In this document: piece after piece, positions 1-64,000 of the stretch
Position numbering within the stretch: the first letter of the stretch is position 1
How the letters are laid out: each line of letters starts with the position of its first letter
Origin: Candidatus Bipolaricaulota bacterium
Lineage (GTDB): Bacteria; Bipolaricaulota; Bipolaricaulia; RBG-16-55-9; DRXL01
Reading direction: 5' to 3'
Length of the DNA: 64,000 bases
NCBI GenBank assembly: GCA_025060395.1
Contig: JANXCC010000001.1
Coordinates: 42,538 to 106,537, forward strand
Position numbers and translations under genes: made by a program
Notes under the pieces: model-generated
Database searches by the model: none
The model's input: only the letters and a program-made list of their open reading frames with translations
Told to the model about the DNA's origin: nothing

Positions 1-44
1 ATGCTAGCCAAACTCCCCGAAAAGAGAACGATCGCTTTAGTCAC
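1..44 (-). CDS. 5' fragment of a PP-loop-like protein running off the window edge
   Basis: GTG at 44 after a G-rich SD reads (M)TKAIVLFSGSLAS, resembling the KAxVLFSGGLDS PP-loop start; only about 14 codons are visible. Confidence 0.35.
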   Translation of the reverse strand, partial: MTKAIVLFSGSLAS

Positions 45-75
45 TTCCCCATCCCTCCCCCTTTCCCCTTAGAGA

Positions 76-615
76 TCAATATATGGGTTCAAGGAGCTCG
101 TAACGCCCGTCTTTGTGGCGATGGAGGATCTGGAGTTCTTGGGTCTCCGCGTCCACAAAGATCAAAAAGTCTCTCTCGGCGCTCGATTCGAGCTGGAGGC
201 GAGCCTCCTCGAGCGTCATGGGTTTGCGCAAGTAGACTTTTGTATATGTGATACTATCTTCACTGGGCGGTTGAGCCTCAGCGATGGCCCGCTGGCGGGC
301 TTGAGCCACAGCTTGACGGGCCGGACGCTTCTCCCGTAGCTGATCTTTATACTTTTTGAGCTGTTGCTTGAGCTTATCGACGGCTTCGTCGATAGATGCG
401 TACATATCGTCGGACTCAGCGCGGGCCTTCACAACCTTGCGCTTGACCAGATGAGCCACGATCTCCACAATCTGTCGTTCTTTCTCAACGTCCATGACGA
501 TATCGACGCTGACGATGCCATCGAAGAAACGGGAGAGGGCTTCAACCTTCTCAATAGCGTACTGATTGAGCGCTTCGCTCTCGGCCATGTGGCGTTCAGA
601 GACTCGGATCTTCAT
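76..615 (-). CDS. hpf: ribosome hibernation promoting factor, long HPF
   Basis: S30AE domain (ALNQYAIEKV, DMYASIDEAVDKLKQQLKKYK) plus C-terminal KPMTLEEARLQL; start moved to MKIRV, downstream of a promoter. Confidence 0.92.
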   Translation of the reverse strand: MKIRVSERHMAESEALNQYAIEKVEALSRFFDGIVSVDIVMDVEKERQIVEIVAHLVKRKVVKARAESDDMYASIDEAVDKLKQQLKKYKDQLREKRPARQAVAQARQRAIAEAQPPSEDSITYTKVYLRKPMTLEEARLQLESSAERDFLIFVDAETQELQILHRHKDGRYELLEPIY

Positions 616-624
616 AACGGCCAT

Positions 625-653
625 ACTATAACAGACCGAGGGAGAAAAGTCAA
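625..653 (-). promoter_or_regulatory. sigma70-type promoter of hpf
   Basis: TTGACT-17nt-TATAGT with extended TG. Confidence 0.7.
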
Positions 654-736
654 GGCAGGGACGAGAGAATCTCGAACCCTCCCCTTCTAGGAGAGCCACT
701 GGAAACCCCGAGCTATCTAGGGTAATCTTATGCTAT

Positions 737-1240
737 ATGCAAGAGCGGATACGTCGAGCTACGGCAGAGGATCTGGAGAGGATCTTTGAGATCGAGCGGT
801 TTTCGTTCTCGACGCCCTGGCCACGGGAGTACTTGGCCCAGCATTTGGGAGATGACGGCTTTGTTGTGCTAGAGTACGAGGGGCAAATTGTGGGCTACAC
901 AGTCGTCGGTGTTAAAATCCCTTCGTTTTTTGAGCGCTTGGAATGGCGGACGCGCGCGCTCCTGACTGGAGAAGAGCTCAGAGAGCCCGCCCCCGTAGGG
1001 CACATTCTGAATATCGCTGTAGACCCAAGATTTCGCGGTCGGGGCTTAGGCCAGCGTCTGCTCGAATACGCTCTCGACTACTGCCGATATTTAGGAGCCA
1101 GGCACGTTGAGCTCGAGGTGCGCACAAGCAATGCTGTAGCTATTCGGCTCTATCAGAAGTACGGCTTTGTGATTCGCGAACGGCTGCCCTATTACTACAG
1201 CGATGGTGAAGACGCCTTCGTGATGGTCAGAAAACTCTAG
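737..1240 (+). CDS. rimI: ribosomal protein alanine N-acetyltransferase (GNAT)
   Basis: IERFSFSTPW, GHILNIAVDPRFRGRGLG, LEVRTSN, YYSDGEDA motifs. Confidence 0.88.
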   Translation: MQERIRRATAEDLERIFEIERFSFSTPWPREYLAQHLGDDGFVVLEYEGQIVGYTVVGVKIPSFFERLEWRTRALLTGEELREPAPVGHILNIAVDPRFRGRGLGQRLLEYALDYCRYLGARHVELEVRTSNAVAIRLYQKYGFVIRERLPYYYSDGEDAFVMVRKL

Positions 1241-1254
1241 CTAGACGCGCGTGC

Positions 1255-1881
1255 TCAACAAGAAGCTTTGATATTCTGAGCCAGATGCTTTAGTATCCGG
1301 TCCACGTCTTCAGGGATATCGATATCCCATTGGGTTGGCTCCTCGTGTGAGGAGAGCTTGAGTTTGACAGCTGTGTTCCAATATTTCTGAATGATCGTGA
1401 GTCCGCTCTCGTCGTGGCGCAAGCTTTCAAACTCACCAAAGAGTTCTCTAGGGACGGCTACGGGGCGGCCTGGAGCCCCCCTATACAAGGGAAAGCAAAG
1501 CTTCTTCGTCTTGAGAAACGCTTCGACGACCCGCGCGATCAACTCTGGGGTCATCAGGGGCATATCGCCTAGGAGCACTAGCGCTCCAGGTGCTTCTGGT
1601 GGGACGGCGGCTAGGCCAGCTTTGAGCGATTCTGCAAGGCCGCGCTCCCAGCGCGCGTTCACGACAATCTGTAGCTTTGGCGATTCCTTCAGCTCAGCGA
1701 TAGCCGCAAGAGCCTTCTCAGATTCATATCCTAAGACGAGTATGATAGGCTCGAGCAAGGTTGCTAGTGCCGTCTTGAGAGTATGATAGAGCACGGGATG
1801 ATCTCCCAGATTGAGAGAGAGCTTATTCTGCCCGAAGCGTCGTCCTGCCCCAGCAGCGAGCACGATCCCGGGAATGGCCAT
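1255..1881 (-). CDS. MobA/MocA-like NTP transferase (molybdenum cofactor cytidylyltransferase family)
   Basis: IVLAAGAGRRFGQNKL, LLGDMP, DIDIPED motifs. Confidence 0.85.
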   Translation of the reverse strand: MAIPGIVLAAGAGRRFGQNKLSLNLGDHPVLYHTLKTALATLLEPIILVLGYESEKALAAIAELKESPKLQIVVNARWERGLAESLKAGLAAVPPEAPGALVLLGDMPLMTPELIARVVEAFLKTKKLCFPLYRGAPGRPVAVPRELFGEFESLRHDESGLTIIQKYWNTAVKLKLSSHEEPTQWDIDIPEDVDRILKHLAQNIKASC

Positions 1882-1927
1882 GGTTGATTTTGATTGTAAT
1901 AGAGGGTAAGAGGACGGTGCAAGGATC

Positions 1928-1956
1928 TTGACACTTACAAGGTTTTATGTTAAATT
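1928..1956 (+). promoter_or_regulatory. sigma70-type promoter
   Basis: TTGACA-17nt-TAAATT with extended TG. Confidence 0.65.
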
Positions 1957-2015
1957 TAGCTTGGCAGGAGTAACACCGTAACAAAACTTGGGTCCCACAA
2001 AAGGGGGTGGATGCG

Positions 2016-3506
2016 ATGAGATCCCTATGGAAGTGGGTTGTCGTGCTTGTTGTTGCAGGCGGGCTTGTAGTTGGAACAGCCAACGAGCCAGTCCGCGGCC
2101 ACGAGGAGGTCCTTGAACCAGCTGTGCTCGAGGCCCAACCGGAAGCCTGGACGGCCGTGACCCTTGGAGTTTCTGGACGGAGAGCCGGTGACTTCTTCAT
2201 TGATGTCGATATAGACGTGGACCCGCGCGATCCGAATAACCCGGACGATGATAACATCTACGTTGTAGCTACGCGCGTAGAAGGGAGCGATTTCATCCTC
2301 TTCTTGTATGTCTCGAAGGACAGTGGCAAGACGTGGGTCAAGTATCGAATTAAGACATGCTCAGGAATAGAGTGTTTCCAGCCACGGGTAGCGGTCGGCT
2401 CCTTCACGGAAGCAAACATCGTGGCGGTCGGCTGGCAGGATCTGACGCCGGGGAACCTCGATGTCTTTGTGCAGGCCTTCTGTATCCCAAAGTCTCAAGC
2501 TGCTGAGGTCCCACAGCTAGTTGTCGAGAGCGCCTTGCCACAGCTGCGCTGCCCTGACAAGCCTGCACTCCAACCCGATCCCAAGCAGGAGCCGCGCGAT
2601 CCCTACGTTGAGGATACTAGCCCATTGCCTTTAATCCCGCTCACGGACGAGATGGTCAACGTCTCCAATTCCGATGCGATCTCGGGCAATCATGAGATCG
2701 GGGGTCGGGAGTGGGCCGGTAGCTGGGACTTGTCAATCAACTCTCATCCGAATTGTTTGACCAACGGCTTCCCGCTCATCTGGACCATCTGGGCTGAAGA
2801 CATCAACGCGGATATGCTCTACAGCCTCTCCAAGGATGGCCAGACTTGGAGCGCTCCAGCTAAGCTGCCTTTCGCCTCAGGTCAAACGCGCTTCCCATCG
2901 GCTTATACTGACAGGAATGGCGTGATGTACGCGGGCTCGACCCTCTCTGTTTCACCAGCGGAGGTCTACTTGACAGCCTCGGACAATTGCGGGGCGAGCT
3001 GGGGCCCGGTGGTGAATCTGAGCAGTAATCCTGGCTTCTCCGATGCTCCTCAGGTGGCTGTCACCGATGATGGGAAGGTTCATATTGTGTGGGACGATAC
3101 GACCGGGACAGCGAATGTAGATGATTTCTATACGAGCTGTACCCGCCAGGGTAATGTCCTCTCTTGCGCTCTTGCTAGGAGCATAGCTAAAGACGGGGCC
3201 TTCCCCACCCTCGCTACAGATGGAAAGGTGCTCTATATGCCCTATCGCAATACACCTGGGGGCCGGACAGCGGGTGTGGGCTTCAGCTGCTCGACTGATG
3301 GTGGCGCGACGTGGTTGCCCGCTTATGAGCTACCAGGGTCAGCAGTGGCTAGCCCAACCTTCGTCATGCCTTGGGGATATGTCCACTTCTTGATGATCAA
3401 GGCAGCAGCGGCGGGGGATCGCGTCTACGTAGTCTGGGCTCAGGCAGGAGATGCACCAACAAGGTTCCTCAACGTCCGGCTGGCGTGGCGCAAGGGTTGT
3501 GGATAG
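2016..3506 (+). CDS. secreted Asp-box/BNR beta-propeller (sialidase-fold) protein
   Basis: Signal peptide MRSLWKWVVVLVVA; Asp boxes SKDSGKTW, SKDGQTW, SDNCGASW, STDGGATW; Cys-rich. Confidence 0.75.
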   Translation: MRSLWKWVVVLVVAGGLVVGTANEPVRGHEEVLEPAVLEAQPEAWTAVTLGVSGRRAGDFFIDVDIDVDPRDPNNPDDDNIYVVATRVEGSDFILFLYVSKDSGKTWVKYRIKTCSGIECFQPRVAVGSFTEANIVAVGWQDLTPGNLDVFVQAFCIPKSQAAEVPQLVVESALPQLRCPDKPALQPDPKQEPRDPYVEDTSPLPLIPLTDEMVNVSNSDAISGNHEIGGREWAGSWDLSINSHPNCLTNGFPLIWTIWAEDINADMLYSLSKDGQTWSAPAKLPFASGQTRFPSAYTDRNGVMYAGSTLSVSPAEVYLTASDNCGASWGPVVNLSSNPGFSDAPQVAVTDDGKVHIVWDDTTGTANVDDFYTSCTRQGNVLSCALARSIAKDGAFPTLATDGKVLYMPYRNTPGGRTAGVGFSCSTDGGATWLPAYELPGSAVASPTFVMPWGYVHFLMIKAAAAGDRVYVVWAQAGDAPTRFLNVRLAWRKGCG

Positions 3507-3525
3507 AGCTTGTTGGCCATGTAGG

Positions 3526-3559
3526 GGGCACGGAAGGGTTCTTCCGTGTCCTTTTTTTT
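3526..3559 (+). terminator. intrinsic terminator
   Basis: GGGCACGGAAG-GGTT-CTTCCGTGTCC hairpin followed by T8. Confidence 0.9.
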
Positions 3560-3582
3560 GGTATAGCCGGCATTAAGAGGGC

Positions 3583-3612
3583 TTGACATTTAAAGGGCTT
3601 TTATGCTAAGAT
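3583..3612 (+). promoter_or_regulatory. sigma70-type promoter
   Basis: TTGACA-18nt-TAAGAT with extended TG; resembles the promoter at 1928. Confidence 0.65.
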
Positions 3613-3803
3613 TCCATCGAGCAGGAGCGCATGGACCAAAAAGCATCGTAAGGCCGAATAGTGTACCCTTAAAGGAGTCCTGCGCTAATGAAGTCCTGTT
3701 CTACATGAAGGGGGGGTGAGAATCACAAGGGCCAAAGACGACTTACATTCTTCTCACGGTCTCAAAGACTCAAATTCTAATCCTTTATGTGAGGTGATCA
3801 GCA

Positions 3804-5015
3804 GTGAAGTCTCTGTGGAAATGGGGAGTTGTTGCAATAGCTATTGCGCTCTTTGTGGTCTGGGGCAGCCAGGCGCAAGACTGGAAGATCCAATCGGTAG
3901 CTCAAGGGCCTGATGCTGCCAGGCAGCGTGTCTTGGAACCCGATATTGCTGTAGCGCCCGCAGGCAAGGTCTACATCAGCTATATCGATCAAAAAGCCAA
4001 TGCGATCAAGATCCTCCAGTTAGGGGGACCAACGGCCGAGCTGGTGCGTGATACGGGCCGCGTGGCCGGGACAACGGTTGCGGCTACTGATGAGCTCGTT
4101 TGTGTCTCGTGGGAGGAATTGAGCGACAGCTCCGGTGTGCACGAGATCTGGCAGGCATGCTGGAAGGCCGATCTCTCCGCTCTTGCTAGCGATCCCGTGC
4201 GCTTGTCTTCTGAAGGGATAATCGCCGGTCAGGCTAACGGGGCTGGCTGGGGTGAGTTCGGTCTGAACTTTGATAACACCTTCGCTCCTGACGGCACACT
4301 CTATGCCGTTTGGACAGAGGACTACAGCAAGCTTGTAGCAGCTAGAACTGTTGGTGGCAATGTTCAGCGCTGCGGCGATTTCCCAGCGCTACCTATCCCT
4401 GATGCTCCCAATCGTTATCCCACAATCTACGTTGACGATAAGGGTGGTGTCTGGGCTGCCGTCGGCGATGTCTCTAATCCACCCGGGCCGAACATCTGGG
4501 TCTTCTACTCCAATGATCAGTGTGCCAGCTGGAAGGGCCCTGTCGATGTCACCCCGACCGGCCTCTACAGCGATGGTGTGGGGATCGCTATCCTGGGCAC
4601 CAAGGTCTATTTCGTCTATGATGAGGACCAGGGTGCTGATCCTGGCACCGCGAACATCGACGTGACGACTTGCGATGCCACGCCTAACGGGCCGGCAAAC
4701 TGCGCGCGCAAGACTGTCCACAAGAAAGGTGGCTTCCCCCATGTCGCTACGGATGGCAAGGGGCTGTACGTCACTTCAACAAACGAGAGTGAAGTGAAGT
4801 TCAGCTACTCCTGCGATGCTGGCGAGAAGTGGGTAGAGGCGCACATTCCAAACAAGTACAACCTGGGGTTCCGCGATCCGGACTTCGGAGCGGCGCTCTC
4901 GCGCATGCGTGTGGCGACCAGCCCAGGGTCATCTGACGTCTACGTCGTGTGGTTCTGGCGTGCTGAAGGCAGGAGCAACATCATGCTCGCCTCACGCCCC
5001 AAGCCTTGCAAGTAG
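3804..5015 (+). CDS. secreted Asp-box beta-propeller protein, paralog of 2016-3506
   Basis: Signal peptide MKSLWKWGVVAIA; SNDQCASW, SCDAGEKW; shares GFP/AFP-xxATDGK and VYVVW segments with the upstream gene. Confidence 0.75.
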   Translation: MKSLWKWGVVAIAIALFVVWGSQAQDWKIQSVAQGPDAARQRVLEPDIAVAPAGKVYISYIDQKANAIKILQLGGPTAELVRDTGRVAGTTVAATDELVCVSWEELSDSSGVHEIWQACWKADLSALASDPVRLSSEGIIAGQANGAGWGEFGLNFDNTFAPDGTLYAVWTEDYSKLVAARTVGGNVQRCGDFPALPIPDAPNRYPTIYVDDKGGVWAAVGDVSNPPGPNIWVFYSNDQCASWKGPVDVTPTGLYSDGVGIAILGTKVYFVYDEDQGADPGTANIDVTTCDATPNGPANCARKTVHKKGGFPHVATDGKGLYVTSTNESEVKFSYSCDAGEKWVEAHIPNKYNLGFRDPDFGAALSRMRVATSPGSSDVYVVWFWRAEGRSNIMLASRPKPCK

Positions 5016-5035
5016 GCCACTAACGTTGGTAGCTT

Positions 5036-5070
5036 GAGGGGCTAAGCTTTCGGCTTAGCCCCTCTTTGTT
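5036..5070 (+). terminator. intrinsic terminator between convergent genes
   Basis: GAGGGGCTAAGC-TTTCG-GCTTAGCCCCTC followed by TTTGTT. Confidence 0.85.
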
Positions 5071-5168
5071 TCTTCGAAAGTGGGGAGGTCAGGCAAGCGA
5101 ATACCGTCACACGCGCTACGGGCAGCAAAGTCTTCGTTAAAGATGGCGGCTACTCGACCAATCGTGAT

Positions 5169-5435
5169 TCAAGCTTTTCGGCAGTCCGACCCGCGCACCC
5201 ATAAGTCTATAATTTTGATCATCATCTCGTCGCTGATCGGCCTAGGAATCTCCGGGCTGACCCGTCCCTGCGCAATCCATAAGTTGATCGCAATAATGAT
5301 CTCCTGATCATCAACCACAAAATCAGCGACATTGAGCCTCGCGATCAAACATGGGATAGTGCGGGACATCTCTTGTGCGGCAGCGCTCACGAGAAGGCCT
5401 AGCACGACTCCAAGCAACATCCAGCGAACTTTCAT
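5169..5435 (-). CDS. small secreted protein consisting of one duplicated-helix module (dockerin-like)
   Basis: Signal peptide ending AAAQ; VDDQEIIIAINLW...ISDEMMIKIIDLW; start overlaps the stop of the Lon-like gene. Confidence 0.7.
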   Translation of the reverse strand: MKVRWMLLGVVLGLLVSAAAQEMSRTIPCLIARLNVADFVVDDQEIIIAINLWIAQGRVSPEIPRPISDEMMIKIIDLWVRGSDCRKA

Positions 5436-7834
5436 GGTGATTTCTCTCCCTCCTCTATAGCTTCTAATCTCTTGTGAATCTCCTCGAGGCGCGCCTCGAC
5501 CAGAGCATAGAGCGTCCCCTGAGGGAATTTGCCCTCAGGGCCGCGCTCGCCAGCTTTGAGCCCAGTCAAGATCTCTAACCCCTCTTCAACAGTTCGGATG
5601 GCATAAATGTGAAACTTCCCCTCCCGCACAGCGTCGATGATCTCTTGCCGGAGCATCAAGTTATCCCGATTCTGTTCGGGGATGATGACCCCTTGATCAC
5701 CGGTCAGTCCCTGGATCTTACAGATCTTAAAAAATCCGTCGATCTTCTCGTTGACGTTGCCGATGGGCTGGATCTCACCCTTCTGATTGACTGAGCCCGT
5801 CACAGCTATGCCTTGCTTGAGAGGCACGCCCGCGATCGCTGAGATGAGCGCATATAGCTCGGCGCTCGAAGCCGAATCGCCGTCTATCTTCGTGTAGCTC
5901 TGCTCAAACGTGATGCTCGCAGAAAGACTTAACGGACGTTCTATCGCGAATTTCTCGCCGAGCCAGCCCTTTAAGATCAGGACACCCTTACTATGAATCT
6001 TCCCAGAGAGAGCGGCCTCGCGCTCGACGTTGAGCACGCCCTCCTTGCCCGTGAAGACGTTCGCCGTGATGCGTGTAGGACGCCCAAATGAGAAATCCGT
6101 CAACTGTAAGACCGAGAGACCGTTCACGCATCCGACGCGCTCTCCACGCGTGTCCACCAAGATATCCCCACGCGCGATCAGTTCGTGAATCTTCTCTTCG
6201 ATCAGGCTGTTGCGATAGTATTTCTCTTCGATGGCGCGCTCCACGTGCTCGGCTCTCACGAAGCGCGCTCCCTCACGCTCCGCCCAGTAGGAGGCTTCCC
6301 GAACTATCGTCATCAGATCGCTAAACCGGGCGGAGAGCTTCTTTTGGTCCCCTGTGAGCTCAGCGGCGTACTCTACTAAGCGCGCTAACGCCGTCTTATG
6401 GAAGTGCTTGAGCCCAGGACGCTCTCGCACTCGTGCTGCGATAAACGGCCCGAATTGCTTGATATATTTCTCATCCCAGGGGAGCTCATCGTCGAAGTCA
6501 GCCTTTACCGAGAAGAGCTTGGGAAAATCTTCATCAAACGTCTCGAGCATATAGTAGAGTTCCGGGCTACCGATCAGAATGACTTTCACGGAGAGGGGCA
6601 CTGGCTCGGGCTTGAGGCTCTCTGTGGTTGTGAATCCCAGCATCGTGGCGGGATCTTCGATCGAGATGTGCCCGCTGCGCAGGGCGATCTTGAGCGCTTC
6701 CCAGCTCATCTCGTACTTGAGGAGGTTGTCGGCGTTTAAGACCAGATAGCCGCCGTTGGCTTCGTGGAGCGAGCCGGGCTTGATCATGGTAAAATCAGCA
6801 GTCATCACGCCAAACTGCACACGCCGCTCGATCTTGCCAAAGAGATTGGTATACGTCGCGTTCTCTTGCACGACGACAGGAGCCCCTTTGGTCTTGCTAT
6901 GGTCGACCAAGACGTTCACCTTGTATCGCGTGAAGAGCTCGATCATGCCGGTGGGGATGGGGACCCCTTGGCCTTCGCCTTCGGGGGTAGGTTCGGCAAA
7001 CTCCCGAATATTCTCCAAGATATCAGCTTCGACGTCCTCGAGGAATTCGACGACGCGGGGATGCTCCTGATAACGAGTCTGTAAGCGCTGGATGAGGGGG
7101 TTCACGGTGTAGAGCGCGATGTCTCTGTCGAGCTCTTCAATAGCTTTCAGACGTTGTTCTTCAATGTTCTCGAGCTGGGTCATGGCTTCTTGGATGATCT
7201 CTTGGAGCTCTTCGCGGTAGCGCGTGATCTTATGGCGTTCTCGTTCTGGAAGGTTCAGGAAGGCATCTTCAGTGAGGGGCTTGCCGTCGTAGAGGGGGGT
7301 GGCCTGGAACCCTAGGGCTGAGAGCTGAAAGAGAAATCCGCGGCGTTGCGCTTCACGCTCGACGGCGTTGGTCACTTTGAGGCGCAGCTCATTGAACTGC
7401 TCGTCTAGGCTCTGGCGCTTCTTTCTGTATTCTTCGCTGTGGTAAGCAGCAGGGATGCGTTCGCGCAGCTTCTCTATGAGATCGTCCATATCGGCGGCGA
7501 ACCTTCGTCCCATGCCTGGGGGCAGCAGGATATATCGGGGGCAATAAGGGTCATCGAAGTTGTGGACGTAGCAGAGGTCTTGAGGTGGGGATTCCTTAAG
7601 GCTGAGTTTGTGGAGAAAGGCCTTGACGATAGAAGTTTTTCCCGTGCCAGGGCTGCCAGCAACATAGATATTGTAGCGAAAGTCTTTGATGCCCAAGCCA
7701 AGTTCGAGGGCACGTCGGGCGCGCTCCTGACCGATGACGTCATCGAGGGGTTTGCACTCGGCTGTCGTCTCGATGCCGAAGATATCAGGATCACACCGCC
7801 GGCGCAGCTCTTCCGGTGTCACCCGCTCGGCCAT
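5432..7834 (-). CDS. Lon-like protease (AAA + S16 domain, LonC/YcbZ-like architecture)
   Basis: GQERA, Walker A GSPGTGKT, PGSLHEANGGYL, catalytic DGDSASSAE, NEKIDGF. Confidence 0.9.
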   Translation of the reverse strand: MAERVTPEELRRRCDPDIFGIETTAECKPLDDVIGQERARRALELGLGIKDFRYNIYVAGSPGTGKTSIVKAFLHKLSLKESPPQDLCYVHNFDDPYCPRYILLPPGMGRRFAADMDDLIEKLRERIPAAYHSEEYRKKRQSLDEQFNELRLKVTNAVEREAQRRGFLFQLSALGFQATPLYDGKPLTEDAFLNLPERERHKITRYREELQEIIQEAMTQLENIEEQRLKAIEELDRDIALYTVNPLIQRLQTRYQEHPRVVEFLEDVEADILENIREFAEPTPEGEGQGVPIPTGMIELFTRYKVNVLVDHSKTKGAPVVVQENATYTNLFGKIERRVQFGVMTADFTMIKPGSLHEANGGYLVLNADNLLKYEMSWEALKIALRSGHISIEDPATMLGFTTTESLKPEPVPLSVKVILIGSPELYYMLETFDEDFPKLFSVKADFDDELPWDEKYIKQFGPFIAARVRERPGLKHFHKTALARLVEYAAELTGDQKKLSARFSDLMTIVREASYWAEREGARFVRAEHVERAIEEKYYRNSLIEEKIHELIARGDILVDTRGERVGCVNGLSVLQLTDFSFGRPTRITANVFTGKEGVLNVEREAALSGKIHSKGVLILKGWLGEKFAIERPLSLSASITFEQSYTKIDGDSASSAELYALISAIAGVPLKQGIAVTGSVNQKGEIQPIGNVNEKIDGFFKICKIQGLTGDQGVIIPEQNRDNLMLRQEIIDAVREGKFHIYAIRTVEEGLEILTGLKAGERGPEGKFPQGTLYALVEARLEEIHKRLEAIEEGEKSP

Positions 7835-7861
7835 CGTTCCCCCCTTGGATATACAAGGGGC

Positions 7862-8578
7862 TTAGCGAGAGACGCGGATCTCACTCTCCCCGACGACGGA
7901 AGCTACAAGGCGCGGTGAAAAGCTCGTCAGCAGCCCTTTCAGAATAAACGTGCTTGCTGAGACACTCGTCGGGACGATCAAGTCATAGATGACCGCAACC
8001 AGCTGCCCTTGGGAGAAGCGTTGAGTCCAGAGCCATTGCAGCTCGGCTTTCTTCAAGATCGCTCCGCCATTTTGGACTTCTTTCACCATCCAACCCTTGG
8101 GAGGGTCTTCGTCGAGTCCAAGCCCATTGATCGTCTGGTTGATCCTCAAGAGAATGATAATGCGCACCGTTTGTCCTGGGGTTACTATGCCACCAGGGGG
8201 CAGGGCCAACGATCGTCGCACTGTGACTGGGGCCTCAGTGACCTTCACAATCTTGCTAATTGAGCCCGTGGCACCGCGATTGTCTGTCACTCTTAGGTTG
8301 ATGCGCCATTCCCCCCCGCGGTCGAAGAGCCGCGTGATCGTCGGAACTGGCTTAGTCTCGTCGAATTTTCCGTCGCCGTTGAAGTCCCATTCGTACTTCA
8401 CGATAGATCCATCGGGATCGCGAGAGCTTGACGCGTCGAACGTCACCAGGGTATTGGTGTCAGGATTTTGGGGAGTGAAACGGAAGTCAGCGCGGGGCGG
8501 AGTGTTGCTCTGGGCTTGAGAGACGAATAGCATCCCTAAGGTTGTCAGCAGTAGCATCATCGTGAAGACGCTTCTCAT
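7862..8578 (-). CDS. secreted PKD-domain protein with C-terminal beta-sandwich module
   Basis: SD AGGAGG before MRSVF; PKD FDASSSRDPDGSIVKYEWDFNGDG; module GLGLDEDPPKGW. Confidence 0.8.
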   Translation of the reverse strand: MRSVFTMMLLLTTLGMLFVSQAQSNTPPRADFRFTPQNPDTNTLVTFDASSSRDPDGSIVKYEWDFNGDGKFDETKPVPTITRLFDRGGEWRINLRVTDNRGATGSISKIVKVTEAPVTVRRSLALPPGGIVTPGQTVRIIILLRINQTINGLGLDEDPPKGWMVKEVQNGGAILKKAELQWLWTQRFSQGQLVAVIYDLIVPTSVSASTFILKGLLTSFSPRLVASVVGESEIRVSR

Positions 8579-8656
8579 CGCACAGACCTCCTGACACAGT
8601 TTGACAGGTCTTCGGTGCCACGCTTTTTCAGCTAAACAATGCAACAGAGAACTGTC

Positions 8657-10537
8657 TCACGGCAGCGGCCCAAAGACCGATGCTCCCGTAAGCCAATACG
8701 CTATGAGCGTCTGTAATGTCTTGAGATCGATTATACCAAACTTCACCTTGCCGTCAGCTTCCCTGTTCTTAACTTCTTTGTTTTCAAGCCAGAAGAATGA
8801 GACAGCGGCCGTGATTTGTTCGAGGCTGATCGTTGTGGTCTCTAGCCAGAGATTGACCCGGGGATTGGTCGCATCACTGACGTCCATACGAGCAAAGATC
8901 ACGGGGAAGGGAAGTTTCGTGACGACCCTGATCTCGGCTTCGCCCGTTGTTGTGTGCTCGAACGCCGGCAAGGCACTGCTCACCGAGCCCGAGAGCTTTA
9001 TCACGCGGGATTCAGGGGTATCTGGCTCTGGGATGGTCAGTTCGTATTCGATAGTGCGGATGGCCCCGGCTTCGAGAACTTCCAAGAAGACCCAGAGGAC
9101 CTCCCCAGGGCTCAGGCGGCGCATGGTGGCGCTCTCGGCTGAAATGAGCGTAAACTCCAAATCTCGGTCCATATACTTGGTGAAGCGCTCCGTTACCACT
9201 AGGCCATTGATGCGATCGAGAGCTTGGATGGTGAGCTTCACCTTGACGCGCTCGCCGGGAAGGGTCTCATCGTTGGGAAGATTAGTATCGATCGTTCTTG
9301 TAGCAATCGCGCGCGGCGTAAAGATCTTAATAGTCTTAGAAGCACTGGCCTTCTCGCCATCGGTATCGGTGACTGTGAGCGTAACCGTGTAGCTACCGTC
9401 GGCGCGGTAGCTATGAGTGGGATTCTGGTCTGAAGAGCTTGTTCCGTCGCCGAAGTTCCACTCCCACGCCACGATTCCAACGTCGTCGGTCGAGCGATCG
9501 ATGAAGGCAATAGCCTCATTGGCCTTCGGCTCCGCAGGTGCAAAGTCAAAACTCGCCGAGGGCGGACGATTGCGCTCCCGCACAAATAGCGAGATAGGGC
9601 TGACCGTCGGCGTGACTACGCGTCCGCGGACGTCTACGTACGAAAAGCTCGGCTGCAGTGAGGCTCTCCCGGGCTGAGAGGCGATCACAGTGAAACTCGC
9701 CTCCCAAGATGCTCCGACGGTCAGCCCCTCAAGCTCCCACACGAGCGTCGTCGTCTTGTCAGGGTTAACTGTGACGCGGTTCGGAGCATTGAACGTCGCG
9801 ATACCGTAACTCAAAAACGCCGGCAGAACTAGCGTAATCTTAATCTGTCGTGCGACGATCTTCCTGCCCAACGCTTGGGCGATCTCTCTAGGAACTGTGT
9901 CGGTGAACTGCTCAAAGTACTGGCCTTGGGTGAGGCGGGCCAACTCGCGCAGGAGTGTTCTGTCGGGATTGCGCCCCGTCGCAATCGTAAACAGAACAAC
10001 GCCATTCTCGGCAGCGCGTTGGGCTTGGGAGAGGGGCGTGCGCCCGATGTTGAAACGCCCATCGCTGACCAAGACGATGGCCCACGACGCTTCCTCGCGC
10101 CCGTTTGTCATGAGGGCCTCGACGGCCTTGGCAATCCCTTCTCCAAGGGCGGTCTTGCCCAAGGGCTTCAGAAGCTTAAGCCCCTGGCGCACGGCTTCGT
10201 GATCGAACGTGAGCGGGACGTCCAGACGGGCTTCTGTGCCAAACGAGACCAAGCCAACCCGATCTGACGGCGTCAGCGCTTCAATGACTGCTAAACCGAT
10301 TCGCTCCATCTCGCGGATGTTGGCCGTGGCAGAGCGATCTATCACCAGGAAGAGATCAGCTGGGGTGCGCTCCCCCTGGGCAGAGATCTGTAGGGTTATC
10401 GTGCCTTCCTGGTTAACGAAGAGAGTCGATGGAGAGAAGCTTATCGTGAGCTGCACCGGCGACGTGGTCACTTGGGCCAGCCCGGTTAGCGCGAGCAGCC
10501 CAAGCATCCCTAGAGTGTAGAGCACTCGTCTCATCAT
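8657..10537 (-). CDS. secreted vWA + PKD surface protein with beta-sandwich and duplicated-helix modules
   Basis: vWA (LVIDRSAT, TALGEGI, IVLVSDG); PKD WEWNFGDG; C-terminal ISLEQITAAVSFFW...IDLKTLQTLIAYW. Confidence 0.8.
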   Translation of the reverse strand: MMRRVLYTLGMLGLLALTGLAQVTTSPVQLTISFSPSTLFVNQEGTITLQISAQGERTPADLFLVIDRSATANIREMERIGLAVIEALTPSDRVGLVSFGTEARLDVPLTFDHEAVRQGLKLLKPLGKTALGEGIAKAVEALMTNGREEASWAIVLVSDGRFNIGRTPLSQAQRAAENGVVLFTIATGRNPDRTLLRELARLTQGQYFEQFTDTVPREIAQALGRKIVARQIKITLVLPAFLSYGIATFNAPNRVTVNPDKTTTLVWELEGLTVGASWEASFTVIASQPGRASLQPSFSYVDVRGRVVTPTVSPISLFVRERNRPPSASFDFAPAEPKANEAIAFIDRSTDDVGIVAWEWNFGDGTSSSDQNPTHSYRADGSYTVTLTVTDTDGEKASASKTIKIFTPRAIATRTIDTNLPNDETLPGERVKVKLTIQALDRINGLVVTERFTKYMDRDLEFTLISAESATMRRLSPGEVLWVFLEVLEAGAIRTIEYELTIPEPDTPESRVIKLSGSVSSALPAFEHTTTGEAEIRVVTKLPFPVIFARMDVSDATNPRVNLWLETTTISLEQITAAVSFFWLENKEVKNREADGKVKFGIIDLKTLQTLIAYWLTGASVFGPLP

Positions 10538-10562
10538 CCCGCTCCTTCCGTCGGAAGCAAGC

Positions 10563-12695
10563 TTATCGCGTGGTAGCCGGCAGCGGCTGATCTACTGGTG
10601 TATCTGTCAGCCAGTACGAGACTAGGGTTTGCAGCATCCGGAAGTCTATAGTCTTGCCGCAGGTCCCGACGACTTCCTCGTCCTCGAGCCAGAGCGCAAT
10701 AGCCGTCTGAATCTGAGCGAAACTGATCTTGCTCGACAGGGAGACATCGATAGCATTCTGCTCGACGTTCAAATACGCAATAGCTACAGGGATATCTAAG
10801 CATTCCACAACGTTCACGGTGGTATCCTTGCTGACTTCGCCCTCGAAGCGCGGCGAGAAGGACTCTATGAGCCCTTGGATCGTGTAAGGGCTAATGAGCT
10901 CGTCGGTAGGCACGACCACTTCATAGAGGATGCTGCGACGTGCTCCTGCGGGGATCTTCTCTGTGAAGATCCAGGTGTTTGCGACCTGTTTGAACGCCGC
11001 GCTGACAGTTCCCTCCAAGGGGCGCACCTCCCAGCGCTCTGGAAGCTTCTCGGTGAGCGTCAGGCCAAGGATCTCTTTCTCGGCTTGGATCTCGACCCTT
11101 ACTCTGAAGACATTGCCGTTAGGGGCACGGAGATAGACCTGGAAGAACGGCAGGGGCGTCAAGATCGAGCGCATCGCTGTTCCGCCTATAGCCGTATCTT
11201 CTGGGATGGTGCGATCGACAGGCACCCCCGCTAAATGATGGGCAACGATCTGCTTGAGTACATCCACGCTCAACGGTGCCTCACACGTGCCTGGCACAGG
11301 GGTATCCTCTTGCCAGAATGCGACCGCCCGTTGCATCTGATCGAACGTGATCTCTTCTGACATTCGGAGATCGATCGTATCGGTGGCGGTATCTAAGTGA
11401 GCGATGGCGACGATCGCCGGCAAGCACCTTACAATCGAGATGCGCGAGAACGCTTCATTGGTCTCACCAAGCACGGGGATCTCTTTGATATCGGGGACGG
11501 TGCTAGAGATCCTCCCGACGATATCGAAATCTTGGGGCAGCGGCCCGCCGATCAGCTGATCGGTCTTGGGGATAGTCACGTCATAGACGATCCGACGCGT
11601 CTCGCCGCTGCGCACAATTGTGGGGAATATCCATTGGGTTTGAGCGGCTTTGAACGTCGCCCCGGCGCTGTCGATCGGGGTGACCTCCCAGTTAGCGGGG
11701 AGGTCTTCATCCAATCCTAAGCCGCTCATCGAGGTTCGGACGGTGATGGTGACCGTGACTCTGAATGTCGTTCCAGGGGCGGCGTGCGTCGTCGAGAGGG
11801 TGCGCCGCGCGAACGCGACTTCCTTCTCGACCATGATGGTCTTGGTGACCTGGCCGATAGCGCCCTTGTCGTCGGTGACGCGTAGCGTTACTCGCACTTC
11901 GCCGATTTGGGTGAATGTATATTGCACAATGGGCTTCTCGGTGGAGATCTCAAAGACGCCGTCGGAGTTGAAGTCCCATTCGTATTTGACGATCTTGCCG
12001 TCGGCCACGGTGCTGGCGCGGGCGTCGAACGTCACGGGCACGTTGACGCTCACGACTGTAGGAGAGTACGTAAAGTCGGCTTTCGGGGGCGCGCGCCGGA
12101 AAGCGCTCAGCACTAATGGTTCAGTGAGGCTGGGCAACTGAAATCTCTCTGGAGCGAGCGGATCGCCGCTGAGCACCTGCCAGCCGTCAATGCCTCGTGT
12201 GAACGTTGGGGTAATGACGATTTCGAACTCCTCGGGCAGCCCGTTGATGACGACGCCGTCGGCGCGCTCGGGCAGCCAGCGCCAGGTCATGGTGGCTACC
12301 GGCGGGTTGAACTCATAGGTGTCAGCAGGGTCATCGCGCAGGGCGATCCGTGCCGTGGGCGGCAGCCCATCGAAGCGCAGGGTTGCCTCGCCGCCCCCGA
12401 CGTTGCCCGGCTTGCTCAAGATAATTATCAGACTCAATGCGTTTGTCGTTGCATCGCGATGGAGAAAGACAATCGCTTGATTAGGGACTTCTAAGCCTGT
12501 GTTAGGCTGGTCGTTGGTGTAACGATAGAAATCTATAGCGGATCCCGGTTGGGTCAGGGGAGTGATCGGCGTGGAGAAGGCTCCTTGACGGGCTAGGAAG
12601 AACGAAGTCGTCTGTACCGTCCCTTGGCTTGCTCCGGTCACAGCAATGAGGGCCAACACTATGAGCCCACAGAGAGCTTGTCGAATGACACGCAT
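10563..12695 (-). CDS. secreted PKD protein with two tandem (beta-sandwich + duplicated-helix) units
   Basis: SD AAGGAGG before MRVIRQ; PKD YEWDFNSDG; internal duplication visible. Confidence 0.8.
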   Translation of the reverse strand: MRVIRQALCGLIVLALIAVTGASQGTVQTTSFFLARQGAFSTPITPLTQPGSAIDFYRYTNDQPNTGLEVPNQAIVFLHRDATTNALSLIIILSKPGNVGGGEATLRFDGLPPTARIALRDDPADTYEFNPPVATMTWRWLPERADGVVINGLPEEFEIVITPTFTRGIDGWQVLSGDPLAPERFQLPSLTEPLVLSAFRRAPPKADFTYSPTVVSVNVPVTFDARASTVADGKIVKYEWDFNSDGVFEISTEKPIVQYTFTQIGEVRVTLRVTDDKGAIGQVTKTIMVEKEVAFARRTLSTTHAAPGTTFRVTVTITVRTSMSGLGLDEDLPANWEVTPIDSAGATFKAAQTQWIFPTIVRSGETRRIVYDVTIPKTDQLIGGPLPQDFDIVGRISSTVPDIKEIPVLGETNEAFSRISIVRCLPAIVAIAHLDTATDTIDLRMSEEITFDQMQRAVAFWQEDTPVPGTCEAPLSVDVLKQIVAHHLAGVPVDRTIPEDTAIGGTAMRSILTPLPFFQVYLRAPNGNVFRVRVEIQAEKEILGLTLTEKLPERWEVRPLEGTVSAAFKQVANTWIFTEKIPAGARRSILYEVVVPTDELISPYTIQGLIESFSPRFEGEVSKDTTVNVVECLDIPVAIAYLNVEQNAIDVSLSSKISFAQIQTAIALWLEDEEVVGTCGKTIDFRMLQTLVSYWLTDTPVDQPLPATTR

Positions 12696-12869
12696 CGCGG
12701 CCTCCTTCTGTATCATAGCCTGTCTCAGTATAGCGAGCGATCCCTCCTGAGACAGTGATTCAAGTTACCCATTCCGCAAGCTCCCCTTGGTTTGAGCATA
12801 GCACAGCTTGTGCCCAAAGGCAAGCGGGCGTAATGGCCATCACATTCTATAAAAATTTACGGGTGCCTT

Positions 12870-13045
12870 CGAGGTCTGGGGCGACACTCGCAATGGGCGT
12901 TTGTCTGGAAGCGAAGTGCGCTCTGTCCAGATAAAACGAAGTTGGGCCCCATGCCGTGTGACAGGAGGGTCGAGGCTTTGTTCGCGGCAATCTGGCGGGC
13001 CAGATTGACGATGGCTTTTCGGATGGGGCCCAACCCAGACTATCG
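12870..13045 (+). ncRNA. candidate structured non-coding RNA, unassigned
   Basis: Nested stems including a perfect 12-bp GTTGGGCCCCAT/ATGGGGCCCAAC, CAATCTGGC/GCCAGATTG, TCTGGA/TCCAGA and outer GTCTGG/CCAGAC; no convincing ORF. Confidence 0.4.
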
Positions 13046-13120
13046 TAATTTTAGTATCAGGGATAGCCGCTCTCTCAGTCAATGAGGTCTATCAAGAGAA
13101 AACCTGAAGTTGATCAGAAC

Positions 13121-13435
13121 TCATTGGAGCTCTTGGTACAGATCGACATCGCCGTTCTTAGCGATTTGCTTGTCTTCGTAGGGAGCCCCTAAGCGCCGAT
13201 AGAACTCGTCGGCAACGTTGTGAAAGACGCCCGTCACTGTAGCGATGAGCCAGTAGCGCAGCGTGCCAAAGTGCAATTGGATGACCTTAAGCGCTAACCG
13301 CGTGCACGCGTAGTTTAGAAGCCCGGCGAATGCGGCGTCGTAGTTGTGGGCCTTTGCCTGGACGACGATTTGCTGAGCAAGTTGGTCGATGAGGGGATCC
13401 AAGGGACGACGATCTTGTTGCGTGATGTAAGGCAT
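13121..13435 (-). CDS. small conserved hypothetical protein (MPYI...PYEDxxIxxNGDV family)
   Basis: SD AAGGAGG before MPYITQQDRR; LLNY, EFYRR, PYEDKQIAKNGDV. Confidence 0.75.
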   Translation of the reverse strand: MPYITQQDRRPLDPLIDQLAQQIVVQAKAHNYDAAFAGLLNYACTRLALKVIQLHFGTLRYWLIATVTGVFHNVADEFYRRLGAPYEDKQIAKNGDVDLYQELQ

Positions 13436-13605
13436 AGAGACCTCCTTTGCAAGAGTTATTCTACCGAATGGGGGTAAGCCCAGCGATTCGCTTCTCAGAG
13501 GGAAGCGAGCCCTGTAAGAGCGTCTCTCCCAGAGCTGTCTAGCGCCCATACCCTCGATAGTGTAAAATAGCCGCCGTAAATCTAACACATAAGGAGGGTT
13601 GAACT

Positions 13606-15534
13606 ATGATCGTCAAGCTGCCCGACGGACGGATCATCGAGCACCATGGCCCTGCAGCCCTGAAGGACGTGCTCGCCACCACGGCGAAGGAGCTCCTGGC
13701 GACCACCGTCGGCGCCAAGCTTGACGGTGAAATCGTCGATTTCCATCGAGTGCTCCCGGATGACGCCACAGTCGAGCTGATCCCCCTAGATTCCCCTGAG
13801 GGAGCTTCGATCTATAGACATAGCTATTCGCATATTATGGCCCAGGCCGTGCGGCGACTCTTCCCCGGTGCAAAATTAGCTATCGGCCCAGCTATCGAAG
13901 ATGGCTTCTATTACGACTTCGATGTCGAACGCCCTTTCACACCTGAGGACCTAGAAAAGATCGAAGCCGAGATGGAGAAGATCGTCCAGGAGAATTATAA
14001 ATTTGAGAGACTCGAGATCTCTAAAGACGAAGCGCGCCATATGCTCCGGGACGAGCCGTACAAGCTTGAGCTCTTGGACGAAATCCCCGACGAGACCGTC
14101 TCGTTCTATCGCGACGGGGATTTTATAGATCTCTGTCGCGGCCCGCATATGCTCAGCACCGGCCAAGTCAAATACTTTAAGCTCTTAAACGTTGCTGGGG
14201 CGTACTGGCGCGGCGACGAGCGCAACAAGATGCTCCAACGCATCTACGGCACCGCGTTCGCGACCAAAGAAGCGTTAGAGCAATACCTACAGATGCTCGA
14301 AGAGGCTAAGAAACGCGATCACAGAAAGCTTGGCAGGGAGCTAGAGATATTCTTCTTCGATGAGGAGGTTGGGCCGGGACTGCCCTTATGGCTGCCCAAG
14401 GGCGCGATCATCATCGAAGAATTAGAGAAATTAGCGAAAGAGACTGAAGCCAAAGCTGGGTATCTGAGAGTCCGTACGCCGCACATCTGCAAAGAGTCTA
14501 TGTATCTGAAGAGCGGGCACTTGCCGTACTATCAAGAATCAATGTACCCGCCGATGGAGCTGGAGGGCGTAAGATACTATCTGAAGCCCATGAACTGCCC
14601 CCACCATCATAAGATCTTTGCTGCCGTACCCAGAAGCTATCGCGATCTCCCCCTGAGATTAGCCGAGTACGGCACGTGCTATCGCTACGAAAAGTCAGGC
14701 GAGCTCTTTGGGCTGATGCGCGTGCGCAGCATGCAAATGAACGACGCCCATATCTACTGCACGCTGGAGCAGTTTGAAGAAGAGTTTCTCGCCGTCTGCC
14801 GAATGTATCTGAATTACTTTAAGCTCTTTGGGATCGAAAAGTATCTGATGCGCTTCAGCACTCATGATCCGAAAGAGTTGGGCAAGAAGTACGTCAACGA
14901 GCCCGAACTCTGGAAGCAGACCGAAGATATGGTGCGCCGTGCGCTTAAGAACGGCGGGATCAATTACGTCGAAGTCCCAGGAGAAGCTGCCTTCTACGGG
15001 CCAAAGATCGACGTGCAGGTCTGGAGCGCCATCGGGCGCGAGTTCACCCTAGCGACCAATCAAGTCGACTTTGCTGTCCCTAGGCGCTTCGGGCTGGTCT
15101 ACAAGAACGCTCAGGGGCAAGACGAGATCCCTATCTGCATCCATCGCGCGCCATTAGGCACTCACGAGCGCTTAATCGGCTTCTTGATCGAGCATTACGC
15201 CGGAGCCTTCCCCGTATGGCTCTCCCCAGTCCAGGCCGTAGTGCTGCCTATCACTGATCGTCAGCACGAGTACGCGCAGAGGGTCCTCCACAAGCTCAAG
15301 GAGGCCAACATCCGTGCTGAGCTCGACGGTAGCAGCCATACGCTGAACTATCGCATTCGGCACCATCAATCCCAGAAGGTCCCATATATGCTTATTGTGG
15401 GGGAACGCGAGGCGCAGAGCGATCAGGTCGCGGTGCGCCTGCGCACGGGGAAGGATCTTGGGCCCAAGCCCCTCAATGAAGTCATTCAGTTAATCTGTGA
15501 GAAGATCGCTACTCGGTCGCTAGATTTGGAGTGA
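13606..15534 (+). CDS. thrS: threonine--tRNA ligase
   Basis: TGS domain, DLCRGPH, KPMNCPHH, AAFYGPKID, IHRA motifs. Confidence 0.98.
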   Translation: MIVKLPDGRIIEHHGPAALKDVLATTAKELLATTVGAKLDGEIVDFHRVLPDDATVELIPLDSPEGASIYRHSYSHIMAQAVRRLFPGAKLAIGPAIEDGFYYDFDVERPFTPEDLEKIEAEMEKIVQENYKFERLEISKDEARHMLRDEPYKLELLDEIPDETVSFYRDGDFIDLCRGPHMLSTGQVKYFKLLNVAGAYWRGDERNKMLQRIYGTAFATKEALEQYLQMLEEAKKRDHRKLGRELEIFFFDEEVGPGLPLWLPKGAIIIEELEKLAKETEAKAGYLRVRTPHICKESMYLKSGHLPYYQESMYPPMELEGVRYYLKPMNCPHHHKIFAAVPRSYRDLPLRLAEYGTCYRYEKSGELFGLMRVRSMQMNDAHIYCTLEQFEEEFLAVCRMYLNYFKLFGIEKYLMRFSTHDPKELGKKYVNEPELWKQTEDMVRRALKNGGINYVEVPGEAAFYGPKIDVQVWSAIGREFTLATNQVDFAVPRRFGLVYKNAQGQDEIPICIHRAPLGTHERLIGFLIEHYAGAFPVWLSPVQAVVLPITDRQHEYAQRVLHKLKEANIRAELDGSSHTLNYRIRHHQSQKVPYMLIVGEREAQSDQVAVRLRTGKDLGPKPLNEVIQLICEKIATRSLDLE

Positions 15535-15547
15535 GAGGAAAGGAGAG

Positions 15548-15574
15548 CCCGGCAGGAAGGGGCTTCCTGCCGGG
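15548..15574. terminator. GC-rich hairpin between convergent genes
   Basis: CCCGGCAGGAAG-GGG-CTTCCTGCCGGG perfect 12-bp stem; no U-tract. Confidence 0.6.
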
Positions 15575-15594
15575 AGGGCCTGCATCCTCCGGGC

Positions 15595-15708
15595 CTAGCG
15601 GAGGGGTAGTAGCTGAATCACAGAGAAGAACGAGACCAGCGCCATCGCTATCGTCAAGAGCGCTGAGCTTCCAAGGACGATCTGTCGCGAGCGTGAGAGC
15701 GTCTTCAT
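15595..15708 (-). CDS. 37-aa small membrane protein
   Basis: TACACT -10 box, SD AAGGGGGA, ATG; basic N-terminus followed by one hydrophobic helix. Confidence 0.5.
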   Translation of the reverse strand: MKTLSRSRQIVLGSSALLTIAMALVSFFSVIQLLPLR

Positions 15709-15797
15709 GGTTTGTATTCCCCCTTGTGCCGAGCTAAGTGTAGCGCAGCGGGGGTACAGAGTCTGTACAGGCGAAGTGAAAATTTCGTGGAAAAGGG

Positions 15798-15836
15798 AAA
15801 AAAACCCCCCTCCCGCAGCTGCGGGAGAGGGGTTTT
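15798..15836 (-). terminator. intrinsic terminator after the vWA gene
   Basis: AAAACCCCTCTCCCGC/GCGGGAGGGGGGTTTT stem with T7 on the minus strand. Confidence 0.85.
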
Positions 15837-15850
15837 GAGCCAGGAGCACT

Positions 15851-18103
15851 TCAGCGCATCAAGACGAACTTGCCTAGGAGACGACTCTGGTGTCCGTCGG
15901 GTCTTGTAATGACGAGCACATACCAATAGAGCCCATTGGCTGGGATGCGTGACCAGCGCAGGGAGAGCGTTGGCCCAGAGCTCTCTTGAGTGGTAAGCAG
16001 CCGTCCATCCAAGCCGTATACAGCAACTTTCAGGAAGCAGCTGGGACAGCCGGGCACGCTCCAGCGGAGCTCTCTAGGGGTGAAGCGCACGTTCTGTCCA
16101 GAAGCCTTTAGCTCAATGAACTCTTGAGGGCTGACGAGGCGGAAGCGCTTGCGTCGGTCAGCGAGCTTCAAGGCTGCGCGCACCTGCGAAGAGATCTTAT
16201 CGATACGGGCAATCGCGCCGTTCATCAGGACGCGCCACTGCGCAAACGCCATCAGCAGCTTATCGCGAGCACTTTGGAGCAGCTCTGCAGGCGACATCGC
16301 TGTGATGGGGTCGACGGCGAGCCCTCCGAACCCTGAGAGGCTCTCATCAGCTTCTGCAAGCAAATCGAGCGCCTCTTCGAGCATCGCTTCGATCTCATCC
16401 AACCGGTCGTTTGAGCCTTCAGCAAAGTTGAGGAACTCCTCAATAGTCTTGTGAATGCGAGTGGCGCGCTCTGTGCTGATCGTGTTGGCTTGGGTCAGCG
16501 CGTCCACTTGGGCACGTACCCCTTCGGCCCGCTGCACCAGAGACTCCATCAACAGACGAGTATCGGCAAGGGAGACGAGCAGCTCATTGACTGTCTCTTG
16601 AGTCTGGCGGATAAGCTGGCGAGCGCGCTCGTGTGCCCCAAAACTATTCAGCAAGTTGAGGGCCAAGCGTAGATCCTCAAGGGGCTTGGAGAAGCTCAAG
16701 GTGCGCCCATGCCCAATGATATCGCGCTTCATAGCGCCAAGCTCATCGCGCCCTGGTCTAGGAGGGGCGATCTTCTTGGCCTCAACAGAGACGGTACAAG
16801 AAGCACTAGCACCCTCAGGATCTCTGACGGTCAGCCTCACAGAGTACGCGCCTTCTTTGTCGGCTTGGAACGACGTGACAGCGGCTGTGGGATCGGCGAT
16901 TGCGGCCTGGCTCTCAGCAGGCTTCGTGATGAACTCCCATCGATATGTCAGATCTTTCCCCTCAGGATCGGAGGATCCGGAGCCGTCGAGGGTGACCGTC
17001 TGGCCGACGAAGACTTCTGGGGAGACAGTCCCACAGAGGGCCGTCGGCGGCTGATTGGGTGGCGGGGCTTGGGTCACTGTAATCGTCTGTTGGGCTGTTT
17101 GCGTAGCTCCCGCGCTGTCTGTGACCGTGAGCGCGATAGTGACGTTCCCCGGGGTTACCGGGCAGGTGAAGCTCACGGTGGGCCCGAGGGCATCCGGCTG
17201 CCCGTCGCCGTTGAAGTCCCATTCGTATTTAGTAATCTGGCCATCGGGATCGAAGGAACCGGAGCCATCGAGCCTGATGGTCTGCCCTGTATTACAAGAA
17301 TACGGCTGGGTATCAGGCTGACCGTCAGGGATGGGGCCGGGATCGGCCACAGGGGTCTGGTTAAGGGTAATTACTAATTTCTGTTTCAGGGCACTCTCTA
17401 GATCTGCGAACGACCTGACGATGATGACAAAGCCGTTTTGTTGCCTAGGGGGAAAGGGGGGCGCGATGCGCCCTGGTTGCGGCCAGACTAATTGGAGCAA
17501 GAAGTCTCTAAATGCCGGTTCTTCTTCAACGGTGCCGATCCCCTCGGCATCCAACTGGTCGAGCCCGGCGGCTACAGCTTCATCTCGGGCTTGGAGCGCT
17601 TGGCGTTTGGCTTCTTCAACGGGAGGGGGCATATTCGGCTGGCCATCGGTGATGATATTGAAGACCTGCTGGGCGCCAGGACGAGCCTTGGCCCCAGATA
17701 TCAGCGTAGTGGCCAGGCGAATCCCCGAGACCATGGGCGTGAGACCGCCCCCCTTAATGATAGCTCGCACCCGGGTTACTATCTCTCCAACGTTATCTGC
17801 CGTAATGACCGTCATGGGGACTTCGACGCGCGCCCCAGGAATTCGGGTCGTCGGATCCGTGATGTTAGCTGAGAACTGCACCAAACCGAACTCGACGGTG
17901 CCGTTTTGAGGCACGACGGCAGGATCAGAGATCGCATTGGCAATACCGTTGATCATGGTGATGAAATCGGCGTTCGAGATGCTGCCCGAACCGTCTATGA
18001 TGATCACGAGCTGAGTTTTGACGGTATTGGCCGGTTGAGCACTGGATAGGCTGATCCCTAGACAGAGCAGCCCCATAGTCACGAGAAACACCCTAGCGCT
18101 CAT
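15851..18103 (-). CDS. secreted vWA-PKD-PKD-helical protein with C-terminal FlgD-Ig/T9SS-CTD-like domain
   Basis: Signal peptide; MIDAS DGSGS; two PKD domains (LDGSGSFDPDG, LDGSGSSDPEG); C-terminus VYGLDGR...ANGLYWY...KFVLMR. Confidence 0.8.
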   Translation of the reverse strand: MSARVFLVTMGLLCLGISLSSAQPANTVKTQLVIIIDGSGSISNADFITMINGIANAISDPAVVPQNGTVEFGLVQFSANITDPTTRIPGARVEVPMTVITADNVGEIVTRVRAIIKGGGLTPMVSGIRLATTLISGAKARPGAQQVFNIITDGQPNMPPPVEEAKRQALQARDEAVAAGLDQLDAEGIGTVEEEPAFRDFLLQLVWPQPGRIAPPFPPRQQNGFVIIVRSFADLESALKQKLVITLNQTPVADPGPIPDGQPDTQPYSCNTGQTIRLDGSGSFDPDGQITKYEWDFNGDGQPDALGPTVSFTCPVTPGNVTIALTVTDSAGATQTAQQTITVTQAPPPNQPPTALCGTVSPEVFVGQTVTLDGSGSSDPEGKDLTYRWEFITKPAESQAAIADPTAAVTSFQADKEGAYSVRLTVRDPEGASASCTVSVEAKKIAPPRPGRDELGAMKRDIIGHGRTLSFSKPLEDLRLALNLLNSFGAHERARQLIRQTQETVNELLVSLADTRLLMESLVQRAEGVRAQVDALTQANTISTERATRIHKTIEEFLNFAEGSNDRLDEIEAMLEEALDLLAEADESLSGFGGLAVDPITAMSPAELLQSARDKLLMAFAQWRVLMNGAIARIDKISSQVRAALKLADRRKRFRLVSPQEFIELKASGQNVRFTPRELRWSVPGCPSCFLKVAVYGLDGRLLTTQESSGPTLSLRWSRIPANGLYWYVLVITRPDGHQSRLLGKFVLMR

Positions 18104-18175
18104 TGTGAGAAAACCTCCTTCGTCGATCGCGCTCTGAGGGCATTATAGCATAAGATCCTACCTGTGCAATGTAAC

Positions 18176-19348
18176 TTAGATCACGCCTGCGGCGCGACGG
18201 AGCAGCTCGGCCTTGTCGGTGCGTTCCCAGGGGACACCCAGATCGACACGCCCCATATGCCCATAAGCCGCGAGGGGCGTATAGATGGGGCGGCGCAAGT
18301 TGAGGTGCTCGATGATCGCCGCGGGGCGGAAGTCAAAATGTCTCTCGACGATTTGAGCGAGCTCACCGTTGGAGAGTTTTCCGCTCCCAAATGTATCGAT
18401 GGTGATGGCCAGAGGTCGGGGCTGCCCGATGGCATAAGCAACTTGGACTTCACACTCCGAAGCCAATCCCGCTGCCACGATATTCTTTGCAACGTAACGG
18501 GCGTAATAGCTTGCCGAACGGTCAACCTTAGTAGGGTCTTTGCCGGAGAAGGCGCCGCCACCGTGACTGCCGTAGCCGCCGTAGGTGTCGACTTCGATCT
18601 TACGTCCGGTCATGCCGGTGTCGCCGCAGGGCCCACCGATCTCAAACCGCCCCGACGGATTGACTAGAAGAACCGTGCGGGAGTCGAGCCAAGGGCCAAG
18701 CACGGGGCGAATGATCAGTTCCGTCAGATCGTGTCGGATCTGCTCTTGAGAGACGTCCCCGTCGTGTTGAGCGGAGAGCACGACGGTGTGCGCTCGGACT
18801 GGATGGCCCTTCTCGTCGTACTCGATAGTGACCTGAGATTTGCCATCGGGGCGTAGGTAGGGGAGCCTCCTGCTGCGGCGCAGCTCCGCGAGCTTCCGTA
18901 CTAACTGATGTGCGAGCATGATGGGCAGAGGCATGAGCTCCGGCGTCTCTCGACAGGCATAGCCGTACATGATCCCCTGGTCGCCAGCGCCGATGGCATC
19001 ATACGGGTCCTCTGAGGACTTCTTGATCACAGCTTGGGCAATGTCCGGCGACTGCTCGTGAATCGAGACAAGCACCCCGCAGTGATCGGCATCGAAACCG
19101 TATTCGGGTCTATCGTAGCCGATCCTCCTGATAGTCTCCCGAGCGATCTTAGCGTAGTCGACGCGAGCCGTGGTTGTGATCTCCCCAGCGATTAAGACTA
19201 AGCCGTTGGTGGTGAATGTCTCACATGCGACGCGCGCGTACGGATCTTGGGAGAGGATGGCATCGAGGATCGCATCGGAGATCGCGTCGCACATCTTATC
19301 TGGATGTCCTTCAGCTACCGACTCGGACGTGAACAGATAACTGCTCAT
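18176..19348 (-). CDS. metK: S-adenosylmethionine synthetase
   Basis: [35 protein letters not shown]. Confidence 0.98.
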
Positions 19349-19456
19349 GAGCTTCCTCCCCTTCACAGGAGCGCTTCTTCTTGGAGAAGGCCTGACGTGC
19401 TGGCTGGATTATAACACGTCCCTTGAGCCTCAGCCAGTTGTAGGGTAAGATAAGCG

Positions 19457-20254
19457 ATGCTGCCGTTTATACTCTTGGGGATTCTGCAGGGGCTCACAGA
19501 GTTTCTGCCCATCAGCAGCTCTGGGCATCTGGCGTTAGCTGAACAACTCCTTGGGGTTCGCACACCTGGGATCGTCTTTGAGATCTTTGTACACTTTGGG
19601 ACGTTGCTGTCGGTGGTGTGGGTCTTTAGAGAGAGAATCTTGCGGATAGTCCTTGCGCCCGTGGGGGGGGGGACGGAGCTCAGGCTTTTAGGGATCTTGA
19701 TCGTTGGTTCGATCCCAACAGGGGTTTTAGGGCTGGCTTTGGATTCTGTGGCTGAGGCAGCGTTTGTGCGGAGCTGGGCTGTGGGGCTGGGGTTGCTCAT
19801 CACCGCGGGTGTGCTGACTCTCGTCGAGCGTCGCGATAGTATCCAGGCAAAATCGCTCGATCAGCTGAGCTGGCGCGATGCGCTCTGGATCGGGCTGGCT
19901 CAAGGGATTGCGGTCCTACCGGGGATCTCTCGCAGCGGCAGCACAATTGCGATGGGGCTTCTCTGTGGGTTGCGTCGCCAAGATGCAGCAGAATTCTCGT
20001 TTTTGCTCTTCATCCCCGCGATATTGGGGGCCACGCTGCTGAAGCTCGCTGAAGCGCTCTCTGAACCGACAGTGCACAGCGCCCTGTGGGGCGGCTACCT
20101 TGCTGGGACGGCCGTCGCGTTGTTATCGGGCGTGATCGCGATTCGCTTCTTGATGAAGTACTTACGTGAGCGCTCCTTGACGCCCTTTGCGATCTATTGC
20201 GCTCTCCTTGGGCTTCTGGCCGTGTTATGGAGTATAGCGCGCTCGAACGCATAG
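19457..20254 (+). CDS. uppP: undecaprenyl-diphosphate phosphatase
   Basis: QGLTEFLPISSSGH, PGISRSGST. Confidence 0.95.
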   Translation: MLPFILLGILQGLTEFLPISSSGHLALAEQLLGVRTPGIVFEIFVHFGTLLSVVWVFRERILRIVLAPVGGGTELRLLGILIVGSIPTGVLGLALDSVAEAAFVRSWAVGLGLLITAGVLTLVERRDSIQAKSLDQLSWRDALWIGLAQGIAVLPGISRSGSTIAMGLLCGLRRQDAAEFSFLLFIPAILGATLLKLAEALSEPTVHSALWGGYLAGTAVALLSGVIAIRFLMKYLRERSLTPFAIYCALLGLLAVLWSIARSNA

Positions 20255-21633
20255 GCAACGCGCAGGAGCTTGCTCTCTTGAAATGCATTCGCGATGAGCT
20301 GGATCCCGAAGGGTAGGCCCTCTACTCTTCCCCCAGGGACGGAGATCGCCGGAAGGCCCGCCAAGCTCGCGGGCACAGTGAAGATATCTGAGAGATACAT
20401 GGCTAAGGGATCTTTTAGGCGCTCGCCGAGCTTAAACGCCGGCGTCGGCGAGGTCGGTGAGATGAGAATATCGACTTTCTGAAAAGCGCTCTCAAAGTCT
20501 TGACGAATGAGCGCTCGGACCCTCTGGGCCTTCCCGTACCAAGCTTCGTAGTAGCCGGCGCTGAGCGCGTACGTCCCGATCATGATTCTGCGTTTGACTT
20601 CGGGGCCAAACCCCTGACTTCGACTCTCCGCAAACATCGCGTCGACGGAGCTCTCACTCATGCGCTTGGTGTAACGCACCCCGTCAAAACGTGCCAAGTT
20701 TGCGCTGGCCTCCGACGACGAGATCAGATAATACGCGGGAATTGCATACTCGGTGTGGGGCAACGAGAGTTCTAGGATCTGCGCGCCAAGTTCACGAAAG
20801 ATTGCTATCCATGACTCGACGCACACTTTAGCCTGTCCCGAAAGCTCGACAATATATTCTCTAGGTACCCCAATGCGAAAGCCCTTGATCTCTTGACCGA
20901 GCTCTCGTGTATAGTCTTCAGGCGGGCGCTGGACGCTCGTTGAGTCGTTGTGGTCATGCCCAGCGATATAATTTAATAAGAGTGCGCAGTCGTACACGTC
21001 CTTGGTCATCGGGCCGATTTGATCGAGAGAGCTTGCAAACGCGACCAAGCCGTAGCGCGAGACCAGCCCGTAGGTGGGCTTGAGCCCTACGATCCCGCAA
21101 AACGCAGCGGGCTGGCGGATGGAACCGCCTGTGTCAGATCCCAGGGCGCAGATCGCTTCGTGAGCTGCGACGGCGGCCGCCGAGCCCCCCGATGATCCCC
21201 CAGGAACTCGCTCTAGATCATGGGGATTGCGTGTAGGGAAGAACGCGCTGTTCTCGGTAGACGAGCCCATCGCAAATTCATCTAGATTCGTCTTGCCCAA
21301 GATCGTCGCGCCGGCGTCCTTCAGTCTCTTTATAACTGTGGCGTCGAAGATCGGCTGGAAGTTCTCTAAAAAACGCGAAGCGCAGGTCGTCTTGAGCTCC
21401 TTGGTCACGATATTGTCTTTGACGGCGATGGGTATCCCCTTGAGGGGCTTATCGCACAAGCGCTCGCATTCTGCAAGCAGGCGCTCTTGAGGCGCTACCG
21501 AGATATAGGCTCGAATCTGAGGTTCTCTCTCGGCAATCGCAGCATAGAGATCGCTGATGACGTCGCGGGGTTGGATCTCGTTCTTCTCGATGAGGGCAAG
21601 CAGTTCATGTAAAGGCTTCTCGTTGAGATTCAT
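20194..21633 (-). CDS. gatA: Asp/Glu-tRNA amidotransferase subunit A
   Basis: KTNLDEFAMGSSTENS, PGGSSGGS, GSDTGGSIRQP, EVKRRIMIG; the longer ORF start runs through the tRNA, so the start was moved to MNLNEK. Confidence 0.95.
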   Translation of the reverse strand: MNLNEKPLHELLALIEKNEIQPRDVISDLYAAIAEREPQIRAYISVAPQERLLAECERLCDKPLKGIPIAVKDNIVTKELKTTCASRFLENFQPIFDATVIKRLKDAGATILGKTNLDEFAMGSSTENSAFFPTRNPHDLERVPGGSSGGSAAAVAAHEAICALGSDTGGSIRQPAAFCGIVGLKPTYGLVSRYGLVAFASSLDQIGPMTKDVYDCALLLNYIAGHDHNDSTSVQRPPEDYTRELGQEIKGFRIGVPREYIVELSGQAKVCVESWIAIFRELGAQILELSLPHTEYAIPAYYLISSSEASANLARFDGVRYTKRMSESSVDAMFAESRSQGFGPEVKRRIMIGTYALSAGYYEAWYGKAQRVRALIRQDFESAFQKVDILISPTSPTPAFKLGERLKDPLAMYLSDIFTVPASLAGLPAISVPGGRVEGLPFGIQLIANAFQESKLLRVAYAFERAILHNTARSPRRAQ

Positions 21634-21637
21634 AACG

Positions 21638-21672
21638 AAAAAAGCTCCCAGCTCCTCGCGCAACTGAGAACT
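21638..21672 (-). terminator. terminator after tRNA-Leu
   Basis: AGTTCTCAGTT/AGCTGGGAGCT stem followed by a T run on the minus strand. Confidence 0.6.
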
Positions 21673-21690
21673 CACACTCATCGTGTGTCG

Positions 21691-21776
21691 TGCCGAGGGA
21701 GGGATTTGAACCCTCACGGGATGAAACTCCCCTACGGTCCTGAGCCGTAGGCGTCTGCCAATTCCGCCACCTCGGC
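21691..21776 (-). tRNA. tRNA-Leu(CAG); CCA not encoded
   Basis: GCCGAGG acceptor stem, anticodon loop CTCAGGA, long variable arm, GGTTCAAATCC T-arm. Confidence 0.95.
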
Positions 21777-21810
21777 CTATATTTCTGCCAGCTATTGGCT
21801 GGCAAAGGAT

Positions 21811-21839
21811 ATTGTACTGTGGCCGATTTGGCTTGTCAA
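21811..21839 (-). promoter_or_regulatory. tRNA-Leu promoter
   Basis: TTGACA-17nt-TACAAT. Confidence 0.8.
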
Positions 21840-21864
21840 CCGATTTCACGCTATACTGATCTTT

Positions 21865-22758
21865 ATGGGCGACGAATGCTTTGTCATTGTCAATCTGCTG
21901 GCGGGGCGGGGGCGATGTCGGCGACTCTGGCCCGCGATTAAGCACGCCTTGCAGCACTCTAAGCTTTCATTTCGCTATGCTTTCACTGAGGCTCCCGGAG
22001 CAGCGATCGCCGTTGCTCAGCGCGTTGCGCGAGATTTTCCGACCGTCGTCGCCGTCGGTGGAGACGGCACGATCCACGAGGTTGCTACGGGCTTAATGGG
22101 TACTTCCGCAAAGCTTGGGATCATTCCTGCAGGCACAGGAAATGATTTCGTCAAGATGCTCGGCATCCCTCCCAAGGATCCGTTGGGGGCTATTCCCATC
22201 CTGGAAGCGGGACACACGAAGCGTGTAGACGTTGGTCGTGTGGGTGAGCGCTACTTTGTCAACGGGCTTGGGCTCGGCTTGGATGGAGCGGTGGCCTGGC
22301 GAGTCTTTCACAGCTGGCGCTGGCCCTGGCTTGCTCACTGGATCTATCTCTATGCTGCTGTGCGGGAGGCCCTCTTCTTCCGAAGCAGCACGCTCTCTGT
22401 CTCCGCTCCAAGCTGGGAGTGCTCCGGCACGCTCATGATGCTTGGCGTGTGTAATGGGCGGTACCTTGCCGGCGATTTTCGGCTCGCGCCGCATGCCGAG
22501 ATCGATGATGGGCTCTTTGATGTCTATCTGATCGCAGACATGCCCCCATTGAGGAGAATCTTGCAGATTCCCAAGGCACGTCGTGGGGAGCATCTTAGGC
22601 TTCCGGAGGTGCAACTCCACCGTGCTCCATGGGTCGAGATCTCTTCAAAAAGCCCGCTCTTGGGACATCTCGATGGGGAGCCTATAGAGTTTCCTCCAGG
22701 GAAGCTTCGCGTTGAGCTGCTGCCCAAAGCACTAGAAGTGATCGTACGCTGCTCGTGA
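21865..22758 (+). CDS. diacylglycerol/lipid kinase family (YegS/BmrU)
   Basis: AVGGDGT, PAGTGNDF, DDGLFD, LDGE. Confidence 0.9.
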   Translation: MGDECFVIVNLLAGRGRCRRLWPAIKHALQHSKLSFRYAFTEAPGAAIAVAQRVARDFPTVVAVGGDGTIHEVATGLMGTSAKLGIIPAGTGNDFVKMLGIPPKDPLGAIPILEAGHTKRVDVGRVGERYFVNGLGLGLDGAVAWRVFHSWRWPWLAHWIYLYAAVREALFFRSSTLSVSAPSWECSGTLMMLGVCNGRYLAGDFRLAPHAEIDDGLFDVYLIADMPPLRRILQIPKARRGEHLRLPEVQLHRAPWVEISSKSPLLGHLDGEPIEFPPGKLRVELLPKALEVIVRCS

Positions 22759-22814
22759 GCTTGATTTTCGCTGACTGAAGGCTAGCGAGGGTGTACAATC
22801 CAGACGGAGTCTAG

Positions 22815-22889
22815 TGGAGCGGGCGACGGGATTCGAACCCGCGACACCCGGCTTGGGAAGCCGGTACTCTACCGCTGAGCTACGCCCGC
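22815..22889 (-). tRNA. tRNA-Gly(CCC)
   Basis: GCGGGCG acceptor stem, anticodon loop TTCCCAA, GGTTCGAATCC, encoded CCA. Confidence 0.96.
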
Positions 22890-22900
22890 GTAGCTGATTT

Positions 22901-22929
22901 ATTATAGACACCCTTGGGTTGCTTGTCAA
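22901..22929 (-). promoter_or_regulatory. tRNA-Gly promoter
   Basis: Perfect TTGACA-17nt-TATAAT. Confidence 0.85.
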
Positions 22930-22956
22930 TACCCCCTTGCTTACAATTATAACCCC

Positions 22957-24453
22957 ATGCGTATTCTTATTCGGTTCTCTGGGGAGATCACGGTGAAGAA
23001 ACGCCGCACGCGCGCCCGCTTCTTAGAACGCTTGGCTATGAACGTCCAGGATGCCCTGCAGACGACAGAGATGCCCTTTACTTTCTTAGATGAGGGCAAT
23101 CGCTTCCTAGTAGACTCAGACTCCCCTCATGCTTTGGCGCTCTTATCTTGTATCTTTGGGGTGCAGTCGCTCTCGATTGTCGAGCGTCGCTCGTTCAAGA
23201 TGCTCGACGATATTCTCAAAGCTGGCACAGAGCTCTATAGCTCTGCTGTTGCTGGGAAGCGCTTTGCCGTGCGCGCGCGACGTCTTCTCCAAGGGCGGCA
23301 TCTCCCGTTCTCGTCGCTCGATATCGAGCGTGAGCTTGGGGCAGCTTTGCGCCCCTACGCCGCTGGAGTCAATTTAGAGAGCCCTGAGATCACGATCTTT
23401 GTCGAGGTTCGAGCTCATGAAGCTGATTTCTTCACCGAGAAGCTCGCTGGGCCTGGGGGATTGCCTTTAGGCACCGCGGGTAGGAGCATCGCGCTGCTTT
23501 CGGGGGGATTCGATTCGGCGGTTGCCAGTTGGCTGATGCTCAAGCGCGGCGTCGCTTTAGATTATCTCTTTTGTCGGCTGGGAGGCAGTCTTCACGAGCA
23601 CGGCGCCCTCCAGGTCGCAAAGGTACTCGCCGATCGCTGGAGCTATGGGAGCTTTCCCAAACTCTATTCGGTCAATTTTGAGCCAATTGTCGCACATATC
23701 CAGCAGCGCGTGCACCCCTGCTATTGGCAAGTGATCTTAAAGCGCTTCATGTACCGGGCTGCCGAGCGCTGCGCCCGACGGTTCCATCTCCTTGGGATCG
23801 TCACCGGAGAGTCTATCGGGCAAGTCTCGTCACAGACCTTGCAGAACTTAGCCGTGATCTCCCAAGCGACAGCTCTACCCCTGTGGCGCCCTCTGATTGG
23901 GCTTAACAAAGACGAGATCATTGCTCTGGCGCGCCGCATCGGCACGTATGAGTACTCTGCAGCCGTCGCGGAGTATTGTGCGATCTTGCCCAAGCGTCCC
24001 GTGACGGCAGCATCGCTCTCTGACGTGCTCGCTGAAGAAGAGAAGCTCGATATGGAGGTTCTCGATCGGGCTCTCGAGGAGATGCGCGTCTACGATCTGC
24101 GGCGCGTAGTGCTCAGCGAGCTAGAGCTTCCTGCCATAGAGATCGAGGAGATCCCTGATGGTGCTGTCGTCGTCGACCTGAGATCGCCGCAGAGCTATCG
24201 CGCATGGCACTATCCCGGGGCGATCTTCAAAGACTTCTTGACTGCTCTTAAAGAGTACCCAGCGTGGGACAGAACGAAGGTCTATGTGCTCTACTGCGAG
24301 CTGGGGCTCAAGAGCGCTCATTTAGCTGAGCAGATGCGCCAGGCAGGATTCCAAGCGTTTCACTTTAAGGGGGGATGGTCCAAGCTTGTGCAGTATGCGT
24401 TGGAGCGCGGGCTGATTCCCCCAGAGATCTTGCCCTCCAGCGCCTGGGCTTAG
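22957..24453 (+). CDS. thiI: tRNA 4-thiouridine synthase with C-terminal rhodanese domain
   Basis: THUMP domain, LLSGGFDS PP-loop, TGESIGQVSSQT, rhodanese LYCELG. Confidence 0.93.
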   Translation: MRILIRFSGEITVKKRRTRARFLERLAMNVQDALQTTEMPFTFLDEGNRFLVDSDSPHALALLSCIFGVQSLSIVERRSFKMLDDILKAGTELYSSAVAGKRFAVRARRLLQGRHLPFSSLDIERELGAALRPYAAGVNLESPEITIFVEVRAHEADFFTEKLAGPGGLPLGTAGRSIALLSGGFDSAVASWLMLKRGVALDYLFCRLGGSLHEHGALQVAKVLADRWSYGSFPKLYSVNFEPIVAHIQQRVHPCYWQVILKRFMYRAAERCARRFHLLGIVTGESIGQVSSQTLQNLAVISQATALPLWRPLIGLNKDEIIALARRIGTYEYSAAVAEYCAILPKRPVTAASLSDVLAEEEKLDMEVLDRALEEMRVYDLRRVVLSELELPAIEIEEIPDGAVVVDLRSPQSYRAWHYPGAIFKDFLTALKEYPAWDRTKVYVLYCELGLKSAHLAEQMRQAGFQAFHFKGGWSKLVQYALERGLIPPEILPSSAWA

Positions 24454-25613
24454 GATTTTTTAAGTATTTCTATGGGCAGGAGCCTGCGGCCCCCAATGAA
24501 TTCTAGCGCCGCTCCGCCGCCCGTCGAACAGTAGATATTCTTTGCATGAGCTAAACCCGCTTGATGCAGAGCTGCCGCTGTATCCCCGCCACCGATGATC
24601 GCAAACGCTTCGGATGCTGCGATAGCCTGAGCAACGGCGCGCGTGCCCGCATCATAGGGAGGCTCTTCAAACTTGCCCAACGGGCCAGCCCAGACAATCG
24701 TCTTGGCACGCCTCACTTGCTCTTGGAAGAGCCTGATCGTCTGTGGGCCGATGTCCCATGCCTGCCAACCATCGGGAATCGCATCCGCGGGCACCAGAGC
24801 GCGCTCGCCCCCACGCCCCACGTGCGCATCCACAGGCAGAATTAGCTCTGTCTCTGGAACGCGCTGCAGAAACTGACGCGCCTCGTCGAGCATCTTCTCG
24901 TCGACCAGAGAGCTGCCCACACGGCCCCCTCGAGCTTTGATCACGGTAAACGCCACCGCACCTCCAATCAAAAAGGCCTCGACCTTCCCGAGGAGATCTT
25001 TGAGCACCCCGATCTTGTCGGAGAGCTTCGCACCCCCAACGATAGCAATGAATGGTCGTGCCGGGTTCTCTGTGGCGCGGCTGAGCATAGTGACCTCGCG
25101 CTCAAGCAGCAGCCCTGCCGCTGCCGGTAGAAACTTCGCTACCCCATAAGTGCTCGCATGCGCCCGATGCGCCGCGCCAAACGCATCGTTCACATAACAG
25201 TCTGCAAGCCGAGCCAGCTCTCTCGCAAACCCTTCGTCATTGGCTTCTTCTTGGGGGTAGAACCGCACGTTCTCTAGGAGAACTATATCTCCGGGCCGCA
25301 TTTGGGAGAGAACGCGAGAGACCTCTGGCCCAATACAGTCGTTGAGTTTGGTGACGGGACGACCGAGAAGCTCTGCGAGGCGTCGGGCTATAGGATCGAG
25401 GCGCAGTTCTGGGACGACCTTGCCAGCAGGCCGCCCCAAGTGTGAGAGTAAAATAATCTTCGCCTGGTGGGTAAGCAGATACTCTAGAGTAGGGAGGCTC
25501 TCACGGAGGCGTGCGTCATCGAGAATCCGTTCCCCTTGCAAGGGGACGTTATAGTCGACTCGAACCAGGACGCGCCTTCCTGCGACCTCAAGGTCGCGTA
25601 GAGTCCTTAGCAT
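24450..25613 (-). CDS. pgk: phosphoglycerate kinase
   Basis: RVDYNVP, SHLGRP, NDAFGAAHRAHAS, STGGGA. Confidence 0.97.
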   Translation of the reverse strand: MLRTLRDLEVAGRRVLVRVDYNVPLQGERILDDARLRESLPTLEYLLTHQAKIILLSHLGRPAGKVVPELRLDPIARRLAELLGRPVTKLNDCIGPEVSRVLSQMRPGDIVLLENVRFYPQEEANDEGFARELARLADCYVNDAFGAAHRAHASTYGVAKFLPAAAGLLLEREVTMLSRATENPARPFIAIVGGAKLSDKIGVLKDLLGKVEAFLIGGAVAFTVIKARGGRVGSSLVDEKMLDEARQFLQRVPETELILPVDAHVGRGGERALVPADAIPDGWQAWDIGPQTIRLFQEQVRRAKTIVWAGPLGKFEEPPYDAGTRAVAQAIAASEAFAIIGGGDTAAALHQAGLAHAKNIYCSTGGGAALEFIGGRRLLPIEILKKS

Positions 25614-25615
25614 CC

Positions 25616-26134
25616 CTAGACTCCGCCTTCGGAGACGAATCTCTTGAAGTCAGCGAGCCTCATCTCACTCTCGACAAAAGTCCGAAAGCGATCTGGAGAG
25701 AAGTCTTTGGAATCTCGCTCGTCCTCGAGAATGGGCATCTCCACGGCGGCCACTTGGAAGACTTCCTCGGAGACGTAGATTGGACTCCCCAATCTCAGAG
25801 CGATCGCAATCGAGTCCGAAGGCCGTGCGTCGATCTCGATGGTCTTGCCCAAGTGGTCCCGGATATGTAGCGTGGCAAAGTAGGTCGAGTCTTGAATGCT
25901 ATCGATGACCACCATGTCGAGATCTCCTCCAAGGCCCTTGAGGATCGCTTTGATCAAGTCGTGAGCGAGAGGGCGGGGGAACTCGCGCTGATGGAGGACC
26001 ATGGCGATAGAGGTGGCTTCAGGCTGCCCGATCCAGACAGGCACAACCTTGTTCGACTGTAGATCGCGCAGCAGCAGCACCGGCATGTTCTGCGTCGGAT
26101 CCATCACCAGCGCCTTGACTTCGACTTCACGCAT
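25616..26134 (-). CDS. bifunctional nuclease family (DUF151)
   Basis: PVWIGQPEA, RPLAHDL, IDARPSDSIAIA. Confidence 0.92.
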   Translation of the reverse strand: MREVEVKALVMDPTQNMPVLLLRDLQSNKVVPVWIGQPEATSIAMVLHQREFPRPLAHDLIKAILKGLGGDLDMVVIDSIQDSTYFATLHIRDHLGKTIEIDARPSDSIAIALRLGSPIYVSEEVFQVAAVEMPILEDERDSKDFSPDRFRTFVESEMRLADFKRFVSEGGV

Positions 26135-26281
26135 GGCATAACCTCCTCTCAGGCTTCTCTGGCCACGCTGATTATAACACGCTTGCCTGCCTTTGACAAA
26201 ATGGTGTAGATCACTCTCCTACCTTGGCGATGAGAGAGAGGATCTTGTCAGGCTATATCTTATTCAGATATACTAACTTGC

Positions 26282-28114
26282 ATGTGCGGGATCGTAGGCT
26301 ATGTGGGGCAGCGTCCGGCCAAAGAGCTCTTACTTGAGGCCCTCAAGCACTTGGAATATCGTGGCTATGATTCCGCAGGGATCGCCCTTCTGGAAGGCAA
26401 TCAGCTCTTCTTAGCTAAGCGTGCCGGGAAGGTGAGTGAGCTCGCTGAACTTGTCAGCAAGAAGAGCTCCCAGGCTACTGTCGGGCTGGGACACACCCGC
26501 TGGGCTACTCATGGCCCACCAACTGACTCGAATGCCCACCCCCACTGCGATTGTCACCAGAAGATCGCAGTCATCCATAACGGGATTATAGAGAACTACC
26601 TGCCCTTCAAGGAGGAGCTGCAGGCCCGCGGCCATCTCTTTCGCTCGCAAACTGACTCCGAAGTCATCGCCCATCTCATTGAAGAACACTATGATGGGAC
26701 CAATCTCCTGGAAGCCGTAAAGCGAGCGCTGCACCCGTTGCGCGGTGCTTATGCCATTGCTGTACTAGCTGCCGACTCGCCCGATGAAGTCGTGGTGGCA
26801 CGTCAAGGCAGCCCGCTTGTGCTTGGCTTGGGCCAGAACGAGAATTTCGCGGCTTCAGATATCCCCACCCTGCTTGCCTTCACCAAGACCGTAGTCTTTC
26901 TCAATGACGGCGAATTGGCTGTGCTCCGTCGCCACGGAGTTGAGCTCGTTGACCGCGAGGGTCGGCAAATCTATCGAGAACCCCAGCAGATCGAGTGGAA
27001 CGCAGTTACGGCATACAAGCAAGGCTACAAACACTTTATGCTCAAGGAGATTCATGAGCAGCCCCTTGCTTTCGCTAACACTCTACAAAATCGCTATGAA
27101 CTAGGGACAGGCAGAATCATACTCCCTGAATTGCACACCCTAACCGATAAGATCCACCAAGTCCAGATGGTCTACCTGACCGCGATGGGGACGGCCTACT
27201 ATGCCGGGTTGGTAGCCAAATATTTGTGGCGCGAGTTCTTTAAGATCCCCATTGCCGTAGAACTTGCCTCAGAGTTTCGCTACAGCAAGCCTTATCTTGA
27301 CGAACATACGCTCGTCATAGCGATCTCGCAGTCTGGGGAGACGGCCGATACCCTGGGAGCTGTTCGCGAAGCCCGCGCGCGCGGCGCTCCCGTCATCGCG
27401 ATAGTCAACGTCGCGGGAGCCACGCTAACCCGTGAGTCGGACGCGACGCTCTACACCCACGCCGGTCCAGAGATCAGCGTTGCCTCGACGAAGGCATTCG
27501 TCGCACAATTAGCCGCGCTCAATCTCTTGGGATTCTTTATTGCTCAGCAGCGGGGCTGGCTCTCCACCGGGCAGACGCGCCCAGCCATCGAGAGCATGGC
27601 CCGTGGACCGACGCTCATCGAACAGCTCCTACAGAAAGAGCATGAGATCGCACGGCTTGCCCAAATCTTCTACGAAAAAGAGCACTTTCTCTTTCTCGGC
27701 AGAGATCTCCTCTACCCCATCGCTCTTGAGGGGGCGCTCAAGCTCAAAGAGATCTCGTATATCCATGCCGAGGGCTACGCCGCTGGGGAGCTCAAGCACG
27801 GCCCTATCGCGCTTATCGACGCTCAGATGCCCACCGTCGTGCTCGTCACCAAAGAGAGCGTTTATGAGAAAGTCTTCTCAAATATTGAGGAAGTCAAAGC
27901 GCGGCGAGGCATCGTCATCACCGTGACGGACTCTCTCAACAGAGAGATCGAGCACGTCTCGGACTTTATTATAGAAATTCCCCAGAGCTCACGGTGGCTC
28001 GTGCCGATATTGTTTGTCGTGCCGTTGCAGCTCTTTGCGTATCATATAGCAGACCTGCGGGGCACCGATATAGATCAGCCGAGAAATCTAGCCAAGAGCG
28101 TCACCGTGGAGTAA
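26282..28114 (+). CDS. glmS: glutamine--fructose-6-phosphate transaminase
   Basis: MCGIVG, HTRWATHG, QSGETADT, QPRNLAKSVTVE. Confidence 0.98.
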   Translation: MCGIVGYVGQRPAKELLLEALKHLEYRGYDSAGIALLEGNQLFLAKRAGKVSELAELVSKKSSQATVGLGHTRWATHGPPTDSNAHPHCDCHQKIAVIHNGIIENYLPFKEELQARGHLFRSQTDSEVIAHLIEEHYDGTNLLEAVKRALHPLRGAYAIAVLAADSPDEVVVARQGSPLVLGLGQNENFAASDIPTLLAFTKTVVFLNDGELAVLRRHGVELVDREGRQIYREPQQIEWNAVTAYKQGYKHFMLKEIHEQPLAFANTLQNRYELGTGRIILPELHTLTDKIHQVQMVYLTAMGTAYYAGLVAKYLWREFFKIPIAVELASEFRYSKPYLDEHTLVIAISQSGETADTLGAVREARARGAPVIAIVNVAGATLTRESDATLYTHAGPEISVASTKAFVAQLAALNLLGFFIAQQRGWLSTGQTRPAIESMARGPTLIEQLLQKEHEIARLAQIFYEKEHFLFLGRDLLYPIALEGALKLKEISYIHAEGYAAGELKHGPIALIDAQMPTVVLVTKESVYEKVFSNIEEVKARRGIVITVTDSLNREIEHVSDFIIEIPQSSRWLVPILFVVPLQLFAYHIADLRGTDIDQPRNLAKSVTVE

Positions 28115-28166
28115 GAGCCCCCAAGCCCTTTCCTGTGTCAGGGGTGAGGGAAAGGAGGCAAGCTGT

Positions 28167-30083
28167 ATGACGCACAAGTTCGCCTGGATTCCGCCAAAAG
28201 AGTACATCGAGCGCAGCAACATCTGGCGCTTTATGCAGAAGCACCGGGTCAAAGACTATCAGGAGCTTGTCCGGCGCTCCATTGACGAGCCCGAATGGTT
28301 CTGGGACGCCGTTGTCACAGATCTCCAGATCGAGTTCTTTAGCCCTTACACAAAAGTCTTAGATGTCTCCCAAGGGATTCCCTGGGCCAAATGGTTCGTC
28401 GGTGGGAAGATCAACATCGCCCATAATTGCGTCGAGAAGCACGCCCGTGCTCGCCCCAAGAAGATCGCGCTCATCTGGGAAGGGGAAGACGGCTCCGTCC
28501 GACATGTCACATACCAAGAGCTCGCCGAGCAGACGAATCGTATAGCTCATACGCTCAAGGAGATGAGCATAGCCAAAGGGGATCGAGTTGGGATCTTCAT
28601 GCCTATGATTCCGGAGACGGTCATGGCGCTGATGGCCTGTGCTAAGCTTGGGGCAATCTTCACTCCGATCTTCTCGGGCTTTGGCGCTCAGGCTGTGGCT
28701 GCTCGGCTGAACGACTGCGAAGCAAAGCTCTTGATAACTGCGGAAAGCTTCGCCCGCAAGGGCGCGCGGATCGAGATGGGGAAGATCGCTCGTGAAGCTG
28801 CTCAGCTCTGCCCCACAGTGAAAGATATACTCGTCTTTGAAGGCTCGAAGGTCCGCGTAGGAGCAGAGACTTATGAGCTTACGCACTTGCAAACCCGTGA
28901 ATTGCCCACGGAGCAGACAGATGCTGAAGACCCGTTTATGATTATCTATACGTCTGGGACGACCGGCCGCCCTAAGGGCGCTGTACACGTCCACGGAGGA
29001 TTTCTAGTCAAGATCGCTCAAGAAGTCGCCTACCAGGTCGATCTGCAAGAAGAAGATGTTCTCTACTGGGTGACGGACATGGGTTGGATCATGGGGCCGT
29101 GGGAGGTTGTAGGCGGACTTGCTCTGGGAGGCACTGTCTTTCTCTATGAAGGCGCGCCAGATTACCCTAGCGCTGACAGACTCTGGGCCATGGTCGAGCG
29201 CCATAGGATCTCGATCTTAGGGGTCTCGCCCACGCTCATTCGGGCTCTCATGAAGTTCGGTACGGACCCCGTCCGTAGCCATGATCTGTCGAGCTTAAGA
29301 ATCTTAGCTTCGACAGGGGAGCCGTGGAATCCCGATCCGTGGTGGTGGCTCTTCGAGCATGTGGGACAGAGACGATGCCCGATCATCAATCTCTCTGGAG
29401 GCACAGAAGTCGGGGCCTGTTTCTTATCACCTTTGCCGATTATGCCGCTCAAACCCTGCACGCTGGGGGGACCGGCGCTGGGGATGGATATTGACGTCTT
29501 CGATGCTGAAGGCAGGCCGCTGCGCGGCGGGGTGGGGGAGTTAGTCTGTAAAAAGCCCTGGCCAGGGATGACCCGCGGCATCTGGAAAGACCCGGAGAGA
29601 TACCTACAGACCTACTGGTCGCGCTGGCCGAATATCTGGGTACATGGGGACTGGGCGTCCATAGATGAAGACGGCTTCTGGTACCTACATGGGCGCAGTG
29701 ATGACACTATTAAGATTGCGGGCAAGCGTCTAGGTCCGGCGGAGATCGAGTCTATTCTGGTGAGCCATCCCGCGGTGGCAGAGTCAGCAGCCATCGGAGC
29801 GCCGCACGAGCTGAAAGGCGAGGCGATTTGGTGCTACGTCGTCTTAAGGCCGGGGTATGAGCCCAGCGACGCGTTGCGAAGAGAGCTGCGCGAGCGAGTC
29901 ATAGAAGCCCTAGGGAAGTCGTTTGCGCCGGAGCAGATCAAGTTTGTCGGGGAGCTGCCCAAGACGCGCAACGCGAAGATCTTGCGTCGTGCGATTCGGG
30001 CCGTAGCGCTGGGGCAAGAGCCGGGAGATCTATCGAATTTGGAAAACCCGCAAGCACTCGAAGAGATTGCCCGGGCAAGGTAG
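28167..30083 (+). CDS. acetate--CoA ligase family AMP-forming synthetase
   Basis: YTSGTTGRPKG, GRSDDTIKIAGKRLG, LPKTRNAKILRR; substrate uncertain. Confidence 0.88.
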   Translation: MTHKFAWIPPKEYIERSNIWRFMQKHRVKDYQELVRRSIDEPEWFWDAVVTDLQIEFFSPYTKVLDVSQGIPWAKWFVGGKINIAHNCVEKHARARPKKIALIWEGEDGSVRHVTYQELAEQTNRIAHTLKEMSIAKGDRVGIFMPMIPETVMALMACAKLGAIFTPIFSGFGAQAVAARLNDCEAKLLITAESFARKGARIEMGKIAREAAQLCPTVKDILVFEGSKVRVGAETYELTHLQTRELPTEQTDAEDPFMIIYTSGTTGRPKGAVHVHGGFLVKIAQEVAYQVDLQEEDVLYWVTDMGWIMGPWEVVGGLALGGTVFLYEGAPDYPSADRLWAMVERHRISILGVSPTLIRALMKFGTDPVRSHDLSSLRILASTGEPWNPDPWWWLFEHVGQRRCPIINLSGGTEVGACFLSPLPIMPLKPCTLGGPALGMDIDVFDAEGRPLRGGVGELVCKKPWPGMTRGIWKDPERYLQTYWSRWPNIWVHGDWASIDEDGFWYLHGRSDDTIKIAGKRLGPAEIESILVSHPAVAESAAIGAPHELKGEAIWCYVVLRPGYEPSDALRRELRERVIEALGKSFAPEQIKFVGELPKTRNAKILRRAIRAVALGQEPGDLSNLENPQALEEIARAR

Positions 30084-30162
30084 CCTCGATAAGTCATATT
30101 TGAAAAGGCCGGCCTGCATACGTATAATCAACTATTATACACTTGAAGCCCGAGGAGGTTTG

Positions 30163-30585
30163 ATGAGCACGAAACGCTTTGTGCTACTTTTGATTCCGGC
30201 CCTGGCTCTCGTCCTCGCAGGATGTCCGAAGATTATCTCAGGGGTCAATATTCGCATTGAAGAGATCGATGCGAGCTGTCGGGGAGCTCAGTTTGCGGCC
30301 CTGGCCTTTCAAAACGATGCAGCCATTGGCCGATTCGAGATGCGTGTGACGCATAAGCTCCAAGCGGAGTTCATCATCCCCGAAGGGGTCGCCCAGCGCA
30401 TCGACTTCAACCAGCCTGTCTACCTACGTATCTATATGGTTGGCGGGGATGCTTTTGAGTGCGTTATCGCTGGCAAGGTCTTAAGCTTCCGGGGTGTGCT
30501 CAAGCGCCATGGCACCGACCCGCGCACAGGCAATCCCGTCTACGTGCTGAAATTCTACGAAGACTTTAAGATCGAGCACCGGTAA
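30163..30585 (+). CDS. hypothetical lipoprotein
   Basis: SD GAGGAGG; lipobox LAGC after a hydrophobic leader. Confidence 0.7.
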   Translation: MSTKRFVLLLIPALALVLAGCPKIISGVNIRIEEIDASCRGAQFAALAFQNDAAIGRFEMRVTHKLQAEFIIPEGVAQRIDFNQPVYLRIYMVGGDAFECVIAGKVLSFRGVLKRHGTDPRTGNPVYVLKFYEDFKIEHR

Positions 30586-30631
30586 CTCTGCTTATCCAGT
30601 CTTTCTCAGTGATATACACTACATTCATCTC

Positions 30632-30661
30632 TTGACATCGTTCTCATTTTTACACTATAAT
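30632..30661 (+). promoter_or_regulatory. promoter of the pilus-like operon
   Basis: TTGACA-18nt-TATAAT. Confidence 0.75.
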
Positions 30662-30698
30662 ATGTCTGCTGTAAAAAGCTCGATAAAAGGAGGTAGTG

Positions 30699-31223
30699 AT
30701 GCATCCCGCAAGATCAATAGCAATTGTCTTGCTCGCTTTGGCAATAGGGTGGGCCAGCGGTCTTTCTCAGACCTCGCAAACCGTCACGGTTACCGTCAAT
30801 CAGTCGCTCTATTTGGACTGCTCTGCTGCCGTAGCGATCAATTATACCGTTACCCAAACCGACATCGAAGGGCCTCAGCCGTTCACTATCGGGACATGGG
30901 GTTGTAACGTCGATTCGCTGACAAACTTCGAACTCAGTGCCAATATGACCATGACCTCTACCGCTGACATTGTCAACGCGAGCGCGGACGACTTCTCCGC
31001 AACATGCACCTCAGCAAGCGGTGGTGGCAGCCCTAGCTGCGGCCCGGGGGGCACGTTCGGGCCGATCACCCTAGGTAGCGGTGGCAACACCGCCGGAACC
31101 CCAGGCGCTGACTTCAGTGGAAACGTCCGACTCAACGTAAGCGACTGGGATGTCCGAGCTATCCCGCCCAGCCGCAGCGTCAGCGGAGTGATTAACTACT
31201 CAGTCACGGACTCAACGCCATAG
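30699..31223 (+). CDS. secreted pilin-like subunit 1
   Basis: Signal peptide; QTVTVTVNQSLYLDC...NTAGTPGADF...GVINYSVTDSTP; 4 Cys. Confidence 0.65.
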   Translation: MHPARSIAIVLLALAIGWASGLSQTSQTVTVTVNQSLYLDCSAAVAINYTVTQTDIEGPQPFTIGTWGCNVDSLTNFELSANMTMTSTADIVNASADDFSATCTSASGGGSPSCGPGGTFGPITLGSGGNTAGTPGADFSGNVRLNVSDWDVRAIPPSRSVSGVINYSVTDSTP

Positions 31224-31258
31224 CAGACGACAAAAATTTGGCAAAGGAGGCCTGCATC

Positions 31259-31813
31259 ATGATCAGAAAGCTGCTCGTCGCGGCGCTTGGTGGAGTATTG
31301 GGGCTCTCCCTCTCAGCGGGGCTTGTCGCTCAACAAAACGTCACAATCGAGATTGGACAGTCGCTCTACTTGGACTGTGTGCCGCCGGATCAGCCTGGAG
31401 ATATTTATTACGTCGTCTTGCAGAGCGATATTGAAGCGCCACAGCCCATTGATATCGGCGACTGGGGCTGTAATGTCGATGCCGTAACGCAGTATAGACT
31501 TAACTCTCAGTTCACGTCGTTCTCTGCGCCCTTTGTCGTCAACGCTGATACCTCAGACTTCACCGCTGACTGCGATACAGCTGACGACTATGGGGTGTGC
31601 GCGCCCAACTCGTCTCTGACCCTTGGGGACGTCGACCCCAACACGCGGCGCGGCATAGGCTACAACACCGCTGGGACAAACGGGGCAGACTTTGCTGGGG
31701 ATGTCTTCGTGAACATGGGGGTTGGCCCTGGGGGCTGGGACGTCATGTCTTCGCAGCTCCCGGTCTACGTGACCGGAATCATTACCTACACAGTGACGGA
31801 TACTACTCCCTAG
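31259..31813 (+). CDS. secreted pilin-like subunit 2
   Basis: Paralog: QSLYLDC, DWGCNVD, NTAGTNGADF, GIITYTVTDTTP. Confidence 0.65.
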   Translation: MIRKLLVAALGGVLGLSLSAGLVAQQNVTIEIGQSLYLDCVPPDQPGDIYYVVLQSDIEAPQPIDIGDWGCNVDAVTQYRLNSQFTSFSAPFVVNADTSDFTADCDTADDYGVCAPNSSLTLGDVDPNTRRGIGYNTAGTNGADFAGDVFVNMGVGPGGWDVMSSQLPVYVTGIITYTVTDTTP

Positions 31814-31853
31814 CTCGCGGCCTTTCGCTATTATTTGGGGATGGGAGAGCTCT

Positions 31854-32381
31854 ATGAAGAAAAGGGCGAAGGCCGCTGGAGCTATGGCGCTAGTGATAGC
31901 CTTGCTCGGCTGGGGGAGCCTAGCCCAGACGAGCCAGAACGTGCGCGTGACGCTCGTCATCCCTCAGCCGCTCTTTATTGCCGCCGTGATCCCCTCTATC
32001 ACGGCAGAGATCACCTTGCGAGAGGTCGAAGGGCCACAGCCGTTCAAGATCGGCGACTGGCACGTCAATATCGACGCGCTCACGCCGTATAGACTCAATT
32101 CGTCGATCGTGACTATAGATACGAATATCTTCGACGCTGGCCCAGAGGACTTTCTCACCGACTGTGATTTTGCCGATGACTTCGGCGAGTGTACCGATAG
32201 GACTTCGCTGTCGGAGCCCGATCCCCAGAATCGTCGCGGCTCCGGACAGAACACCGCAGGCTTAGATGGTGCAGACTTTATGGGCGAGATCTTCTTAGAT
32301 ATTCGATCCTGGGATGTCAGCAAACTGCCAGGATTTTATATCGGCGTCATTCTCTTCACGACAACGGACATAACTCCGTAG
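31854..32381 (+). CDS. secreted pilin-like subunit 3
   Basis: Paralog: EGPQPF, DWHVNID, NTAGLDGADF, GVILFTTTDITP. Confidence 0.65.
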   Translation: MKKRAKAAGAMALVIALLGWGSLAQTSQNVRVTLVIPQPLFIAAVIPSITAEITLREVEGPQPFKIGDWHVNIDALTPYRLNSSIVTIDTNIFDAGPEDFLTDCDFADDFGECTDRTSLSEPDPQNRRGSGQNTAGLDGADFMGEIFLDIRSWDVSKLPGFYIGVILFTTTDITP

Positions 32382-32390
32382 GAGACAACG

Positions 32391-33323
32391 ATGAACCTCT
32401 TCCGAGCTATAGGGACTCTTGTCCTAGCTGTCACACTCGGGAGTCTATTAGTGCAAGCCGTCTCCCAAGGGCCAAACTATGCTAGCACGTATGCAGCCAC
32501 AGGGTGGTCTAACGCCAGCGCTGCTGTAGGAACTCCAGACAACACATGTGCCGAACGCACTGGAGCTGGCGGCGGCTCTCTCGATCTGACGGGCTTTGGT
32601 TTCACCATCCCCGATGCAGCCGTCATCCAGGGCATCACGGTGGAAGTCGACATGGCCGCGACCACGTCAAATGAAGGGGTCCGCGTGCGCTTGCTCAAGG
32701 GCGGGTCTCCCGTGGGCAATACCCAAGATATCTACGGCATCGCGGGGCAGACCGGCTGTAGCACAAGCGCTTTCCGTACTGTAGGCGGCCCTACAGATCT
32801 GTGGGGGACTTCATGGACTGCTGCTGATATCAATAGTGCGAACTTCGGGGTGCGCTTGTCCAAGCTCGGCTCTACAAACACTGCGTATGTTGACGCCGTG
32901 CGCATCACCATCGAATACCAAGACGTGATGACTGTCTCGGTGATCTCTGGTACAGCGCTCTCGGCCAACGTCACGAGCGCTTCCCAAGTTGAGAACGGCA
33001 TCGTGCCGTTCATCGGCCAGACAACGCTCCAAGTCGTCGCGACGCGCAACTGGCGCGTCTGCGCCAAGGTCAATGCTTATAGCTATCCCCCTGGCGCCGA
33101 TGATCCCACTGCTAATGCTCTGCAGATCAGAGATTATCTAGGCAATTGGCAACCTGGCGGCTCAAGCGTCGTCGTCGGCCAGGGGGCTCCTACGCCCGCC
33201 GGAGGCATCACCGTGACTGTCGATCAACGTGTACTCTTAGCAAGCTTTGGCGACGGCAAGATCGGTCCATATCAGTTTAATCTTGATTACTCGATCGACG
33301 GCCAAGGCGTGCCCTGTCCGTAA
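32391..33323 (+). CDS. secreted two-domain protein, putative tip adhesin
   Basis: Signal peptide; N-terminal beta domain (GFGFTIP...GGPTDLWGTSWT) plus C-terminal pilin-sized beta domain ending GPYQFNLDYS. Confidence 0.55.
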   Translation: MNLFRAIGTLVLAVTLGSLLVQAVSQGPNYASTYAATGWSNASAAVGTPDNTCAERTGAGGGSLDLTGFGFTIPDAAVIQGITVEVDMAATTSNEGVRVRLLKGGSPVGNTQDIYGIAGQTGCSTSAFRTVGGPTDLWGTSWTAADINSANFGVRLSKLGSTNTAYVDAVRITIEYQDVMTVSVISGTALSANVTSASQVENGIVPFIGQTTLQVVATRNWRVCAKVNAYSYPPGADDPTANALQIRDYLGNWQPGGSSVVVGQGAPTPAGGITVTVDQRVLLASFGDGKIGPYQFNLDYSIDGQGVPCP

Positions 33324-33333
33324 AGGAGCGTGA

Positions 33334-34149
33334 GTGTTCATGCGAAAGATTCTCTTGAGTTTCGTGCTCATAGTAGCAAGCGGGCTGCTGGCGCAAGGCC
33401 AGATTGGGATCTCTACGCTCAGTATAGATATAAATCTGCCCCCTGGCGGGAGCTTCACCGGCGGGTTTGAAGTCATCAACAACAGCAATCAGCCACGCGA
33501 GTTTACCGTCGAACTCAAAGACTATGATAGAAATATCGAGGGTGGCTTGGTTTTGCTGAACTCTGGGACGCATCCGCGCTCGCTCGCCAAGTTCTTATCG
33601 TTTACGCCGGCGCGGTTTACGCTGGCACCCAAGCAGAAACAAGTCATCACATTTAAGGTCGAGATTCCCACAACGGAGCGCGGGCCACACTGGGCAGCTC
33701 TGGCTATAACCAGCCCGGCACCATCGTCGGGCGCGCAGCCGCCGCCCCCAGCCGGACAGCAGCCGTCTATCCCAGTCACCATCGGGACAGCCGAACAGTT
33801 TATCGTCAAGATTCGGCACACCGATCCAACGAACGCTGTCAATCGCGGACGGATTCTCAGCGTCCAAGCACTGCTGCCAGAGCGCGATAAACCCTTGCGC
33901 ATCGTCGTCGAGTACGAGAACACCGGAACGACGTTCCAAGTCGTCAAGACTCAGCTGCGCATCGTGAACGCCAAGGGCGAGGTCGTGGTCCAGAAGAAGG
34001 GGGAGGATATGGCCGTGCTCCCTGGCGGTAAGCAACGGCTAGAAATCCCCGTGACGGAAAGACTGGCGCCGGGAACGTACTTAGCGCTCGTCATCATTGA
34101 CTTTGGCGGTGATGTCTTGGTTGCCGGGCAAGTGCGGTTCAAGCTCTAA
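33334..34149 (+). CDS. putative pilus assembly chaperone (PapD-like, two Ig domains)
   Basis: Signal peptide; VINNS...FTPARFTLAPKQKQ, YENTGTT, VLPGGKQ, PGTYLALVIIDFG. Confidence 0.6.
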   Translation: MFMRKILLSFVLIVASGLLAQGQIGISTLSIDINLPPGGSFTGGFEVINNSNQPREFTVELKDYDRNIEGGLVLLNSGTHPRSLAKFLSFTPARFTLAPKQKQVITFKVEIPTTERGPHWAALAITSPAPSSGAQPPPPAGQQPSIPVTIGTAEQFIVKIRHTDPTNAVNRGRILSVQALLPERDKPLRIVVEYENTGTTFQVVKTQLRIVNAKGEVVVQKKGEDMAVLPGGKQRLEIPVTERLAPGTYLALVIIDFGGDVLVAGQVRFKL

Positions 34150-34169
34150 AAGCAGCGAGGGAAGGTAAT

Positions 34170-37100
34170 ATGATACGCGGAGCGTGTACGGGGCTTACAC
34201 TTGCGGTTCTGAGTGTTTTGATAGCTCTTGCTCAAGGGCAACCCCTGGAGCTGATCGCGCCGCCGACACGCTCGGCTCTACCTGGAGATATCATCACTCT
34301 CACCTTTGTGGCGATCAACCGCGGGACGACCTCAGATACATATCTATTCTCGGTTGAAGCCCCGCGAGGTTTCCAGATCCTTGGGGCTTTGCCTCCCATC
34401 ACGATCGCCCCTGGCACCCAGGAGCCGGTCTTCGTCACGCTGCTTATTGCCCAAGAGACGCCCGCGGGAACGTACACAATTGGGCTCGAAGCTGTTTCTC
34501 AAAGCGATCCGGCAATCCGAGCACGTGCTCAGACAGCGATCACGGTTGAGAAGACCACAGGGGTCATCGTGCGCGCTCCCGCTTCTCAAGAAGTCGATCC
34601 CGGCGCCGAAGTGATTCTGACGTTCAGCGTGACCAATCGGGGCAACGTCATAGACGCTTTTCGCCTGGACGCGTTCACGCCGCGAGGCTTTCTCACCGTT
34701 GTTGAGCCAAGACTTGTCGAGTTGCTCCCCGGTGAGACCCGCTCGGTTCTCGTTACTGTCAGGATCCCTCAAGATGCCTCGCCGGGATTTGAGCCGGTCA
34801 CACTCACAGCGATTTCATTGCGCCATGAAGGAATTCAAGCTTATGGAGCCGCGACGCTCATCATTCTGCCTCCAGAGGCTGCTAAGGTCCCTACAGCACT
34901 CTATTTGCTTGCCCCAGCAGAGTTCTCTGTAGGAGCGAACGCTTCCTTGAGCAGCGGTGCCCTGAGCTCTCTCATCTCGTTTCTCACCTATACGACGCTG
35001 CCAGAAGAGCAACGCTTCAGCCTAAAGATCACGGTCTCGGATATCGTGCGATCCCAGATCCCTTCGGGGTTACCTATCAGTGTGAAGGAGTTTCTCTTTA
35101 CATCCCAACGCGAGACGTTCTTTGCCCAGCTGGGCGATCTCCCGCAATCGCCCCTCATCTATAATCTGTTACCGCGTCGTGGCGTCGAGGTGGGGTTTAC
35201 AGATCTCTTCTCGCTCGTGGCGACGTTTGAAGATCACGATGGGGACTTCTTCCAAGAACAACGTGCCATGGCTTTGAACTTCAATGGGGCGAGCGTCCGA
35301 GCGTCGCTAGCGCGGCTGAGCGTCTCCGGGGCTACCCCATATGTGCTGACAGCAGCCAACTTCCGGAGCGGCGTGCTCTCCGTCGAGGGAGCTGTCGCCG
35401 AAGTGAGCGCAGGCCTACGGCGCATGGTCTTCCTGCGCGCGGCGCCGTCGTTCTTTGGGGTAACGCTTGGGGGAGAGTACCTGCGCGTTGAGCCGGATTT
35501 CCCAAGTCTCATCAGCGTTCCTGCGGTCATAGCTGACACTCAAATCTGGACGCTCTTTGGCAACGGGAGCATCGGGGCACTAGGGGTGAACGTGCTCGTC
35601 TCGGGCAAGAGAACTGATCTCTTCAACGATCCCGCTGTGCAAGAGATCACTGCCATAACATCCCAGGGACGCCTGGTCGTACGAAGCTTTCTGCCAGGGT
35701 GGCCTAGTGTGTTCTTCGATATCAAATTCATCTCGCGACGCAGCAACGATCCGCCGTTCCCTTCCATCAGCACTGACGAAGATATCAAATCTCTCACAAT
35801 CGCCGACATTGCCAGCCCAGTTAGCTATATTTTGACATTCCAAAGCAATCTCTTTCGGGATAATCTCGCCCCCGCCAATAACACCGATACGTTTGAACTC
35901 ATCAGTGTGCTCATCACTCGTCCGTTGTTGGGCGTTGAAGGGCTCTCCCTCAACTTAAGCGTGAAGAGCACCTTCCAAGTCGCCCCCACTACGAACACGA
36001 TACTTGATCACCAAGTAGCGTTCATCGGGCGGATAGCGTTCACGACCGCGCGCGTCTCCGCGTTCTTGTTATTAGGGGTCAATAGCAATCTACTCTACCC
36101 GTTCTTGTCGAGTTACTTTGGCTCGTTCAGCGCGACGCTCTTTGGGCCGGTGAGCACCTCATTCGGCTTTGCATTCACGGAGCCGTCCTCGTTGAGCTTT
36201 AATATTGAGATACGCACGAAGTTTGCAATGCCCTTTGAGTCTGTGATAATTAAAGGTCGCGTCGAGGGCTATCTGTATATAGACATCAATAATAACGGCC
36301 AACACGACCCCGGCGAGCCCGGCGTCACAGACGCCCTCTTGCGCTTAGACAATCAGTTGGCCCGCACTGACGCCCAAGGATACTTCCGGTTCCCGCCTGT
36401 TGATCCTGGTTCTTATAAAGTCGAGATCGCACGGGCCCCCTTGGGATTAGTAACTACTGTTCCCACTCCGATCCCAGTCACTGTAGCTATCGGACAGATC
36501 GTTACCCTGGAGATCCCTATGCGCTCGGTGGGTATTATCCGCGGCCGAGTCTTCGACGACAAGAACCGCAACGGCAAGCCCGATCCCGACGAGCGCGGCT
36601 TAGCCAACGTACGGGTCTTTGCCATCGGCACGACAAGCGCTGAGGTTCGCTCCAGCGCCGATGGCCAATATCTCCTCCAAGTCTCGCCGGGAGATTACAC
36701 GGTGACAGTCGATCGCACAACACTGCCTAAGCGCTATGAGCTCACGACGCCGCCCAGCGTAACTGTCACGGTACAGACGGGCCAGACCGTCACTGTAGAC
36801 TTTGGAGCCTATGAAGTCCCCCGCCCAGTGCTCTTCGCACCGATAGCCGACTTCACGTTCACGCCCGCGCAACCAAGAGTCGGCGAGCGCGTTATCTTTG
36901 ACGCTTCAGCGTCGACGGACAGCGACGGCCAGATCGTCCGATACGAGTGGGACTTCACCGGCGATGGCACGGTCGACGCCATGGGTAAGATCGTCGAGTG
37001 GGTCTTCACAAGCGCCGGAGATTTTCCTGTCAAGCTCACCGTCACGGACAACGACACGCTGCAGAACTCTATCACTAAGATCGTACCCGTGCGGCCATGA
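34170..37100 (+). CDS. large exported protein: NEW3-like Ig x2, beta-rich core, SdrD-B-like x2, PKD; putative usher/assembly platform
   Basis: NRGTTSDTY and TNRGNVIDAF Ig repeats; long amphipathic beta-strand region; YIDINNNGQHDPGEPG and FDDKNRNGKPDPDERG; PKD YEWDFTGDG. Confidence 0.6.
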   Translation: MIRGACTGLTLAVLSVLIALAQGQPLELIAPPTRSALPGDIITLTFVAINRGTTSDTYLFSVEAPRGFQILGALPPITIAPGTQEPVFVTLLIAQETPAGTYTIGLEAVSQSDPAIRARAQTAITVEKTTGVIVRAPASQEVDPGAEVILTFSVTNRGNVIDAFRLDAFTPRGFLTVVEPRLVELLPGETRSVLVTVRIPQDASPGFEPVTLTAISLRHEGIQAYGAATLIILPPEAAKVPTALYLLAPAEFSVGANASLSSGALSSLISFLTYTTLPEEQRFSLKITVSDIVRSQIPSGLPISVKEFLFTSQRETFFAQLGDLPQSPLIYNLLPRRGVEVGFTDLFSLVATFEDHDGDFFQEQRAMALNFNGASVRASLARLSVSGATPYVLTAANFRSGVLSVEGAVAEVSAGLRRMVFLRAAPSFFGVTLGGEYLRVEPDFPSLISVPAVIADTQIWTLFGNGSIGALGVNVLVSGKRTDLFNDPAVQEITAITSQGRLVVRSFLPGWPSVFFDIKFISRRSNDPPFPSISTDEDIKSLTIADIASPVSYILTFQSNLFRDNLAPANNTDTFELISVLITRPLLGVEGLSLNLSVKSTFQVAPTTNTILDHQVAFIGRIAFTTARVSAFLLLGVNSNLLYPFLSSYFGSFSATLFGPVSTSFGFAFTEPSSLSFNIEIRTKFAMPFESVIIKGRVEGYLYIDINNNGQHDPGEPGVTDALLRLDNQLARTDAQGYFRFPPVDPGSYKVEIARAPLGLVTTVPTPIPVTVAIGQIVTLEIPMRSVGIIRGRVFDDKNRNGKPDPDERGLANVRVFAIGTTSAEVRSSADGQYLLQVSPGDYTVTVDRTTLPKRYELTTPPSVTVTVQTGQTVTVDFGAYEVPRPVLFAPIADFTFTPAQPRVGERVIFDASASTDSDGQIVRYEWDFTGDGTVDAMGKIVEWVFTSAGDFPVKLTVTDNDTLQNSITKIVPVRP

Positions 37101-37822
37101 GGAAGGGCGTGCTCGTCGCACTTGGCGTGCTCGTTGGTGTCCTTGGAGCTTGGTGGATCTGGCAAAGATCTTCCTTCCAACACGAAGAGAGTTCAGGCCC
37201 CCTGAGGGTCTTCCCGACAAAGATCAGAGTAGATGGTAACCCCGATGATTTTGTGACTCTTGTCTTTATGCTACACAATCTCAGCGATCAAGAGCACTCT
37301 TATGAGCTACGCGCGGAAGTGCCTCCAGGATGGCAACTGCTTGAGGCACTCCGGGCTATCGCCGTTAGTCCTCAAGCCCAACACGAGGTCTTTTTCACCG
37401 TGCAGATCCCGCCGGGGACACCGCCCGGTCGCTATACCCTTGGCCTCTATGCTGCTAGCGGGGTGGACTTCGCTGTCGGAAGGGCGCAGGTTATCGTGAG
37501 GGCCCGCGAACGACTCAAGCTCTCACTTGCTTCGGCAGATTTACTCGTCCGTCCTAGCGAAGAGAAATCGATCACCTTGACAGTGACCAACCGAGGGAAT
37601 ATTCCAGCTCGAGCGACAGTAGCGGTGGCGACAGCCCCTCTCGGGTGGCAGTTTCAGCTGCAAGAGAGTGCTCTGACCCTCGCTCCACGTGAGAGCAAGA
37701 CCGTAGAGCTGAGGGTCAAACCCTTGCCCGGAGTAGAGCTAGCGCCAGGACGATTCACCGTGCAGGCGATCTCTCCCTCAGCACGCGATGAGCTCTCAGT
37801 GACCGTTGTCCTTGTGCCGTAG
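37097..37822 (+). CDS. membrane-anchored protein with two NEW3-like Ig domains
   Basis: N-terminal TM helix; PPGW, VTNRGN, PLGW; start overlaps the upstream stop (ATGA). Confidence 0.65.
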   Translation: MRKGVLVALGVLVGVLGAWWIWQRSSFQHEESSGPLRVFPTKIRVDGNPDDFVTLVFMLHNLSDQEHSYELRAEVPPGWQLLEALRAIAVSPQAQHEVFFTVQIPPGTPPGRYTLGLYAASGVDFAVGRAQVIVRARERLKLSLASADLLVRPSEEKSITLTVTNRGNIPARATVAVATAPLGWQFQLQESALTLAPRESKTVELRVKPLPGVELAPGRFTVQAISPSARDELSVTVVLVP

Positions 37823-37892
37823 CCCTCCGTTGAATATCGCTCATGAAAGTGCTAGAATGAAGCCGAGAGCACGGTGACGAGGAGGATGTAGG

Positions 37893-40061
37893 TTGTTTCC
37901 CCATGACGACGAACAACAGAGGCGAGTGCGGAATCTCCGGAATATTGCCCTGGTGATGATCGTGATCATCTTCGCTGTGATCTTATTACAATCGTTCTTT
38001 GGAAGCCCTGATTCTGCGGAGAAGCAGATTCGATACTCAGAATTTCTTGCGCTGCTGCAAGCAGGTCAGGTCACCACGGTGACCCTGGAAGGGACGTCCT
38101 TTGTGACCGTATCGGGGCGTGTGCGACCTGTGAGCGCTCTTGCGGAAAATCCCTTCATAGCCGATCTGGATGCACGAAGGAGCCAAGAGCATCAACGGAA
38201 GGAAAAGATCGAGGCTTTGCAAGACCATCAGAGTCGGCGCTTGGCCTGGATCATGGCTTTGCGCTCGGAGCTGCCTTATCCTCTGCTCTCCACGGCTCAA
38301 ACGATCCAGCGCCAGCTTCTAGGGCTTGCGGTGCGCCATGCTGAGGTCGCGCGTGCCCTCGAGGCTCTCGTGCAGGCTCGCAAGCAGAAAGCCGACGAGA
38401 TCAGTGCCTTGACCCAGGGGATCTTAGGGAGAGCCGAGCGCTTCCGCACGAAGGCCGCCCTCACGGACGTCTTGCAAGAATTGAGACAGCACAAGATCGA
38501 CTACGACTACAAAGAGACCGGAGACTCCTCATGGATCTTCTCGGTCTTGCTCTCGCTCTTGCCGCTCTTGATTATCGCGTTGCTCTGGTACGGGATGATG
38601 CGGCGGATGCAAGGCGAGGGCAGCAGCGCGTTAAACTTCGGGCGCAGCCAGGCCAAATTAGTCACCAAAGAGTACTCACGGGTCACCTTTGACGATGTTG
38701 CTGGTATCGACGAAGTCAAAGAAGAAGTCCAGGAGATCGTAGATTATCTGAAAGACCCGCAAAAATTTACGCGCATCGGCGCGCAGATCCCCAAGGGCGT
38801 TCTGTTAGTTGGCCCGCCGGGGACGGGCAAGACGCTCCTGGCGCGCGCCATTGCCGGCGAGGCTGATGTGCCCTTCTTCTCGATCTCGGGTTCGGACTTT
38901 GTCGAGATGTTTGTGGGCGTCGGGGCTGCCCGCGTGAGGGATCTGTTTCGCAGGGCTAAGGAGGAAGCGAAGGGCAAGCGCGGCGTGATCATCTTCATCG
39001 ACGAGATCGACGCGGTAGGCCGGAAGCGCGGGGCGGGGATCGGGGGGGGTCACGACGAGCGGGAACAGACGTTGAACCAGCTGCTCTCAGAGATGGATGG
39101 CTTTGAGAAGAACGAGCACGTGATCATCTTAGCCGCGACCAATAGACCCGATATTCTCGATCCCGCGCTCTTGCGCCCCGGACGCTTCGATAGAAAGATC
39201 ACGGTGCCGCCGCCGGACTCCAAGGGCCGCGAGGCTATTTTGAAAGTCCACACGCGCAACAAGAAGCTGGCTCCCGATGTCGACTTGAAGGTCTTAGCGC
39301 GGCGTACCCCAGGTTTTGTCGGGGCAGACTTAGAGAATCTCTGTAACGAAGCGGCGCTTCTTGCTGCCCGACGGAACAAAGAATTTATAGATATGAAGGA
39401 CTTCGAGGACGCGATCGACCGGGTGATCGCGGGGATCGAGCGCAAGGGAAGGCTCTTAAGCGAGGAAGAGAAAGTGAAGATCGCCTATCATGAAGCGGGG
39501 CACGCCCTACTGGGCAAGCTTCTGCCCAAGGCCGATCCCGTCCACAGAATCTCGATTGTTCCTCGCGGGGAGGCCCTGGGATATACGCTGCAGCTCCCGC
39601 TCAACGACAAGTATCTCTTCACCAAAGAAGAGCTGCTGGATCGCATCACCGGGATCTTGGGGGGCCGCGCTGCTGAAGAACTCATCTTCAACGAGATCTC
39701 CACGGGAGCCTATGATGATCTCAAGAAGGCCACAGAGATTGCCAAGCGCATGGTGGTCAGCTATGGCATGAGCGAGCGGGTGGGCCCTATCAATCTCGGT
39801 CAAGAGAACGGGAACGTCTTCCTCGGAGTTGATCTGGTCTTGAACCGCGAGCACAGCGAGAAGATGCTCTCCCTGGCCGACGAGGAGATCAAGAACATCA
39901 TCGAGTCGTGCTATAAGCGCGCCAAGGAGTTGCTGCAGCGCAACCTCCAAGCGTTGCACAAGCTGGCTCGCAGGCTCCTGGAGGTCGAGGTGCTTGAGGG
40001 GGAGCAGCTCGACGCGCTCCTGAAGGACTCGCTCGTGCTCCCGGCCCCAACTCCAGCCTAG
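37893..40061 (+). CDS. ftsH: ATP-dependent zinc metalloprotease FtsH
   Basis: Two TM helices, [28 protein letters not shown]. Confidence 0.97.
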
Positions 40062-40079
40062 CTCCCGGCAGAGAGACCG

Positions 40080-41273
40080 ATGGCCTCGATGCCCCCGAGT
40101 CCCCTCATAAGGAAGCGCCTCGCGATCTTAGGTTCGACCGGCTCGGTTGGGTCGCAGACGCTCGCCGTCGTCGAAGCTCTCACTCGAGCCGGGCATGCTT
40201 TTTCGGTGGTAGCCCTGGCAGCAGGCAAGAATTTAGAGCTTCTGGCAGCCCAAGCTCAGCGCTTCCAGCCAAAACTAATCGCCATCGAGCGCGCAAAAGA
40301 CCTGAGCAAGTTGCGACGGCTCGTGGGGACTTTCTGGAGTGGGGAGATCGTCGTCGGCGAGGAGGGACTAATTGCTGCAGCTACTCACCCTGATGCCGAT
40401 CTTATCGTCAACGCCCTGGTCGGCGCCCTGGGGTTGATCCCGACTCTTGAGGCCCTCAAAGCCAAGAAAATCGTCGCACTAGCGAACAAAGAGTCCCTGG
40501 TCATCGGTGGGCATCTCGTGCACGGCGTACAGTCCAAGCGAAGCCTGATCCCCATAGACAGCGAGCACAGCGCGCTCTTCCAGCTCATGCACTCTCTCCA
40601 CCCTAGCGAGATCGAGAGAATTATTCTGACGGCGTCGGGTGGGCCGTTTCGCACTCGTCCGTTAGATTCTTTCGCGCAGATCACGGTAGCAGAAGCCCTG
40701 CAGCACCCCACCTGGCAGATGGGCAAGCGAATCACTATAGATTCAGCGACGCTCGTCAACAAAGCCTTCGAAGTGATCGAAGCCCATTGGCTCTTTGATC
40801 TACCTTATGAAAAAATCTCGGTGCTCATCCATCCGCAGAGCGTTGTGCACGGCTTGGTCGAGCTGACCGATGGCAGCATCCTTGCTCATCTGAGCACGAC
40901 GGATATGAAGCTACCCATTCAGTATGCCCTCACATACCCGGAGCGCGTTCCATCGTCAGTAGCGAGACTAGACTTAGTCAAACAGAAGCTCGAATTTGCG
41001 CCGGTGGGGCGGGAGCGCTATCCGGCATTTTGGCTGGTGTGCGAGGCCGGGCAGCGCGGCGGGACGTTCCCTGCCGTGGCGAACGCTGCCGACGAAGTCT
41101 TCGTACAGAGATTCTTAAAGAACGAGATTCCGTTTGTGGGAATCGCTCGAGGCATAGAGCGAGTGCTTGCGGAGCATGAGGGCGTGCCTACCCCTGCTCT
41201 TGAAGAGATTCTTGAAGCCGATCGGTGGGCGCGCCAGCGAGCTAGCGAATTCCCTCCAAATTCGCTATCATAA
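40080..41273 (+). CDS. dxr: 1-deoxy-D-xylulose-5-phosphate reductoisomerase
   Basis: LGSTGSVG, LANKESLV, PIDSEHSA, HPTWQMGKRITIDSAT. Confidence 0.96.
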   Translation: MASMPPSPLIRKRLAILGSTGSVGSQTLAVVEALTRAGHAFSVVALAAGKNLELLAAQAQRFQPKLIAIERAKDLSKLRRLVGTFWSGEIVVGEEGLIAAATHPDADLIVNALVGALGLIPTLEALKAKKIVALANKESLVIGGHLVHGVQSKRSLIPIDSEHSALFQLMHSLHPSEIERIILTASGGPFRTRPLDSFAQITVAEALQHPTWQMGKRITIDSATLVNKAFEVIEAHWLFDLPYEKISVLIHPQSVVHGLVELTDGSILAHLSTTDMKLPIQYALTYPERVPSSVARLDLVKQKLEFAPVGRERYPAFWLVCEAGQRGGTFPAVANAADEVFVQRFLKNEIPFVGIARGIERVLAEHEGVPTPALEEILEADRWARQRASEFPPNSLS

Positions 41274-41280
41274 TAAAGCT

Positions 41281-42468
41281 ATGGAGAACGCGCGCAAGTG
41301 GTTTGCTGTCTCGGCTGTGTTGTTGCTCCTTTTGGTCTTTACGATCGCCCTTGCAAACTACAATCAAGAGTGGAAGAGGTACCAACGGGCGTATCTGATC
41401 AAAGTCTTCACGGAGAAGGCCTTGGCGGAGAAGGGCTCGCTCTCACTTCTCGATCAGATCGCGATTGCTGTGAGCGCCGAAGCCAATCTTCAGATAAAGA
41501 AGGTCGTCACGGAAGTGGGGCGCAGTGCCGATCTGTGTATGACGTGTCACATCAACGTCGGTGTTCCCGGCTTTGCCCAAGAACCCTTGAAAGATCTCTT
41601 AGAGACCCATAAGAATTTGAAGATCATCGAGCAGTTGCCGTTCGATCAAGTCGGCTGTACCGCATGTCATGGGGGCAACTCTCTAGCGCTGACTTCTGAG
41701 CTCGCTCATCACGAGATGCGCTCGCGCTTTGCCCAGATTTTTGAAGAATCTATCGAGAAGTTGCGCTCGGAACGCTGGGCGGAGCGCCAGCAGGGTATTG
41801 AACGAATTCGCTGGATGACCGCGAACGACTTTGGATTTGTCTTTAACGCCCCGAAGGAGAAACGCGAGGAAGCGATCGCTCGGATTCTCGCGTGGTGGCA
41901 ACTCCACAAAGACACGTTCTTGGTCGAGGGCTTTGGGGAGCGGAGCTCGCCGTTCCGCACAGAAAATCCTCAGGCCAAAGTAATCGAAGCCCGCACCGAC
42001 GTCTCGATCGCTGGGGAACCGTTGCAATTTGTCGGCTCAGCAACATGCGTAGCGTGTCATGGGCATCCCGAGATCAGCGATGCCTACATTCCTGAGTCGA
42101 GCAAGCGTCACGTCGAGCTCTGGTTCCGCCCGGAGTTTATGACCAGCACAAACATTGAAGCATTCAAAGAGCACCCGTTCATAGACGAACAGACCCTCAA
42201 GACCATGGACGTGACGTGCGAGGCGTGTCACGGTCCAGGGAGCGAGTACACGAAGCTGATGCAGAAGGGGATGGCGCTCGAAGCCTTGGGGCAGAGCGTG
42301 GAAGCCGCGGCCTTGATCGCCAAGGGCAAGGAGATCGCGCGCGCCAATGCCCGCACAATCATCAGCGAGCACGACCCGGCAACAGGCTACTCCCGCGTCT
42401 GGGCGATCTTCGAGCGCCTCATCGAAAAGGCATTGGCAGCCCAAGGACAGAACCGCCCTACAGAATAA
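41281..42468 (+). CDS. membrane-anchored tetraheme cytochrome c
   Basis: N-terminal TM helix, QEWKRYQ; CxxCH x4 (CMTCH, CTACH, CVACH, CEACH). Confidence 0.88.
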   Translation: MENARKWFAVSAVLLLLLVFTIALANYNQEWKRYQRAYLIKVFTEKALAEKGSLSLLDQIAIAVSAEANLQIKKVVTEVGRSADLCMTCHINVGVPGFAQEPLKDLLETHKNLKIIEQLPFDQVGCTACHGGNSLALTSELAHHEMRSRFAQIFEESIEKLRSERWAERQQGIERIRWMTANDFGFVFNAPKEKREEAIARILAWWQLHKDTFLVEGFGERSSPFRTENPQAKVIEARTDVSIAGEPLQFVGSATCVACHGHPEISDAYIPESSKRHVELWFRPEFMTSTNIEAFKEHPFIDEQTLKTMDVTCEACHGPGSEYTKLMQKGMALEALGQSVEAAALIAKGKEIARANARTIISEHDPATGYSRVWAIFERLIEKALAAQGQNRPTE

Positions 42469-42484
42469 AAATAAATGCCAGGAT

Positions 42485-42539
42485 TTGACTTTCGCACAGA
42501 TCTTTCTTACAATGAACTCGGAGTATTTTACTCGGAATT
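42485..42539 (+). promoter_or_regulatory. promoter with Rrf2/IscR-like operator
   Basis: TTGACT-17nt-TACAAT followed by GAGTA-TTT-TACTC inverted repeat. Confidence 0.6.
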
Positions 42540-42551
42540 TGAGGTCCTCCT

Positions 42552-42962
42552 ATGAGGGTGACGCGCAAGAGCGATTATGGGCTCCGGGCGCTTTGTACCT
42601 TGGCTCGGCATTATAATCGCGAACCGGTCTCGATTGGGCAGCTCTCGGCAGAGCACAAGATTCCTGAGCCGTTCCTCGAGAAGATCATGCAGGAGTTACG
42701 CGAGCATGGGTTAGTCGAAGCAACCCACGGGCGGGGCGGAGGATATCTGCTGAAGAAGCGTCCGTCACAGATCTCTCTCCGGGAGATCGTGCAAGCTCTC
42801 GATGGACCAATCGCGCTCGTGACGTGTCTCGATCCCAGCTTAAAATGCGCTATCGAAGATGGCTGTCCCACCAGTCCCATCTGGGAGATCGTGAATCATC
42901 AGCTTGAAGAGTATTTGGCATCGCTCACGCTGAGCGATGTCATGAAACTGCAGGGTGAGTGA
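42552..42962 (+). CDS. Rrf2 family transcriptional regulator (IscR-like, 3 Cys)
   Basis: DYGLRAL, FLEKI, GRGGGY, CLDPSLKCAIEDGCP. Confidence 0.92.
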   Translation: MRVTRKSDYGLRALCTLARHYNREPVSIGQLSAEHKIPEPFLEKIMQELREHGLVEATHGRGGGYLLKKRPSQISLREIVQALDGPIALVTCLDPSLKCAIEDGCPTSPIWEIVNHQLEEYLASLTLSDVMKLQGE

Positions 42963-42971
42963 GGCCCCGTC

Positions 42972-44015
42972 ATGGATCTCAGCGAGCGTGCTCTTGAAGT
43001 CTTGCGCCAGATCGAGATCCCTCGGACTCGCCGGCCCTTGGGTGATCTCATCGAAGATCTCTCCATTGATGGAGGGTCTGTCCATGTGCGGATGAGGCTC
43101 GCTCCTGCCTATGCCTCCAAATCTCAGCTTACCTCGTGGGTCGAGCAAGCTCTTAAGGCCATCCCCGGGGTCGAGAGGGTGCAGGTCGAGTTCGTCCAGA
43201 CTCAGCGCCCGCGCCCGAGGGTGCTCACCCAGAAGGTGCGCTTCCCTCAGATCGCACGGATTCTCGTAGTCTTCAGTGGCAAGGGTGGGGTGGGCAAGAG
43301 TACCGTCAGTGTGAATCTGGCGGTAGCGCTTGCGCAGCAGGGAGCGCGAGTGGGGCTCTTTGACGCCGACGTGCATGGCCCCAATATCCCTACTCTTCTA
43401 GGGCTGACCGAGCCCCCTGTGGTGAAGGAGGGCAAACTCCTCCCGATCTTCAAACACGGGGTTCACGCGATCTCGATTGGCTTATTAGTCGGAGGAGGAG
43501 ATCCGCTCATCTGGCGCGGCCCGATGATATCCAAGGCGATTCGTGAACTTTTAGAGAGCACGGCCTGGCCAGAGCTAGACTATCTGATTGTCGACATGCC
43601 TCCAGGAACAGGAGATGCGCAGCTAGGGTTGGCGCAAGACGTGGAGCTGACAGGTGCCATTGCCGTGACGACCCCCCAGGAAGTGGCGCTCTCCGATGTG
43701 CGTCGAGGCATAGGCGCGTTCTTCAAGCTCCATGTGCCCGTCCTTGGGATCATCGAGAATATGGCGTATTATCTCTGTCCCAAGTGCGGGCATCGAGAAT
43801 ATATCTTCGGTCAAGGCGGCGGTGAGGCCGAAGCCCGGCGACAGAAGATTCCGCTCCTCGGGCAGATCCCGCTAGATCCGAAGCTGCGCGAGGGCGGTGA
43901 CGCCGGTATGCCCATCGTGATCGCTCATCCGTCGTCACCTGCGGCGCAAGAGTTCGGCAAGATCGCTGAGAGGCTCATGAGATATTTTGCTCTCAGTCAA
44001 GGAGAGCAGCAATGA
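42972..44015 (+). CDS. apbC: Mrp/ApbC (NBP35) Fe-S cluster carrier ATPase
   Basis: SGKGGVGKST, DADVHGP, WRGPM, DMPPGTGD, ENMAYYLCPKCG. Confidence 0.93.
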   Translation: MDLSERALEVLRQIEIPRTRRPLGDLIEDLSIDGGSVHVRMRLAPAYASKSQLTSWVEQALKAIPGVERVQVEFVQTQRPRPRVLTQKVRFPQIARILVVFSGKGGVGKSTVSVNLAVALAQQGARVGLFDADVHGPNIPTLLGLTEPPVVKEGKLLPIFKHGVHAISIGLLVGGGDPLIWRGPMISKAIRELLESTAWPELDYLIVDMPPGTGDAQLGLAQDVELTGAIAVTTPQEVALSDVRRGIGAFFKLHVPVLGIIENMAYYLCPKCGHREYIFGQGGGEAEARRQKIPLLGQIPLDPKLREGGDAGMPIVIAHPSSPAAQEFGKIAERLMRYFALSQGEQQ

Positions 44016-44341
44016 AGGAGGAGGTGACTCTCTATATGTCTCCTGACGAGATCCGCGAAGTGATTCGGGAGAACGTCTTCGACCCCGAGTTGGGCTACAA
44101 TGTCGTGGATCTGGGGTTGCTTTACGACGTCGAAGTCCGCGGTGACAAAGATGTCCGCCTCGAGATGACGCTGACGACTGTGGGCTGCCCGCTCTACGAG
44201 CAGATCCAAGCCGATTGCGAGCGCGCTATCAAAGAGCACTTCGGCGAAGACGTCAACGTCGAGGTCGACTTCGTCTTCGATCCCCCATGGACCCCAGAGA
44301 TGATGTCAGAAGAGATCCGCGCGGAGATGGGTTTCATCTAA
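44012..44341 (+). CDS. DUF59/SufT-like Fe-S maturation protein
   Basis: DPELGYNVVDLGL, MTLTTVGCP, FDPPWTPEMM. Confidence 0.92.
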   Translation: MKEEVTLYMSPDEIREVIRENVFDPELGYNVVDLGLLYDVEVRGDKDVRLEMTLTTVGCPLYEQIQADCERAIKEHFGEDVNVEVDFVFDPPWTPEMMSEEIRAEMGFI

Positions 44342-44974
44342 ATGGCTCTCTGTGTGTACTGTGCCAAGAAGGCGGGCAAACGCTCATGCCCAGCGCTGGG
44401 AGGCCTCATCTGTCCCAGCTGTTGTGGACACCATCGAGGTATCGCGATCAGTTGTCCCGTTAGTTGCAAGTATCTCAAGACCCACGAGAGCTATCAACGG
44501 GTCCGCCTAGCGGAAGAGTTCCACGCGCTCTGGGTTGAGAAGACGGAACCGCTCTATAAGGCCGGCAAGGAGCGCTCAATCGATCTTCTAGTATGGATAG
44601 AGATGCTGATCTATCAGTTCTATCGTGAGCGCGCGTTGGGCACAGACAGCGAAGTCGTCGAGGCCCTTGAATTTTTGCGACGTCGGTTCAGTTCGTTGAT
44701 AATCGTCGAAGCCGGAGGTACGACCTTAGCCAAGCATCTGTGGGAAGGACTCCAAGAGTTTCTCAAGAGAGAGTCGTTCCCTGCAGAAGCGGTCTCTGAG
44801 GTTCTCGAGAAGAGCCTTGAGATCTTTCGGGCGTATGTAGACCCTGCACAACCACGAAGGTATTTGCACGGGATGTTGGGCCATGTCGAGCGATATTTTA
44901 CGCTCCCTGACGAGTTGAAAGGAAGTCCGTCGCTAATTGCTACCCCGCAGATCGTCACGCCCAAGATGTCTTAG
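44342..44974 (+). CDS. hypothetical protein with Cys-rich N-terminal metal-binding domain
   Basis: CVYC...CPALGGLICPSCCG...CPVSCKYL; start abuts the upstream stop. Confidence 0.7.
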   Translation: MALCVYCAKKAGKRSCPALGGLICPSCCGHHRGIAISCPVSCKYLKTHESYQRVRLAEEFHALWVEKTEPLYKAGKERSIDLLVWIEMLIYQFYRERALGTDSEVVEALEFLRRRFSSLIIVEAGGTTLAKHLWEGLQEFLKRESFPAEAVSEVLEKSLEIFRAYVDPAQPRRYLHGMLGHVERYFTLPDELKGSPSLIATPQIVTPKMS

Positions 44975-44981
44975 CGAACGG

Positions 44982-46025
44982 CTATTTCCAAGGGAGGACC
45001 CACTCCCACTGCGGACCGCGGAAGTACTGCCCGATAATGATTAGCACGATTATGGCTCCAACGACGAGCGTAAAGAGTGCGGTGGTGACGGGGCGATCTC
45101 GCAGCCGGCGTCCCACGGGTTTGCTCTTGTCTTTGCGCCAAAACTCGAGATAGGGCTCAATATACGGAATAGCCATCAAGAAGAGCACAAGGAGCGCAGG
45201 GATGATCACTCCGCCAATTGCTACGCTCGTCAACGGCCCAATATTAGGGGAGATCGCCAGGAGCTCTTGAATCCCCACGAAGTACCACGGGGCTTTTTCA
45301 GGGTTAGGCGTGAACGATGGGGTTGCCGGCTCTTCCAGCGGGGCATCGCGGAAGACAGAGTAGATCCCTAAGCCCGCTATTAAGAAGAACAGCACGGTGA
45401 ACGCCACATAAAGAAAGTATGGGTAGGTGATAATCTCTTCTTCTTCGGCGGGCAGGCGCTTCGCAAACGCTTCTAAAATCTTCTCGATCTTCTCACCGGT
45501 CAGCTCAGGGATCTCTTGAGCTCTGTGGTCCTTGCCGATATAGCTGAAGACGGCATAGAGCACCTCGAAATCGTTAGGATCGCCACCGCCCTCTAAGAGC
45601 GACTCCGTGCGATTACTTAAATCTTTTAGTCTCTTGACAGTGATCTTCTGGGTGGAGGGCAGCTCGCTCAAGGGGATCTTTTCGGCCGCATAGGCGAGGA
45701 CAGTACGCACCAGCTCCGGTTCAATCTGAATCGCTTCAGCAACCTCATAGCCAGGGACTTCGACTTCAATATCTTGATTGACAGAGATCTGGCACGAGAG
45801 TCTCCAGCCCTTGGCAAGTTGCTCTTCCCCTAAGACTTCTTTCTCGTTTTGGTTGGGGTCTCCACCGCCCTTGAGGACGCGCACAGCACACGTTGAGCAT
45901 TGCCCCTGGCCTCCACAGGTTGCCGGGAGCTGATCATCATAGCGCTGCTCTTTCAAGAGCTGCAAGAGATTGGTCCCAGGGCGAACGTCGAGCTCTTTTT
46001 GTCCTAGAATGACGACCTTGGGCAT
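44982..46025 (-). CDS. petD: [2Fe-2S] ferredoxin fused to cytochrome b6f-type subunit IV (cytochrome b C-terminal part)
   Basis: CGGQGQCSTC...LSCQ; then APLEEPA...TPNPEKAPWYFVGIQELL, IPYIE and three TM helices. Confidence 0.85.
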   Translation of the reverse strand: MPKVVILGQKELDVRPGTNLLQLLKEQRYDDQLPATCGGQGQCSTCAVRVLKGGGDPNQNEKEVLGEEQLAKGWRLSCQISVNQDIEVEVPGYEVAEAIQIEPELVRTVLAYAAEKIPLSELPSTQKITVKRLKDLSNRTESLLEGGGDPNDFEVLYAVFSYIGKDHRAQEIPELTGEKIEKILEAFAKRLPAEEEEIITYPYFLYVAFTVLFFLIAGLGIYSVFRDAPLEEPATPSFTPNPEKAPWYFVGIQELLAISPNIGPLTSVAIGGVIIPALLVLFLMAIPYIEPYLEFWRKDKSKPVGRRLRDRPVTTALFTLVVGAIIVLIIIGQYFRGPQWEWVLPWK

Positions 46026-46026
46026 A

Positions 46027-46665
46027 TCAGCTGACCCTCACTCCTACTTCAGCTGCTGCTTGTCGGAGTCTCTCGAGAACGGGCTTACCGCCAGGATAGC
46101 AACCATCGAGCTTGGCCTTTCCTGCTGCCAGCGCTTCAGCGAACTCTTCGCAAGTCGGGTAGCCACAGGCCGAGCAATCGAATCCGGGGAGGACTGCGCG
46201 CAGCTTAGCCGCTGCCGGTGAGAGCGCCGGGGCCTTCGGAGCCTCTTCGACAGCCTTACCTTCGACCTTGGGCCAAGACATCACTAAGGGCTTAAAGAGC
46301 TCAATTGTGAGATCGTTCTTCACCGAGATCTGGCATGAGAGGACCCAGCCCTCCTTGCGCAATTTGTCGCTTAATGGGCCGAGCATCGCCGGGGTGATCT
46401 GCTCAGGCTTAAGCCCGTCTAAGACTTTGACACGACACGTCGCGCACGTACCTTTGCCGCCACACTGAGCAAACAGATCGTACCCCGCTTTCTTGAGGGA
46501 TTGCATCAGATTTTGTTCTAACGGCAAGACCAGCTCATTGCCATCATTTACTATCTTGACTTTCGCTTCACCCTCAACCGTAAGCAGGTTCTTCACTACC
46601 CCTAAGATGACAGCGACGGAGATGGCCATGAGAGCCATCGTCGCTACGGGCACAAGGTAGACCAT
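46027..46665 (-). CDS. membrane-anchored NqrF-like [2Fe-2S] domain + RnfB-like Fe-S domain chimera
   Basis: TM helix; CGGKGTCATC...LSCQ; LPGFDCSACGYPTCEEFA...CYPGG. Confidence 0.85.
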   Translation of the reverse strand: MVYLVPVATMALMAISVAVILGVVKNLLTVEGEAKVKIVNDGNELVLPLEQNLMQSLKKAGYDLFAQCGGKGTCATCRVKVLDGLKPEQITPAMLGPLSDKLRKEGWVLSCQISVKNDLTIELFKPLVMSWPKVEGKAVEEAPKAPALSPAAAKLRAVLPGFDCSACGYPTCEEFAEALAAGKAKLDGCYPGGKPVLERLRQAAAEVGVRVS

Positions 46666-46666
46666 C

Positions 46667-47263
46667 TTAGCCTCCAAAGTCACGAATGTTAATCATCCCT
46701 GAGAACCCTACGAAGCTCATGGCCATTAACCCTGCGATGATGAGGGCGATCCCTGGGCCTTTAAGCCCTTCAGGGATGGGGGCGAATCGCAGGCGTTCTC
46801 TAATAGCAGCCATAAGGATAATCGCGAGCGCCCAGCCAACTCCACCACCAAACCCGTAGGCCACGCTTTGCATGAAGCCCAGATTCCACGTGGCAATCGC
46901 GAAGAGCACCCCGCCTAAGATCGCGCAATTGACCGTGATCAACGGCAAGAAGATCCCCAGCGAGCTATACAGCGCTGGGAGGAAGCGCTTCATGAACATC
47001 TCCACAACCTGAACCAAGAACGCGATCGTGACAATATAGACGATGAGCGACAGATACCCTACGCCCAACGGATCGAGCACGAAGTGCTTAATGAGCCAGT
47101 TAGCAGGCAAGGTCATCGTCAGCACGAAGATGACCGCCATGCCCATCCCTGACGCCGACGCGTACTCCCCTGATACCCCAATAAACGGGCAGATCCCCAG
47201 AAACGTCGTCAGCAGAATATTATTCGTTAAGATCGCACCCAGCACGATGAGGAAGATGTCCAT
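46667..47263 (-). CDS. rnfA: Rnf subunit A (NqrE family)
   Basis: FLGICPF, GMGMAV, FLPLITVNCAILG, MSFVGF. Confidence 0.93.
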   Translation of the reverse strand: MDIFLIVLGAILTNNILLTTFLGICPFIGVSGEYASASGMGMAVIFVLTMTLPANWLIKHFVLDPLGVGYLSLIVYIVTIAFLVQVVEMFMKRFLPALYSSLGIFLPLITVNCAILGGVLFAIATWNLGFMQSVAYGFGGGVGWALAIILMAAIRERLRFAPIPEGLKGPGIALIIAGLMAMSFVGFSGMINIRDFGG

Positions 47264-47266
47264 ATC

Positions 47267-47950
47267 TTAGGAGCCACCTCCGATCTGCCCGCCTGGCGAG
47301 AAGTGCTTGACGATCCCAACGTACAGCCCGACAACCAAGAATGCCCCGGCGGGGATGATCATGATGACCCAGGGGGTCCAGCCGCTGAAAATCTGAATGC
47401 CAAAGAGACTGCCAAAGCCCAGCAGCTCACGGATAATCCCTAGAAGCGTCAACGACATTGTGAATCCCAGGCCGACTCCCAAAGCATCGAGCGCTGAGAG
47501 CCCAGGGCTGTTCTGGCTCGCAAACGCTTCAGCACGCCCTAACACAAAGCAGTTTGTAATAATTAACGGGACATACGGGCCCAAGGCTGCCGACAGCGGC
47601 GGCAGATACGCCCGCAAGAAGATATCGACGATCGTAACCCAGAACGCAATGATGATCATGTACGCTGGGAGTCGCACCTCCGCAGGGATGAGGGTGCGTA
47701 GAGCTGCCACCGTAACACTGGAAGCAACGGTCGCGACCAGCGTTGCCAGCCCCTGCGCCATGCCGTTGATGGCCATGTTCGTAGCGCCCATAGTGGGACA
47801 CATCGCCAAGATCATTCGGAATGTCGGATTATCATCCCAGATGTCACGAACTAACTCTTTCCACCCCTTGGTCTGGGGCAGCCGCTGCGTTAATGGGATC
47901 GCTGGAGCTGATGCTTGTTGCATCGTCGTTGTCTTCACTTCTGCCGCCAT
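47267..47950 (-). CDS. rnfE: Rnf subunit E (NqrD family)
   Basis: LAMCPT, VRLP, PLIITNCFVLGRAEAFA, IRELLGFG, PAGAF. Confidence 0.93.
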   Translation of the reverse strand: MAAEVKTTTMQQASAPAIPLTQRLPQTKGWKELVRDIWDDNPTFRMILAMCPTMGATNMAINGMAQGLATLVATVASSVTVAALRTLIPAEVRLPAYMIIIAFWVTIVDIFLRAYLPPLSAALGPYVPLIITNCFVLGRAEAFASQNSPGLSALDALGVGLGFTMSLTLLGIIRELLGFGSLFGIQIFSGWTPWVIMIIPAGAFLVVGLYVGIVKHFSPGGQIGGGS

Positions 47951-47983
47951 CTGCCTCAACTCCTTCTGGCCGGCTTTGGCCAC

Positions 47984-48016
47984 AAAAAGCATACTATAAT
48001 AGTCTGCTTTTTTCAA
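47984..48016 (-). promoter_or_regulatory. AT-rich palindrome containing a putative internal promoter
   Basis: Minus strand TTGAAA-17nt-TATGCT overlapping an AAAAAGCA.ACTAT.ATAGT.TGCTTTTT inverted repeat. Confidence 0.45.
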
Positions 48017-48022
48017 GGCTCG

Positions 48023-48718
48023 CTACCGGCGCTCTTTTTGCACGATCTTGCGTAGGTTCGCGATCGCCTGGTTCAGCAGATCCCGCACGGTCGTCGACGT
48101 ATACGTCGCCCCGGTGATCGCGTCGAATTGATTAGGAGCCTTAGGGGTGTTGGGATCACGGAACTTGACGAATTCGATCCTAGGATCAGGCTTGATCCCC
48201 TTGAACTGGCTCCAGAACTGTTCTTCAGTCATGCGGAAGCCCAGTCCTGGGGTCTCCCCGATCTCGAAGGTGACGACGTGAGCCCCGATAATCTCAGAGA
48301 GATCAGGCTTGAGGGCGACTTGCATCGCGACCAGCCCCTGAAAGCCGCTCCCCGCAATGCGGATCACATAAGCCATTAGATCCCCACCGATCTTGTCTTT
48401 GTAGACCTTCCAATAGGTGAAGCTGTCCGTCTTGATCTCTTCAATATGCTCTTTGAAATACTGATCGACCTGGGCGGCGGAGAGCTTGGGCAATCCCTCG
48501 GCGGGAAAGAGCTCTTCGGCGGTGTACAGCCCTACAGCCACGAGAATACTCGATCTCAACCGAGCTTTGGCGTTCGCTTCGATGGTCGCTTTGGTCACTT
48601 CGTTGACAAGAGCAAGCAGCCCGCCGGCGATCGCCGCGATCGCCGTCAGCACGATGATCATGCGCCACTCGTGCGGCCCGATCAGCTTCTTCTGCTTCTT
48701 GGGAGCTTGCTGTGCCAT
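48023..48718 (-). CDS. rnfG: Rnf subunit G (FMN-binding)
   Basis: N-terminal TM helix, GSGFQG, ETPGLG, FMNylation motif DAITGATYTS. Confidence 0.92.
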   Translation of the reverse strand: MAQQAPKKQKKLIGPHEWRMIIVLTAIAAIAGGLLALVNEVTKATIEANAKARLRSSILVAVGLYTAEELFPAEGLPKLSAAQVDQYFKEHIEEIKTDSFTYWKVYKDKIGGDLMAYVIRIAGSGFQGLVAMQVALKPDLSEIIGAHVVTFEIGETPGLGFRMTEEQFWSQFKGIKPDPRIEFVKFRDPNTPKAPNQFDAITGATYTSTTVRDLLNQAIANLRKIVQKERR

Positions 48719-48722
48719 GGAA

Positions 48723-49841
48723 TCACCTCTTTTGGATCGCGGGAGCGGAGAAGCTCTTTGGGATTGTGAATCTGTCGAGCAACGGCGTGAACATATTGCC
48801 AATCAAGATAGAGAACGTCACCCATTCGGCGTAGCCGGTCAGCCCACGTCCTAGGACCGTCAGCACACCGAGCATCATCCCGAAGATCCAACGGCCACGG
48901 ACGGTCATAGGGCTGGTGACAGGATCAGTCGCATTGAGAAATGCCGCAAAGAGCAAGCCTCCTGACAACATCGTGTAGAGGCCATCGGGGAATCTAGAGG
49001 GATCGACGAAGTGGAGGAACTGTGAGGTTAGCCCGGCGCTCACGATCATCACAATCGAAACGCGCCAATCGATGACTCGTGCCTGCAGCAGATACAAGCC
49101 GCTCAAGAGCACGAGCATGGCTGAAGTGGCCCCTAGGACGTCTGCGCGTCCAAACCCTGTCACGAGCGTAAACAGATCGGGATTGGCAAGAGCAGGATCC
49201 CTGAAGGCTCCCAGAGGGGTTGCCTTAGCAATAGCATCGAGCCCCTTGACCGACTCCGGCGACCAATGTAAAAAGCCCCCAAGCCCATCGGTTAGGGGAT
49301 TGAAGGGTACATACCAGAAGTTGGTCATTGCTGCGGGAAACGCTAATAACAAGAAGGCTCGCCCGCTGATCGCCGGGTTGAAGATATTGTAGCCTGAGCC
49401 CCCAAAGAGCTCTTTGATCCCAATAGCAAAGGCAATCCCCACCGCAACCATCCAGAAAGGCAGCGTTGGGGGCAACGAGAGCGCGTAGAGCATACACGTC
49501 ACTAGGAGCCCCTCGGTAATCTCATGGCGACGAATAGCACAGAACGTAAGCTCTACAGCAATCCCCACAAGATACGTTACGATGATGATCGCTAGCGAGC
49601 GCCAGCCGTAAAAGTATATGCTGGCCAAGACCAAGGGGATGCACGCCAGGAGCGGTGCGCCCATATAGCGTTGCATCCCGATTGCATCGCGGATATAGGG
49701 AGCTTGACGAGCAGCCTTCTCGCTGCCGCCGAAGATCGCGTCCTTAATGCCCTCGACGATAATAGCCAAACCCTCACGACGGCGTGCTACCAAGTCTTGA
49801 TGAATTCTTTCGAACAGCTCGTAGATTCTGTCCTGAAGCAT
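48723..49841 (-). CDS. rnfD: Rnf subunit D (NqrB family)
   Basis: KELFGGSGYNIFNPA, FMNylation site KATPL, ATDPVTSP. Confidence 0.93.
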   Translation of the reverse strand: MLQDRIYELFERIHQDLVARRREGLAIIVEGIKDAIFGGSEKAARQAPYIRDAIGMQRYMGAPLLACIPLVLASIYFYGWRSLAIIIVTYLVGIAVELTFCAIRRHEITEGLLVTCMLYALSLPPTLPFWMVAVGIAFAIGIKELFGGSGYNIFNPAISGRAFLLLAFPAAMTNFWYVPFNPLTDGLGGFLHWSPESVKGLDAIAKATPLGAFRDPALANPDLFTLVTGFGRADVLGATSAMLVLLSGLYLLQARVIDWRVSIVMIVSAGLTSQFLHFVDPSRFPDGLYTMLSGGLLFAAFLNATDPVTSPMTVRGRWIFGMMLGVLTVLGRGLTGYAEWVTFSILIGNMFTPLLDRFTIPKSFSAPAIQKR

Positions 49842-49854
49842 ATTCTACTCCTCT

Positions 49855-51282
49855 CTAGGCAGCTTCAGCCAGGATCTTACGCTTGCCTTCACGAATCTGC
49901 TCCAACAGCGGGATCTTGCTGGGACAGACATACGCGCACAGGCCACACTCAATACACGCAAAGAGATCCATGTCCTGGGCTTCGCTCAAGAGCCCATGGG
50001 CGGAGTATTCCCCAAGCAACGCCGGCATGAGATTCTGGGGACATACATCGACACAGAAGCCGCACCTGACGCACGGCCTAGGATTACCGTTCAAGCTTGT
50101 GGTTGCGCGTTTGTAGCGAACCCAGGGCACGCTTAGATAAACGCCGGTGAACGAGTCGCGATCAAATCCTGGGCCAGCCACGGGAAAGAGCTCACGCTCG
50201 GCTTCTCGTAACACGATGACCGCGGAAATCTCTTTAGTAATCGGGGTATTGAGATCGTCCTGGGCCTGCCCGCGCAGGACGCTCCCCAGGACAATCCGCC
50301 CATTACACTTCGTATTATTATTCTCCAACAGATTGCTTAAAGGCGTACCCACGCGCACCCGATAGTTCCCTGGCTCTTGAATAGCTGAGCCAGCCACTGA
50401 AACGACGCGCTCGACGAACGGCTTACCCTCGACGACGGCCTCGTAGGCCGCTACACACTGCTGGACGTCTTGCACGACGCAGCCAACGTCGGTCGCGTAG
50501 CCCCGCTGGGGCAGGAGCACCCCCAGGAGGGTGCGAATGAGCACGGCATCGTCATGCTGGGGATATTTGGGGCGCAATTGGTGAATCGTGCACCAATCAT
50601 AGTATTCCAAGCGCTCGATCAGCTCTTCGTAGATCCTGGGTTTGTTATACCCAAGCCCAATATGTACCTGAACGTTACCCAGGGCTTGGCGCAGGATCTT
50701 CATCCCGTTTACGAACTTGTCGAACTCTTCATAGAGCAACTGATCGGTGGCTTCGCAGAACGGCTCGGTCTCGACGGCATTAATGATGAGATAGCGAATC
50801 TTCTCAGGGGTGGTGAACGCCGAGTGATAGGCGGTAGGGAAGCCAGCTTGGCCACCGGCTGTGACCCCTGCTTCGTAGAGAATTCTTCCTAGCTCTTCTG
50901 GGGAGAGCCTCTCGTAGTTAGCGGGAGGGTTGAGCTTGGCCCAATCGTCCTTGCCGTCGGACTCGATGTGGACGCAGAGCGTCTCACCTCCTAGGGGGTG
51001 AGGGCGCTTGTCGATCTTGACGACCCTGCCCGAGATGCTCGCGTGGACAGGGGTTGAAGGCTTCTTGGGATTGGGCTCAGCCCGCCCGATTATCTGCCCT
51101 GTCTTGACGCGGTCGCCCTCCTTGACGACAGGAGCCACTTCGGCGGAAAACCCCTGACGCAAAGGGATGATCACTCTTTGGGGTGTCGGCGCTGTTTTTA
51201 ATCTCTTGCCGCGCGGTGTCCCCTCAAAGAGCCCAAAGTAGTGGCCACCTTTAAAGGTCTTCAGAGATCCCAAGACGGCCAT
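49855..51282 (-). CDS. rnfC: RnfC-like subunit with degenerate FMN/NAD motifs and two [4Fe-4S] clusters
   Basis: FKGG, VKEGDRVKTGQ, PVHASISG, AGFPT, CVRCGFCVDVCP, CIECGLCAYVCPS. Confidence 0.88.
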   Translation of the reverse strand: MAVLGSLKTFKGGHYFGLFEGTPRGKRLKTAPTPQRVIIPLRQGFSAEVAPVVKEGDRVKTGQIIGRAEPNPKKPSTPVHASISGRVVKIDKRPHPLGGETLCVHIESDGKDDWAKLNPPANYERLSPEELGRILYEAGVTAGGQAGFPTAYHSAFTTPEKIRYLIINAVETEPFCEATDQLLYEEFDKFVNGMKILRQALGNVQVHIGLGYNKPRIYEELIERLEYYDWCTIHQLRPKYPQHDDAVLIRTLLGVLLPQRGYATDVGCVVQDVQQCVAAYEAVVEGKPFVERVVSVAGSAIQEPGNYRVRVGTPLSNLLENNNTKCNGRIVLGSVLRGQAQDDLNTPITKEISAVIVLREAERELFPVAGPGFDRDSFTGVYLSVPWVRYKRATTSLNGNPRPCVRCGFCVDVCPQNLMPALLGEYSAHGLLSEAQDMDLFACIECGLCAYVCPSKIPLLEQIREGKRKILAEAA

Positions 51283-51284
51283 TG

Positions 51285-52043
51285 CTAACGTCGCTTCCTT
51301 TCTTCAGTCCAGTAGGGCTTGCTGTACTCGTCCTTGCGGATCCTCCAGAAATGGAACGCTATGAGGAAGATCGTAATCATGGGCAACACAAAGACGTGAA
51401 GCACATACCAACGCAGGAGCGCCGGCTGCCACAGGTCTGTGCCGCCTAGCAGAATCTCCTGGACATACGGCCCCACAACGGGCACCCCAGCGGCAATGTT
51501 GCTAGCGATCTTGGCGGCATAATAGCCCAGCTGATCCCACGGCAGAATATACCCGCTAAAGGCAAAGAGAACCGTAATCACCAGGAGCAGCACCCCGATG
51601 ACCCAATTGAATTCCCTGGGCTTCTGATACGATCCGGTGAAGAAGACCCGCAGCATATGGAAGAAGACGGCAAAGACCATCAGCTCCGCAGCCCACTTGT
51701 GCATATTGCGCATAAATCTGCCCAAAGGAACTACGTTGATGATCTCCCGGACAGAGTCATAAGCGCGCTCGACCGAGGGCACGTAATAGAACATCAAGAA
51801 GCCACCAGTGATAGCCAAGATAAGGAAGAGCCAGGTGCTGATAACCCCCATCCAGACCCAGTTATAACTGAGTCTCGCTGATTCTTTATGAATCTTAGCG
51901 GGGAGAATATGTACGAAGAAGTTGCGGCGATTCATGGCGAGTCGGTCGGCTTCGGTCTGAGGTAATCCCTCACGACGGAAGATCGAGAGCCAGACTCGCG
52001 AGCGTCGGATGCCCTGTAAGATTAGAAGGATCTTGTCGATCAT
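51285..52043 (-). CDS. petB: cytochrome b6-type (split cytochrome b, N-terminal four-helix part)
   Basis: Four heme His ligands (MHKW, FHML, LHVF, FHFW); PREFNW, GYILPWDQ. Confidence 0.93.
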   Translation of the reverse strand: MIDKILLILQGIRRSRVWLSIFRREGLPQTEADRLAMNRRNFFVHILPAKIHKESARLSYNWVWMGVISTWLFLILAITGGFLMFYYVPSVERAYDSVREIINVVPLGRFMRNMHKWAAELMVFAVFFHMLRVFFTGSYQKPREFNWVIGVLLLVITVLFAFSGYILPWDQLGYYAAKIASNIAAGVPVVGPYVQEILLGGTDLWQPALLRWYVLHVFVLPMITIFLIAFHFWRIRKDEYSKPYWTEERKRR

Positions 52044-52603
52044 GAGAACTTGATGTCGCTCCCGTCGGGTGTGGGACCTTCGATCTCTTGGCCTTCAACC
52101 GTGAGATACCAGGTAGAAGGGACAGTCTGAGCGTTGTCGACCTGAAGGCGTCCATCGGGCGTCAGGGATAGCCTGTAGAATGGTAACGGCTTAGGAGCCG
52201 GTCCCCCGAGCACCCGCCCATCACGCGCAAAGACGCTCCCATGACAAGGACAGACAGCGTGCACCACAGGATATTCTCGGGTTGGTGGCCCAAACGGCTT
52301 ATAGCTGCACCCCAGATGGGTGCAAGTCATAGAGAGTGCTTGGAAGCCTAAGGGTGTTCGGAATATCAGGACCCTCTTGGCTTCGATAGGACGCATCTCC
52401 CCGACTTGATAATCACTGGGACGTCCCACTATGAAAGTTGTTGTGGGCTCGTAGGTAAGTCGTGGTTTGAGATAGAAGGGGATACCTTGGGCTATGCCTC
52501 CAAGGGCCAGAGCGAGCGATCCCCACCCTAGCCATCCTAAGAAGCGTCGCCGCGTCAACGACCCTATGGGAAGCTCGATAGTCGAATCTCTCTCGGCTTC
52601 CAT
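52040..52603 (-). CDS. petC: Rieske [2Fe-2S] protein with Tat signal-anchor
   Basis: LTRRRFL, CTHLGC, CPCHGS, GPAPKPL. Confidence 0.93.
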   Translation of the reverse strand: MEAERDSTIELPIGSLTRRRFLGWLGWGSLALALGGIAQGIPFYLKPRLTYEPTTTFIVGRPSDYQVGEMRPIEAKRVLIFRTPLGFQALSMTCTHLGCSYKPFGPPTREYPVVHAVCPCHGSVFARDGRVLGGPAPKPLPFYRLSLTPDGRLQVDNAQTVPSTWYLTVEGQEIEGPTPDGSDIKFS

Positions 52604-52650
52604 CAAGCCACCCTTCTCCTTCACATTGCAGCCGCACTGTCGTGTGCCGC

Positions 52651-52679
52651 ATTATAGCAAGGGCTCTACGTCCTGTCAA
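52651..52679 (-). promoter_or_regulatory. promoter of the Rieske/cytochrome b-Rnf operon
   Basis: Perfect TTGACA-17nt-TATAAT with extended TG. Confidence 0.85.
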
Positions 52680-52755
52680 ACGGTGAGCTTGAGGCATAGC
52701 TTGATGACATGCGTCATGTGAGGGTCCTCCTCCTTTTTGCTATGATATCATATTG

Positions 52756-53350
52756 ATGTTTACCGGGATCATCATCGACACGGGCGAGGTCGTGTATGCC
52801 AGCTCGCATCGCCTGACCGTGAGCACCCCTAGGCTCTTTAAGGAGCTAGAGATCGGACGGAGTATCGCGGTCAACGGCGTATGCTTGACTATTATTGAGC
52901 TTACCCCAGCGTCAGAGAGCTTTTCAGCGGAGCTCAGCCCCGAGACGCTTGCGCGCACGAACTTGGGGTTGCTGCGGCGCGGCGATCTCGTCAATTTGGA
53001 ACTGCCCTTGAGGCTTTCGGATCGTCTCGATGGGCACTTCGTGCTGGGGCACGTCGACACTGTTGGGGAGGTCGTCTCGATCTCCCGGAAAGAGAAGGGC
53101 GCGGTCTTCCGTTTTCGGGTCGACGCAAGATACTCGCCCTACCTCATCGAGAAAGGCTCGATCGCCCTCGATGGGATCAGCTTGACGATCTTTAATATTC
53201 GCAACGGGGAGTTCGACGTCGCGGTCATTCCCCACACGCTAGAGCAGACGAATCTACGCACGCGGCGTCCGGGGGATAAGATCAACGTTGAGTTCGATGT
53301 GCTGGGGAAATACATAGAGAAATTGTTCCAAGACAAAGGAGGCCAGCGAG

Positions 53351-53364
<14 letters not shown>
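52756..53364 (+). CDS. ribE: riboflavin synthase (alpha chain)
   Basis: [37 protein letters not shown]. Confidence 0.96.
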
Positions 53365-54566
<1,202 letters not shown>

Positions 54567-54577
<11 letters not shown>

Positions 54578-54986
54578 GATCGCGATCGTCGTCAGTCAGT
54601 TTAATAAAGAGATCACCCAAGAGCTGCTCAAGGCTGCGCAAGAAGAGCTTCAGCGAGCTGGGGTCGCGGAGATTGATGTCTTTTGGGTGCCGGGGGCGTT
54701 TGAGTTGCCCGCAACGGTGAAGCGTTTAGCTCAAGTGGGGCGCTATGATGGGATTCTGCCGCTGGGGTGCGTGATCAAGGGGGAGACCGCGCACTTTGAG
54801 CATATCGCTCGGGCAGTCGCTGATGGACTCATGCGCGTGACGCTCGAATGTGATACTCCCATAGTCTTTGGGGTGCTGACGCCGTACACCGAAGAGCAGG
54901 CGTGGGCGCGGATCTACAAAGGCGCTGAAGTCGCCAAGAGCCTAATAGAACTGATTCATCTTCGGCGGAAGCTGAGATCTGCCTAG
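54567..54986 (+). CDS. ribH: 6,7-dimethyl-8-ribityllumazine synthase
   Basis: [24 protein letters not shown]. Confidence 0.95.
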
Positions 54987-55045
54987 ACGGGTCCTGCTTA
55001 TTCACGGCAAGCTCACCCCTCTCTATGAGAGCATAGAGAGCCACA

Positions 55046-55393
55046 GTGAAGATTCTTCTCGAAAGTCTCTTCGCTCTGTGCTACAATAATCTTTGGGTGA
55101 TCATTGTGATAGCAGCGAAAGATCGTCAGGTGCTTCAGATGCTCGACACGCTCGGTGCGCCTCATAATAGCGATCTCGCGACGCGCACCGAGAGATTGCT
55201 GAACACCTTAGGTGTCTGGGAGGTCGCGCATCGACTGCGTTCTGCTTGTGCCGAGTACCCGCGCGAAGCTCAGGCGTTTTTAGAGTATCTGGCCCAGATC
55301 AACCCTGCCGCCGCTGATAGAATTCAAATATTGCTCACAGCCACCAAGGGCGAAGACAAAGAGCTCGTTAGGCGCGAGTTCGGCGCAGAATAA
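55046..55393 (+). CDS. hypothetical helical protein (start uncertain)
   Basis: ORF fills the gap upstream of the hydrolase gene; no motif recognised. Confidence 0.45.
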   Translation: MKILLESLFALCYNNLWVIIVIAAKDRQVLQMLDTLGAPHNSDLATRTERLLNTLGVWEVAHRLRSACAEYPREAQAFLEYLAQINPAAADRIQILLTATKGEDKELVRREFGAE

Positions 55394-55411
55394 ATCTTGA
55401 AGGAGGTCCCT

Positions 55412-56086
55412 ATGCAAATTACGTTCATTGGTCATGCCGCCGTCGAGATCAGAACCAACAAACACTCGATCTTGATCGATCCGTTCATCACTGGCAACCC
55501 CGTCGCAAAACACAAGCCTGAAGACTTCAAGCCCGACGCAATCTTGCTCACTCACGGCCACGCCGATCATTTGGGCGATGCCGTATCGATCAGCCAGCGC
55601 ACCGGTGCGCCGATCATCGCGATCTTTGAGTTGGCAACGTACTGTCAGTCCCAAGGGGCAAAAGCCGTCGGGATGAACATCGGCGGCCCAAGCCGCTTCG
55701 AGTTCGGAACCGTCCAATTAACCCCAGCAATCCATAGCTCCAGCCACAACGGACATTACTTGGGAGAACCCTGTGGGATAGTCCTCACGACCCTAGAGAA
55801 CACAAAGATCTACCACGCGGGCGATACTGCGCTCTTTGGCGACATGGCCCTCATCGGAAAACTCGGATTAGATATAGCTTTCTTGCCCATCGGGAGTTAC
55901 TATACGATGGACCCCGACGCGGCTGCTGAAGCCGTCCAGTTGCTCAAACCCAAGATCGTCATCCCGATTCACTATAATACCCTGCCGGCAATCACCCAAG
56001 ATCCCCACAGATTCAAGACGATGGTCGAGTCACGGACTCAAACACAAGTCATTATCATGCGTCCCGGTGAGAGCGTGACTGTTTAA
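55412..56086 (+). CDS. metal-dependent hydrolase, metallo-beta-lactamase fold (UPF0173-like)
   Basis: IDPFITGNP, THGHADH, YHAGDT, PIHYNT. Confidence 0.92.
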   Translation: MQITFIGHAAVEIRTNKHSILIDPFITGNPVAKHKPEDFKPDAILLTHGHADHLGDAVSISQRTGAPIIAIFELATYCQSQGAKAVGMNIGGPSRFEFGTVQLTPAIHSSSHNGHYLGEPCGIVLTTLENTKIYHAGDTALFGDMALIGKLGLDIAFLPIGSYYTMDPDAAAEAVQLLKPKIVIPIHYNTLPAITQDPHRFKTMVESRTQTQVIIMRPGESVTV

Positions 56087-56131
56087 CGGGAATGGCCGAC
56101 TGTTATTGAAAATCTGTGACGGCTGTCGCCC

Positions 56132-56215
56132 TTGACAGGGGAGGGTCCCTGCCCCATAATAGCCCTGGGAGTGTAGCGCGCATCACGTTGCGACACGCCG
56201 CAGATACGCTATAAT
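56132..56215 (+). promoter_or_regulatory. tandem promoters upstream of nrdJ
   Basis: TTGACA-17nt-CATAAT and TTGCGA-16nt-TATAAT. Confidence 0.55.
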
Positions 56216-56321
56216 CTACATAGGAAGGGGCTTTCCCAGCCGAATCGGCCCACCTAGGTGTGCGACCGATACGAGGCTCAAGCGATCATCGCGGCGTCAC
56301 GCAGAAGGGGGAAAATCCGAA

Positions 56322-58643
56322 ATGGTACAGGAGATCAGCACGGCCAAGACCACCGCGATTGCTCCGGAGACCATTGAGTTCTTCGGAGGCGATGAACTCC
56401 GCATCCGATGCTTTTTAGATAAATACGCCCTGCGCGATCTGTCGGGAAAGATCATCGAGAAGACGCCCTTGGAGATGTGGGAACGCGTAGCCCGTGAGAT
56501 AGCATCTGTCGAGACGGACGCGAAGAAGCGCCGCGAGTGGGAGAAGAGATTCTATTGGCTCTTAGAAGACTTCCGCTTCATTCCTGGCGGGCGGATTATG
56601 TTTGGTGCAGGGCAGCCACGCCGCGCTACACTTTTGAACTGCTACGTGATCCCAATCAAAGAAGACTCTATTGAAGGGATCTTCGAGTGGTGCAAAGAAG
56701 CCGCGCGCACATACTCTTTCGGCGGTGGCGTGGGAACCGATATCTCCATTCTGAGGCCCAAGGGCACTCCCGTCAACAATTCGGCGATCTACTCTTCGGG
56801 ATCTGTGAGCTTCATGGAACTCTTCTCTACGACGACGGGCACGATCGGCCAAGCGGGGCGGAGGGGCGCTCTGATGATCACGATTAGCGTTGATCATCCT
56901 GACATCTTGGATTTTATCGAGATCAAGAACGATCCGGAGCGCCGCAGAGTCCAGTATGCGAACATCAGCGTGCGTGTGACCGACGAATTTATGAGGGCCG
57001 TTGAGCGCGACGCCAACTTCCTGCTACGCTACGAGAGCGACAGGGTCGGGCGCATAGAGAAGCATGTGCGGGCGCGGGAGATCTGGGAGAAGCTCGTGAA
57101 GAACGCCTGGGCGAGCGCTGAGCCGGGTGTGATCTTCTGGGACACGATCAAGCGCGAGTCGACCACAGAGTACAACGGCATGGAAGTGATCACGACCAAC
57201 CCCTGCAGCGAGATCCCCCTGGAAGCTTACGGGGCATGCTGCTTGGGCAATATTAACCTATCAAAGTTTGTGCTGGACAGCTTCACACCCAAGGCGCGCA
57301 TGGACTGGGTCAATCTCGAGAAAGCCCTGCGCTACGCAGTGCGCTTCCTGGATAATGTCCTCGACTATAACGTCGACAAGCACCCATTGCCGGCCCAGCG
57401 CGAGGCGTCGCTGCGCTCGCGCAGAATCGGGGTCGGCTTTACCGGCTTTGGAGACATGCTCATCAAGCTCAATTTAAAGTACGATACCGAAGAGGCGATC
57501 GAATTTACGGATAAGCTCTTTGAGCGCATCAAGCATATCGTCTATGACGAGAGCACTGAGTTGGCCGTCGAGAAGGGGACCTTCCCGGCATTCGACTGTG
57601 AGAAGCATCTGAAGAGCGCGTTCATTAGGCGTCTGGATGCGTCCCTCATAGAGAAGATCAAGAAGAACGGGCTGCGGAACGCGGCACTTCTGACGGTGCC
57701 ACCGGTTGGCTCTGGCTCAGTGCTTGCGGGATGTTCTTCGGGAATCGAGCCGATCTTCTCGCTCAGCTATGTGCGCAAGTCCAAGTCGCTCAGCAAGGAC
57801 GAATTTGAAGTGAGCCACCCCTTGGTGCGTGAGTACATGGAGAAGATGAGGCTCTCAAATCTCCAAGAGCTCCCCAAGACCTTCGTCACGGCGCACGAGA
57901 TCGAACCCATTATGAGAGTTCGCATGCAAGCGACGATTCAAAAGCACATTGATCACGCGATCTCCAGCACGGTCAACCTGGCCAAGGACGTCTCACCGGA
58001 GACGATCGGGGATATCTATTTCGAGGCTTGGAAGGCCGGTTGCAAGGGGATCACGGTCTACAGGGAGGGCTCGCGCGAGGGCATTCTCTTGACGAAAGAA
58101 GCAGCCAAGGAGAGCGAAAAACCCGCGCGCGCGACGCTGGCTCCGCGCCCGCGCCCCAAGGTCGTCAAGGGTAAGACCTACCGAATGAAGACGGAGCTGG
58201 GCACGGTCTTCATAACGGTCAACGAAGACGATGAAGGGATCTTTGAGGTCTTCGTGCAGGGGCTAGGGAAGTCTGGCACGTCCACGGCGGCGTTCACTGA
58301 AGCGATTGGGCGCTTGATCTCGCTCGCCTTGCGATCAGGAGTCAAGCCCAGCGCGATCATCGATCAACTTAGTTTGATTCGCGGCTCACGCCCCGTAGTA
58401 CAAGAGGACGGCACAGTCGTCTTCTCCGTGCCCGATGCGGTTGCCAAAGCCATCGCAGAGTACCTGCGCGGTGGTGAGCAATTGACGCTCATAGAGGGAG
58501 TGAAACCGAGACCAGTACCTCCTCCCTCCAATGGCCATGACACTAAGCGGGACGTCGAACTCTGTCCCAGCTGCGGCGGGGTCTTAATCTTCACTAATGG
58601 CTGCTACATCTGCAGCGACTGCGGTTTCTCGGAATGTGATTGA
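56322..58643 (+). CDS. nrdJ: class II (adenosylcobalamin) ribonucleotide reductase with C-terminal TSCPD/Zn-ribbon region
   Basis: PGGRI, LLNCY, RRGALM, TNPCSE, GCKGITVYR, CPSCG...CSDCGFSEC; no beta subunit nearby. Confidence 0.93.
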   Translation: MVQEISTAKTTAIAPETIEFFGGDELRIRCFLDKYALRDLSGKIIEKTPLEMWERVAREIASVETDAKKRREWEKRFYWLLEDFRFIPGGRIMFGAGQPRRATLLNCYVIPIKEDSIEGIFEWCKEAARTYSFGGGVGTDISILRPKGTPVNNSAIYSSGSVSFMELFSTTTGTIGQAGRRGALMITISVDHPDILDFIEIKNDPERRRVQYANISVRVTDEFMRAVERDANFLLRYESDRVGRIEKHVRAREIWEKLVKNAWASAEPGVIFWDTIKRESTTEYNGMEVITTNPCSEIPLEAYGACCLGNINLSKFVLDSFTPKARMDWVNLEKALRYAVRFLDNVLDYNVDKHPLPAQREASLRSRRIGVGFTGFGDMLIKLNLKYDTEEAIEFTDKLFERIKHIVYDESTELAVEKGTFPAFDCEKHLKSAFIRRLDASLIEKIKKNGLRNAALLTVPPVGSGSVLAGCSSGIEPIFSLSYVRKSKSLSKDEFEVSHPLVREYMEKMRLSNLQELPKTFVTAHEIEPIMRVRMQATIQKHIDHAISSTVNLAKDVSPETIGDIYFEAWKAGCKGITVYREGSREGILLTKEAAKESEKPARATLAPRPRPKVVKGKTYRMKTELGTVFITVNEDDEGIFEVFVQGLGKSGTSTAAFTEAIGRLISLALRSGVKPSAIIDQLSLIRGSRPVVQEDGTVVFSVPDAVAKAIAEYLRGGEQLTLIEGVKPRPVPPPSNGHDTKRDVELCPSCGGVLIFTNGCYICSDCGFSECD

Positions 58644-58716
58644 GCTGCTTTCGGTGCTGGTGGGAGGCCCTCATCCTCTAAAATTATAAGGGGGATGAGG
58701 GCTGCAAATCTTCTCT

Positions 58717-59520
58717 ATGCCTGAGCTTCCCGAAGTTGAAACGCTTCGTCGTGCCTTGGCCAGAGAGCTTGAAGGATGCAGACTGAAAGCGCTAAAAATT
58801 TATGAGCCGCGTCTGCTCCAGAATACCTCGGAGCAGGAACTGCAGCAAGTGCTTATAGGTAGTCGTTTGCGCGCGGTGAAGCGTCGTGCGAAGTTCCTGC
58901 TCTTCGATTTCGGAAGGCATACAGCTATCCTACACTTGCGCATGACAGGCTGGCTTGCGCTCCATCCTATAGCGAACCCGCGTTTCTGCTTTGAGTTTGT
59001 CGAAAACAAAACCCTCTATCTTCACGATACGCGGCGCTTGGCGACGCTCTATCTGGTGCCAAGCACGCGTGTCAACAAGCTTCCCCCGCTCTGCAAGCTT
59101 GGTATTGAGCCATTCCAGCCTAGCTACACCTTTGAGAATTTCATCGCGCTCTTGCAGACAGACCAAGAGATCAAAAGGCTCCTCCTTGATCAACGCAAGA
59201 TCGCAGGGATTGGGAATATCTACGCCTGCGAAGCGCTCTTTGCTAGCAAGATTCATCCCCAGCGTCCGGCTAAGAGCCTCTCTCGTTTGGAAGCACGAAG
59301 GCTCTTTACTCAGATCGATAAGATTCTTATGCGCGCGCTTGCAGAGCAGGGAACTTCGGTGAGAACATATAGAGGGCTGATGGGTGAACCCGGGGGCTTT
59401 CAAAATTTTTTGAAAGTCTATGATCGCGCAGGCAAGCCGTGTGTACGCTGCCGCGCGAAGATCGTGCGCATCATGCAGAGCGGGCGAGGGACGTACTTCT
59501 GCCCACACTGCCAAAAATAA
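58717..59520 (+). CDS. mutM: formamidopyrimidine-DNA glycosylase
   Basis: MPELPEVE, HLRMTG, LLDQRKIAGIGNIY, Zn finger CVRC...CPHCQ. Confidence 0.96.
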   Translation: MPELPEVETLRRALARELEGCRLKALKIYEPRLLQNTSEQELQQVLIGSRLRAVKRRAKFLLFDFGRHTAILHLRMTGWLALHPIANPRFCFEFVENKTLYLHDTRRLATLYLVPSTRVNKLPPLCKLGIEPFQPSYTFENFIALLQTDQEIKRLLLDQRKIAGIGNIYACEALFASKIHPQRPAKSLSRLEARRLFTQIDKILMRALAEQGTSVRTYRGLMGEPGGFQNFLKVYDRAGKPCVRCRAKIVRIMQSGRGTYFCPHCQK

Positions 59521-59523
59521 GAA

Positions 59524-59551
59524 CGCCCTCACCCTTATCGAGTGAGGGCGT
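59524..59551. terminator. hairpin between convergent genes
   Basis: ACGCCCTCAC/GTGAGGGCGT stem. Confidence 0.6.
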
Positions 59552-59569
59552 GTCTTTGGCAGACTCTTC

Positions 59570-61705
59570 TTATCTAAGATCTATGTACGCGATATCGCCA
59601 CACAAGGTCACTGTCTTGCCCGCTGATATGTCGTACTCCGTACGCGTGCTACCGTCGGCGAGAGTCATGCGGATACGTTGAGCCTCCGCGCTGTTATTCG
59701 TGTAAACGAAGCAACCATCGGTGCTGCGCTCGCTCCGCGCCCACGCTGATGGATTGGCAAACTCTACTTTGCTGAGGATGAGAGCGATCAGCTCTCCTGT
59801 GGGAGCACCCTCGGTGATCTGAATCTCGATAGGGACGGAGAACGGGCTGTTCTGCGCCCTCTCAGCCGTGATGGTGATCTCGCTCTGGTGCGTCCCTACG
59901 GCTAACCCAGCAGTATCCACGCTCACGTGGAGGACGGCTTGCCCGATCCCTTGAGTCGCCGAGAGCTTCACGAAAGCCGCCTGCGCTTGCGCTGTCCAGA
60001 TGAGATCGCCCGCGCCTAGGTTCGCGATCTCTAAGAGTTGCGGGGCAGGAGCCGGACCGTTCGCTTGCGCCACGAACTTCAGCTTCTCCGGAAAGACCCC
60101 AATGATCACGTCAGCAGGCTTTTCTTCTTGGAGCGGCTCACCAAGAGCGATACGCCCAAGCCCATACGTGTTATCCGGGCCATCGTCGCCACGATCAACG
60201 GCACGCGACGCGAGAAAGTCCGCGATCTCCTTGGGACCCCACTGAGGCCGAGCGCTCTTAACGAGGGCGGCAGCACCAGCGACGTGAGGACTAGCAGCAG
60301 ACGTCCCAAAGAACTGGCGAAAGCTCACGGTGCGCACGCCATCAGGGGCAACGAAATCGGGCTTGATCCTCCCATCCTTTGTCGGCCCGCGTGAGCTGTA
60401 GCGTCGCGCAGAATCGTTGCGAAAATCCACAGCGCCGACGCTGTACGCACTGGGAGATATGGCCGGTTCAAAGATCCCGACGCTCCCTTCCCAAACCGCG
60501 TACTCCGGCTCGAACTCCACGACCGTGAGATCCAACCGCGCCGTAGGCTTGGTCGCTGAACGCTGTCGAATCTTGAGATGATAGCGTCCTGACTCCCGCG
60601 GAGTGAAGATGAGTAAGCGCGAGGGCCAGCCCAGACGCAGTTGCCCTCCGCTGGAACGACGCCGATCCGCGTCATCGAAGAGAAGCAGTTCATAATTCTC
60701 GGTCGCTTGGCCACACTTGTCCTCCCAGCCCAGCACAGCGATAACCCTGCTCCCCTCTTGAGCCTCGACCTCGATGGTGAGCCCTTCATCGTCTCCTAAG
60801 AAGTTATGGAATCCATCTCTGTCGGGATCGTCGAAGATCCCCTGCCAATGCTCCGTCGCATGGTTGCCCACGGAGACCGCCCAAAAGATCCCTGCATCTC
60901 GAGCCTTCTTGACGATGGGCTCGATGAGTCCCGTCCCCTCCCAGGGACAGCCCGTCCCTAAGAAGTTAAACGACGTATTGATCACGTGCACGCCCTCGGA
61001 GATCAGAAAATCTATAGCTCGCCCCAGCTGAACGTCCGAGTCGAAGTTCACCAGATAGAATGTGGCCTCAGGGACTAGATCGTAGACGATCTCCGCTACG
61101 GCAGTGCCATGGCGCTGATTGGCTTCGATATTTTCTTCGCGGGTGAACGAGCGCACGATGACGCGCTCGGCCGGAGGCAGCTCGCTCCCCAAGAGTCGCT
61201 TATAGCCCATAAAGCCAGCATCAATAATAGCGACCTTTACCCCTTGGCCCTTGATCCCGGCTTCATGCCACAAATTGGCCCCGATGACCCGCACGCCCTC
61301 ACTGACAGAGCCGCCTTGCTCCCAAAGGGGCACAAATGGTGTGCGCACCCAGGAGACAGAGCTCAGCTCAGCGAGCGCGTTCACAGCTTTTATCGGCACA
61401 AACGCTTGGACGAGATTCTCATAGACAGCCTCGACATGCCCACCGAGCATTGCCACACGGGCTTGAATACCCTGCACCTCAGACGCCTCAGTCGCTTCGA
61501 GCACGAGGCGCACCTTACCGGCCTTTAAGTCTTCGGGATTGTTGGCCGGCAGCGAGGGAAGCTCCAATCCCGACTCGAACGCCGTCAAGCTCTCAGCTAA
61601 GAGCTCTTGGATCTTGAGCGAGCGCCCCTCGTGCGCCTGATAATTAGGGAAGACAACAGCCGACATCGCAATGAGCAGAACCCCAAGAGCAAAAACTCTT
61701 CTCAT
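59570..61705 (-). CDS. secreted S8 subtilisin-like serine protease with BACON-like C-terminal domain
   Basis: Catalytic triad motifs IIDAGF, HGTAVA, GTSAASP; SSRGPTKDGRIKPD; SD AAGGAG before MRRVFA. Confidence 0.92.
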   Translation of the reverse strand: MRRVFALGVLLIAMSAVVFPNYQAHEGRSLKIQELLAESLTAFESGLELPSLPANNPEDLKAGKVRLVLEATEASEVQGIQARVAMLGGHVEAVYENLVQAFVPIKAVNALAELSSVSWVRTPFVPLWEQGGSVSEGVRVIGANLWHEAGIKGQGVKVAIIDAGFMGYKRLLGSELPPAERVIVRSFTREENIEANQRHGTAVAEIVYDLVPEATFYLVNFDSDVQLGRAIDFLISEGVHVINTSFNFLGTGCPWEGTGLIEPIVKKARDAGIFWAVSVGNHATEHWQGIFDDPDRDGFHNFLGDDEGLTIEVEAQEGSRVIAVLGWEDKCGQATENYELLLFDDADRRRSSGGQLRLGWPSRLLIFTPRESGRYHLKIRQRSATKPTARLDLTVVEFEPEYAVWEGSVGIFEPAISPSAYSVGAVDFRNDSARRYSSRGPTKDGRIKPDFVAPDGVRTVSFRQFFGTSAASPHVAGAAALVKSARPQWGPKEIADFLASRAVDRGDDGPDNTYGLGRIALGEPLQEEKPADVIIGVFPEKLKFVAQANGPAPAPQLLEIANLGAGDLIWTAQAQAAFVKLSATQGIGQAVLHVSVDTAGLAVGTHQSEITITAERAQNSPFSVPIEIQITEGAPTGELIALILSKVEFANPSAWARSERSTDGCFVYTNNSAEAQRIRMTLADGSTRTEYDISAGKTVTLCGDIAYIDLR

Positions 61706-61760
61706 GTACTTCAACTCCTTGTTGTACTATAAAATTCGCCGTTATTATACCAAAAGAATG

Positions 61761-62201
61761 TCATCTGTTGTCGAGCTTAGGCCGCAGAGGCAATCGAATA
61801 AACTCAATATGCGGGTGTTTCGCCAGTTTGAGCAACGCCTTGATGGGAACGAGCGCTTGCAGCTGATTCTCATAGTCGGCTTCTACGGTGCCGTCGAGCG
61901 CCTCTACGGCCCAGCGCAGCTCTTCCAACGCTTCGGGGCTGACGGCCTCAATTACGACGACGACCTTGCCGTCTTTCACGTCTTGCTCAAAGCCATGTTC
62001 TTTAGAGAACAGAGCGGGATCGGGAGCGGAGATCAACAAGACTAAGCGCTCTTGCAGCCTGGGATAATCATCAGGGTTGAGGATCACCCTGGGCTCTGCT
62101 GGGGATGGCGTTGGGCTAGGACGCGTCGAGATGTACCACAACGCCCCGATAATGAGCACAAGCCCGATGAGTACCACAAAAAAACTCGCAGTCTTCTGCA
62201 T
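61761..62201 (-). CDS. membrane-anchored stand-alone subtilase propeptide homolog
   Basis: TM helix + Pro linker + domain aligning to the adjacent protease prodomain (GKV...IEA...VEAxYEN..QA.VPIKA). Confidence 0.75.
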   Translation of the reverse strand: MQKTASFFVVLIGLVLIIGALWYISTRPSPTPSPAEPRVILNPDDYPRLQERLVLLISAPDPALFSKEHGFEQDVKDGKVVVVIEAVSPEALEELRWAVEALDGTVEADYENQLQALVPIKALLKLAKHPHIEFIRLPLRPKLDNR

Positions 62202-62227
62202 AGAGGACCTCCTCTGATCGATGAGGG

Positions 62228-63541
62228 TTAGACCTTGCGCACAATGAGCTTGCCGTTCTCCAGGCGCTCGACGCGCACAGATTCACCGGGCTTGATTGGG
62301 GCATCTAGTGCTGTCGCTAACCAATACTCACCTTGGACAAAGACCATCCCTGTAGGGTTGAGCTCGTCACGAGCCGTGCCCACTGCTCCGATCATCCCTT
62401 CCTTGCCAGTGGCCACAGGCTTACGCTGAATCAATAGCCCCTTGGTCACCATGAAGACAAAGAGCGCTGTGATCGCCCCAACGGTCACAAAGATATTGAT
62501 AGGAGAGATGCTGATCGCTGGGGCTTCAAAGCTCTCGATATCAAAGAGCATAAACGACCCGATCAACAGCGAGATCACGCCGCCCACCGTCAGCGCCAAG
62601 TGCGTCGATGCGAAGACATCAATGACCATTAAAGCCACACCCAAGAGAATGAACGCCAAGCCCACAACGTTAAACGGCAAGACCTGCAAGCCTAACAACG
62701 CTAGTAAGAGACAGATGGCCCCGCCGATTCCCACCCCAAACCCCGGCGTGAAGAACTCCGCGACTAGGGCGTAAATCCCTATCGTCAACAACAGATAGAC
62801 GACATTCGGATCGGCTAGGTAGTTCATCACTTGCTCTTTGAGAGTGCGCTCATAGACCTTGATGGGCACCCCTAAGGTATGGAGCTGGATCGTCTGGCCG
62901 TCGCGCTGGAATTGATAGCCATCGAGACGGTTCAGCAACTCTTCACGGCTGTTTGCAATTAAGTTGATGATATTATGCTCGAGCGCTTCGCGAGCTGTCA
63001 GTGACTTACCCTCCAACACGAACTTTTCTGCCCACTCCTTGGATCGCCCGCGCTTCTCAGCTATTTTTCGCGCCTCCGAGGCGACAAACTCCATGATTTT
63101 CTTGCGCGCGGGATCGTCTTGGTTGGGCTGGTCGCCCTCGCTTGGTGCGAGGGAGACCGGCGTCGAAGAACCGATGTTCGTCCCCTCGGCCATCGCTGCG
63201 ATGTCAGCAGCCAGTGTGATGAACGCCCCAGCAGAGGCTGCGCGCGCTCCCCCTGGCCCAACCCAAATCACTATAGGAATGGGAGCATTCAAGATCGCCG
63301 TGACCATATCTTTAGTAGATTCTAAGAGCCCGCCAGGAGTGTCTAGGCGAACGACTAGGAACGAAGCGCCATCGCGGTGTGCTTCGGTGATGACGCGCAG
63401 CAGAAAGTCCTTCGTGATGGGATTGATGGAGCTGTTAAGTTCTGCGTAAGCGATGAACGACGGAGGATCTTGGGGCTGGCCCAGGGCAAGGGCGGCTCCC
63501 AATCCCAGCGAACATATGGCGAGTGCCCATCGGTAGCACAT
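62228..63541 (-). CDS. nfeD: NfeD long form (membrane-bound serine protease domain, TM region, OB-fold)
   Basis: LDTPGGL, AASAGAFI, TNIGSSTP, GKEGMIG, VQGEYW. Confidence 0.92.
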   Translation of the reverse strand: MCYRWALAICSLGLGAALALGQPQDPPSFIAYAELNSSINPITKDFLLRVITEAHRDGASFLVVRLDTPGGLLESTKDMVTAILNAPIPIVIWVGPGGARAASAGAFITLAADIAAMAEGTNIGSSTPVSLAPSEGDQPNQDDPARKKIMEFVASEARKIAEKRGRSKEWAEKFVLEGKSLTAREALEHNIINLIANSREELLNRLDGYQFQRDGQTIQLHTLGVPIKVYERTLKEQVMNYLADPNVVYLLLTIGIYALVAEFFTPGFGVGIGGAICLLLALLGLQVLPFNVVGLAFILLGVALMVIDVFASTHLALTVGGVISLLIGSFMLFDIESFEAPAISISPINIFVTVGAITALFVFMVTKGLLIQRKPVATGKEGMIGAVGTARDELNPTGMVFVQGEYWLATALDAPIKPGESVRVERLENGKLIVRKV

Positions 63542-63549
63542 AGAAGAGT

Positions 63550-63908
63550 TGGTGGAGGTGGCGGGAGTTGAACCCGCGTCCGAAGATGCTTTCGTTCGGC
63601 ATCTACAGGCTTAGTTCGGTGTTTTGCTTTAGGATTAGCCGCTCCCACCGAACAGGATCGGCTGATCCGAGCTCCATGTAGAGATTCCCGCACGCCCTGG
63701 AGCCGAGCGCGCGGTCAGCCCGTCTTGTCCCTCCCTCACGTGGGCCGACGGGCGGAGCCCTCGTGAGAGATGCTTCCCTTTAGTTCAGAGAAGCAGTGGC
63801 ATAAGCAAACGAGTTGGCACTTTTTGGCCAACGGCCGTTTTGAGGAGGTGGCCGCAACCTCCGCCTGCAGCCTCCCTGCCGCATCTCCGTCGAATCCAGT
63901 GCACCCCC
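63550..63908 (-). ncRNA. ssrA: tmRNA
   Basis: 5' GGGGGTG...GGATTCGAC; 3' GGGTTCAACTCCCGCCACCTCCACCA with G3.U wobble; about 359 nt; internal tag ORF. Confidence 0.95.
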
Positions 63909-63942
63909 ACTTGTCAAAGACCATGCGCTCTGGCGCTTTATA

Positions 63943-63970
63943 ATTATAGCAAAAAGTCAAGGAGTTTCAA
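63943..63970 (-). promoter_or_regulatory. tmRNA promoter
   Basis: TTGAAA-16nt-TATAAT with extended TG. Confidence 0.55.
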
Positions 63971-64000
63971 AGCCTTTGCTCATCACCGGGGCAAGATCGC

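Follow-up and report, generated by a model that had tools for sequence, protein, structure and literature searches.

In the usual view, RnfC is the NAD+ site of the Rnf complex, and NqrA is its cofactor-free descendant; the available text of two reports likewise describes NqrA as carrying no cofactor (PMC12174285, PMC9588780). Cluster OP4C155-0162 of Ca. Acetothermum autotrophicum, from the same phylum as the DNA analyzed here, is of the same kind and combines rnfCDGEAB with two additional genes, for Rieske and cytochrome b proteins (Takami et al., 2012; PMC3267732). It was treated there as an ordinary ferredoxin:NAD+ Rnf, and the available part of that paper mentions neither the motifs of RnfC nor the two features described below, a hybrid RnfB and a fusion of ferredoxin with subunit IV. 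A precedent for a non-NAD Rnf is that of Methanosarcina acetivorans, which has an added haem protein, the multihaem cytochrome MmcA, through which electrons are expected to reach the membrane carrier methanophenazine or extracellular acceptors instead of NAD+; the added module is, however, a c-type cytochrome and not Rieske/cytochrome b (PMC12174285, in the part available).

The window analyzed is a stretch of 64,000 nucleotides from a Candidatus Bipolaricaulota bacterium, and the gene of interest occupies positions 49855..51282 on the minus strand. This ORF begins with ATG, contains no internal stops and encodes 475 aa. Its product scored 343.9 bits against the TIGR01945 rnfC profile, above the curated cut-off of 245.95, with the match split in two stretches, and Pfam identified RnfC_N, Complex1_51K, SLBB/NQRA_SLBB and a 4Fe-4S dicluster domain. 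The protein thus consists of an RnfC_N barrel, a NuoF-like domain, SLBB, an NqrA-type linker of around 38 aa and a 2x[4Fe-4S] ferredoxin domain. In Foldseek, an AF2 model (pLDDT 95.1, pTM 0.94) reached TM scores of 0.81-0.83 with RnfC chains and of 0.75 with NqrA (V. cholerae 7XK3_A), so that both RnfC-type architecture and an RnfC-like fold are present. Canonical RnfC/RsxC proteins (A. woodii 9ERI_C, C. tetanomorphum 7ZC6_C and A. vinelandii 8AHX_C) are alike in domain order, fold and the two [4Fe-4S] motifs, share 27-31% identity with the window protein and, like it, are encoded directly upstream of rnfD. By these comparisons, the product is an RnfC-family protein, predicted to fill the C/A position in a membrane complex of the Rnf/Nqr type. 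The two CxxCxxCxxxCP motifs (49921..50073, minus strand; residues 404-415 and 443-454) are intact, as is the reading frame, both of which had been pointed out in an earlier, sequence-only reading of this DNA. The eight Cys are invariant, and both motifs are kept in 59/59 divergent and 85-86/86 canonical representatives of the family, as defined below.

That reading had also listed substitutions in the FMN/NAD-binding motifs, and every one of those listed was seen when the protein was aligned by HMMER with the three RnfC chains of known structure (9eri_C, 7zc6_C and 8ahx_C), although K153H and D179T had been missed. Residues 139-150 read GVTAGGQAGFPT, versus GIVG[LM]GGA.FPT in the solved chains; the remodelled Gly-rich loop as a whole (residues 139-153, GVTAGGQAGFPTAYH; 50824..50868, minus strand) bears G142A, G145Q and K153H and does not match the FMN-loop pattern G..G.GGA.FPT..K, while F148, P149 and T150 are kept, the F of GFPT thus being retained. 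At residues 168-175, NAVETEPF replaces NGAECEPY, which had been called eroded; a C is indeed replaced by T at a conserved column, but N, E, E and P are kept, and Y/F varies in canonical RnfC. At residues 240-245, YPQHDD stands where the solved chains have YPQGAE or YPMGSA. The G243H change is real but confined to two of 121 clade sequences (the window RnfC and P0001, the set being the window RnfC plus P0001-P0120, with the E. coli RsxC reference row uncounted), the others having mostly YPQG[DE]D. VQDVQQ (residues 270-275; 50458..50475, minus strand) replaces V.NV.T through N272D and T275Q, and the Q at its fifth position is common to the clade and V. cholerae NqrA in the pairwise alignment set. 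Residues 333-338 are GSVLRG versus GGPMMG, so that neither of the NuoF-type pocket motifs V.NV.T and GG...G is found in the window protein.

An unbiased test was made with the 51 alignment columns whose conservation reaches 95% or more among 86 canonical representatives of RnfC. The window protein keeps 41 of them and differs in ten (G46S, G142A, G145Q, K153H, C172T, D179T, G243H, N272D, T275Q and G334S). Nine of these fall among the 30 columns of residues 139-350, the NuoF-like/SLBB pocket region, one among the six of the N-terminal domain and none among the 15 of the Fe-S domain (pocket versus Fe-S domain, Fisher's exact test, p = 0.0195). The canonical residues at G142, G145, K153, N272 and G334 are present in 86/86 canonical representatives, and T275 in 82/86. 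The proposed loss of the canonical FMN/NADH signature is borne out by this survey, and the substitutions occur in 0/86 canonical representatives. Besides the altered Gly-rich loop, K153, C172, D179, N272, T275 and G334, the window protein differs from canonical RnfC in its extra linker, and its operon in a polyferredoxin-less 'RnfB' and the presence of Rieske/cytochrome b genes.

A different picture from that of an eroded domain, the wording used before, was obtained when conservation was considered: the changes are clade-wide, and the pocket is among the most constrained parts. The pocket domain showed dN/dS of 0.03-0.08 against 12 close orthologues (with dS saturated), and the Fe-S domain 0.03-0.12 in pairs with estimable dS; by this measure constraint is highest in the pocket domain, the linker and the Fe-S domain, and selection on the pocket domain is strongly purifying. 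The possibility of a decaying gene was ruled out by dN/dS and by intact frames in the 12 orthologues. The window protein retains F148, N168, E171, E173, Y240 and P241, most of them at least 90% conserved in a 58-sequence Bipolaricaulota alignment. Of the 30 pocket-region columns invariant in canonical RnfC, some 20 (counted by eye from conserved-column lists) are likewise conserved to at least 90% in that alignment. The replacement residues are conserved too (Q/K/R at 145, T at 172, D at 272). By motif equivalence, F148 and E173 presumably correspond to F70 and E97 of Nqo1. Both of these Nqo1 residues are named as NADH- or FMN-site residues in the available text of two reports (PMC7434922, PMC10482914). 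The constraint on the pocket, together with the retention of around two thirds of the canonical invariants, suggests that the remodelled pocket may still hold something; since the kept positions F148, N168, E173 and Y240 are degenerate in a subclade linked to NqrF, the Bipolaricaulota pocket looks used rather than vestigial.

The canonical GGA of the Gly-rich loop is missing from all 120 nearest homologues, and V.NV.T is intact in few of them. The best 150 representatives, taken at 50% identity, comprised 86 canonical, 59 divergent and five partial or odd sequences; every motif is kept in 86/86 canonical representatives, and GGA in 0/59 divergent ones. In a tree of 104 rows, one branch with SH-aLRT 100 separated 84 divergent rows from 20 others (19 canonical plus P0197). 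The substitutions are hence a feature of a strongly supported clade, not of local decay. The linker (residues 362-399; 50086..50199, minus strand) interrupts the match of the window protein to the RnfC profile and to each of the three solved chains, while NqrA aligns unbroken: in HMMER the solved chains match the window protein in two stretches and NqrA 7xk3_A in one (53-470), and all rows later classed as canonical align to it in two stretches except P0261. Against TIGR01945, five canonical RnfCs scored 523-572 bits in a single stretch, and five divergent members 231-322 bits in two; on the NqrA model NF003761 the canonical proteins gave 50-93 bits, reaching only profile position ~312, versus 110-166 bits at full length for the divergent ones. 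The window protein obtained 133.9 bits on NF003761 at full length (over 21-473; cut-off 450, not reached) and 109.4 bits on TIGR01936, also an NqrA profile (cut-off 321.05, not reached). By profile score and common linker, the clade is placed between RnfC and NqrA, an affinity based on profile scores and one pairwise alignment, the tree containing no NqrA. The window protein resembles NqrA in the linker and in being without the canonical FMN/NADH signature; NqrA, however, has no Fe-S clusters, whereas the window protein keeps its eight Cys and lies in an operon without a FAD/NADH domain. As judged from the sequences, the clade is a large, deep and undescribed lineage within the RnfC/NqrA family, in which the canonical FMN/NADH signature of NuoF type was lost but two [4Fe-4S] clusters were retained; no description of it was found in the literature searched, which lay outside subscription journals. 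It would represent a large and conserved third state beside RnfC and NqrA, and a concrete intermediate for the Rnf-to-Nqr transition, which was postulated without one according to the available text of Reyes-Prieto et al. (2014; PMC4014512).

Divergent RnfC genes were also found at 29 metagenome loci (L033-L061), where distant members of the clade lie, as NqrA does, in operons with NqrF-type genes. The sixth gene was of NqrF type (Fer2 + FAD_binding_6 + NAD_binding_1) in the six loci checked for it, one of which, L041, has NuoE- and NuoF-like genes downstream as well; at two divergent loci it encodes a TM segment and Fer2 only. By domain content, the NAD(H) site in these distant members is assigned to the NqrF-type or NuoEF-type subunit. 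Where the Gly loop is canonical, at 48 metagenome loci, all resemble ordinary rnf, with an RsxB-type gene in 25 of them; downstream of the B position, an RsxB-type match appeared in three of 32 non-canonical loci (L041, the one examined by Pfam, where it is NuoF-like, and L047 and L060). The sequence-only reading had left room for the same substitutions being common in ordinary Rnf operons, which is not the case in either the representatives or these loci. Among sampled Bipolaricaulota genomes, a canonical RnfC was present in none of the 27 with a divergent one, and a canonical RnfC, with scores of 458-562 bits, is found in other families of this phylum, which indicates that the lineage is not simply fast-evolving.

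The operon lies on the minus strand and runs in the order Rieske, cytochrome b, RnfCDGEA, 2Fe-2S/4Fe-4S 'RnfB' and 2Fe-2S-subunit IV fusion. The Rieske 2Fe-2S protein (52040..52624) scored above the cut-off of PF00355, and its translation contains the Rieske motifs CTHLGC and CPCHGS. It is followed by the cytochrome b6-type N-terminal half of a cytochrome b (51285..52043), with 151.5 bits on PF00033, above cut-off, and 258 and 202 bits on the ExtP and cytochrome b6 profiles, both under their cut-offs. Downstream of the RnfC-like gene come an RnfD/NqrB-like subunit (48723..49841; rnfD 249.6 bits, nqrB 218.6 bits), which retains the Thr (AKATPL) that lines up with the region of the FMN-bearing Thr, an RnfG-like FMN_bind protein (48023..48802) with its TGAT motif, and RnfE-like (47267..48016) and RnfA-like (46667..47263) subunits recognized by profile matches. 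The protein in the 'RnfB' position (46027..46683) combines a TM helix, an NqrF-like 2Fe-2S ferredoxin domain and an RnfB-type FeS domain (PF04060); it matches only positions 7-121 of the 405 of the nqrF profile (68 bits), and thus resembles NqrF only in the TM and 2Fe-2S part. Neither a polyferredoxin nor FAD/NAD domains were found in it by Pfam, which detected Fer2 and PF04060 only, and its eight Cys ligands do not vary across 18 sequences. In the last gene (44982..46025), a 2Fe-2S ferredoxin domain is fused through a linker of around 100 aa to a membrane domain resembling subunit IV or the C-terminal part of cytochrome b, with an APWY motif; its matches to ExtQ (47.7 bits) and cytb6_f_IV (17.6 bits) are weak, and PF00032-bearing proteins are among its distant homologues. 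By its features the Rieske/cytochrome b module has a Rieske protein, a cytochrome b N-terminal half and a subunit IV-like C-terminal half. Its synteny with the Rnf genes holds in 20 of 21 genome loci, as far as contigs reach, and in two or three metagenome loci. Pfam identified no NAD(P)H or FAD domain in the nine operon proteins. These results agree with the rewired complex suggested previously, given the Rieske/cytochrome b genes, two extra 2Fe-2S domains and no NAD(P)H/FAD domain. Rieske/cytochrome b complexes with extra cytoplasmic redox subunits are likewise known from anammox bacteria, but there the additional NAD(P) oxidoreductase subunit is of the FAD/NAD(P)H type, haem c proteins are present and the Rnf core is missing.

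Outside the operon, ribE, ribBA and ribH, for riboflavin synthesis, lie divergently at 52753..54986 on the plus strand; ribE/ribBA adjoin 14 of 21 related loci, the short operon type included, and the genome encodes ApbE. It also has another cytochrome b locus and genes for a haem O synthase and a MenA-type prenyltransferase (121.9 bits versus a cut-off of 102.15); the futalosine pathway marker PF02621 was not found in this 87.9%-complete genome, which need not mean that the pathway is missing. From this gene content, a quinone pool in the host is plausible.

Given the loss of the signature, the retention of the Fe-S clusters and the operon with a cytochrome b complex, these bacteria probably have an "Rnf" other than the textbook ferredoxin:NAD+ pump. 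With the observed motif changes, their clade-wide distribution, the selection on the pocket, the shared gene order and the lack of NAD(P)H domains in mind, we favor, at about even chances, an Fe-S relay without flavin, as part of an Rnf-type complex that is linked to quinone and independent of NAD. The RnfC-like subunit would have no catalytic FMN and would not reduce NAD+; its two [4Fe-4S] clusters would pass electrons between the RnfD flavins and another iron-sulfur partner, possibly one of the two tethered 2Fe-2S domains, that of the 'RnfB' hybrid or that of subunit IV; and the ion-translocating RnfDGEA core would be coupled to the Rieske/cytochrome b module and hence to the menaquinone pool. 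The rest of the chain looks intact, with the FMN-site Thr regions of RnfD and RnfG in place and ApbE encoded in the genome, which was counted in favor of the relay. The ferredoxin domain of subunit IV had been named before as a specific partner, a choice supported by none of our results; a complex prediction for the RnfC-like protein, the soluble part of the RnfB-like one and that domain gave a score of 0.00 in runs without controls and is silent on binding either way. The constrained pocket, its retained residues and the adjoining riboflavin genes were counted against the relay. In the available text on the published structures, FMN has a central place, with the C1 cluster to one side and the cleft to the other (PMC9588780), so with an empty pocket C1 might be too far from an external partner.

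The serious rival, which we regard as possible though on the unlikely side, is a pocket that is remodelled yet occupied, where the NuoF-like domain would bind a flavin or nucleotide non-canonically, for instance without the usual phosphate-binding loop, with NAD(P)H perhaps being the substrate, perhaps not. The low dN/dS of the pocket domain, the six residues kept, the conserved replacements at 145, 172 and 272 and the rib genes at 14/21 loci all fit it, as does a weak NuoF match (TIGR01959, 39.8 bits), which is absent at E <= 1e-8 from the five other divergent members tested; yet G142, G145, K153, N272 and T275 are all changed, the same losses occur in relatives with a plainly degenerate pocket and the NADH site on NqrF-type subunits, and NqrA is an example of this fold free of any cofactor. 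NAD(H) coupling could instead take place in trans, if P0354, a 361-aa protein encoded elsewhere in this genome, docked on the complex. It has an RnfC_N barrel and a fully canonical RnfC/NuoF-type FMN/NADH signature (GLIGAGGAGFPTYFK, NAEEGEPG, YGMGEE, VNNVET and GGPLMG), gives 106 bits on Complex1_51K, has neither an Fe-S domain nor any Cys, and in the phylum sample occurs in 24/27 genomes with divergent RnfC and 0/40 with canonical RnfC. This co-occurrence is nonetheless confounded by phylogeny, belonging largely to one order, and six genomes have the paralogue without divergent RnfC; the gene is distant from the operon and flanked by genes for two conserved membrane proteins, each single-pass and without a known family, similar-looking clusters have been reported in Archaea and Actinomycetota, and the docking place would already be taken by the NuoF-like domain in cis, all of which makes docking quite improbable.

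That the protein is an ordinary RnfC in a normal ferredoxin:NAD+ oxidoreductase, with the substitutions tolerated, would agree with its TIGR01945 score and with the treatment of Acetothermia Rnf in the available parts of Takami et al. (2012; PMC3267732) and Colman et al. (2022; PMC9586279). We give this very little credence, against the 0/86 count, an 'RnfB' without the ferredoxin-binding polyferredoxin, the Rieske/cytochrome b genes in 20/21 loci as far as contigs reach and the canonical RnfC kept in other families of the phylum. An NqrA-like structural relic that stabilizes RnfD, with the Fe-S clusters as a dead end, finds some backing in the NqrA affinity and the common linker, but appears just as improbable: the eight Cys are invariant in 59/59 divergent representatives, dN/dS in the Fe-S domain is 0.03-0.12 where dS is estimable, and variation would be expected in a relic, as is reported for NqrA in the part of the literature available (PMC4014512).

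Returning to the Fe-S relay, the operon is a candidate for an unstudied coupling, between low-potential iron-sulfur carriers and the quinone pool, by an Rnf-type pump and a Rieske/cytochrome b complex without NAD(H) site. No paper on Rieske/cytochrome b together with rnf was found in our search of literature outside subscription journals, and a 2025 RNF/NQR review mentions neither Rieske, cytochrome b, anammox nor Planctomycetes. A more detailed proposal, which we offer as an unlikely one, is that the clade is a surviving RnfC-NqrA intermediate in which the flavin site was lost first and Fe-S kept, the Bipolaricaulota version being a nine-subunit ferredoxin:menaquinone (in reverse, quinol:ferredoxin) oxidoreductase, with an Rnf-type ion pump hard-wired to Rieske/cytochrome b, no NAD(H) site, and a pocket occupied by a phosphate-less flavin such as riboflavin or docking a tethered 2Fe-2S domain. 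If the ferredoxin:menaquinone reading were true, the 'Rnf' of Acetothermia acetogenesis models would be a different enzyme; energy-conservation schemes for these putative acetogens, which in the available text of both reports assume a ferredoxin:NAD+ Rnf, may rest on the wrong one (PMC3267732, PMC9586279). As a minor observation on the operon, the true start of the RnfG-like gene is likely the ATG at 48718.

The RnfC-like protein of the window (475 aa) is encoded on the minus strand at 49855-51282; its Pfam domains are RnfC_N, Complex1_51K, SLBB and 4Fe-4S dicluster, and with 343.9 bits against TIGR01945 it passes the RnfC cut-off (245.95). Its gene is the third of a close-packed operon of nine, all on the minus strand, which starts with a Rieske protein (52040-52624) and a cytochrome b6-type protein (51285-52043) and continues after the rnfC-like gene with RnfD (48723-49841), RnfG (48023-48802), RnfE (47267-48016), RnfA (46667-47263), an 'RnfB' composed of a TM helix, an NqrF-like 2Fe-2S domain and a PF04060 FeS domain (46027-46683), and a 2Fe-2S ferredoxin fused to a subunit IV-like membrane domain (44982-46025). 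Pfam searches found no polyferredoxin in this 'RnfB' and no NAD(P)H- or FAD-binding domain in any of the nine operon proteins. The FMN-attachment Thr regions are retained in RnfD and RnfG, and ApbE is encoded in the genome, a MAG of 1.70 Mb (87.9% complete) whose relatives carry the labels Bipolaricaulota, Acetothermia or Fraserbacteria.

The sequence-only reading had described eroded FMN/NAD motifs next to intact Fe-S clusters. Alignment to three solved RnfC chains confirmed all the substitutions it listed, as well as the integrity of the two CxxCxxCxxxCP motifs. To avoid hand-picked motifs, the test columns were the 51 positions conserved to 95% or more among the 86 canonical members of a reference set, made up of the best 150 representatives at 50% identity drawn from 1.84 billion proteins searched (59 others were divergent and 5 partial or odd). 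The window protein retains 41 of these columns, the changes being G46S, G142A, G145Q, K153H, C172T, D179T, G243H, N272D, T275Q and G334S; 9 of the 30 columns in residues 139-350, the NuoF-like/SLBB pocket region, are changed, whereas all 15 of the Fe-S domain are kept (Fisher p = 0.0195). This protein has lost the canonical FMN/NADH signature and retains the Fe-S ligands. The motif loss is real and non-random, but 'eroded' has to give way to remodelled, clade-wide and conserved, and NAVETEPF is barely eroded, since N, E, E and P are kept. G243H is shared with just one protein, 97% identical to that of the window (together 2 of the 121 clade sequences, the window plus P0001-P0120).

None of the 120 nearest homologues, whose identity reaches down to 35%, has the canonical GGA in its Gly-rich loop (residues 139-153 of the window protein), and V.NV.T is intact in few; the first Cys motif is present in all 120 and the full second one in all except P0086. 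In a tree of 104 rows (a quick IQ-TREE search under LG+G4, with compositional heterogeneity and one long-branch pair flagged), a branch with SH-aLRT 100 splits 84 divergent sequences from 19 canonical ones plus the representative P0197; Bipolaricaulota groups lie near the base of the divergent side, and the remainder forms a 66-row subclade (SH-aLRT 100). P0197 itself, nested among canonical RnfCs, has its Gly loop and V.NV.T gone (GIVGGREDDLPA, VADVSM), apparently through an independent loss of the motifs. The substituted residues are conserved too (Q/K/R at 145, T at 172, D at 272), and about 20 of 30 canonical pocket-region invariants, counted by eye, are still at least 90% conserved in 58 Bipolaricaulota-type sequences. 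Comparison of the window protein with 12 orthologues (75-88% identity) gave dN/dS values of 0.05-0.14 for the whole protein. In its NuoF-like domain they fall to 0.03-0.08, matching the low values of the Fe-S domain and the linker; with dS saturated, all these ratios are rough. Local gene decay was rejected, given the clade-wide losses and the low dN/dS.

By profile score, the clade falls between RnfC and NqrA. Five canonical RnfCs matched TIGR01945 in one stretch (523-572 bits) and NF003761 with 50-93 bits, only to profile position ~312; five divergent members matched TIGR01945 in two stretches (231-322 bits) and NF003761 over its full length (110-166 bits), and the window protein scored 343.9 and 133.9 bits, respectively. 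Vibrio cholerae NqrA aligns with the window protein in a single stretch (53-470), including a linker of ~38 residues at which the alignments to solved RnfC chains break. The AF2 model (pLDDT 95.1) gave TM values of 0.81-0.83 to RnfC chains and 0.75 to NqrA. Reyes-Prieto et al. (2014; PMC4014512) postulated that the NAD, FMN and Fe-S sites were lost en route to NqrA; the sections cited here describe no form retaining Fe-S clusters.

We surveyed 151 genomes of the phylum with TIGR01945 (E <= 1e-30; tallies hand-counted from the table). Window-like split-match RnfCs were found in 27 genomes, in families f1, f2, f3, f4, f5 and f11, all of the window's order except f11; canonical full-length RnfCs (458-562 bits) in 40, from other families; and intermediate ones in 5. 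At this threshold none of the 27 also had a canonical-scoring RnfC. Intermediate-score full-length matches (315-360 bits) were seen in some of G067, G139, G101, G073, G027, G014 and G055, and in G067 and G139 a canonical RnfC is accompanied by another full-length match of low score (126-131 bits).

As far as contigs extend, 20 of 21 Bipolaricaulota genome loci pair RnfC with Rieske/cytochrome b, and L001-L010, L012 and L013 show the nine-gene order; L015 keeps this order through RnfE, where its contig stops. In seven loci (L014, L016-L021) the operon comprises six genes, namely Rieske, cytochrome b, RnfC, RnfD, RnfB-like and ferredoxin-subunit IV; the last of these is divided between two ORFs in L017 and L018, and RnfG, RnfE and RnfA are missing from all seven. 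The locus of a related MAG (L011:8001-13255) reads RnfC-D-G-E-A-B-like, without Rieske, cytochrome b or subunit IV, and in its RnfC (also P0020/P0021) the Gly loop is gone through a deletion of eight residues. Homologues of the ferredoxin-subunit IV fusion number only 85 (~53 full-length clusters).

A single metagenome scan, queried with distant members of the clade, gave 80 loci, of which 48 have the canonical Gly loop and resemble ordinary rnf operons (RsxB-type gene on the same strand in 25) and 32 are without it. Of the divergent loci, the 29 closest (L033-L061) carry C-D-G-E-A and then a sixth gene, NqrF-type (Fer2 + FAD_binding_6 + NAD_binding_1) in all six loci checked by domain and only a TM + Fer2 stub in L047 and L060. 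Eight loci (L041, L045, L046, L054, L055, L061, L047, L060) are NQR-like operons with an 'NqrA' retaining two 4Fe-4S motifs. Downstream of its NqrF-type gene, L041 has NuoE-like (Fer2 + thioredoxin-like 2Fe-2S) and NuoF-like genes, and large ORFs occupy the corresponding positions in L047 and L060. The Rieske/cytochrome b type appears in L048, L051 and partly L056. These operon contexts place the NAD(H) site of most of the clade on another subunit, the C subunit being an Fe-S protein.

The best-supported reading, as we infer it, is an NAD-independent, rewired complex. The RnfC-like subunit could act as a flavin-less Fe-S conduit between the RnfD flavins and a tethered 2Fe-2S domain (the sequence-only reading proposed such a relay, with the ferredoxin domain on subunit IV as a candidate partner), and Rieske/cytochrome b would join the Rnf-type ion pump to the quinone pool; such a conduit, coupling pump and pool, has in our judgement about an even chance of being correct. 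The overall reaction would most coherently be ferredoxin:menaquinone, or the reverse. Analogies are offered by NQR, from NADH to quinone, and by the Rnf of Methanosarcina acetivorans, expected to work from ferredoxin to methanophenazine or extracellular acceptors (both in the part of PMC12174285 cited).

A possible but clearly less probable alternative is that the remodelled NuoF-like pocket still holds a cofactor. The pocket is constrained as strongly as the Fe-S domain and retains F148, N168, E173 and Y240, of which we take F148 and E173, from motif mapping, to be equivalents of Nqo1 site residues. Those Nqo1 residues are named as NADH- or FMN-site residues in passages of PMC7434922 and PMC10482914, and in published structures FMN sits between cluster C1 and the cleft (PMC9588780, passage cited), so that an empty pocket may interrupt the electron path. 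Of 21 related loci, 14 have riboflavin-synthesis genes (ribE and ribBA, with ribH in 11) next to the operon. In the long operon type they lie divergently upstream (52753-54986, plus strand, in the window); in the short type they lie downstream, on the operon's own strand. It is quite unlikely that the NADH site is supplied in trans by P0354, a 361-aa protein of the same genome (contig C66:68187-69269; L023:1129-2214, minus strand), predicted to be a stand-alone RnfC/NuoF-type flavin module. Its motifs are fully canonical (GAGGAGFPT..K, VNNVET, YGMGEE), with a C-terminal RnfC_N barrel and neither Cys nor Fe-S domain. Its gene neighbours on either side encode conserved single-pass membrane proteins without known family (175 and 185 aa), and both flank it in 4-5 of 7 related genomes. 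Present in 30 of the 151 surveyed genomes, P0354 occurs in 24 of 27 with divergent RnfC versus none of 40 with canonical RnfC; however, this pattern is confounded by phylogeny, and six genomes have P0354 without a divergent RnfC. An ordinary RnfC, despite the passing TIGR01945 score, and an NqrA-like relic, with its Fe-S motifs still in place, are both highly improbable.

The operon itself is known: the cluster was noted in Ca. Acetothermum autotrophicum and, in the part cited, taken as ordinary Rnf (Takami et al., 2012; PMC3267732), and Acetothermia Rnf and RnfC were treated as NADH-linked in the corresponding part of Colman et al. (2022; PMC9586279). No description of the remodelled RnfC clade was found in the open-access main texts searched, and Rieske, cytochrome b and anammox go unmentioned in a 2025 RNF/NQR review.

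The genome also has a MenA-type enzyme, haem O synthase and a second cytochrome b locus, with a gene at contig C4:23255-23800 (L113; 161.5 bits on PF00033), so the Rnf-linked Rieske/cytochrome b is probably an additional copy. Downstream of the operon, on the opposite strand (41167-44974, plus), lie genes for a 433-aa CXXCH protein with weak multihaem matches, an Rrf2 regulator, an Mrp/NUBPL Fe-S carrier ATPase and a Cys-rich 210-aa protein without family, in an order kept in 5-7 close relatives.
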